Shown: positions 1 through 33,731, numbered from the stretch's first letter. The stretch: DNA of 33,731 nt from a virus (IMGVR_UViG_3300032332_000956:1-33731), one strand, 5' to 3'. Made by a program: numbers and translations. The notes: generated by a model from the letters alone, not told the origin.

Positions 1-123
1 TACCAGCAAACCCAAGGTACTGGCAATTTCCGACGGCCACCGCAAAGACGATCTGCTGTGCATGGCAATCCTCACCAAAGCACGACTGCAAGATCAGGGC
101 GCCATGTTTGCCGCTGAATATGA
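1..123. repeat. Terminal overlap copy 1 (identical to 33609-33731)
   Basis: TACCAGCAAACCC...GCTGAATATGA is exact at both ends and falls inside an open reading frame, so it is a circular-assembly overlap. Confidence 0.95.
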
Positions 124-325
124 AGCATGCTCAGGCATATTCTCCGATAACGAATTTTCCAAAAGGGCTGCATACGACGGAGTCATCATTCCAGCCAAGG
201 ACATCGTATTTACGCACAACAATCCTCTCTTCACGGGTGCAGCACAGGACGCGGAATTTAAACGCCACAACGCCAAAGAAAACTACGAGCTAGGCGAAAA
301 AATATTTAAGGAACGTAACCCGTGA
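1..325 (+). CDS. 3' part of the GT2-TPR-GT2 glycosyltransferase that starts at 32248 and wraps the origin
   Basis: ATG 62 equals ATG 33670, in frame with 32248; the 87-aa track ORF is only the C-terminus (SDNEF..HNNP). Confidence 0.9.
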   Translation, partial: TSKPKVLAISDGHRKDDLLCMAILTKARLQDQGAMFAAEYEACSGIFSDNEFSKRAAYDGVIIPAKDIVFTHNNPLFTGAAQDAEFKRHNAKENYELGEKIFKERNP

Positions 326-1086
326 TTCACACCCACAACGCACTGCGTTTGGGAGACAACCTGGTGCAGTTAAACTTTCTGCGTCGGCTATGCCTGCAAA
401 ATCCAGATATTGAGATCACGCACTATCACAATCCAGAGCTGTGCAAGTTTGAGGAGATTGATGCCTTGCGCAGCGATATGTCTTTACGGCTACGCATTCG
501 ACCAATCAGCGAGGCGCCAGCCGATAGCATTGATTCCTGGCGTAATACAGGCGGATATTGGGAGCGTCACCCCGACAAATTAAACTTCGCCAAATTTCAT
601 CTATGTTGGTTTGAGGAATTGGCCAGCAGGATGTGCGTCAAGAATCCGATCCAGAAAGTCGACGATCTTCTGTTTGACTATCCAGCCCTAGATTCCTTTA
701 TTCCGATGGCGCCAGACTGCGACGTCGTCGTGATAAATTCGCCAGGGCTGTCTGGTCAATTCACAAACTTTAACCCCGACGACTTTCGCAATCTAGTATC
801 TAAACTAGTTAGCAAGGGCCATCGGGTAATCAGCACAGTCGATACTGGATTATGCCCGGCATTTGATAACAAGAACGTGACTTGGATAGGTGCAACGGCT
901 GCCAAGGCAAAAGCTGTAATCGGAACATCCACCGGGCCAAGCTGGCCGTGCCTAAACGTTCACAACAAAAACGCCTTCCATTTGCTGTGCGCAGATACCG
1001 AGACAGTCATATTTACCGAACGCGGTCAGATGGCTAGGAGCGGATTTCACGCCCTGCACATTCTTGAAGAGGAGGGCTTGCTGTGA
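322..1086 (+). CDS. Putative GT-B fold (GT9/heptosyltransferase-like) glycosyltransferase
   Basis: N-terminal LRLGDNL motif and C-terminal AKAVIGTSTGPSW resemble the GT9 xGD and DSGPxH motifs; GTGA overlap with upstream gene. Confidence 0.55.
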   Translation: MIHTHNALRLGDNLVQLNFLRRLCLQNPDIEITHYHNPELCKFEEIDALRSDMSLRLRIRPISEAPADSIDSWRNTGGYWERHPDKLNFAKFHLCWFEELASRMCVKNPIQKVDDLLFDYPALDSFIPMAPDCDVVVINSPGLSGQFTNFNPDDFRNLVSKLVSKGHRVISTVDTGLCPAFDNKNVTWIGATAAKAKAVIGTSTGPSWPCLNVHNKNAFHLLCADTETVIFTERGQMARSGFHALHILEEEGLL

Positions 1087-1601
1087 AGAAGGAGCTGACT
1101 CAAGCGATGGATTTATTAGCGACTGATCCGGCCGTCAGGTTTATAGGCTACGGGGTAAAGATAGGCGGCCGGGCGGCAGGCACGCTCAATAATGTTGCGG
1201 ATTCACAACTGATCGAAACGCCTGTCGCTGAAAATCTGATGGTAGGACTGGCCACGGGCCTGAGTTTAGCCGGGCTAAAACCCGTCGTATTTATTGAGCG
1301 GATGGATTTTATTCTCAATGCACTGGACGCCATTGTTAATCACCTGGGCGCAGCCCAGCACATTAGCTGCAATCAATTCAAACCGGCCGCCATCTTGCGG
1401 GTAGTCATAGGAAACAAAAACAAGCCACTCTACACGGGGCCGACCCATACGCAGGACTTCACTGAAGCTCTTAGGAAGATGATCGATTTCTCAATCGTCG
1501 AACTGAAGAAGGAAAGCGTAGTCAGCGACTATCAAAGCGCACTGGACAGATTGAGCGCTGGGACATCCACCATGCTGGTCGAGCGAAAGGATGAGTGGTG
1601 A
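1083..1601 (+). CDS. ThDP-dependent enzyme, E1-beta/transketolase pyrimidine-binding domain only
   Basis: IETPVAENLMVGLATGLSLAGLKPVV, DFILNALDAIVN and GPTHTQ motifs; 172 aa with no transketolase C-terminal domain. Confidence 0.88.
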   Translation: MKKELTQAMDLLATDPAVRFIGYGVKIGGRAAGTLNNVADSQLIETPVAENLMVGLATGLSLAGLKPVVFIERMDFILNALDAIVNHLGAAQHISCNQFKPAAILRVVIGNKNKPLYTGPTHTQDFTEALRKMIDFSIVELKKESVVSDYQSALDRLSAGTSTMLVERKDEW

Positions 1602-2689
1602 AGCAGAACAAATACAGCGACCTCAAAATCTTTTCGTTCCCAAATAAGATCGCCAGCTTTCGCGATGATATTATCACCGCACCCATCTACGTGCGGATTA
1701 AACCGACGAATATCTGTAACCACGCCTGCCGTTTCTGCGTCTATTCTGACGGCACAACTCGGCCCAAGGATCGGCCTGACTTGCACCTACAGGCTGGCAT
1801 GCACACAAGCATGAACGAGCGGGACGTCATGCCACGAGATAAGGCGCTAGAATTAATAGAGGATCTTTCAAGCATGGGAACAAAAGCCGTCACGTTTAGC
1901 GGCGGTGGAGAGCCTTTGCTACATAAAGACATTGTCGAGATTATGACTAAGACAGTTTCGTCTGGTCTGGATCTGTCGATTATTACCAACGGCCAACTGC
2001 TCGCAGGGGAAAGGGCGGAAGTATTGGGCAAGGCAAAGTGGGTGAGGATTTCGATGGACTACACAAGCGCAAAGCAGATGGCTTCGAGCCGTAACGTGCC
2101 TGACAGATCGTTCGATTCAGTGATGCAAAACATAAAAAACTTTTCAAATACCAAAACGGAAAGCTGCGATCTTGGGATTAACTTTATTATTACCCGCTAC
2201 AATTACGAGGGTTTAGTTCCATTTGCCAAGCAGCTCAAAGATGCAGGCGTGAGTAACGTCCGCTTCTCGCCCGTCTACGTTCAAAACTTTAAAGAATATC
2301 ACAACACGATTGCGACTAGGGTGAGGGAACAATTGGTTGAGTGCCAATCATTCTGTGACGATGACTTCACCATTAACACAAGCTACGATCTAAATAGTCC
2401 AAGCAAGTCGCCCGTTCGGCCATTCCATCGCTGTCTTTACGCTCAAGCCGTTTGCGTAGTAGGTGCGGATCTTAATATCTACGCATGCCACAATACCGCA
2501 TACAGTAATCACGGCCGGATTGCCTCAATGAAGGATCAATCCTTTAGTCAGGCATGGTTCGGAGAAGAGGCGAGGGCATGGCATAAAAACTTTAACCCTG
2601 GCGTCAGTTGCCTGCATGAGTGCGCCAATCACGCGAAGGTGGCGCTGTTTGAAAAGCTGGCCACGGATAGCCACGACGCTTTTGTATGA
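1598..2689 (+). CDS. Radical SAM enzyme with C-terminal SPASM/Twitch-like domain
   Basis: CNHACRFC (CxxxCxxC), FSGGGEPLLH, ITNG; C-terminal C..GADLNIYAC..CLHEC; GTG 1598 overlaps the upstream stop. Confidence 0.92.
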   Translation: MKQNKYSDLKIFSFPNKIASFRDDIITAPIYVRIKPTNICNHACRFCVYSDGTTRPKDRPDLHLQAGMHTSMNERDVMPRDKALELIEDLSSMGTKAVTFSGGGEPLLHKDIVEIMTKTVSSGLDLSIITNGQLLAGERAEVLGKAKWVRISMDYTSAKQMASSRNVPDRSFDSVMQNIKNFSNTKTESCDLGINFIITRYNYEGLVPFAKQLKDAGVSNVRFSPVYVQNFKEYHNTIATRVREQLVECQSFCDDDFTINTSYDLNSPSKSPVRPFHRCLYAQAVCVVGADLNIYACHNTAYSNHGRIASMKDQSFSQAWFGEEARAWHKNFNPGVSCLHECANHAKVALFEKLATDSHDAFV

Positions 2690-3300
2690 ACAAGCAGGAT
2701 CTCATTGATTTTGAATTAAGAATCAAAGCTCTATTTGAGCAGGGTAAACTGCCTTATTTGATTCACCTATGCGGGGGGAATGAAGATCAACTGATCGAGA
2801 TATTTAAAGACATTAAGCCAGGCGATTGGATCTTCTCAAGCCATCGATCCCATTATCACTACCTGCTGGCTGGCGGAGATCCCAATTTGCTTAAAGAAAT
2901 GATTAGAGAAGGTCGCTCCATGTTTGTCTTTGACCGCAAACTGAATTTCTACACGTCCAGCGTGTTGGCTGGCACTTGCGGGATAGCGGCCGGAGTGGCG
3001 CACACATTAAAAGAGCAGGGAAGCTCGGCAAAAGTGTGGTGCTTCTTGGGCGATGGAGCTGAAGACGAGGGCCATTTTTATGAGGCCGTGAATTACGTGG
3101 CTGGGGCAGATCTACCCTGCACCTTTATTGTCGAGGATAACGATCGATCCGTAGATACACCGAAGGCAGCCAGGGGTAAGGCCACGATGATTTGGCCCGA
3201 TTGCGTGAAGCGATACCACTACACCCCAACATTTCCGCATGGTGGCGCTGGTTGTAAAGCGATGGTCACATTTGATCCGACTATCCGCCCGATATGGTGA
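2686..3300 (+). CDS. ThDP-dependent enzyme, minimal E1-alpha-like subunit
   Basis: HLCGGNE, SSHRSHYH and ThDP motif GDGAEDEG...EDN; only 204 aa. Confidence 0.9.
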   Translation: MNKQDLIDFELRIKALFEQGKLPYLIHLCGGNEDQLIEIFKDIKPGDWIFSSHRSHYHYLLAGGDPNLLKEMIREGRSMFVFDRKLNFYTSSVLAGTCGIAAGVAHTLKEQGSSAKVWCFLGDGAEDEGHFYEAVNYVAGADLPCTFIVEDNDRSVDTPKAARGKATMIWPDCVKRYHYTPTFPHGGAGCKAMVTFDPTIRPIW

Positions 3301-3317
3301 CAAGAGGCGTCTAAAAT

Positions 3318-3764
3318 ATGCCAGCCGTCACCATGCTCGATCGTTTAATTGAAGCTGCTTTTCAAGAGCTTCTAACTGCAACCGTCACCGGGCCGACGTA
3401 TCACTTGTCGCACGATAAAACAGAAAACATGCCACCTTCGATCGTCATTAAAGCCACCCTGGGTACGGAAGAGCCGGTGCAAGGTTCTGGTGTGTTTAGC
3501 GTTCCAGTCGAAATCATTGTCGATGATTCCTACGACGACACAACTCTGGATGCCCACACCCAAAAGTGCTCAAAGATTCTACAGGTTTTCTATGACTCTA
3601 GCTCGCTGGCTACTAGGTTAAACGCCACGACCGCAATTGGATCTGCACGTTGTTATAACGCTAAGGTGGATTCTGTTGAGCCAGAGGCCGACGATGAAGA
3701 GCGCACAATGCGTCGCACCTATAAACTAGCAGTCATCGCATATCCCAATTCCATTGCGAGTTGA
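3318..3764 (+). CDS. Putative tail terminator/completion protein
   Basis: 148 aa, immediately upstream of the tail tube gene, PxIVI strand pattern; call mostly positional. Confidence 0.5.
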   Translation: MPAVTMLDRLIEAAFQELLTATVTGPTYHLSHDKTENMPPSIVIKATLGTEEPVQGSGVFSVPVEIIVDDSYDDTTLDAHTQKCSKILQVFYDSSSLATRLNATTAIGSARCYNAKVDSVEPEADDEERTMRRTYKLAVIAYPNSIAS

Positions 3765-3767
3765 CAC
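3761..3767 (+). promoter_or_regulatory. TTGACAC late-gene upstream motif (16 nt to ATG 3783)
   Basis: One of a recurring set of TTGACA-N13-16-ATG sites. Confidence 0.7.
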
Positions 3768-3782
3768 AAAATTTAAGGCAAT

Positions 3783-4130
3783 ATGGCAGCCACAACAATC
3801 GGAACTTCTGGCCTACAATTCGGTATCACTGCTGAATCGGGTGGCCTCGTACAATCTTTCACCGAAACTCGTAACGTAGAGCGTGCAGAAATTAGGAACC
3901 AAAGCGGCGAGGTAGTCGGCGCGGCACTCTATAATCCTACTGATACCTTTGCTTTCTCCACCACCATCACGGGCGCTTATGCCACAACGGCAGGCGCAGT
4001 TCTTACAACCTTGGCAAACGCTACCAGCACGGGCGGTAAAATCGTAGTCGATAGCGTCACGGTTAATCGTACCAGCGAAGGATTCGTCACGGTGGACGTA
4101 TCGGCGACTCGATTCCCTAACATGAGCTAA
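3783..4130 (+). CDS. Putative major tail tube protein
   Basis: 115 aa, Thr/Ala/Gly-rich beta pattern, upstream of chaperone and tape measure, followed by a hairpin. Confidence 0.6.
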   Translation: MAATTIGTSGLQFGITAESGGLVQSFTETRNVERAEIRNQSGEVVGAALYNPTDTFAFSTTITGAYATTAGAVLTTLANATSTGGKIVVDSVTVNRTSEGFVTVDVSATRFPNMS

Positions 4131-4148
4131 CCCGCTCCGGCGGGTTTA
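4129..4148 (+). terminator. Hairpin after tail tube gene
   Basis: AACCCGC-TCCG-GCGGGTT, UNCG tetraloop, short T run. Confidence 0.5.
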
Positions 4149-4160
4149 TGAGATCCTAAA

Positions 4161-4535
4161 ATGGTTGATAGCTTCTGGGGAACGACAAACATTAAAGTAG
4201 CTGCGGCAGTCGCAGCCTTTGGCGCAAAGCTGAGAGAATCTGATCCCGTAACCTGCATCGTTGAGGAAGGCGGCCATAGAAAATTCACGTTTTGGTTTAA
4301 TACAGGTGGCGACCAAGATGCTAAGGCCGAAATGGAGCGCGCTTGGGCGGATATGAAATCTGAGCCAGAAGCGGCAATTCGGTATGTCAGGGCAGCGCTT
4401 GAAAACAGGGAAACACTGCTGGGCCTTATGAAACGTGCAGAGCCTATTCTATCGATCAAGCGTGGCAGCCAAACGCTACTTATCTCAGAAAGGGCAAGTC
4501 CCGAACTAAAGCGGGCGATGATTAAAAAACTATGA
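4161..4535 (+). CDS. Hypothetical protein (possibly DUF5659-like)
   Basis: TTNIKVAAAVAAFG...FTFWF pattern; ATGA overlap with next gene. Confidence 0.45.
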   Translation: MVDSFWGTTNIKVAAAVAAFGAKLRESDPVTCIVEEGGHRKFTFWFNTGGDQDAKAEMERAWADMKSEPEAAIRYVRAALENRETLLGLMKRAEPILSIKRGSQTLLISERASPELKRAMIKKL

Positions 4536-4915
4536 GTGAAGAAGCACTACTACAGGAACTGGATAACTCGCTTATCTCGCCCGATCGATTCTTTAAAGAT
4601 CAGAGGCTTGCGCCCTATACCGAGGGCAGTCGCCTGTTGATGCTTCAGGTGAGAGATGATAGCGATTCAGCGATCTACTTTGTCTGGTCGTTTATTTATC
4701 TGCATATCCTGCTGGCAGAAGATCGTAAAAAGACGATCCGCCTAGCTTGGGATAAGGATGCGTTTAGGGAGAAGCTGATGGATTGGATTGTGGAGATGAC
4801 GGAGGACGATCGCAATACCGCCTCAGTCATGTGCTCTGCAATCTTGGCAGAAGCAAATAAGGCGCGGGTAAACGTTATCCCTTCAGCCATAGCCGCACCG
4901 CCGGGAAACGCCTAG
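4532..4915 (+). CDS. Tail assembly chaperone (gpG-like)
   Basis: Ends CCG GGA AAC GCC TAG with in-frame slippery heptamer G GGA AAC at 4903-4909. Confidence 0.8.
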   Translation: MSEEALLQELDNSLISPDRFFKDQRLAPYTEGSRLLMLQVRDDSDSAIYFVWSFIYLHILLAEDRKKTIRLAWDKDAFREKLMDWIVEMTEDDRNTASVMCSAILAEANKARVNVIPSAIAAPPGNA

Positions 4916-5118
4916 CGCCAGGAGGAACCGCCGCGTGCGTGTTTGTCCTGGCAAAACATACAGGCTGGACGATGGAGCATATTCTATGGGAAGTGCCACT
5001 GGCGGCCGTCAATCAGGCTGATCATGTCTTTATGTTTATGGACGGCCTAAAACTAAGTCGTGCGGCTCATATTGAAGGCAAGGAGATCCGTGACATGGAA
5101 AGGCTATTAGGATTATGA
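4903..5118 (+). CDS. Tail assembly chaperone -1 frameshift extension (gpT-like)
   Basis: The -1 frame is open for 71 codons: RLAPGGTAACVFVLAKHTGWTMEHILWEVPL...LLGL*; stop overlaps ATG 5115. Confidence 0.8.
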   Translation, partial: GKRLAPGGTAACVFVLAKHTGWTMEHILWEVPLAAVNQADHVFMFMDGLKLSRAAHIEGKEIRDMERLLGL

Positions 5119-5915
5119 GCGCAAGTTTAACGCTAGATAGAAAAAAAATTGATAAAGCCATTAGCCTATGGGGCAAACTTAATGCAGAAGAGCAAGCAAG
5201 AGAGTTAAGAAAATCGGGCAGATCTCTTGCGGTAAGGCTAGCGAATGCAACTCAGCCTTTTGGATTAAACGCACAGGCCAGAAAAAAAGGCGAAAATGCA
5301 GTTTTAGACGACATTGCTTCAATTACTAAGCCTTTAAATAGGCATTGGATGAATGAGGCGGTGCGTATGAAGCAATTAGATCCCGCTGCCTTTAGGCGTC
5401 GATTTACAAACAAAGACGGAAAGGTTTGGCTACAAGAAGAGGACGTGGAATTAAACTCATCCAGTATTAAGCGATTCCATCAAAGCATGAGAAACAAAGG
5501 CGACGGAAGAACGCGAAGAGCAGGTCAGGGAGATCTTAACATTGGACGACATACGGCAGCTAACCGTGGTTTTATTTTGCAAGTTCAACAACAAAAATAT
5601 ATTAAAGAAACGCAAAAGAAAGTAGGCATCGCAAAGGCTGGATGGGCCGAATGTGCGTCAAGGCTTGGAGGTTTTGACAGCGTAAAAGGCGTTGGCTCAA
5701 TTCAAAACTGGCTGCAAAAGCTTATATCAAAATATGGAAGTGGCTCGGTAGTTATTACAGACAAGTACGTTAAGCTAACGAATAGCATCCCGTGGATAGG
5801 CAGGGCATTAGGACGTTCCGCCTTACGCAAGAGCCTTGACATCCAGCGAGAGACATTAGCCAAAAGCGTGATCGCCATTGTGAAACATAATTCCAAAAAA
5901 GCAGGACTTGCCTAA
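5115..5915 (+). CDS. Putative neck/tail completion protein (HK97 gp10-like, basic)
   Basis: Highly basic; VGIAKAGW and LTNSIPW segments; lies in tail module. Confidence 0.45.
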   Translation: MSASLTLDRKKIDKAISLWGKLNAEEQARELRKSGRSLAVRLANATQPFGLNAQARKKGENAVLDDIASITKPLNRHWMNEAVRMKQLDPAAFRRRFTNKDGKVWLQEEDVELNSSSIKRFHQSMRNKGDGRTRRAGQGDLNIGRHTAANRGFILQVQQQKYIKETQKKVGIAKAGWAECASRLGGFDSVKGVGSIQNWLQKLISKYGSGSVVITDKYVKLTNSIPWIGRALGRSALRKSLDIQRETLAKSVIAIVKHNSKKAGLA

Positions 5916-7397
5916 ATGGACGCCACAGCCACAGCCAAACTTGCTTTAGACGCATCAGGCTTTGATCGCGGTCTACAGCAGGCAAATGCCAGCTTGGACA
6001 AATTTGCAAAGCAGGCTGGGGCAATGTTAGCCGGTGGCTTTGCCTTTGATAAAATAATCTCTGGTTTTAGTTCTGCGATTGAGAAGGGCGATCAACTGCA
6101 AGATTTGGCGAATCGCTTTGGCATATCCGCTTCCGCATTGCAAGAGGTTGGGAATGCCGCATCACTGTCAGGCGCTGGGATTGAAGACGTTGCAAGCGCA
6201 ATGAATAAGCTCGCAGTCAATGCTGGGAAGGCGATCGGCGGTGATGATGCCATGATACAGGCATTTAAAGATATAGGACTTAGTGTTGAACAATTGAAGG
6301 GCATGTCTCCGCAAGATATATTTTTCAAGTTAAGCGAAGCCGTCGCAGGAGCAAACGATCCGCTTCAGGCATTTGCTATGGCACAAGAAGTCGCTGGAAA
6401 AAGCGTAGGCGCGTTAATGGAAACGTTAAGAATGGGGCCAGGGGCAATTCAACAAATGGGCGATGAAATGGGAATTTGGTCGGATGAAACGATCGCACAG
6501 CTCGGAGCCGCGTCTGACGAAATTAAGAAGTTTCAAAATACAATGATTATTGCATTTGGTTCAGCCGCTCAATTCGTAAATCCATTCATTGCGACAATTA
6601 AGAACATGGCCGAGCAGGTCACTATGACTGTAGCTGCTATGAGTGAAGCTATTACTGGCAACTTTGCGGCCGCAAAAGAAATCATGAAGGAGGCGAATAA
6701 AGAACAATTTGCTTCCTTTAAAGTAAAAAGTGCAAAGCCTGGCGCAAAGCCAATTGATCTTGAGGGCGGCACGGCCGGAGGCAAAGCCGCTAAAGCAAAG
6801 GCCGCGAAGGAAGTCGAACAAGCCGAGAAAGACGCAATTAAAGAGCGGACTGACTTGGCGTTAAGCATGCTTAAAAGCGAAGACGCCGAGAAAAAACTGG
6901 CTAACGATTCATACGAGCGCAAAAGGGATACGGAGCGCGAAAGAATGTTAGAAGCGGCCAATCTCGAAGTGAAAGCAGCGCAGGAAAAAATGAAAGCCGA
7001 GAAAGATCAGGCTGAATTACAAAAGAAGGAACAGGATGCCGCCATGAGGAGACCGCGTCTTGAGCAGCAAGCACGCGGGGGCGCAGCAGGGGAAGTGCTT
7101 AACTTTGCAGGCGGGCTAGGCGATCGCGGAATTTCTTCAATGGTAGACCAAGAGCGAAAAAAGGCAGCCAAAGAACAGCAACAAGTAAACCGTAAAGAAT
7201 TCGACGCCAAGGTGATGGAACAAACAAGCGCTACTACAAAAAGTGGAGATCGTCGAGACATGACAAGCAGGCGTCGTGAATTTATTAAAAAAGAAGCGCA
7301 GAAAGAATCTAAGGGAACAAAAACGCTTGCGGATATTTACCAAGTGCTAGATACAGCACTTCAAAAAATAACCTCTTCGCCAATCGTATCCGTATGA
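5916..7397 (+). CDS. Tape measure protein
   Basis: Ala/Lys/Glu-rich helical protein; N-terminal LALDASGFDRGL; LANRFGISASALQ motif; 493 aa. Confidence 0.85.
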   Translation: MDATATAKLALDASGFDRGLQQANASLDKFAKQAGAMLAGGFAFDKIISGFSSAIEKGDQLQDLANRFGISASALQEVGNAASLSGAGIEDVASAMNKLAVNAGKAIGGDDAMIQAFKDIGLSVEQLKGMSPQDIFFKLSEAVAGANDPLQAFAMAQEVAGKSVGALMETLRMGPGAIQQMGDEMGIWSDETIAQLGAASDEIKKFQNTMIIAFGSAAQFVNPFIATIKNMAEQVTMTVAAMSEAITGNFAAAKEIMKEANKEQFASFKVKSAKPGAKPIDLEGGTAGGKAAKAKAAKEVEQAEKDAIKERTDLALSMLKSEDAEKKLANDSYERKRDTERERMLEAANLEVKAAQEKMKAEKDQAELQKKEQDAAMRRPRLEQQARGGAAGEVLNFAGGLGDRGISSMVDQERKKAAKEQQQVNRKEFDAKVMEQTSATTKSGDRRDMTSRRREFIKKEAQKESKGTKTLADIYQVLDTALQKITSSPIVSV

Positions 7398-8068
7398 GTG
7401 CTGTCATATTAGGCTCCCCAGCGTCAGGGCAGAAGATACTGCGAAGGAATGAGTTTTCCACTCAGCGCAATGGGCTGGAATTTATTAACGAAATCTACAC
7501 GATCAGAACGGCTGACAGGACAACAATCCAGCCAGACTTTGAAACCTTGCATAAAGAATTTAGCACAGCTTCTAACAAATATGCCCGCATGGCTGTGGAA
7601 AATGTGGCTTTTAAAGAGATCGACGGGGATTTGAGTGAAATGACGGTATCGTATGTCGGATTAACAAGCGCAAGCGGCTTGCCTCCCGCGTTGGTACGCA
7701 TAATTCCGCAAATGGATAAGGGCGTATTTGGCCCACCTTGCGTGATTAGTGTTGAATATATTAGTGATACAAATATTGGCAAAATAATTTCAGCACTTCC
7801 AGCGGGCACAGTTCTTGGGTTGGGACAAACATCAAAAGTTCCAATGCCAAAATCAATCAATGGAACTGTTTTACCGGCAAATCCTCGTGATCCATACAGC
7901 ACTGGAAATAATCCAGTTCAAACAAGCTCGTTTTTCGCTCCTGGCGGTTATTCAGTATCTGAATACTATGGATATGTTTTAGTTTCTTCTCAGGCTGAAG
8001 AGCGTGGAATATTTGTGGTTGTCGTCAATGAATACGCTGAATCATTTGAGTCAGTATCGGTAAGCTAA
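7394..8068 (+). CDS. Putative tail tip/distal tail protein
   Basis: Directly follows tape measure with ATGA overlap; beta-rich. Confidence 0.5.
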   Translation: MSAVILGSPASGQKILRRNEFSTQRNGLEFINEIYTIRTADRTTIQPDFETLHKEFSTASNKYARMAVENVAFKEIDGDLSEMTVSYVGLTSASGLPPALVRIIPQMDKGVFGPPCVISVEYISDTNIGKIISALPAGTVLGLGQTSKVPMPKSINGTVLPANPRDPYSTGNNPVQTSSFFAPGGYSVSEYYGYVLVSSQAEERGIFVVVVNEYAESFESVSVS

Positions 8069-8069
8069 T

Positions 8070-8300
8070 ATGGCCACGGCACGCCTTAAAGAGATCACGG
8101 CCGGGAAGCTAAACCTAGAATTCTTTAATAAGATTATTAAAAGGATTGAGGGCATCAAACCCCTAGCAGGCAGTTTTTTAAAAGTCGTGGAGGAAACAGA
8201 TGGAATCAGAATCTCTTTAGATAATGCGGAAGTAAAAGAGCTAAACGTGTGCAAAAATGGTGTGCCGGATACGATTAAGGTATTTGTCCAGAAAACCTAA
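8070..8300 (+). CDS. Hypothetical tail-module protein
   Basis: 76-aa ORF that fills the gap in the operon. Confidence 0.55.
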   Translation: MATARLKEITAGKLNLEFFNKIIKRIEGIKPLAGSFLKVVEETDGIRISLDNAEVKELNVCKNGVPDTIKVFVQKT

Positions 8301-8301
8301 A

Positions 8302-8308
8302 TTGACAC
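8302..8308 (+). promoter_or_regulatory. TTGACAC late-gene upstream motif (13 nt to ATG 8321)
   Basis: Recurring motif. Confidence 0.7.
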
Positions 8309-8320
8309 AAGAAAAGCATT

Positions 8321-9820
8321 ATGGCGCAGTCACTTGATCTTTATATTGATGTTACTAAAGGGGAGTTACTGACGGGCGGATCGGCCATTAACGGAGCGCT
8401 ACCTACATTAACCCGCAACGACTCGTATAACCTCCGCGTGCGTCTGCGTGAACGCGATTCTGGCGGTTTTTTAAGGGACTTAAACACTAGCGGAATCTCG
8501 GTAAAACTTGGGATCGGTGGCGTTGAAGACAGTCCTACCGACGGACAATTTAAACTTACCCTGGGCGCAGTCACTTCCACAGCAATTTCATTCAACGCAA
8601 CGACTACGCAGGTATATAATGCAATCAGCGCAATCGCGGGGGCTGGCGTTACCGTCGCCACGTTCGGATCGATCACACAAGGAGTTTATTTAATTACCTC
8701 CGCCACGGCCAACACGGCCTTATCGTTTGGCGGAGATGCTTTTACACTTTTCCCGACCAGCTCGATTCTAATCAATACTCGGAGAAACCCAGCCACAGGA
8801 ATCCCAGCTCAGCAGGTAATCAAATTAGTCCGCAATCCTGCCGTATATGCGGATACTTTTACCGCATCGCCTACTGCTGGAATCGTATCGCTGACTAAAC
8901 TTCAGGACGGATCATCCTCTCAGAACGAAATCTACAACCTTAGCGCAGGCGCAGACGCAGAAGGCGGTTCGGTTGTGCTTAACTTTGGAACGAACAGCAC
9001 GACTGCGATCGCACTCGGAGCCACAGCCGCCAGCTTTAGGGAAGCATTAAGCGCCGTCACGGGAATCGGTGCGGGCAATATCAGCGTCGATTCAGGGAAT
9101 GGCAATTATACAATTTCATTCGTTCGGGATCTTGGCCTGCAGAATGTAACTACCGAACTTACACTAGATACCAGTGGCGTCATATACGGCACATTCTTAC
9201 AGAGCGCGGTAACCCTAAATACGGCTGGAATTGAGGAGCTTTTTGCGGAAGCAAGTGCAGATGAAATTACTCCTAAGCTGGAGGTGGAATTGACGCAATC
9301 TGGTACGCCTAAAACAATCTTACAGACAGACGTTACGATTAGAAAAGATTTAATCACCACAGGCAGTGCAGTGCCGGCCGCGGTAAGTACATACCTGACT
9401 TCTGCCGAGAGTTATGCCGCATTTGTTAGTAGCCAGAATAATGTCGGCTTTTATGGTACTACCGCAATATCTAAGCCTACAAACATCAATGTAGTATCAG
9501 GATTAATCAATCTTGGCCTATTTGCAAACGGTGCGACTTATGGAGTGCTTCCGCAATCTCCGAGAACAGTTACGACTCTTACCTCGGTCACATTTGGAAC
9601 AGTAGGCGCGAACGATCAGCATTATCGTGATGTGACTATAAATGGCGCAGCGGTGAATGATATTGTGCTTATTGGACTGCCTGCTGCCGTTTCAGCAGGG
9701 GCAGTAATTCAAGGCGTAGTTTATAAAGCCAACACCGTCTGCCTTTCTTGCGTCAATGCCGACAGCGTTTCTAGGGATGTAAACACCGCCACCTACCGTA
9801 TCACCGTCATCGGTTATTAA
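8321..9820 (+). CDS. Tail fibre/baseplate structural protein
   Basis: Thr/Ala/Gly-rich; two internal repeats (TSTAISFNATTTQVYNAISAIAG and STTAIALGATAASFREALSAVTG); C-terminal GAAVNDIVLIG domain. Confidence 0.65.
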   Translation: MAQSLDLYIDVTKGELLTGGSAINGALPTLTRNDSYNLRVRLRERDSGGFLRDLNTSGISVKLGIGGVEDSPTDGQFKLTLGAVTSTAISFNATTTQVYNAISAIAGAGVTVATFGSITQGVYLITSATANTALSFGGDAFTLFPTSSILINTRRNPATGIPAQQVIKLVRNPAVYADTFTASPTAGIVSLTKLQDGSSSQNEIYNLSAGADAEGGSVVLNFGTNSTTAIALGATAASFREALSAVTGIGAGNISVDSGNGNYTISFVRDLGLQNVTTELTLDTSGVIYGTFLQSAVTLNTAGIEELFAEASADEITPKLEVELTQSGTPKTILQTDVTIRKDLITTGSAVPAAVSTYLTSAESYAAFVSSQNNVGFYGTTAISKPTNINVVSGLINLGLFANGATYGVLPQSPRTVTTLTSVTFGTVGANDQHYRDVTINGAAVNDIVLIGLPAAVSAGAVIQGVVYKANTVCLSCVNADSVSRDVNTATYRITVIGY

Positions 9821-9848
9821 GTAGGGCGAATGCCCTATTGAAATCCTT

Positions 9849-10349
9849 ATGGCATTTCTCTTCCCAAAACTATTCCCAGGTTGCGTTACAACTGGTGGGT
9901 TTGGGGTTAATTTGTCGCTGACAGATGCTATGGCACTATATTGGAAGCCAATAGCACTTCAATTACAAGCCACCTGCACCGAAACTCTCACGGGCAATAC
10001 TTTCTCAATTAACCAAACAATAACAAACGTAGAGCCATTAAGCAATTTAGTCTGTGGAAATGCGGTTGCTTACAACGGAAATGATATTAATTATTTCCAA
10101 GTTGGTTCTAGTGCATTCCAACAAGGCGATTTGTATATGCCGGGTTTTCTTATGCAGTTTGTGTTGAGAGACGGTTCGGGTAACGGAAGATTATGTATAG
10201 CAGATACAAGTCAGCTTTATCCATACAACGGAAATTTATCTTTTCTAAACGGCTCTATACCAGTTCTTTTTTTTAATGATGATGATCCGGGTCAACCGCA
10301 CACGGGCTCTGGTTCATTAACTATAATTTCAGAAAGAACTTTTGATTAA
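9849..10349 (+). CDS. Hypothetical tail-module protein
   Basis: 166 aa, AT-rich, LSLTDAMALYW. Confidence 0.55.
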   Translation: MAFLFPKLFPGCVTTGGFGVNLSLTDAMALYWKPIALQLQATCTETLTGNTFSINQTITNVEPLSNLVCGNAVAYNGNDINYFQVGSSAFQQGDLYMPGFLMQFVLRDGSGNGRLCIADTSQLYPYNGNLSFLNGSIPVLFFNDDDPGQPHTGSGSLTIISERTFD

Positions 10350-10570
10350 TGCCCTGCGATGTCTGTGGAAAGGCACAAAAGCTAGGCAAATCCATTACCA
10401 TTTGGGCGAAAGCTGGTATGCCACTTACAAATCAAAAAGACCTACAAACTAGGTTAGGCACTTGCAAAACTTGCGAGCATTTTAAGGGCGGGCTTTGCGA
10501 CAAATGCGGGTGCGTTATATTTGTAAAAGCAAGATTAGCCACTAGCCAGTGCCCCGTGAGCAAGTGGTAG
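10349..10570 (+). CDS. Small Cys-rich protein (DUF6171-like)
   Basis: RLGTCKTCEH..CDKCGC...K......CPVSKW. Confidence 0.6.
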   Translation: MPCDVCGKAQKLGKSITIWAKAGMPLTNQKDLQTRLGTCKTCEHFKGGLCDKCGCVIFVKARLATSQCPVSKW

Positions 10571-10574
10571 CCCT

Positions 10575-10581
10575 TTGACAC
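10575..10581 (+). promoter_or_regulatory. TTGACAC late-gene upstream motif (16 nt to ATG 10597)
   Basis: Recurring motif. Confidence 0.7.
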
Positions 10582-10596
10582 ACGCCATCCAGAAGT

Positions 10597-10932
10597 ATGG
10601 CCGCTGGCGTTTATAATCTCACTATTGAACAAGGCGTAGATCTTGCCCTTGAGGTATCGGTCAAAGACTCCACTGGCGCAACGTATTCCCTAGTTGGCGC
10701 AACTGCTGCCGCTCAGATCCGCGATACCTACAACGGCAATCTGCTGGCAAGCTTTGCAGCCGTCACGGCCACTGGCACGACTGGCAGCCTTACTCTGGCG
10801 TTAAGCGCAGCTACGGCCTCATCCCTACCTATCAGCGGTGGAAAGTGGGATCTACTGCTTACCACAAGCGCCGCCACTAAAGTCCGCCTTTTACAAGGAT
10901 CCGTCACAATCGCGGGTGAGGTGACCGAATAA
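10597..10932 (+). CDS. Fibre-attachment/collar Ig-like protein (BppU-N/LtfC-like)
   Basis: AGVYNLTIEQG...AQIR...WDLLL...RLLQGSVTI..EVT pattern. Confidence 0.6.
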   Translation: MAAGVYNLTIEQGVDLALEVSVKDSTGATYSLVGATAAAQIRDTYNGNLLASFAAVTATGTTGSLTLALSAATASSLPISGGKWDLLLTTSAATKVRLLQGSVTIAGEVTE

Positions 10933-11066
10933 TGCCTATTACCGCAACAGTTTGCGGCCCTGCCAGCATCACGGTTGCAGTAGGTACGCCCATCGTGACG
11001 GGCGGAGCTGGCGCGGCTGGCGTGACTACAGGCACGGCCGTAGCGCTTGCGATAGCCTTGGGATGA
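10932..11066 (+). CDS. 44-aa structural peptide ending AVALAIALG
   Basis: MPITATVCGPASITVAVGTPIVTGGAGAAGVTTGTAVALAIALG*; below the ORF-track cutoff; fills the gap exactly. Confidence 0.65.
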   Translation: MPITATVCGPASITVAVGTPIVTGGAGAAGVTTGTAVALAIALG

Positions 11067-11082
11067 CAAGGAGCACAAGAAA

Positions 11083-12186
11083 ATGAAACAGATCTGGCCT
11101 AATTATTCTTATTCGCCCACCACAAACGTCCTGACGCTTACTGGGCTAAACATTGATCGCGACCAACTTCTGCTTGTGACTGCTGCCGATCGCGGGCGAA
11201 TTATGTATAACTTTGCGGATAGCTCGGTTACCGCCTCCGCCTTTACGTCGGGCGCAAATACCGCACTCACCCTGGTTGCGACTACCGCCGGGCTAACGAC
11301 CACGGCTGCGCTTGTTATCTATTACGACGATCAGGTGGCTGGAATTGCTGGCACGGTGACGGCAATGGCTGGAACTAATTTTGCAGATGAAGTATATAAC
11401 GGTATTTTTAATTTTAGCGAAAACAACCAAATGGGTGTTTATGTAACAGACCCACTCCCCGCTGGCACAAACCGCATCGGAGTGGTCACGATTGGAGCAG
11501 GGACAGTCACACTTGGGGCAAGCACATCGCAAATTGGTTCAGTAACTGCATCAATTTCTGGTACAGTACCAGTTAGCGGAACATTCTTTCAAGCTACACA
11601 ACCCGTCTCGCTTACATCTACCACAGTCACCGTTAGCTCGCTCCCAGCGTTAGTCGCAGGAACGGCGCAGATCGGATCTGTAACGGTAGGCAACAGCGTC
11701 ACCATTGGAAATTTCCCAGCCACTCAAGCCGTGTCTCTTGCGTCCCTTCCCGCACTTGCGGCTGGCACAGCTCAGATAGGTTCAGTAACCGCATCAATCA
11801 GCGGGACAGTTCCAATCAGTATATCGTCTGTCACCGTTGGTAATTCCGTGACCATCGGCTCTTGCGTTACCCACGGCGTCACAATTTCCAATACCGTAGT
11901 CACATTCTTTCCAGCTCAAGGCACGACTGTTTCTGCTACAAACTTCACCAGCCTTACTTCATCCACCACAATCGCACCGGCGGTTGATGGTAGGGAAGTC
12001 CTGACAGTATTTAACGAAGGAGCAGGCAATCTACATATTTCGCCCGGGGCGACTTGCACTACCGTGGCCTACCAAGTGCGCCTATCAGCGGGTGATTATT
12101 GGGAATGCCCTCAAGGCCAACTTTCACTTGCTCATACCGCAGTATTTGCCACGGCTGGAACGGCTAGAGTAAGCCAAATCAGCTAG
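11083..12186 (+). CDS. Tail fibre protein with internal repeats
   Basis: Ser/Thr/Val-rich; repeats SLPALxAGTAQIGSVT, QIGSVTASISGTVP and SVTVGNSVTIG. Confidence 0.7.
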   Translation: MKQIWPNYSYSPTTNVLTLTGLNIDRDQLLLVTAADRGRIMYNFADSSVTASAFTSGANTALTLVATTAGLTTTAALVIYYDDQVAGIAGTVTAMAGTNFADEVYNGIFNFSENNQMGVYVTDPLPAGTNRIGVVTIGAGTVTLGASTSQIGSVTASISGTVPVSGTFFQATQPVSLTSTTVTVSSLPALVAGTAQIGSVTVGNSVTIGNFPATQAVSLASLPALAAGTAQIGSVTASISGTVPISISSVTVGNSVTIGSCVTHGVTISNTVVTFFPAQGTTVSATNFTSLTSSTTIAPAVDGREVLTVFNEGAGNLHISPGATCTTVAYQVRLSAGDYWECPQGQLSLAHTAVFATAGTARVSQIS

Positions 12187-12195
12187 GAGTAGGCG

Positions 12196-12978
12196 ATGCC
12201 TTTGTATTCGGCAACTAGTCCATTACCAGTAAATCAAAAAAAGCGTGGAATGTTTAATCCAAGTAAAGTATCTGGACTTGATTTATGGCTCGATGCGGCA
12301 GATGGAGATACTCTTTTTGACGCAACAAGTGGCGGTAATTTTGTAAGCACGAATGGCTCTGCTGTTAAAAGATGGGAAGACAAAAGTGGAAATGGATTTA
12401 ACGCAACAGAAAATACATCCCCTCCATTGTTAATAGTTAATGATAAAAATAATAGAAACGGACTTGGATTCAGCCCAAACAGAAGATTAGCGTGTAGTTT
12501 TTCTTCTAGAAATTATACAACACAAACAGTTTTTATTGTAGCTAAATATAATTCAGCAACAGCATTAAGTTATTCAAGATTATTTTCGCAAAGAAGTTCT
12601 GGTGCTAACGATTACGATGATACTCAATACATCCCTTTTCTTCGTAATCTTACACAAAATGTTATAGGATCGTGGAAAAATAGTGGGCATAGAAGCCCAT
12701 TATCAATATCAAATCAGTATTATGTTTTTAGAGCATTACACGACACTTCTTTTCTTAATGTAAAAATTAACGATACAGTTGGAGCAGATTACGCAACTAC
12801 ACTTAATATAAATCTAGTAAACTTTGTGATTGGAGATATGATAAACTCTGCTGGCGGGACAGATGGAGCATCTTGGAATTCCACAATATCAGAGGTTTTG
12901 GTTTATCGCAAAGCCGTATCATCTTTAGAATCATCTCAAATCACATCATACCTAAACTCAAAGTGGGCTGTTTACTAA
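12196..12978 (+). CDS. LamG/concanavalin-like lectin-fold receptor-binding protein
   Basis: GLDLWLDAAD, WEDKSGNGFNA, ISEVLVY, YLNSKW; markedly AT-rich. Confidence 0.75.
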   Translation: MPLYSATSPLPVNQKKRGMFNPSKVSGLDLWLDAADGDTLFDATSGGNFVSTNGSAVKRWEDKSGNGFNATENTSPPLLIVNDKNNRNGLGFSPNRRLACSFSSRNYTTQTVFIVAKYNSATALSYSRLFSQRSSGANDYDDTQYIPFLRNLTQNVIGSWKNSGHRSPLSISNQYYVFRALHDTSFLNVKINDTVGADYATTLNINLVNFVIGDMINSAGGTDGASWNSTISEVLVYRKAVSSLESSQITSYLNSKWAVY

Positions 12979-12979
12979 A

Positions 12980-13099
12980 ATGCCTCTCCTCCTCCTCACC
13001 CTCTTGCTCTGCTCCTGCTCGCCACGGCACACGGACAACAACGCCCTACCACGATACAGCGATATGGGTGCGGCTGAAGATGCGGGGAAGGCAAAGTGA
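12980..13099 (+). CDS. Small putative lipoprotein (39 aa)
   Basis: MPLLLLTLLLCSCSPRHTD..., lipobox-like LLCSC. Confidence 0.5.
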   Translation: MPLLLLTLLLCSCSPRHTDNNALPRYSDMGAAEDAGKAK

Positions 13100-13255
13100 A
13101 TGACTGCGCCCGACGATCGCAACACGCCTGGCTGGCGTGAATTTACTGCCAGCCTGCGCTGGCTTGAGGCAGAGGGTTATATCGAAATGTTTTACAACGA
13201 AAAGGGCGAGGAGATGGTGCGGATCGCGGAAGGCGCAGAAACGGCAACCCTATGA
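13100..13255 (+). CDS. Hypothetical protein (51 aa)
   Basis: MTAPDDRNTPGWREFTASLRWLEAEGYIEMF...; abuts both neighbours. Confidence 0.55.
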   Translation: MTAPDDRNTPGWREFTASLRWLEAEGYIEMFYNEKGEEMVRIAEGAETATL

Positions 13256-13512
13256 GCACTGACCAAGTCGCCGAACTTTCGGAACGGTTAAGCCTAGTCC
13301 GAGAATCAATCGCAAGGATTGAAACCCGCCAATCGGTAATTTTAGATTTACTCGAACGCTCGCAGGCCAGCCTCGGCGAGTATCACGGCCGTCTAACTAA
13401 CATGGAACGCGACGCCCACACGATTAAGACAAAGCTATGGCTGGTCGCACTGGCATCTGGGGCAGTGGTAAGCACGGCTTGGGAGTTAATTAAGCGTCGG
13501 TTCAGCTTTTGA
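13252..13512 (+). CDS. Coiled-coil protein with C-terminal TM helix (lysis module, XhlA/holin-like)
   Basis: Heptad region followed by LWLVALASGAVVSTAW. Confidence 0.55.
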   Translation: MSTDQVAELSERLSLVRESIARIETRQSVILDLLERSQASLGEYHGRLTNMERDAHTIKTKLWLVALASGAVVSTAWELIKRRFSF

Positions 13513-13515
13513 CAC
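13509..13515 (+). promoter_or_regulatory. TTGACAC late-gene upstream motif (13 nt to ATG 13528)
   Basis: Recurring motif. Confidence 0.7.
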
Positions 13516-13527
13516 CCCGCTAGGGGC

Positions 13528-13692
13528 ATGGAAATCATCAATAATATACTAAGCAACTGGCAGTCCTATCTTGGCGCCTTGTCGGCCGTGCTTGTCGCCG
13601 CCATCGCAGTCGCCTCTCTTATCCCCGGCGACCAGCCTGAGAAGGCGTTGCAAGCTGTAGTGGACGTGATTTCACGCTTCTCGCGAAAATAG
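13528..13692 (+). CDS. Putative holin (54 aa)
   Basis: MEIINNILSNWQSYLGALSAVLVAAIAVASLIPGDQPEKALQAVVDVISRFSRK*; TM helix and basic C-terminus; not in track. Confidence 0.6.
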   Translation: MEIINNILSNWQSYLGALSAVLVAAIAVASLIPGDQPEKALQAVVDVISRFSRK

Positions 13693-13698
13693 TCGTCA

Positions 13699-13869
13699 AT
13701 GATCGCCGGCATACTAACGGCGTTGGGCGGAATAATTGGGATCGTGCTCTGGTTCTTAAAACGCAAATCGCCCTTACAACGCAACTTTGAGGCGATCGAA
13801 CTAGAACGCCGCAAAAGACAGAGAGACATCAATGCGTGGTGGACGCATCGCCCTCCTACTGATTCTTAG
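13699..13869 (+). CDS. Putative inner-membrane spanin (56 aa)
   Basis: N-terminal TM MIAGILTALGGIIGIVLWFL, then a charged helix; overlaps a downstream lipoprotein gene. Confidence 0.5.
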   Translation: MIAGILTALGGIIGIVLWFLKRKSPLQRNFEAIELERRKRQRDINAWWTHRPPTDS

Positions 13870-14080
13870 CCTGGCACTGTGCTCCTGTGCGACAACCTCG
13901 CAAACGCAGGACGGTCCGCCGCCAAGCCCGGACACAATCAGCTACTTCATCTACGCCTGGGACAAAGCGGAACGAACAAACCCCCCGTGCCCACAAGCTT
14001 ATCGAGACTTATTTGCGGAATCGCTCAAAGCGCTTTCTGACAGCTTGGCAGAAACTGAACGCGAGCGAGCGAGGCAGTGA
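13832..14080 (+). CDS. Putative outer-membrane spanin lipoprotein
   Basis: Signal peptide with LALCSC lipobox and Pro-rich mature region; adjacent to endolysin. Confidence 0.6.
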   Translation: MRGGRIALLLILSLALCSCATTSQTQDGPPPSPDTISYFIYAWDKAERTNPPCPQAYRDLFAESLKALSDSLAETERERARQ

Positions 14081-14598
14081 CCAGCCTTGCCGAAGCTAGT
14101 TCTCGCACCTTGCGGGCGATTGATTCCCTAGACGCCAGCTTTCAAAAACAGGTTAGGGGATGGGTTAACGAGATGGTCACTAGCCGGATTGAGCCACTCA
14201 TCTATTGCGGCCGTCGCACCATGGAGGAGCAGGCCGCGCTTTATGCGAAAGGCAGAACGGACGGCAGCAGTAAGATCGTGACTAAGGCTAAGCCAGGCGA
14301 AAGCTACCACAACTACGGCCTCGCGTTTGATTGGGTACCGCTAAAGCAGTCTGGCAAAAATGCGGATCTATGGATTGCCGATTGGGACAACGAAACCGCT
14401 TTTCGCCTAGGCGAGCACGTGGGCGTAACCTTTGAGCTGGCAGCAATTTCTTGGGAAACAGGCCACCTTCAATCCAGCAAATATAAGAGCTGGCGTGACA
14501 TCTCACGCAACCCTGTGGAACAAGTGCAGGCCAAGGACATCCGCAAAAAGAGCAAGGCCACATGCCTAGTCAGCAACAGGCCGTGGAGTTCACGGTGA
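14077..14598 (+). CDS. Endolysin, M15 family L-Ala-D-Glu peptidase
   Basis: RTMEEQAALYAKGRT, SYHNYGLAFD, WETGHLQ. Confidence 0.9.
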   Translation: MTSLAEASSRTLRAIDSLDASFQKQVRGWVNEMVTSRIEPLIYCGRRTMEEQAALYAKGRTDGSSKIVTKAKPGESYHNYGLAFDWVPLKQSGKNADLWIADWDNETAFRLGEHVGVTFELAAISWETGHLQSSKYKSWRDISRNPVEQVQAKDIRKKSKATCLVSNRPWSSR

Positions 14599-14909
14599 CG
14601 CCAGAACACGAGAAGCATCTAGCTGGTATTGTGCGCGATTTGAGCAGAGATCTGGACGCCAAATACCGAAAGGGGCAAGAGGAGCACGGTGGGGCGCTTT
14701 GGCGTAGGCCCGTCTGGAAAGATGCGTGGGAGGAAGTGCTCGATCTATGTACCTACGTACACACCCTAAAGATGCAGCTCTCAGTCATAGCGGAAATTGC
14801 GCTGATCGGAGCAAGCGATGAGAGCGTGGTCGCGGCACAATCGCGAGAAAGTTGCCGTCAAATTCTGGCCGTGCTGGAAGGATTCCCGTCGGCGGCCGAT
14901 AAGAAATGA
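14595..14909 (+). CDS. All-alpha protein, possibly MazG/NTP-pyrophosphatase-like
   Basis: KYRKGQEEHGG...EEVLDLCTY (EExxD); GTG 14595 overlaps the endolysin stop. Confidence 0.45.
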   Translation: MTPEHEKHLAGIVRDLSRDLDAKYRKGQEEHGGALWRRPVWKDAWEEVLDLCTYVHTLKMQLSVIAEIALIGASDESVVAAQSRESCRQILAVLEGFPSAADKK

Positions 14910-15658
14910 AAGTCATCCGCAAATGGAAGCGGTGGTTGGCGGTTAGCTGTAGCCACGGACACCTAGCGAATGCCGCAGCGTGCAAGGCTGCTTTAGAGAT
15001 GAAAAGGCGGTGGCAGCCAGACGCCGATTCAATCCTCCACCTAGGCGATTTTGTTGATCTGTCCGGGCTAATGGGTAGCGCAAGGAAAGACCCAGATTCT
15101 CCCGAGCGCACCGCATCCATTCGTGAGGACTTCGACGCTGGCCTTAATTTCGTTAGAGAACTTGCGCCACGCTACATATTTGAGGGAAACCATGAGCACC
15201 GCCTAACGGCTCTACAATACTCGCCAAGCGCGATTGTGGCTCATTGCTGCACGTCGGCGAAGTCTGAGATCCATAATATGTGCAAGGATCTAAAGGCGCA
15301 GTATATCCCTTACGATATAGAGAAAGGTTGGCGCATTCTAGGAGGCACGGCATTCGGCCACGGCTATATGTTTTCGGAATCCAGCGCGGTGCGTGATCAT
15401 GTGGAGATGGTTCAAAAGCCTATCGTAATGGGGCATCTGCACAGGATAGATCGAACTGCTGGCCGTAGCTTTGGAGCGCCTGTGGGCTGGTCGATCGGTT
15501 GCTTAGCAGACATTCCCAGCATGCACTACGCTAGACGCCAGCGATCCGTTACCAGATGGCAGCATGGAGTAGCGTGGGGCGAGTACGTAGAAGGAGGGCA
15601 GGGATGCACGGTGAACGTAGTTTCACCCATAGGAGGAGTATGGCGATACCCGGTGTAA
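14906..15658 (+). CDS. Calcineurin-like metallophosphoesterase
   Basis: SCSHG, LGDFVD, GNHE, HG, GHLH motifs. Confidence 0.85.
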   Translation: MKVIRKWKRWLAVSCSHGHLANAAACKAALEMKRRWQPDADSILHLGDFVDLSGLMGSARKDPDSPERTASIREDFDAGLNFVRELAPRYIFEGNHEHRLTALQYSPSAIVAHCCTSAKSEIHNMCKDLKAQYIPYDIEKGWRILGGTAFGHGYMFSESSAVRDHVEMVQKPIVMGHLHRIDRTAGRSFGAPVGWSIGCLADIPSMHYARRQRSVTRWQHGVAWGEYVEGGQGCTVNVVSPIGGVWRYPV

Positions 15659-15939
15659 AATCGGATTGGGCAACCGTCCTGACTGAGTATGTCGCTGGGT
15701 ATCGGCAGGAAGTAGTACCCGATGGCTGGTTAACTAAAAACCAGATCGCTGAGCTTTGGGGTAAGTCAGCAAATTACGCAAACAAACTTTTAGCTCATTT
15801 GGTTAAAGACGGCAGAGCCGAGAAAAAAAGTTATGTGGTTCGATTGCCTCACGTTGATTCAAAGGGGAAGAAATTTTTAGGCCATTGCCGAAAAATACCG
15901 CACTACCGCCTTATTTCAGGCAAATCGCCCAAATCCTAG
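15640..15939 (+). CDS. Winged-HTH DNA-binding protein
   Basis: AGGAGG before ATG 15640; WLTKNQIAELWGKSANYANKLLAHLVKDG. Confidence 0.6.
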   Translation: MAIPGVKSDWATVLTEYVAGYRQEVVPDGWLTKNQIAELWGKSANYANKLLAHLVKDGRAEKKSYVVRLPHVDSKGKKFLGHCRKIPHYRLISGKSPKS

Positions 15940-16079
15940 CGGTTCTTTTCTTTTTCCAGCTCTTTGACGAGCAGGGTGGTGATAAAAGCGGATAAACTTA
16001 ATCCGCCCTTCTTTGCTAGTCGCTCGCCGTTGCGTTTTACTTTTGGGTCGATTGTAAGGTTCGTTTTTACCTTTTTCAT
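15936..16079 (-). CDS. Ribbon-helix-helix repressor (47 aa), leftward
   Basis: MKKVKTNLTIDPKVKRNGERLAKKGGLSLSAFITTLLVKELEKEKNR*; CopG/Arc-type pattern; not in track. Confidence 0.8.
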   Translation of the reverse strand: MKKVKTNLTIDPKVKRNGERLAKKGGLSLSAFITTLLVKELEKEKNR

Positions 16080-16086
16080 AGGGAGC

Positions 16087-16114
16087 ATTGTATGCGTATT
16101 TATTACGCATTCAA
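16087..16114 (-). promoter_or_regulatory. Sigma70-type leaderless promoter with palindromic operator
   Basis: Minus strand TTGAAT-16-TACAAT-7-ATG; palindrome ATGCGTA-TTTAT-TACGCAT (16092-16110) occupies the spacer. Confidence 0.65.
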
Positions 16115-16150
16115 GTATAAATTAAAAAGTTAATCGCAAAAAGAATTGTG

Positions 16151-16185
16151 TTGCTAATACGCCGTGTGTGCGTAGCAAAGGCGTA
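16151..16185 (+). promoter_or_regulatory. Rightward promoter/operator
   Basis: TTGCTA-16-TAGCAA-6-ATG (weak -10) with TACGC/GCGTA half-sites at 16158, 16170 and 16181. Confidence 0.45.
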
Positions 16186-16346
16186 TGCCTCGTCGTCCAC
16201 TCAGCGGTTTAAAAGCGGAAAAGACCAACATCGTTCTGCCCGTTGCGTTGAAAAAAGCATCGCAAAAACTGGCTGCTGCCCGTCGTATTTCCCTTTCCCA
16301 GCTCATCACTCAACTGCTTGCAAAAGCATCGGGAGAGCAAAGCTAG
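16185..16346 (+). CDS. Ribbon-helix-helix repressor (53 aa), rightward
   Basis: MPRRPLSGLKAEKTNIVLPVALKKASQKLAAARRISLSQLITQLLAKASGEQS*; not in track. Confidence 0.8.
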   Translation: MPRRPLSGLKAEKTNIVLPVALKKASQKLAAARRISLSQLITQLLAKASGEQS

Positions 16347-16352
16347 ATACTT

Positions 16353-16721
16353 ATGAGCTTGGGGCGTCTCAACGAAACCGCCATGAAACTCCGCCAGGAG
16401 AACCGAGCTCTTTCCCTTCGCCAGCTAGGTGCAGCTTACGGGCTGGGCTACGTTCGGATTAAGCAAATGCAGGCACTGCCGGGATTCCCGCTGCTCGCGG
16501 GTAAGGTAATTCCGAGTGATTTTGATCGCTGGCGGCTAATGCAGACGACTGGCCTAAATTCACAGCATCGCGGAGATCGTCTACGCAGTGCCGTTGGTAA
16601 AGCTCATGCACTAACGTCGAAGAGTGGTTCACGAGTCGCATGGCGACAGATTGAGAACAGCCTGAAAGCCGCAGTCTCGTCACTCGGGTTACCCGAAGGG
16701 AGTGGAAGCAGTGACGTTTAA
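16353..16721 (+). CDS. Putative excisionase-like HTH protein
   Basis: LSLRQLGAAYGLGYVRIKQMQALPGFP...SDFDRW (AlpA/Xis pattern); convergent with and overlapping the integrase. Confidence 0.55.
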   Translation: MSLGRLNETAMKLRQENRALSLRQLGAAYGLGYVRIKQMQALPGFPLLAGKVIPSDFDRWRLMQTTGLNSQHRGDRLRSAVGKAHALTSKSGSRVAWRQIENSLKAAVSSLGLPEGSGSSDV

Positions 16722-17559
16722 GTCCGCAAATATCCAGCAAGCGACGCCAGCAAAGCGAGGCTCGCGTGTGGGGGACTTCGCATGTGATCTCGCGTCCCTC
16801 GGCCTTCATCTTGGCAAGCATGGGTTCAATGGCGGCCGGGATTGGGATACTAAAGGATTTGCCGGTTCCACCTTTGGGGCAGGGGAAGGTAAGCACACGG
16901 TTCTTCAAATCCACGCAATCCAGAGGAATCTGCGTCTCACGCAAACGGCAGCCAGTAGCCAGGGCGATCTCAAAGCTGACTCGCATCCATTCGGGCACGC
17001 CTTCAACGGCCAGAGCCTTCCGGGTGATTTTAATTTCATTGTCCGAAAACACGGGCTTAACCCGGCCGATCGGGCCTTTTTTAATTCGGTAATCCAGAAG
17101 GGCAACAGAATCCATTTTTCCAAGCAATCTACCTTGCCTGTGAATCCATTTGATAATCTTCAAATCTTGGCACGCTTGGTTGCGTCCAGCCTTACCGCCG
17201 GACGTGCGGGGAAGGCTTTGACGCCATCGCAAATAAATTTCACAATCATTTGCAGAAAACGCTTGCAGACTTATTCTTTTTTCATTAATAAACCTCGCAA
17301 GATGACGCCAGCAGTTTCTGTAATAAACTTTTGTCAGAGGGGAAACGGGATGATTTTCGATCAAATCATCAACCCATTCGTGGCCGCAATCTTTTCGCTT
17401 TTCATTAACGCCAAGTCGAGCGGCCTCGGCCGTTGCCTTGGCGCGGTGCAGGGTGTTGTCGATTCTGTAGCGGGTACTTTTAGTGCGCCACTTGCCGGAC
17501 GGATCTTTAAAACGAATGTAGAACCACGGATTGCCTTTCTTAATGTAGGAATAGGCCAT
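16459..17559 (-). CDS. int: Tyrosine integrase
   Basis: Catalytic set TGCRLRE (R), PKGG (K), FHSLR (HxxR), LVNH (H), HELY (Y); N-terminal arm-binding WFYIRFKDPSGKWRTKST. Confidence 0.95.
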   Translation of the reverse strand: MAYSYIKKGNPWFYIRFKDPSGKWRTKSTRYRIDNTLHRAKATAEAARLGVNEKRKDCGHEWVDDLIENHPVSPLTKVYYRNCWRHLARFINEKRISLQAFSANDCEIYLRWRQSLPRTSGGKAGRNQACQDLKIIKWIHRQGRLLGKMDSVALLDYRIKKGPIGRVKPVFSDNEIKITRKALAVEGVPEWMRVSFEIALATGCRLRETQIPLDCVDLKNRVLTFPCPKGGTGKSFSIPIPAAIEPMLAKMKAEGREITCEVPHTRASLCWRRLLDICGLKRHCFHSLRVTRVTRLRLSGCSQSVAMRLVNHSSTLVHELYQRHCVDDLRDAVNLGQSSALAASDQNHSELPYPRAAGIPAVPAFA

Positions 17560-17566
17560 AGTTACA

Positions 17567-17595
17567 AGGGTAACATTTGGGGCAGTTTAACGCAA
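17567..17595 (-). promoter_or_regulatory. Putative leaderless sigma70 promoter of int
   Basis: Minus strand TTGCGT-17-TACCCT-7-ATG. Confidence 0.45.
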
Positions 17596-17604
17596 TAATA
17601 TACA

Positions 17605-17868
17605 ATGAACGTGCCAAGCATAATCAATCAAATCAAAGAAGGAGATAGAACCGTGGGTTCAAATCCCACCCCGTCCGATGCTTGTCACTATAACGACTTA
17701 CGCCGAAATAGTAACACGGCAGTAATTACTGAGGCTAAAAAGCCACACTACCAACAACTAAATTTAAATTCGCGGGGCGGATACGATCTTGGCCCCGAAG
17801 CGTTCGTTTATCACCCTAACCCTGCCGTGTGCCGTATGTGGCACGCCCAGCACGAGGCCAGCAAATGA
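17605..17868 (+). CDS. Hypothetical protein spanning attP
   Basis: 87 aa; its stop overlaps the next ATG (ATGA), like the real genes of this operon. Confidence 0.45.
   Translation: MNVPSIINQIKEGDRTVGSNPTPSDACHYNDLRRNSNTAVITEAKKPHYQQLNLNSRGGYDLGPEAFVYHPNPAVCRMWHAQHEASK
17650..17677 (+). other. attP core: 3' end of a tRNA (probably tRNA-Ser)
   Basis: ACCGTGGGTTCAAATCCCACCCCGTCCG = T-arm (GTGGG-TTCAAAT-CCCAC) + acceptor strand + G discriminator; 90 bp from the int start; no 5' tRNA half. Confidence 0.8.
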
Positions 17869-18026
17869 TCTCTTGGGAAGTCATGCGGGATCTTGCCCAG
17901 GTATCAATGCTGATTACTGGCTGGGCGCTGTTTGTCGGAGCTGGGATCGGCGGCCTTGTGGTTTGCATTTGCACGATCTGCTGGGTGATCGATGTAGTCA
18001 GAAAGCATTTAAAGGATTGGCTATGA
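17865..18026 (+). CDS. Small membrane protein (53 aa)
   Basis: MISWEVMRDL...ITGWALFVGAGIGGLVVCICTICWVI...LKDWL; ATGA overlaps at both ends. Confidence 0.6.
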   Translation: MISWEVMRDLAQVSMLITGWALFVGAGIGGLVVCICTICWVIDVVRKHLKDWL

Positions 18027-18211
18027 TACGCGACCTAGAGCAAGAGGGCGTATTGCCGGCGAGTGCCAGCCAGAGCTACGGATCGGCTCAACTCTCCCAA
18101 ACTACCGCGCTCATCGATCTGCAGACAAAGCATCGCGATCTACGCAATCGACTGGAACGCATTGAGGACATCCTTAAAGGGCTAATTGAAAAACAGGGGG
18201 CAAGCCTGTGA
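18023..18211 (+). CDS. Small coiled-coil protein
   Basis: MIRDLEQEG...LRNRLERIEDILKGL; overlap-coupled. Confidence 0.55.
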   Translation: MIRDLEQEGVLPASASQSYGSAQLSQTTALIDLQTKHRDLRNRLERIEDILKGLIEKQGASL

Positions 18212-18543
18212 GCGCACTGGCCAGCAAGTTCCTAGTTCTTTGGAAAGTCGCTGGGGGCCCGGAGCTAGTGGCCGAGCACACGTTCCACCCGACCCGCAAA
18301 TGGCGTTTTGATTACGCCTGCAAATCCGCCCGCTGTGCGATCGAGTTGGACGGAGGCGCATTCCTGCCGTTCGGAGGTCGTCACGGGCGGGGAATGGGAA
18401 TGGTGAAAGATTGCGAGAAATACCGCGCAGCCGCCGACCTGGGCTGGCGCATCTGGCGTTTTACAACCAAGTGCCTGACGGCTGAAGCAGTGGCGATGAC
18501 CGCTAAGTCATTCCGCTTGTCGATGAAGGAGAAAACAAAATGA
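18208..18543 (+). CDS. PD-(D/E)XK endonuclease, DUF559/Vsr-like
   Basis: EHTFHPTRKWRFDYA..AIELDGG...GRH..DCEKY.AA..GWRIWRFT. Confidence 0.8.
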   Translation: MSALASKFLVLWKVAGGPELVAEHTFHPTRKWRFDYACKSARCAIELDGGAFLPFGGRHGRGMGMVKDCEKYRAAADLGWRIWRFTTKCLTAEAVAMTAKSFRLSMKEKTK

Positions 18544-18680
18544 GCGAACCAAAAGAGCCAATCAAATTTAACAACGAAAAACCCGACTACGAAACCGAGG
18601 CTTACGAGCGCGAGGAGCGTGACTCCGATTACGACTTCCACCGTTTCTGCGATTACTACGGGAACAACCGACGGGGCTAA
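18540..18680 (+). CDS. Small acidic protein (46 aa)
   Basis: MSEPKEPIKFNNEKPDYETEAYEREERDSDYDFHRFCDYYGNNRRG*; AAGGAG upstream. Confidence 0.55.
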   Translation: MSEPKEPIKFNNEKPDYETEAYEREERDSDYDFHRFCDYYGNNRRG

Positions 18681-18682
18681 TT

Positions 18683-18898
18683 ATGACCGATCCAACCAAA
18701 TTCCGCCTTATCGAAAACATTGAAGTGATGGCCTGTCGCAACTCAGCCGAGCGAGTTGTGAAAGCAGTCAATCGTGGCGACTTAGCGCAAGCCAAAGACT
18801 TGGCCCGCAAGCACGAGATCGCGTGGCACTTAGCCGACCGCGAGTTCCAAGACTTAAACCAACCGCACCGAAATAACGATTTTTGTGACGATGAGTAG
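18683..18898 (+). CDS. Hypothetical protein
   Basis: 71-aa ORF in the early operon. Confidence 0.55.
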   Translation: MTDPTKFRLIENIEVMACRNSAERVVKAVNRGDLAQAKDLARKHEIAWHLADREFQDLNQPHRNNDFCDDE

Positions 18899-18951
18899 TC
18901 GCCGCAAATCCAAGAAACAAAAACAAAGAAACAAAGAAAGGAAATCCTAAT

Positions 18952-19434
18952 ATGCCAATCGTAGCATCAAGAGGGGGCACATATACGCCAGCCCCGGAAG
19001 GGAATCACGATGCAGTGTTCTGCGACGTAGAGGATCTCGGCGTAGTTGAAACGCAGTACGGAAAGAAGCACCAGATCAGGTTGGTCTGGCAGATCGCCGA
19101 GAAGATGGAGGACGGGCGGCCGTTTACCATCGGCCGGCGTTACGGACTTAGCCTGCATGAAAAGGCAGCTTTGTTCAAAGATCTGAAATCCTACGCGAAA
19201 AAGGCGCCACCGCAGAATCTGGATCTGGAAACCTTAATCGGTAAGCCGTGCCAGATCCTTGTGACACATGCGGAGCGTGATGGCTCTACATACGCAAACG
19301 TACAGGCGGTACTGCCTGCCGGAGCGAACAAAATCAAAGTCGATAAGGACTTCGTTCGGAAATGCAATCGTCCGGGCGCACCGAAACCAGCCGTCGTCGA
19401 GTTAGATGCCGACGGAACTCCCGTGCCGTTCTGA
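18952..19434 (+). CDS. Phage single-stranded DNA-binding protein (OB-fold)
   Basis: YTPAPEGNHDAVFCDVEDLG, LIGKPCQILV, YANV; acidic tail ending VPF. Confidence 0.7.
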   Translation: MPIVASRGGTYTPAPEGNHDAVFCDVEDLGVVETQYGKKHQIRLVWQIAEKMEDGRPFTIGRRYGLSLHEKAALFKDLKSYAKKAPPQNLDLETLIGKPCQILVTHAERDGSTYANVQAVLPAGANKIKVDKDFVRKCNRPGAPKPAVVELDADGTPVPF

Positions 19435-19439
19435 GCACT

Positions 19440-19470
19440 TGGCCGGGGTGGGCAATCCCCACCTCGGCCA
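19440..19470 (+). terminator. GC-rich hairpin after SSB gene (no U tract)
   Basis: TGGCCGGGGTGGG-CAATC-CCCACCTCGGCCA. Confidence 0.45.
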
Positions 19471-19484
19471 GAAAGAATACCAAA

Positions 19485-19580
19485 ATGGAAATCCTAACTT
19501 TAGTAGTTCAAATCGTATTCCCAACAACCGCAGTCGTGCTGGCCCTTATGGCCATGCGATTGCTGAAAGATTGGCAGTAA
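19485..19580 (+). CDS. Single-TM peptide (31 aa)
   Basis: MEILTLVVQIVFPTTAVVLALMAMRLLKDWQ*; TAATG overlap with next gene. Confidence 0.5.
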   Translation: MEILTLVVQIVFPTTAVVLALMAMRLLKDWQ

Positions 19581-20362
19581 TGACTGCGCTTATTGCGACG
19601 GCAAAGACGGAGTCGTCGCACTACTACCTAGCGTCGGGTGAGTCGTGCCACGGTGATTTGCGATCCGCCCGCAAGGTGGGTGCCTTTCCGTCCGTCACTA
19701 CCATTCTCGGAGCTGCTGGCCCCAGCAAGCAGGGGCTGATGAATTGGAAAGAGGAGCAGGCGATTCTATCCGCCCTGTCGCTACCACGGAACGATGGCGA
19801 GGCAGACAGTGATTTTGCCAAGCGAGTGGTATTGGACAGCCGCAAGGAAGTGGAGGCCGCTGCTGCCCGCGGTACCCACATTCATTCCCTAGCTGAAATG
19901 ATAATCAATCGGCAGGAGCCGGGTGATCTAGTCAAAGGCTACGAGGAGCATTATGCAGGGCTAAAAGAATGGCGTGAGTGTTGCGTGACTAAAGTTCACG
20001 CCAGCGAGTCCGTGCTAGTCAACGAGGCGGAAGGCTACGCAGGAAGGGTGGATTTGATCGCCCAGATCCACGGTGAGATGGAGGTTATTGATTTTAAGAC
20101 AAGGAAATTTAAGAAAGACGCAAAGGGCGTCTCAAAAGCATCTGGCTATGAAACTGATCTTTTGCAGCTCAGTGCCTATGCGTACGCATTTACCGACGAC
20201 GGGATGGCTTGCCGAAACATTCTAATCGATCCAATCACCGGCCAGTTGCAGGACGTCCGCTACACCGCCGAGCAAGTTGCCCAGGCGTTCGAGGCGTTCA
20301 CGTCGATCTGCAAGGTGTGGCGCTGGCTGAAGAAGTACGACCCGCGTGAGGTAAAGTTGTGA
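19580..20362 (+). CDS. PD-(D/E)XK exonuclease (RecB/Cas4-like)
   Basis: PSVTTIL, RGTHIH, YAGRVDLI, IDFKT, QLSAYA; likely start ATG 19580. Confidence 0.85.
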   Translation: MTALIATAKTESSHYYLASGESCHGDLRSARKVGAFPSVTTILGAAGPSKQGLMNWKEEQAILSALSLPRNDGEADSDFAKRVVLDSRKEVEAAAARGTHIHSLAEMIINRQEPGDLVKGYEEHYAGLKEWRECCVTKVHASESVLVNEAEGYAGRVDLIAQIHGEMEVIDFKTRKFKKDAKGVSKASGYETDLLQLSAYAYAFTDDGMACRNILIDPITGQLQDVRYTAEQVAQAFEAFTSICKVWRWLKKYDPREVKL

Positions 20363-20511
20363 TTGAACTATTACCCGAACAATCCACCCACGAGCAGTTA
20401 CTAAACCGCGTGCGCTCGTTGGCCCGTGAGCTGGCAGAGGCAAAGGCTGCGCTGGCGGCTGCTGAAGGACGCGAGAACAATTTAATCGAACGAATAAGGG
20501 CTGGCCTATGA
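20359..20511 (+). CDS. Small coiled-coil protein (50 aa)
   Basis: MIELLPEQSTHEQLLNRVRSLARELAEAKAALAAAEGRENNLIERIRAGL*; overlap-coupled. Confidence 0.55.
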   Translation: MIELLPEQSTHEQLLNRVRSLARELAEAKAALAAAEGRENNLIERIRAGL

Positions 20512-20936
20512 GAGCGCTTTGCAACGTAGTGCTGACGTTTTTGGCGTTCTTTGGGTTCCCAGTGACGCAGGCATCAAACGTGATGATTGACTTAAGGCCA
20601 GACGCCAAAAAGATCGACGTGAAAAAAATCAAAGTTCGCATCACTGGCTATTGGCCAGGTGAGGACGAGTGGAGCAGTCGATACCAATCCAGCACGGGCA
20701 CCAGGTTGCGGGCTGGTCGTCATTGCGCCGTCGATCCCGACATCATTCCGCTGTGGTCGAAGATTCGCGTGATGGGCGGAAAGCGTGAGTGGGTGGCCGT
20801 GGATACAGGCACTGCCGTTAAGAGCAAGAAGGCGAGCGGTGGGAAGCTGCCGGTGGTGGACGTGTTTGCCGCAAGTGAGAAACAGTTTAAGGCAATGCGT
20901 CTGCCGAAGGTGGCGATGGTGGAGGTGATGAAGTGA
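20508..20936 (+). CDS. Exported 3D-domain (MltA-like) peptidoglycan protein
   Basis: Signal/TM segment, ITGY, AVDPDIIPLWS, AVDTG and VDVF (three Asp). Confidence 0.8.
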   Translation: MRALCNVVLTFLAFFGFPVTQASNVMIDLRPDAKKIDVKKIKVRITGYWPGEDEWSSRYQSSTGTRLRAGRHCAVDPDIIPLWSKIRVMGGKREWVAVDTGTAVKSKKASGGKLPVVDVFAASEKQFKAMRLPKVAMVEVMK

Positions 20937-21214
20937 GCACTAAAGCCGCTAGGCTCGCATCTAAACGCAATCGTGCTGCTGGCCTTGGGGATACAAGGCC
21001 AACGTTCCGCCGCCTTGGCGTGATCGCTGGCATGTTGCGCCGGGATCTGACGCTGCCGAGCTGTGCCAGGTTGGGCGTTAAGCTGGAATGTAGCTACAAG
21101 ACCATCCAGCGGGACATCGATCTGCTGCGTGACTTCTTTAACTATCCGCTGGAATACGACGCCAGCAAGTACCACTACAAACTGGCTGGGCCGCTGCCGA
21201 AGGCGGTGCTGTGA
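20933..21214 (+). CDS. Stand-alone winged-HTH of the type found N-terminal in WYL regulators
   Basis: LGVKLECSYKTIQRDIDLLRDFFNYPLEYDASKYHYKL. Confidence 0.75.
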   Translation: MSTKAARLASKRNRAAGLGDTRPTFRRLGVIAGMLRRDLTLPSCARLGVKLECSYKTIQRDIDLLRDFFNYPLEYDASKYHYKLAGPLPKAVL

Positions 21215-21339
21215 GCTTGCAAGATCTTTTGACCATGTTCTCCGCCCGCGTCATCTGTACCTATACGCCGGAGCAGTACGCAGAACAAGTGATCATCGCC
21301 CGTAACAATCGGATGCGGTGGGGAATAGGGCAGTGGTGA
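21211..21339 (+). CDS. Hypothetical protein (42 aa)
   Basis: MSLQDLLTMFSARVICTYTPEQY...WGIGQW*; GTGA overlaps. Confidence 0.5.
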   Translation: MSLQDLLTMFSARVICTYTPEQYAEQVIIARNNRMRWGIGQW

Positions 21340-21632
21340 GCGTGTCTTTGGCCTATGCTTACGGCACAAAGCATTCGTGCCTGTTTGAACAAGGCGATGG
21401 ATTGTTAAGCGCATTTGAAAAAACACATGGCTTTGCAATGGTGTGGCAAAGCGACCCAATAAAAATGCAGGCAATGGGTGCAGGTCTTTTCTGGATGGTT
21501 GCTTTTCATCACGCAGTTATCAGGGACAAGGTCGATGCACAGAGTTTGCATAAAACCATGATGCAAATTCCTGAATTTAGAAATCATTGCGCTTACGACA
21601 TTCCTTTTATGGAGAAGTACGAAAATTTATGA
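21336..21632 (+). CDS. Hypothetical protein
   Basis: GTG 21336 overlaps upstream stop; AT-richer than neighbours. Confidence 0.55.
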   Translation: MSVSLAYAYGTKHSCLFEQGDGLLSAFEKTHGFAMVWQSDPIKMQAMGAGLFWMVAFHHAVIRDKVDAQSLHKTMMQIPEFRNHCAYDIPFMEKYENL

Positions 21633-21805
21633 GCGTAAAACGCCTCACCTGGCATCTCGCCGTGCTTGAACGTGCGAAGAAGAATTTGCTGAAGAAGCAG
21701 TACGATGCAGTACGCACCCGGCTGGATCTGGCCGTTCTTATGGCTACGGAAATGCTGAAGCAGGCCGAGGGCTATAAGGCCAAGGCGATGGAGGCCAAAA
21801 AATGA
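21629..21805 (+). CDS. Hypothetical helical protein
   Basis: MSVKRLTWHLAVLERAKK...; overlap-coupled. Confidence 0.55.
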   Translation: MSVKRLTWHLAVLERAKKNLLKKQYDAVRTRLDLAVLMATEMLKQAEGYKAKAMEAKK

Positions 21806-21981
21806 AACTGCTTTCAATTTTGTTTTATTACTTGGGAGACATGGCCAGCCACACGATTGCCCGGTGGAGCTGGGGCGGGTGGCTGTATCAGAGGCTGATG
21901 CTGTTGTCCGTCGATTCCGACAAGGACTTTGAAATTTGGAAGGAAGTGAAGCCACGCAAAAAAAGGAGAAAACGCAAATGA
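21802..21981 (+). CDS. Hypothetical protein (59 aa) with basic tail
   Basis: MKLLSILFYYLGD...KPRKKRRKRK*; overlap-coupled. Confidence 0.5.
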   Translation: MKLLSILFYYLGDMASHTIARWSWGGWLYQRLMLLSVDSDKDFEIWKEVKPRKKRRKRK

Positions 21982-22169
21982 AGGATCTAGGCAAAATTAC
22001 TTTTGGCAAATCACGGCCAGCACCAAAGCAGGTTCTGGTCGATGTAACCTATGACGCTAGGACGGCCAAGGCATTGCACGCATTTGGACTGAAGCAGTTA
22101 AAGAAAGATAAAGAGGCAGTGATCGTGTACGTGATTAAGAAAGCGTTGGAAGGTTTGGTGAAAAAATGA
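21978..22169 (+). CDS. Hypothetical protein, possibly RHH-like
   Basis: VLVDVTYD strand followed by two helices; coupled to the primase gene. Confidence 0.5.
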   Translation: MKDLGKITFGKSRPAPKQVLVDVTYDARTAKALHAFGLKQLKKDKEAVIVYVIKKALEGLVKK

Positions 22170-24127
22170 TCGCACCACTCCCGCCGGCTATCGAAGCCAT
22201 CCATCGCAACGGGGCCGCTGAAGGCGAACGCAACACGCAACTTTTCAAGCTGGCCTGCCAATGGCGCGACCAAGGGCTGACGGAGTTCGACGCAACGACC
22301 AACGCAGAGGAGTGGGCTTTTAAGGTGGGCTTATCGCAGAATGAGGCCGTAAGTGCAGTCAGATCTGCATTCAGCAAACCAGCCAGGGAGGCGTGGAAGC
22401 CAAAGGCCAAGTATGCTTATCAGAACGGGGCGATCGTTCGTGAGGATCTACCAGTGCCGCCTATGCCGATCAGCGTGGAGAGCGGGCCGGTCGACAAGTT
22501 CCTGACTACGTGTTTCGACGTGGGTGATTATATAAATATCTGCCGATCGATTAAGGATAAGGACGGCCGCGAGCGGCCGGATGGTGCAGGCGAGACGCGA
22601 AGCCGTGAGGAATGGCTAGAGCTGTTTAAGGCCGACGGGTTGAAGGAATGGCAAGGGGATGCAGTCGGCGTGTATGTGTCAATCAACGCTAACAACGGAA
22701 AGAATCGAAAAGCGGAGTCGATTGTTAAGTACCGCCACTGCCTAATCGAGTTTGATGAAAGCACGATGGCTGAACAGTGGGCGATCATTAAGCGCAGCGA
22801 GTTGCCTACGTCGTCCATCATAAAGAGCGGATCACGAAGTCTGCACGCATGGGTGGAGATTCGGGCAGCCAATGCCAAGGAATTTGCTGAGCGTGTGGAT
22901 TTTATTTACAAGCACTTAGAGCACAGTAAGCCCGATCCTGCCAACAAGGACGCAGGGCGGTTGTCGCGGTTGCCGGGCGCTATGCGTACGGCCACAGGAT
23001 TGCAGCAGGAGTTGGTCGAGTGTGGCGCACCGACGCTGACCTACATGGAATGGATGGAACGCACGATTTACGGAGATATTCCCGAGCCCTATAGCTGGGA
23101 GCAGTTGGTAAATTTCAAGGAAGATGCCGACATAACGCAACTGCTAGGCAAGCGGTGGATTTGCCGTGGCGGTTCGGCGTTGTGGGTGGGGAGTAGCGGC
23201 TTGGGTAAAAGCGTGCTGTGCTTACAGGCAGCAATCACGTGGGCGGCCGGGCGTGATCTATTTGGCATATCGCCACACGGCAAGCCGTTGAAGTCGCTTA
23301 TCGTACAAGCAGAGAATGATGAAGGCGATGTGGCGGAGGCATTGCAGGGCATTCTAAAGGCGCTGGATCTGACCCCAGAGGAGCTGGAGCGTGTTAAGCA
23401 AAACATCGTGATCGTTCGCGATTGCACGTCCACGGGTGAGCGGTTCGTCGATAGGATGCGACGCTTGGTTGAAAAACATAAACCCGATTTAGCCTGGGTA
23501 GATCCGTTGCTGGCGTTTATCGGTGGCGACTTATCCAGCCAAGAGACGGCCGGAGGCTTTTTGCGTAATTTGCTTAACCCGCTCGCCCTATCTGGCGGAT
23601 TTGCTTGGATGCTTATGCACCATACGCCAAAGCCAACACGGGACGGCAGCGGTTACCAGGGGCACGATAAGGCGTATAGCGGATTTGGATCGAGCGAGCT
23701 GACGAATTGGGCAAGAGCCGTTTTAATGTTGTCGCCTTGTGGCCAGGATGAGCAAGGAACGTACACATATAAGCTTGAGGTGACCAAGCGCGGAAAGCGG
23801 TCAGGCTTGCGTCCTGGCGTTACTGCGAGCGATTTTATAGCCAGCAAGACGCAGCCTTTAGTTCACTTAAAGCATGCCGATAGGGGGATGGCTTGGATTG
23901 AGGTAGGGGAGCCTGAAAAGTCAGTCGGCCGGAAGGCTATGTCGATCGATTGGGTCAAGTTACCCGAAGGGGCTAAATACAGCCAAGTGGTAGCATTTGT
24001 ACAACAAGCCACCGGGTTGCAGGAACGGCAAGCGAAGGCCCGTGTGAAGCAGGCTAAAGAGGACGGTTTAATCGAAGAAACTGAAGCTGGTTTATTCAGC
24101 AAAAAGGTGACAAATGAGCCATTTTAA
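22166..24127 (+). CDS. Primase-helicase: PriCT + RepB'-type AEP primase + AAA_25/RepA-like SF4 helicase
   Basis: GERNTQLFKLA (PriCT); LIEFD, SGSRSLHAW, RLSRLPG (primase); GSSGLGKS, WVDP, MHHTPK, GSSELTNWAR (helicase). Confidence 0.88.
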   Translation: MIAPLPPAIEAIHRNGAAEGERNTQLFKLACQWRDQGLTEFDATTNAEEWAFKVGLSQNEAVSAVRSAFSKPAREAWKPKAKYAYQNGAIVREDLPVPPMPISVESGPVDKFLTTCFDVGDYINICRSIKDKDGRERPDGAGETRSREEWLELFKADGLKEWQGDAVGVYVSINANNGKNRKAESIVKYRHCLIEFDESTMAEQWAIIKRSELPTSSIIKSGSRSLHAWVEIRAANAKEFAERVDFIYKHLEHSKPDPANKDAGRLSRLPGAMRTATGLQQELVECGAPTLTYMEWMERTIYGDIPEPYSWEQLVNFKEDADITQLLGKRWICRGGSALWVGSSGLGKSVLCLQAAITWAAGRDLFGISPHGKPLKSLIVQAENDEGDVAEALQGILKALDLTPEELERVKQNIVIVRDCTSTGERFVDRMRRLVEKHKPDLAWVDPLLAFIGGDLSSQETAGGFLRNLLNPLALSGGFAWMLMHHTPKPTRDGSGYQGHDKAYSGFGSSELTNWARAVLMLSPCGQDEQGTYTYKLEVTKRGKRSGLRPGVTASDFIASKTQPLVHLKHADRGMAWIEVGEPEKSVGRKAMSIDWVKLPEGAKYSQVVAFVQQATGLQERQAKARVKQAKEDGLIEETEAGLFSKKVTNEPF

Positions 24128-24130
24128 CGT

Positions 24131-24260
24131 TAGTGCAGTAACCCTTATTGCACTAGTGCAGTATTGTGGAGCATGTAGGTGCAGTAATAAAGGCCCTTTA
24201 GGGCCTATTATTGCACTAATGCATTACACCATTTCCATTACTGCACTAACGACTGCACTA
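24131..24260. repeat. Putative replication origin: seven TAGTGCARTA-type iterons around a palindrome
   Basis: Copies at 24131(+), 24146(-), 24154(+), 24177(+), 24209(-), 24239(-), 24251(-); central AGGCCCT-TT-AGGGCCT at 24191-24206. Confidence 0.75.
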
Positions 24261-24276
24261 GCGAGGTTAATCTAAT

Positions 24277-24750
24277 ATGATAGATCAGGAAGCAATCGAA
24301 CGAATCCCAGCGGTTATTCCGCATCCAGCAAGCATGATGGACAGCTTGCAAGACTTGGTCTTTGAGTCATGCGATGACCTTAAGATTACGGCCACTACCT
24401 CAACGGTTGCGACTATCACAAAAGTGATAGAGCACCTTATGGATAAGTCTGCCGATCACCCGGCTATGGCCAACCGAACGGACACGCTGGGGCATGCGGT
24501 CTTAAACATATCTCTTAACCGTTCGCCTGAATCTATGACGGCCGTGGCCAAGCGTTACGGCATTACTAAGCAGGCGATCAGCAAGAAAGTCACAGAAGTC
24601 TATGATCGATTGGGTATCCGAGCACGATCGCAGAAAAGCGAGAAGGCCCGCGAGTCCTACCGAAAACGAGCATACCGCGTCCACGCCAAGCGGCGGCGTG
24701 AAGCGCCTAAATTTAATATGGCCGCATTAAAGAAAGGTATTAAGAAATGA
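24277..24750 (+). CDS. HTH protein with sigma-region-4-like helix; candidate late regulator
   Basis: SMTAVAKRYGITKQAISKKVTEVYDRL and basic C-terminus; lies between replication and packaging genes. Confidence 0.55.
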   Translation: MIDQEAIERIPAVIPHPASMMDSLQDLVFESCDDLKITATTSTVATITKVIEHLMDKSADHPAMANRTDTLGHAVLNISLNRSPESMTAVAKRYGITKQAISKKVTEVYDRLGIRARSQKSEKARESYRKRAYRVHAKRRREAPKFNMAALKKGIKK

Positions 24751-25211
24751 AATTACTATCTGTAATAAACAAACTAAACGAAACGCGGGACAAGGCGATA
24801 GAGCTGGTAGGCAGGACTATCTCGCTGGCATCTGACGCCGGCGAGATCATTGCGGTTGCACGCACTGAAGGTAAGGACGTGCAGGCTATATGTGAGGAGG
24901 CAGGGATTACTGAGGAGGTTGGCAAACGATATGAGAAAGTCGCAGCCACTCAGAAGCGACTGAGTAGTGGCGATGCAGATCCAAGCCTTATGCGTCAGAC
25001 TTATCTACGCATCGGCATACTGCCCGACCCTATTACCATGAGTGAGCCAAGCGAACCCAAGCACTTCCTGTTTCCTATTATGAAAGCAAGGCAGTGGCTT
25101 GCGTCGAGAGGCGCAAAATTTATTGCCCAGGATAAGGCGCTGAAGGAGCAATTCCTTGCGGAGGCCGAGCCGATCGTTAAGGCTTACAACGACCTGAGGG
25201 GGGCGGCCTAG
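24747..25211 (+). CDS. Hypothetical protein (DUF3102-like N-terminus)
   Basis: SDAGEIIAVAR...GITEEVGKRYEKVA pattern. Confidence 0.45.
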   Translation: MKLLSVINKLNETRDKAIELVGRTISLASDAGEIIAVARTEGKDVQAICEEAGITEEVGKRYEKVAATQKRLSSGDADPSLMRQTYLRIGILPDPITMSEPSEPKHFLFPIMKARQWLASRGAKFIAQDKALKEQFLAEAEPIVKAYNDLRGAA

Positions 25212-25324
25212 TTAGGCCAGCTTATACAAGTGCCTAAGGAATCTTTTTGCTATTGGCGGGCAAACGGGGTGCTTGCATCTGCCACTTTTTTTTCGAGTGG
25301 TTTGTAAAAACATAGTTAGACCCT

Positions 25325-25816
25325 ATGGGACGCCGACCAAACACCGCAATTCTCGCTCAAGCCGCTGCCACTGGCGTCGGTTTGCGCCAAGCCCGTCGCC
25401 AGCTTGAGAAAGGGCAGGCGATTGCGGCCGCAAAGCCTATGAAGCCGATCGCTGGGATAGGATTAGACGGCGAGATCGATCGACTTGAATCACTGGCGGC
25501 TACACTCGGCGAGGCAGCCAAGGAGGCGAGCGGGCCGGAGCGGTCGTCGCTGATAGGCGATTACACTCGCGTCGTGGAGGCACTGCGAAAAATGAAGGGC
25601 GATCGGCCGGACATCAACGAGGCGGAGGGCAAAATGGTGCCGATCGACGAGGCAGACAAGATACTGGCACGCCGGACTAACGCCCTAATCCCGCTACTGC
25701 TTGGAATGCCCAAACGCCTAGCCCCGATCTGCGCCCACCGGCCAGCCGCCGAGATCCAGAAAGAGGTGGAGAACGAGGTGGGGCAAGTAATGCGACAAGT
25801 GCAGGCAGCGCTGTGA
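25325..25816 (+). CDS. terS: Terminase small subunit
   Basis: N-terminal HTH-like segment, EGKMVPIDEA..LLGMPKRLAP (Nu1-like); coupled to TerL. Confidence 0.75.
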   Translation: MGRRPNTAILAQAAATGVGLRQARRQLEKGQAIAAAKPMKPIAGIGLDGEIDRLESLAATLGEAAKEASGPERSSLIGDYTRVVEALRKMKGDRPDINEAEGKMVPIDEADKILARRTNALIPLLLGMPKRLAPICAHRPAAEIQKEVENEVGQVMRQVQAAL

Positions 25817-27561
25817 AGGCAGCCGAACAGCTACTAAAACGCGAGCGTGATCGCTGGAACTTTGAGCCACCTCCGTTTGTGATCGAGTGGGCCGAAAAAA
25901 ACATCCAGCTAGATAGCAGGATAACTGCTCGCCCAGGTCTTTACTCAACCAAGTACACGCCTTACGTGGCGGGCGTACTGGAAGCTCTGGCCGATCCGGG
26001 CGTCCATACCGTTAGTCTTTGCTGGGGATCGCAGACAGGCAAGACGCTGACTCTGGCCATCTGGCTGGCGTACAGAATCGCAAACGATCCAGCGCCTGCG
26101 CTGCTTGTAATGCCGAACGCGGATCTGGCTAGGAGCTACAGCGAAACGCGACTGACTCCGATCTTTGAGAAGTGCAAGCCGGTGCGGGCGCTGTTCCCAT
26201 ACGACAGCGATGATTTCAAAATCCTAGAGATGCAGTTTACCAGCATGACTCTTAGCCTGGTGGGATCGAATAGCCCGGCCAACATCAGCTCCCGCCCGAT
26301 CTGCATTGCGGTATTGGACGAGCTGGACAAGTTTGCGCCACCGACCGAACGGGAAGCGGCCGCTTACAATCTGGCGTTGGAACGGACAAAGGCTTTCCCC
26401 AACCGCAAGCATGTGTTGACTAGCACTCCAACGTTAAGCACGGGCGATATATGGCAGAACTATCAGGCAGGAACGCAGGAAACTTTCCACGTCCCTTGCC
26501 ACGCTTGCGGCGAAATGCAGGCGATGGAGTTTGGGCAAGTGCGTTGGGCAGATAGCGCACGCAATCCTGACGGCAAATGGGATCTACAGAAAGTGGGTGA
26601 GACGGCCGCCTACCATTGCACAAAGTGTAATGAGCCGTGGACTGAGGGCCACAGGCGCTCAGCCGTTGAGCAGGGCAAGTGGGTTGCCGCAAATCCAAAC
26701 GCAGAACGCGGTAGGCGAAGCATGCGACTGCCTAGCTGGTACTCGCCCACCGTCACTTTCGCCGACTGCGCCAAACAGTTCCTAACTCAAAAGCATTATC
26801 TGCACGGCTTGCAAGGATTCGTGAACGGATGGAGCGCGATGCCGTGGGAAGATCAGTTTGATGACGACAAAACAATCGACATTCCCGCTGGCGCATTTGC
26901 GAAAAAGCAGGACTGGGAAACGGAACATATCAAACTGGCGGCCATAGACAGACAGATCGACGAGTATTGGTTTGTAGTAAGAGCATTCGCCAGGGATGGA
27001 ACGAGCAGACTGATTGACGAAGGCCGAGCACGAACGATCGAGGACGTGGCGCAACATTTGCACGCATTGGGCGTACCGCCAAAGCACACGGCAATGGATA
27101 GCGGATACGAGACGCAAGACTCCTATCGAATCTGTGCACGCTACAAGTGGACTGCGCTAAAGGGCGAAGAACGTCCTGCTTACTGGATCGAAACGCCACG
27201 CGGGCGGATGAAGTCGGTACATTCCGCTGAACAGCCCACTGACGCAGGCTGTATGCTTTTGCTTCTAAGCTCGCCGGCCTGTCAGGACTTGCTGGCATGG
27301 TTGCGGAGAGGGCAGGGGCCACGCTGGGAGATCGCGCATGACGTAAGCGCAGATTATCGGGAGCACATGAGCAGCCACAAAAAGGTGCATCGGATTAACC
27401 GCAAGACAGGGCGCGATCACTACGAATGGATACGAATCAAAAGCAGGCAGGATCACTTATACGATTGCGAAACTTATTTGGCTGGCTTTGCTGTGTACGG
27501 AAAAGTCATTAGGCCAACCGCTTCACTAGATGAAGAATCGTTGACACCCGTGGCGTCGTGA
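25813..27561 (+). CDS. terL: Terminase large subunit, lambda GpA family
   Basis: TPY, GSQTGKT (Walker A), LDELD (Walker B), STPT, CxxC pairs, DHLYDCETY. Confidence 0.95.
   Translation: MKAAEQLLKRERDRWNFEPPPFVIEWAEKNIQLDSRITARPGLYSTKYTPYVAGVLEALADPGVHTVSLCWGSQTGKTLTLAIWLAYRIANDPAPALLVMPNADLARSYSETRLTPIFEKCKPVRALFPYDSDDFKILEMQFTSMTLSLVGSNSPANISSRPICIAVLDELDKFAPPTEREAAAYNLALERTKAFPNRKHVLTSTPTLSTGDIWQNYQAGTQETFHVPCHACGEMQAMEFGQVRWADSARNPDGKWDLQKVGETAAYHCTKCNEPWTEGHRRSAVEQGKWVAANPNAERGRRSMRLPSWYSPTVTFADCAKQFLTQKHYLHGLQGFVNGWSAMPWEDQFDDDKTIDIPAGAFAKKQDWETEHIKLAAIDRQIDEYWFVVRAFARDGTSRLIDEGRARTIEDVAQHLHALGVPPKHTAMDSGYETQDSYRICARYKWTALKGEERPAYWIETPRGRMKSVHSAEQPTDAGCMLLLLSSPACQDLLAWLRRGQGPRWEIAHDVSADYREHMSSHKKVHRINRKTGRDHYEWIRIKSRQDHLYDCETYLAGFAVYGKVIRPTASLDEESLTPVAS
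27541..27547 (+). promoter_or_regulatory. TTGACAC late-gene upstream motif (14 nt to ATG 27561)
   Basis: Recurring motif, embedded in the terL 3' end. Confidence 0.65.
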
Positions 27562-27854
27562 TGGCTATTTCCCGCAGACTCACGCGGGCAGTTGCGACGA
27601 ACTACCTGGCACAAGCCTCCGGAGTTACCGCAAGCGCCCTGACTAACCTTGCCACTGACCGCAATGCGGCAATGACGGGCGCAGCATCAGGCCGTGCCCT
27701 AGTCGGATCTTCAGCGGGCGGGCAATCGGCCAGCTTCCAGATCGATCTTAAACCGACCGAACGGGTTGAGCTATTTCAGGCCGCAATCGATTACCTAAAC
27801 GGCGTACAGGTCACACGCACTAGCGCCTCATTTTCTTACATTTTGGATAGCTAA
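27558..27854 (+). CDS. Putative head-tail adaptor (gpW position)
   Basis: Between terL and portal as in lambda; SSAGGQSASF hairpin. Confidence 0.55.
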   Translation: MMAISRRLTRAVATNYLAQASGVTASALTNLATDRNAAMTGAASGRALVGSSAGGQSASFQIDLKPTERVELFQAAIDYLNGVQVTRTSASFSYILDS

Positions 27855-27856
27855 TT

Positions 27857-29494
27857 ATGGCGCAGAAACTTTCACTCGTGGCCCGGATGGGCGCAGGGAT
27901 CAAAGCGTTCGGCGCTGGATTTGGCGCAGGCATTAGCACGTTCCAGCCTTACGAAGGCGCAGGCTTTTCTCGGAAGCGTCCCGTCATCTATGGCGCTCAT
28001 GCCCGCGATTCACGGCTAGATCTAAACGAAGCGACACGGGTTGAACTGCTCAAGCTCGCCCGGCATATGTACCGCAACGTTGGGCTAATCAAAGGGGCGG
28101 TAGATTCCATTGCTACCTATTCCATCGGCCCAGGGTTACGCCCACAATATCGCGGGGCAGATCAAGATTTCGGCAGACTGTGCGAGGAATACTGGCGAGA
28201 CGTGGTGGTGCCGTCGCCAGAGGTTACCGGCCGGATGACGTGGACGGATATGCTGCTGGCGCTATCTCGATCGATCGACGTGGACGGCGACGTGTTTGTC
28301 ATTATGACGGAAAAGGGGAAGCTACAAATTGTCGAAGGTCACCGCGTTTGTGAGGGCGAAGATTACGGAACATCAGACGGCGTGTTCCTCGGCAAGCTTG
28401 GCGAGCCTACTGGATATTTAGTTCAGACGGGCGAGCTGTACCGTAAGTTGGGCGCAGATACCGTCATTCATTTAATGGAGCTGGAACGGCCCGATCAGAT
28501 TCGTGGCGGCTCTTCACTCGCCCGCGCTCTTAACCACGTTCGTGATTTAAAAATGCTGGGCGAGTTTGAGAAGGACGCATTGAAATTGCAGGGATCGATT
28601 GCCGCCGTGATCACCACCGACCAAGGCGACGAGCTGGCCGGGCAGGGTGGATTCTTTGGAACCGTGCAGGCTCAAGACACTGGCGAGCCAACCATTGCCC
28701 GCGAGGAGATTACTAGCTCGGCCACCATCCCGCGCCTTTCACCTGGCGAAAAGATTGAGATGATTGGGCCTAATCGGCCCCACGCAGGCTTTGAGCCGTT
28801 CGCCAAGTTTCTGATTCGTGATGTGGCTATGGGCCTAGGCTTGCCTGTTGAATTTGTGTACGACCCAGCAAGCGTCGGCGGGGCAGGGATGCGGTTTATT
28901 GTAGCAAAAGCCCAGCGTAGATTTGAGCAACGGCAACGCTTACTCATCGATAGATTTTGTAATCGTGCATGGCGCTACTTTATCGGCGGTGCAATCGCTA
29001 ACGGTGATCTACCCGCGATTGAGGACTACGCAAAGGTTACGTGGCAGACTCCGAAGTCGCTGACTGTGGACGCAGGTAGAGAGGCACAGCAGGAACGGGA
29101 GAACTATAAAGCGGGGCTATCTTGCCTTCAAAGCTACTACGGAGAGCTCGGCCTTGATTGGGAAGAGCAAGTCAGGCAAATCGCTAAAGAGCGTGAATTT
29201 ATTGCATCTATTGGAACCGTGACTCCACAGACCGACGTCGCGGCCCCTGTGGAAGTAGTCAAAGAAGCACCCGCAATCGACGAACCCACGCCCGTCAATC
29301 CCGAGAAAGACCCGAACGCTGGGCCAGATGCGGAGCTATCGGCTAAACCCAAAGAAATCGTTAATGAAGTATTGTCGGAATCCTTCACAATGAAGGACGA
29401 TCCAGACTTCAACCTCTCCTCTAAAGAGCTGGATATGGTTGCCAAGGCCGTCGGGTTAAAAGATAAGAAACCAAGAACTAGCAAAAGAAAATAG
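27857..29494 (+). CDS. Portal protein, lambda family
   Basis: ARHMYRN, DGDVF, VIHL.ERPDQIRG, IRDVAMGLGLP, VDAGRE, EEQVRQIAKERE. Confidence 0.93.
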   Translation: MAQKLSLVARMGAGIKAFGAGFGAGISTFQPYEGAGFSRKRPVIYGAHARDSRLDLNEATRVELLKLARHMYRNVGLIKGAVDSIATYSIGPGLRPQYRGADQDFGRLCEEYWRDVVVPSPEVTGRMTWTDMLLALSRSIDVDGDVFVIMTEKGKLQIVEGHRVCEGEDYGTSDGVFLGKLGEPTGYLVQTGELYRKLGADTVIHLMELERPDQIRGGSSLARALNHVRDLKMLGEFEKDALKLQGSIAAVITTDQGDELAGQGGFFGTVQAQDTGEPTIAREEITSSATIPRLSPGEKIEMIGPNRPHAGFEPFAKFLIRDVAMGLGLPVEFVYDPASVGGAGMRFIVAKAQRRFEQRQRLLIDRFCNRAWRYFIGGAIANGDLPAIEDYAKVTWQTPKSLTVDAGREAQQERENYKAGLSCLQSYYGELGLDWEEQVRQIAKEREFIASIGTVTPQTDVAAPVEVVKEAPAIDEPTPVNPEKDPNAGPDAELSAKPKEIVNEVLSESFTMKDDPDFNLSSKELDMVAKAVGLKDKKPRTSKRK

Positions 29495-29522
29495 TTGTAC
29501 GCACAGCAGTTGCCCATACGAT
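29495..29522 (+). promoter_or_regulatory. Sigma70-type leaderless promoter of the moron
   Basis: TTGTAC-16-TACGAT-6-GTG(29529). Confidence 0.55.
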
Positions 29523-29528
29523 TAGGGC

Positions 29529-30032
29529 GTGGACGATAGCGCACCAGATACAAGCTCAGTTTATTTTGATGACGGATCGATCAGCGTAATTGGTCGAGTT
29601 ATCAATGTGGGCCATCCCTATAATCAAACATACAACCTGGCATCCATTGTCGGCACTGCCCACGGCTGTGAGAACATGGGGCTGGGTAGCGTTATGTGGT
29701 GTTTCCTAAGTGCGTTCGGAATCTTGTTCGGAGTTGTTGCATGCCGAACAAGCCCCGTGCTTGGCGTAACTATTGCGTGCATGTCGATTGCTATCCTTTG
29801 GAAAATCATTCAAGGATCTTGCCGCCCTTACGTTGAGCTGAAATTTGGCGGCCTAAACAATCAAATTCTGTACATGAAAAAAACCGAACAAGCCGCCCAT
29901 TTGGCTTATGCCATCAATAAGGCAATTCATGACATGCACACACCACCCGAGCCTGGGCAGCCTGTCTACAACCCCATTTTTCCAGAACCTACAAACCCTG
30001 CTTCTCAAAGACCAATTTTTAGCCGGAACTAA
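29529..30032 (+). CDS. Moron: two-TM membrane protein (DUF6232-like)
   Basis: YFDDGSISV..QTYNLASI N-terminus, two hydrophobic helices, Pro-rich tail. Confidence 0.6.
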   Translation: MDDSAPDTSSVYFDDGSISVIGRVINVGHPYNQTYNLASIVGTAHGCENMGLGSVMWCFLSAFGILFGVVACRTSPVLGVTIACMSIAILWKIIQGSCRPYVELKFGGLNNQILYMKKTEQAAHLAYAINKAIHDMHTPPEPGQPVYNPIFPEPTNPASQRPIFSRN

Positions 30033-30033
30033 T

Positions 30034-30040
30034 TTGACAC
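30034..30040 (+). promoter_or_regulatory. TTGACAC late-gene upstream motif (13 nt to ATG 30053)
   Basis: Recurring motif. Confidence 0.7.
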
Positions 30041-30052
30041 CTGTTGGCCAGC

Positions 30053-30967
30053 ATGGCCAACAAACTCAAAAACGTATCAATTCTCACCATCGGGGAAGCC
30101 CGTGGGCATAACCTTTTAATCGACGAAAAGTCGTTAGAGCAGGCGCTGGCCGTAGCGCAATCCATGAAGCGGATCAAAGTCACCATGGGCCACGGTGCAC
30201 CCGTTACTGGAATCCTTGGATATATTGACGGGTTTAGAATTGAAGGCGACCGGCTCATGGGCGATCTGACTCTGTTTAATACTAACGAGGCACAGTTCGT
30301 TCAACACCTGGCGCAAGTGTTGCCAGAAGGCTTTGGAATGTCTCTCACCTTTAGCGGCGTACCCGAGGAGGTTGCAGGCAATCGCTTTGCACGGGTAACC
30401 GAGATCTACGATTGCTCGATCGTTTCCGAACCTGCTGCAAATCCTGCAGGTATGTTTTCTGCTTTCTCAACAGTTGACATGAAAAAACTTCAAATGAACG
30501 AAGCACCTGTCGAAGTCAAAAAAGAGCTTAGCGAACCTGCCGTCGTGGCAGCTCCCGCACTCGAAGCTCCTGCCGTTGAAACTCCCGCAGTTGTCGAAGC
30601 ACCGAAAGCCGAACTGGCCGAAGTGCCCGCCGACAAGCCTGCGGAAAAAATGGCAGAACCTACTTTGACCGATATCGCTGGGATGCTTGCAGAATTACTT
30701 GCTCTTATGAAAGCGGATGCAACTCAGGACGTGACTGAAGCTCCTGCAGCTTCCGCCGAAGACATGGCCAAACCTTACGGAATGAGCGCCAAGTCTGACG
30801 AAAAAACTTCTATCACTTTGGAAAAAGCCAAGGCCGACGCTGCTGGCGCAGTGGCGGTTCCCGCTGAATCGAGCCAACCGCTCGGCCGGGCAGAAATCCT
30901 CAATCAATTCAACGCGGAAAAGAATCCGGCCCGTCGGTCGGAACTGCTCCGCAAACTCGGACTGTAA
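30053..30967 (+). CDS. Prohead protease-scaffold fusion
   Basis: MGH, GFGMS, SIVSEPAANPAGMF protease-like N-half; Ala/Glu/Pro-rich C-half; directly precedes the capsid gene. Confidence 0.75.
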   Translation: MANKLKNVSILTIGEARGHNLLIDEKSLEQALAVAQSMKRIKVTMGHGAPVTGILGYIDGFRIEGDRLMGDLTLFNTNEAQFVQHLAQVLPEGFGMSLTFSGVPEEVAGNRFARVTEIYDCSIVSEPAANPAGMFSAFSTVDMKKLQMNEAPVEVKKELSEPAVVAAPALEAPAVETPAVVEAPKAELAEVPADKPAEKMAEPTLTDIAGMLAELLALMKADATQDVTEAPAASAEDMAKPYGMSAKSDEKTSITLEKAKADAAGAVAVPAESSQPLGRAEILNQFNAEKNPARRSELLRKLGL

Positions 30968-30992
30968 TCCAGTCCACTAGGAGAACACTACA

Positions 30993-31883
30993 ATGGCCAA
31001 CTCAATCGGAACAACGAATGCCAATGTAATCGCTCAGAGGGCTCTCGAGATCCTCGTGGCGGATTACAGCTTCCTGAAGAACTCCGTCACGGATTTCAGC
31101 AGCGAAGCGGCTAAATACAACGCCTCGATCTACACCCACCGCATCTCTGCGACGACCGCCCAGGACTACTCCCAGGCTAACGGTTACGTAGCATCTGCGA
31201 CCACTCAGACAGACGTGCAGATCACTCTCAACAAGTTCAAGCACGTTTCGTACTCTGTGGACGATCAAGAGCGCACCAGCTCCAACATCAACCTGATCGA
31301 GCGTTTCGCCGGCGCAGCCGCGCACGCGCTCGGATTGCAGATGGTTGGAGATTTGCTCGCTCTCGTGACTTCCTCCACCTTCACCAGCGCATTGACGGTT
31401 GCTTCCAGCGCCTTCTCCTACCGCTCGGTAGTGTCGGCCGGAATCACCCTCAACAACAACAACGCCCCGGTCAACGGCCGGTACGCAGTTCTTAATCCCA
31501 GCTTCTACGGCGCTCTCTTGAACGACAGCACCGTGGTGGCCAATCCCCAGATCACTGGCGACCTCGTTCGCACGGCTGGGATCGGCAACGTGGCTGGATT
31601 CAACATTAACCAGTACAGCGCAGTGCCTTCCAACAGCATCACGCTCGGCGGATTCTTCGCCCAGCAGGAAGCCTTGTTGATTGCGGCCCGTGTTCCTGAA
31701 GTTCCGACCGGCGTTCCCATCCCTGGGGACATCTCGGTTGTGACGGAACCCCGCACTGGCCTATCCGTCCAAGTTCGTGAGAACTACGACGTGGTCAAGG
31801 GCCAGCTGCAACGCACCTACGCTCTGATCTACGGCGTGAAAGCCGGAGAGCCGAACAGCCTCGTGCGTATCAACGGTAGCTAA
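30993..31883 (+). CDS. Major capsid protein (HK97 fold, P22-coat-like)
   Basis: AGGAG RBS; ITLNKFKHVSYSVDD, GRYAVLNP, GNVAGFNI, LIYGVK; strongly biased codons; followed by a strong hairpin. Confidence 0.88.
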   Translation: MANSIGTTNANVIAQRALEILVADYSFLKNSVTDFSSEAAKYNASIYTHRISATTAQDYSQANGYVASATTQTDVQITLNKFKHVSYSVDDQERTSSNINLIERFAGAAAHALGLQMVGDLLALVTSSTFTSALTVASSAFSYRSVVSAGITLNNNNAPVNGRYAVLNPSFYGALLNDSTVVANPQITGDLVRTAGIGNVAGFNINQYSAVPSNSITLGGFFAQQEALLIAARVPEVPTGVPIPGDISVVTEPRTGLSVQVRENYDVVKGQLQRTYALIYGVKAGEPNSLVRINGS

Positions 31884-31890
31884 TTCACTC

Positions 31891-31933
31891 GGGGAGGGCG
31901 GTGGGCTGAAAGGCTCACCGCCCTTTCCACTTT
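31891..31933 (+). terminator. Hairpin/terminator after the major capsid gene
   Basis: GGGGAGGGCGGTGGGCT-GAAA-GGCTCACCGCCCTTTCC then ACTTT. Confidence 0.7.
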
Positions 31934-31946
31934 AAGAAATCCTCAC

Positions 31947-32246
31947 ATGTCCGAATTTACAGAAGCACTTAAGGAAAGTCTGGCCGCCCTTTATACTCAA
32001 ACTGGAACAGCGGCCACCATTGGTTCTACTTCAGTCACCGGCATTCTCTCTACTGTTACCCGCAAAGAAAACGTGGATCTTGGCGGGTATGATCTGGATC
32101 TAAACTCCACCTTTACCATCGACGTGGCAAACCTGGCCACAGCTCCCACGATCGGATCTATTCTGCTGGCTAACTCGGTCAGTTATCGGGTGGCGTCGAT
32201 TGATACTTCTATCGGTAGTTACGTGCTTGGGTTGCGAGAGGTTTAG
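31947..32246 (+). CDS. Head-tail joining/closure protein (gpFII-like)
   Basis: 99 aa, beta-rich, PTIGSIL...YRVASI; directly after the capsid gene. Confidence 0.6.
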   Translation: MSEFTEALKESLAALYTQTGTAATIGSTSVTGILSTVTRKENVDLGGYDLDLNSTFTIDVANLATAPTIGSILLANSVSYRVASIDTSIGSYVLGLREV

Positions 32247-32247
32247 A

Positions 32248-33731
32248 ATGGCAACTCGAAATCCTAAAATCTCCATCTACATGATCGCCGGGCACGAGGC
32301 CCAATTTATCAACCGCTGCCTTACCGCCTTTAAGCCATACTGCGACGAGCTGGTTGTGTGCATTGCTCAGGGCGGCCGACCTGACGATGGCACTCGGGCG
32401 ATTGCCGAGAAGTCAGGCGCCAAGATAGTCGAATATAAAAACGCACCGGCAGGGGCGAGCTGGCCGCACGTCGACAACTTTTCCGCTGCCCGCAACACGG
32501 CGCTGGATGCCTGTACAGGGGACTATGCGGTATGGGTGGATTGCGATGACTTGCCGCATAAAGACCTCAAAAACGCTTTTAAAAGGGGCGTAGAAGCATT
32601 TGAACAGAATCCGAAGCTTGGCATCTATGCGGGCGTCTATGACGTTATAAACGCCAAATTAAGGCCAGTACGCGAGCGCATGGTAAGGCGTATAGACGGC
32701 GTATGGTCTGGGAGGTGGAACTACGCAGTGCATGAGGCGCTGTTGCCTAATGCTGGGCTGGAATCCGTGGGCGAGCAGGCAGTGTGGGTAGAGCATCACC
32801 CTGGCGGATATAAGCCAAACAGCGCCGATCGGAATCTTCGCATTCTTCAAGGCCAGTTAAGCGAAGCAGGCAAGTATGCCTACTACTATCAGCAAGAACT
32901 TTTCTTAGGTAATCGCAGGACTGAATCTGAGCCTTGGTCACACGTTGCCGCTGTCTGGCCAGGGCAAGAGGCAACGCTGGCTTACGAGGCCGCCTGCAAT
33001 CAGGCCACAGCTACGCAAGATCGCACAGTCAGAATTAGCTTATACCAAAAGGCACATCAGATGAACCCTGGGCGCAGGGAAGCGATTTACTTTTTAGCCA
33101 GGGAAGAGGCCAGCGTGGGTGCGTGGTTACAGGCTTACCACTTGCTAAAATCGGCCATGGTTCAGCCCGATCCGGGCGTAAAGATCTGGAACGCCCAACG
33201 CACCGTGTACGACTTTGAGTGCATCGATCTGTACCTAGCGGCCTGTAAAGCCGTCGGAGATACAACGGAAGCGGAAAAGATTGAGAACATGTGGAGGGCA
33301 CAAAAGCCCGTAAAGATTAGCGTATGCCACGCAACTCGAGGACGCCCGCAAGAAGCGATTAACGCCCGCATCTTGTGGATGAAAAAGGCGGCAGATCCAG
33401 CGTCAATTGAGTGGATCTATTCAGTCGACGATGACGATCCCAAAGCCGACATGTTGAAAAATTGGGGAATTGTAAAGGGCAAGGGCGGGTGTATTGCGGC
33501 TTGGAACAGGGCGGCCGAAGTAGCCCGCGGTGAAATTATCATTCAAGGCTCCGACGATTGGGATCCTCCGCTGCATTGGGACAAAATAATCAGCGACAGG
33601 ATTGGCGATACCAGCAAACCCAAGGTACTGGCAATTTCCGACGGCCACCGCAAAGACGATCTGCTGTGCATGGCAATCCTCACCAAAGCACGACTGCAAG
33701 ATCAGGGCGCCATGTTTGCCGCTGAATATGA
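32248..33731 (+). CDS. Double glycosyltransferase GT2-TPR-GT2 (561 aa, continues to 325 across the origin)
   Basis: Translated by hand with no stop: KISIYMIA, DDGT, NFSAARN, WVDCDD, VHE, RNLRIL; TPR-like helices (NPGRREAIYFLA); second GT-A domain ISVCHATRGRP, VDDDD, AWN, GSDDW. Confidence 0.9.
   Translation, partial: MATRNPKISIYMIAGHEAQFINRCLTAFKPYCDELVVCIAQGGRPDDGTRAIAEKSGAKIVEYKNAPAGASWPHVDNFSAARNTALDACTGDYAVWVDCDDLPHKDLKNAFKRGVEAFEQNPKLGIYAGVYDVINAKLRPVRERMVRRIDGVWSGRWNYAVHEALLPNAGLESVGEQAVWVEHHPGGYKPNSADRNLRILQGQLSEAGKYAYYYQQELFLGNRRTESEPWSHVAAVWPGQEATLAYEAACNQATATQDRTVRISLYQKAHQMNPGRREAIYFLAREEASVGAWLQAYHLLKSAMVQPDPGVKIWNAQRTVYDFECIDLYLAACKAVGDTTEAEKIENMWRAQKPVKISVCHATRGRPQEAINARILWMKKAADPASIEWIYSVDDDDPKADMLKNWGIVKGKGGCIAAWNRAAEVARGEIIIQGSDDWDPPLHWDKIISDRIGDTSKPKVLAISDGHRKDDLLCMAILTKARLQDQGAMFAAEY
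33609..33731. repeat. Terminal overlap copy 2 (identical to 1-123)
   Basis: Exact 123-bp match. Confidence 0.95.

Follow-up and report, generated by a model that had tools for sequence, protein, structure and literature searches.

The cassette between the head and tail genes

The window, by which we mean the whole stretch of 33,731 nt analysed here, comes from an uncultured phage that is temperate and encodes a tyrosine integrase (Pfam and PHROG scans). Because it carries a 123-nt terminal repeat (bases 1–123 duplicate bases 33609–33731) and its virus record has direct terminal repeats and a completeness rating of 100%, the genome is a circle of 33,608 bp. Five genes lie between the head-closure gene and the tail genes, in the order GT2-TPR-GT2 glycosyltransferase (the first GT), GT-B protein, mini E1-beta, radical SAM enzyme and mini E1-alpha (Table 1). 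The first GT is read across the circular join as a single ORF from ATG to TGA, uninterrupted by stops, and begins 1 nt past the head-closure stop; at the other end, E1-alpha is followed by the 148-aa gene and then by those for the putative tail tube and the tape measure. Successive cassette genes are joined by four RTGA overlaps (GTGA 322–325, GTGA 1083–1086, GTGA 1598–1601 and ATGA 2686–2689), the third being a 4-nt overlap only if the radical SAM gene starts at GTG 1598 and not at the alternative in-frame GTG at 1595. Given that start, an earlier sequence-only reading, which described five genes chained by 4-nt overlaps from 1 nt after the head-closure gene to just before the tail genes, is borne out by the junctions and coordinates. 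It was also right in reporting neither E2/E3 nor an NDP-sugar dehydratase, none of which was found among the 59 ORFs scanned (30 by Pfam and PHROGs, 29 further small ones by PHROGs). Its picture of a self-contained pathway has to be given up, however, since all nucleotide-sugar synthesis genes are missing from the cassette and the phage ORFs scanned.

Table 1. Features of the cassette and its surroundings in the window.
Feature	Position	Strand	Basis and remarks
Major capsid protein, candidate glycan acceptor, C-terminal Ser	30993..31883	+	Pfam and PHROG scans
Strong hairpin 3' of the capsid gene	31891..31928	+	-34.6 kcal/mol, z -6.3
Head-closure gene, left border of the slot	31947..32246	+	PF05354, E 0.0014 (below Pfam cut-off)
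GT2-TPR-like-GT2 glycosyltransferase, 5' part	32248..33731	+	PF00535, phrog_14945, motifs, model; fixed slot gene
GT2-TPR-like-GT2 glycosyltransferase, 3' end	1..325	+	Same ORF across the circular join, 561 aa in total
Compact GT-B protein, GT9 fold, 254 aa	322..1086	+	Predicted model
Mini E1-beta, 172 aa, ThDP pyrimidine-binding domain only	1083..1601	+	PF02779
Radical SAM enzyme, 363 aa	1598..2689	+	PF04055
Mini E1-alpha, 204 aa, ThDP diphosphate-binding domain	2686..3300	+	PF00676
148-aa putative tail gene, right border of the slot	3318..3764	+	Position only; no Pfam/PHROG match
115-aa putative tail tube protein, candidate acceptor	3783..4130	+	Position only; no family match

No promoter-like motif of their own was found for the head-closure and cassette genes downstream of the capsid hairpin, and sigma-70 promoter and terminator scans gave sites no more numerous than in shuffled sequences. 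A promoter candidate at 32242 (9/12 match) was taken as chance, as shuffles give as many sites. A membrane segment is not evident in any cassette protein (best 19-residue hydropathy 0.84–1.71, with the top value in E1-beta), the phage has neither a membrane glycosyltransferase nor a flippase, and no tRNA gene was found.

The last residue of the putative tail tube protein, which is unmatched among cultured phages, is Ser or Thr in each of 10 distinct C-termini; that of the capsid protein is Ser in six of eight, but Ala in locus L046 and in 26 of 227 (redundant) loci. The glycosylation site of mycobacteriophage Che8 is a serine. The candidate tube protein of phage P8625, which is free of the cassette, is also Ser-ended, and the C-terminal serine appears to be a weak signal. 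The same phage provides the best cultured match of the capsid protein (30%), and among cellular copies of the module the closest, with the same gene order, is that of locus L154 (61–69% for the E1 and radical SAM proteins); both hint at a host among the Verrucomicrobiota. The host was probably Gram-negative. No close prophage was found in the genomes searched; capsid homologues are present in 20 of 401 genomes of L154's phylum, all at ≤32% identity.

Predicted activities of the cassette proteins

The N-terminal domain of the first GT belongs to GT2 (PF00535, E 5e-13) and its C-terminal glycosyltransferase domain matches phrog_14945 (E 1.5e-6), with the motifs D98-x-D100-D101 and S435-D436-D437-W438 invariant in nine homologues. 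In the model of a 96%-identical homologue (L008), the six best Foldseek matches are SunS/ThuS peptide glycosyltransferases (top E 1.8e-11), and nine helices separate two glycosyltransferase domains; the GT2-TPR-GT2 architecture read from the sequence stands in its domains and helices, but a Pfam TPR match is lacking. As in SunS and ThuS, a GT-A domain precedes helical repeats in the model, yet the first GT has a second GT2 domain at its C-terminus and scores 19.8 bits with the SunS family TIGR04195 against a cut-off of 350, and a glycocin precursor or ABC exporter gene, as found in SunS/ThuS operons, is absent from the 59 ORFs scanned. On the strength of the model, the first GT is predicted to be a priming protein glycosyltransferase.

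The GT-B protein has no Pfam, PHROG or NCBIfam match, and PF01075 is absent at E 0.01. Its model (pLDDT 96.5) nevertheless matches the GT9 fold, with a Foldseek match to WaaC at E 3e-7. Superposed on WaaC, it gives Z 14.1 (rmsd 4.0, 235 residues), and WaaF, a Veillonella GT9 protein and TibC give Z 13–14 across almost the whole phage model, against 10.0 for the best UDP-sugar epimerase. The phage protein is about 70 residues shorter than WaaC and only 12–15% identical to GT9 heptosyltransferases. The model leads us to predict that it transfers a modified heptose, and the gene neighbourhood described below would favour ADP-heptose as its donor.

For the mini E1 pair, the only family match of beta is Transket_pyr (PF02779), while alpha matches E1_dh (PF00676). 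The motif G122-D123-G124...N152, R54 and P184-H185 are conserved in 20 homologues of alpha, and in 14 homologues of beta E50 is invariant and H122 near-invariant. The GDG...N of alpha and the Glu and His of beta correspond to the ThDP-binding and -activating residues of the E1 of the pyruvate dehydrogenase (PDH) complex. Unlike PDH E1, however, beta lacks the C-terminal domain and aligns solely to the N-terminal part of solved beta subunits of 324–369 aa. In many relatives the alpha and beta parts are fused (phrog_34187).

The radical SAM enzyme has a CX3CX2C motif at 40/44/47 and four C-terminal cysteines (279, 297, 338 and 342), all seven being invariant in 11 homologues. PF13186 is found on homologues, and the protein fits the SPASM/Twitch subgroup, but none of the NCBIfam families shown is matched above its cut-off (best 25 vs 57). 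The best PDB match is BlsE (E 2.4e-11), confined to the core region and with a BlsE family score of 46.7 bits against a cut-off of 400; DesII is weak in the PDB search, and BtrN, NeoN and AviX12 are absent from the NCBIfam and PDB matches. The enzyme belongs to a large subfamily without an assigned function (of 8,000 candidates, 3,320 proteins pass E 1e-30) and is predicted to make a keto-sugar.

Exchange of the module and its genomic company

Seventy-seven loci were collected by the flanking 148-aa tail gene alone, an anchor independent of the cassette, and 70 of them span the slot. The first GT is kept in all 70 and the slot position is constant, while the remaining content is the present module in 38 loci, a version with a transketolase-like split pair in place of E1 in four, and other glycosyl- and methyltransferases in 28. 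Eight module types occur, and each of the 70 loci holds a further glycosyltransferase-like gene. The GT-B profile did not pick up the 221-aa gene found in 25 of the alternative modules (probability 0.8%), whose GT9 likeness comes from motifs and one Atlas cluster only. First GTs that are 98–99% identical stand beside different modules, and on a quick tree of this protein the module label requires 27 changes against a minimum of 7. Four of the five genes are thus exchanged for other sugar genes in near-identical relatives. The co-occurrence that the sequence-only reading had looked to is seen, not as one fixed unit but as a fixed glycosyltransferase with a swappable module.

Outside this group, the unrelated phages L055, L056 and L061 carry a mini-E1 and dehydrogenase cassette within a few genes after the capsid gene. 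A podophage-like clade (about 30 loci among L392–L430, together with L069–L078) has its E1-alpha, E1-beta and radical SAM genes behind recT and rusA, in opposite orientation to the virion genes and with a GT9-like gene about 7 kb away, and in large phages the module lies in general sugar islands, so it is not tied to structural operons everywhere. A virion target, as proposed earlier, is consistent with the slot position and the SunS/ThuS-like fold, but fits less well the clade with its module in the replication arm.

A ThDP pair is present at all 82 viral radical SAM loci (77 E1-type, 5 transketolase-type), and a ThDP enzyme of the E1, transketolase or ALS/YerE type at 73 of 80 cellular ones, in 53 of these within 1.5 kb. 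Among the seven cellular loci without it, three have a DegT aminotransferase and heptose genes within 1.6 kb, and the remaining four are short or end at the gene. Thirteen of 24 distant viral mini-E1 loci have a radical SAM gene, 11 a zinc dehydrogenase and none both; 80 fused-E1 loci comprise 74 with a dehydrogenase, one with a radical SAM gene and five, at contig edges, with neither. The oxidase partner also switches inside well-supported E1 clades, L130 lying among dehydrogenase-partnered sequences and L058 being sister to L066. These associations support the view that the radical SAM enzyme and the ThDP pair behave as one sugar-tailoring unit. That other phages have a zinc alcohol dehydrogenase in place of the former fits the oxidation suggested earlier, a chemistry that we infer. 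Alternatively, the zinc dehydrogenase may work downstream of the ThDP enzyme and reduce the acetyl branch, which is what Pau7 does (PMC4753412).

Genes resembling HldE, GmhA, GmhB or HddA, which match their families under curated cut-offs, occur at 52 of the 80 cellular radical SAM loci and within 5 kb in 39, an uncontrolled raw count, in which about 30 of the 80 loci are of Lachnospiraceae type and hence not independent. Heptose-pathway-like genes are likewise found at 66 of the 80 fused-E1 viral loci, including those of the cultured phages S-SM2 and P-TIM68, but at only three of the nine closest genome-collection loci (L154, L158 and L160), two of them of the GDP-pathway type. The radical SAM/ThDP module also occurs in cellular surface-glycan islands. 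Most likely, the cassette uses a nucleotide-heptose of the host.

A possible route to a virion glycan and the alternatives

Virion glycosylation by phage glycosyltransferases is described for mycobacteriophages (Che8 gp110, Corndog gp38 and Myrna; Freeman et al. 2023), and in cluster O the glycosyltransferase adjoins an O-methyltransferase, the reported acceptors being the capsid and tail tube C-termini (PMC12363180, PMC12619734, PMC11256854, PMC11600133). The present phage is similar in encoding glycosyltransferases and in having several Ser-ended virion proteins. Its fixed GT has no sequence match there, however (tblastn against 50,697 phage records at E 1e-5 gave three environmental records and zero mycobacteriophages), its cassette adds predicted sugar-remodelling enzymes and is swapped within a population, and the phage probably infects a Gram-negative host; the glycan, measured in mycobacteriophages, is here a prediction from the genes.

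Three ThDP classes are reported to branch keto-sugars, namely E1-, transketolase- and ALS/YerE-type enzymes, the transketolase case being proposed only (PMC12247030). They include the alphaKADH2 pairs AviB1/AviB2, Pau11/Pau12, KbDH-alpha/beta and EvdU5/EvdS3 and the split transketolases of the miharamycin and amipurimycin pathways (PMC12247030, PMC4753412, PMC10338323). The phage pair is likewise an orphan E1-type pair without E2/E3 among sugar genes, and the same three classes are interchangeable beside its radical SAM subfamily. It differs in that its subunits are reduced to the cofactor-binding domains (204 + 172 aa), in its likely substrate, a heptose nucleotide, and in being carried by a virus. 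The keto-sugar sources described for the known systems are 4,6-dehydratases or a decarboxylase (PMC10338323), in place of which the phages would use a radical SAM enzyme or zinc dehydrogenase; no keto-sugar-forming dehydratase or decarboxylase, a feature of AviB1/B2-type clusters, lies in the window.

Taken together, we see about an even chance that the five genes build a glycan on a virion protein, likely capped with a carbon-branched sugar that derives from a nucleotide-heptose of the host. The first GT would bind the virion protein through its helical repeats and start the glycan with one or two sugars taken from NDP-sugars of the host. The radical SAM enzyme would act on ADP- (or GDP-) heptose from the host and yield a keto-heptose, dehydrogenation being the likeliest mechanism and radical dehydration the alternative. 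The mini E1 pair would then decarboxylate pyruvate on ThDP and place the acetyl unit on the ketone, giving a C-branched nine-carbon sugar nucleotide; a transketolase-type pair would add a hydroxyacetyl unit. The GT9-fold enzyme may finally move the branched sugar onto the primed glycan. The gene chain, the catalytic motifs, the module exchange, the substitutions of E1 by transketolase and of radical SAM by dehydrogenase, and the heptose linkage are the sequence-level evidence, to which the two glycosyltransferase folds add predictions; substrates, product and acceptor are presumed. More tentatively, and with some doubt, these phages may possess 'virion serotypes', formed by a fixed priming transferase and fast-exchanged modules, in which host ADP-heptose is first oxidised by the radical SAM enzyme and then turned by a minimal two-domain ThDP enzyme into the branched nine-carbon sugar that the particle displays; the route, with its three interchangeable ThDP classes and two interchangeable oxidases, would be common to many phages, bacteria and archaea. 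In agreement with the sequence-only reading, no such phage pathway was found in the virus literature searched, although the gene tables of cyanophage or virome studies may mention genes of this kind.

A virion glycan could also arise by other chemistry, with the radical SAM enzyme or dehydrogenase making an aldehyde or acting on a hexose, uronic acid or pentose nucleotide, and the ThDP pair extending or trimming a chain instead of branching a heptose, which we consider unlikely but worth weighing: ThDP enzymes add more readily to aldehydes than to ketones (PMC12247030), and for the everninomicin E1-like pair the substrate proposed is a 4-keto-pentose nucleotide (PMC10338323). UDP-glucuronate-decarboxylase-like genes lie near the module in L158 and L159 (by eye, from generic epimerase matches), and BlsE is a cytosylglucuronate decarboxylase, although the match to it covers the generic core only and stays far below the family cut-off. 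The GT9 fold and the linkage to heptose genes speak against such chemistry, as do the DegT aminotransferases, which act on ring ketones, beside the radical SAM gene where the ThDP enzyme is absent. Rather unlikely, too, is that the cassette targets an envelope glycan at the host surface, the LPS core or another, either in late infection or from the prophage, so as to block superinfection or keep progeny off cell debris. This would suit the integrase, the role of WaaC and WaaF in building the LPS core, the occurrence of the module in cellular surface-glycan islands and the usual reading of cyanophage sugar islands (PMC12801897), but it sits poorly with the coupling of the cassette genes to the head-closure gene, the negative search for a promoter of their own, the lack of a membrane glycosyltransferase or flippase, the predicted resemblance of the fixed GT to peptide glycosyltransferases and the slot position conserved in 70 of 70 loci.

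Hypermodification of the phage DNA with sugar against restriction enzymes is very improbable; phage glycosyltransferases often act on DNA (PMC12619734) and one clade has its module beside recombination genes, yet no base hydroxylase, hydroxymethylase or DNA polymerase was found among the 59 ORFs scanned. Both glycosyltransferase models, moreover, best match peptide and LPS transferases. Least credible of all is that the E1 pair is an auxiliary metabolic one, boosting host PDH and having nothing to do with the glycosyltransferases. Among families it matches PDH E1 alpha and beta best, but the scores (86 vs 393.85 and 46.2 vs 321 bits) are far under cut-off, the C-terminal domain by which E1-beta docks on E2 is missing, neither E2 nor E3 is present, a transketolase-type pair substitutes in the same slot, and the E1 pair is tied to sugar genes. 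The possibility raised earlier, that the pair would group with housekeeping dehydrogenases, was not realised either: mini E1-alpha is 28–32% identical to three conventional sequences (two E2-linked, one unannotated) and forms a separate clade on a long branch (SH-aLRT 90, a quick tree with a long-branch warning). A housekeeping PDH role was rejected on these scores, the truncated beta and the separate clade.

In the literature found, measured virion glycosylation is confined to mycobacteriophages, with plain glycosyltransferases. If the proposed virion glycan is made, a common group of small phages would produce an exotic particle sugar and vary it within a population, and the selective pressure (host attachment, grazers or extracellular defences) could be tested by comparing natural module variants. 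A function would be gained for a large, so far unassigned radical SAM subfamily, and the ThDP enzymes would be very small ketone-accepting ones, of a kind for which a solved structure, be it of an alphaKADH2 or a transketolase member, is missing from the list in a 2025 review (PMC12247030). The chemistry is open to in vitro work without phage culture, as four small soluble enzymes are involved.

The sugar islands of cyanophages S-SM2 and P-TIM68 contain a fused mini E1 alpha-beta, 52–54% identical to the alpha of the window, for whose genes no functional study was found in the literature. As in other mini E1 loci, it adjoins heptose-pathway-like genes, but it is partnered by a zinc alcohol dehydrogenase, the heptose-pathway genes are the phage's own and the island lies outside the head-tail operon. 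The fused protein is annotated as 'transketolase central region-containing protein'; the proposed route, if it holds, argues against taking phage genes of this kind for metabolic ones, whether pdhA/pdhB or transketolase.

Gene chain and encoded proteins

The phage genome is complete and circular (33,608 bp), the window carrying a terminal repeat of 123 nt, and its genes include a lambda-type terminase and portal, a P22-coat-type capsid, a tape measure and a tyrosine integrase. The chain of five genes proposed by the sequence-only reading, i.e. a glycosyltransferase (GT; below, the fixed GT) followed by genes for a GT-B protein, E1-beta, a radical SAM enzyme and E1-alpha, was found in the window and its junction overlaps were confirmed: the four cassette junctions are GTGA, GTGA, GTGA (with the radical SAM start taken at 1598) and ATGA, and 17 nt separate E1-alpha from the next gene start. 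The claimed absence of E2, E3 and dehydratase also held in a scan of 59 ORFs of the window.

In the fixed GT, nine helices separate two domains of GT2 type, in which DxD-type motifs are invariant. The six best structural matches to a modelled homologue with 96% identity were the peptide glycosyltransferases SunS and ThuS (E 1.8e-11), with a TM-score of only about 0.36 across the whole three-domain model. The GT-B protein of 254 aa gave no family match by sequence; its confident model aligns with the GT9 heptosyltransferases WaaC, WaaF and TibC over 235 residues (Z 13–14), against Z 10.0 for the best UDP-sugar epimerase. E1-alpha and E1-beta are reduced to the two cofactor-binding domains with the ThDP motifs retained, score far under the PDH family cut-offs and share 27–35% identity with seven full-length E1 sequences. 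In a quick tree the window E1 belongs to a clade of such minimal forms (mini-E1), which a long branch separates from conventional E1 (SH-aLRT 90). The radical SAM protein carries a CX3CX2C motif together with four other invariant cysteines, such as would be expected with one auxiliary cluster, and stays under the cut-offs of all families shown. Collection scans gave estimates of about 860 viral stretches with fixed-GT patterns and about 750 with mini-E1 patterns, and the component parts are widespread.

Coordinates of features in the window and in loci fetched as homologues (L-numbers)
Feature	Record	Position	Strand	Remark
Fixed GT, 561 aa	window	32248 to 325, across the circular join		starts one base past the head-closure stop
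TTGACAC sites	window	3761, 8302, 10575	+	ahead of tube, 499-aa tail gene, 111-aa gene
TTGACAC sites	window	13509, 27541, 30034	+	ahead of 54-aa lysis-region gene, 98-aa head gene, scaffold
TGACAA variants	window	3297, 11063		ahead of 148-aa gene, 367-aa gene
Integrase and 122-aa gene	window	16353-17559	- and +	minus-strand integrase converges with plus-strand 122-aa gene
Arc-like repressor gene	window	15936-16088
167-aa gene	window	29529-30032		hydrophobic stretch; between portal and scaffold; in only some relatives
Zinc dehydrogenase and fused mini-E1	L061	4799-15344		shortly past capsid gene
Zinc dehydrogenase and fused mini-E1	L056	3302-9176		shortly past capsid gene
Zinc dehydrogenase and fused mini-E1	L055	2317-9873		shortly past capsid gene
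Intein-split radical SAM homologue	L057	5145-7265		199-kb viral contig; close relative L450 without intein
Alternative slot module	L260	2442-4289		616-aa fusion of GT47 glycosyltransferase domain and different radical SAM domain
Cellular module	L160	594-2618		adjoins TPR-containing protein with GT41 match
Cellular module	L409	3195-7262		adjoins TPR-containing protein (judged by eye)
Module of podophage-like clade	L402	2545-11902		E1-alpha, E1-beta, radical SAM and GT-A-like gene after recT, rusA

A fixed glycosyltransferase and its exchangeable module

So that the cassette itself played no part in the selection, loci were fetched with the neighbouring 148-aa tail gene as anchor (n = 77); 70 span the slot from head-closure to tail, the other seven being truncated or having too little anchor match. 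The first glycosyltransferase was kept in 70/70 spanning loci, a count of loci rather than of independent events, as are those that follow, since many of the loci are closely related (66 different GT sequences in the 70). The four module genes of the window follow it in 38 loci. Another four loci keep the GT9-fold gene and the radical SAM, with a minimal split transketolase-like pair and a methyltransferase replacing E1, while in 25 a different putative GT9-like gene stands together with either a methyltransferase or a GT47-radical SAM fusion, and three carry other putative glycosyltransferases (GT77-like, labelled by eye), with or without GT47. Different modules were found beside fixed GTs that are 98–99% identical, and the module labels require 27 changes on the GT tree, against a minimum of 7 and a shuffled mean of 30.3. 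The slot pattern is that of a variable glycan locus, in which the primer stays the same and the finishing steps are exchanged.

Proposed keto-sugar chemistry and probable heptose substrate

Three substitutions argue for keto-sugar chemistry of the module, namely those among ThDP classes, of DegT for ThDP enzyme, and between radical SAM and dehydrogenase. A ThDP enzyme is present beside the radical SAM subfamily in 82/82 viral locus entries and in 73/80 bacterial and archaeal loci, where it is of E1-type, split transketolase or ALS/YerE-type; the same three classes are named as keto-sugar branchers in a 2025 review (PMC12247030), the transketolase case being proposed only. A DegT aminotransferase is close by in three of the seven cellular loci without a ThDP enzyme. 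Among 24 distant mini-E1 loci, a radical SAM (13) and a zinc alcohol dehydrogenase (11) are mutually exclusive, and among 80 loci with alpha and beta fused in one protein the numbers are 1 and 74, with neither in five contig-edge loci; the two sets overlap and include near-duplicates. Furthermore, the mini-E1 partner switches between radical SAM and zinc dehydrogenase inside well-supported E1 clades. On the simplest reading of these gene patterns, both enzymes would oxidise a sugar hydroxyl. Alternatively, the zinc dehydrogenase would reduce the acetyl branch after the ThDP step, as has a precedent in Pau7 (PMC4753412); such a reduction, however, could instead fall to an SDR, present in 31/80 loci.

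A host nucleotide-heptose is the likely substrate, because of the linkage to heptose genes and the GT9 fold. Heptose-pathway-like genes occur in 52/80 cellular radical SAM loci (44 of these with a full-length HldE-like gene; 39 with heptose-pathway-like genes within 5 kb) and in 66/80 fused-E1 viral loci, and in the cultured cyanophages S-SM2 and P-TIM68 they lie one or two genes after the E1 fusion. For representative proteins, heptose families were the best or second-best match, yet under the curated cut-offs. ADP as the heptose nucleotide fits GT9; the nearest cellular copy of the module, with the same gene order (L154, a Verrucomicrobia MAG), lies near HddA/HddC-like genes of the GDP pathway. 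A second radical SAM is present in 51/80 cellular loci. In many Lachnospiraceae-type and DPANN archaeal records (L167-L233), HldE-, GmhA- and GmhB-like genes form a recurring operon with a split transketolase and a pair of paralogous radical SAM enzymes; no description of an operon of this type was found in the literature searched.

Proposed target of the glycan and comparison with known systems

The virion is probably the target, for the following reasons: each of the 70 loci has the slot bordered by head-closure and tail genes; the cassette genes, which lack an evident membrane segment, follow the capsid gene and its hairpin and are coupled in translation; the fixed enzyme as modelled would resemble a peptide glycosyltransferase; and in the unrelated phages L055, L056 and L061, too, the capsid gene is soon followed by a cassette with mini-E1. 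In L055 and L061 an SDR accompanies the fused mini-E1, an MptE/Maf-like gene is added in L056 and L061, and L061 also has a GT9-methyltransferase fusion, a sulfotransferase and an APS kinase. In mycobacteriophages, glycans are reported on the C-termini of capsid and tail tube; here, serine is mostly C-terminal across relatives in the capsid, tube, 148-aa tail, 98-aa head and 367-aa putative fibre proteins, an observation weakened by alanine variants and a cassette-free control. Against a virion target count the occurrence of the module within sugar islands of large phages, the temperate nature of the phage, the typical use of LPS as acceptor by GT9 enzymes, and a podophage-like clade (about 35–50 kb; L402, related L392-L430 and L069-L078) with the module in the replication arm, on the strand opposite to the virion genes and with a GT9-like gene about 7 kb upstream. 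Modification of the host surface is unlikely, and that of phage DNA very improbable. The scan of 59 ORFs in the window turned up neither a nucleotidyltransferase nor a base-modifying enzyme. The best explanation as a whole, with nucleotide and branch position left open, has about an even chance of being correct. The TPR-containing neighbours of the cellular modules in L160 and L409 are consistent with protein glycosylation in cells.

The cassette may be likened to, rather than placed within, two known systems: its mode of action would combine the virion glycosylation of mycobacteriophages with sugar branching of the AviB/YerE type. The mycobacteriophage enzymes have no sequence match to the fixed GT, and in comparison with AviB/YerE-type branching the ThDP subunits are minimal and the dehydratase step is absent. 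Neither a phage pathway of this kind nor a radical SAM and ThDP route from heptose was found described in the openly available literature searched. What the locus contributes is a proposed sugar-branching module together with a putative swappable virion-glycan slot, in which natural swaps constrain the mechanism.

All six plus-strand TTGACAC sites lie about 17–22 nt ahead of late-gene start codons, a placement which suggests a late-promoter or start-associated element, although the count barely exceeds chance (7 observed on both strands against 3.2 expected). Neither TTGACAC nor TGACAA precedes the head-closure or cassette genes in the window. The 167-aa gene between portal and scaffold, for which there was no family match, is possibly a moron.
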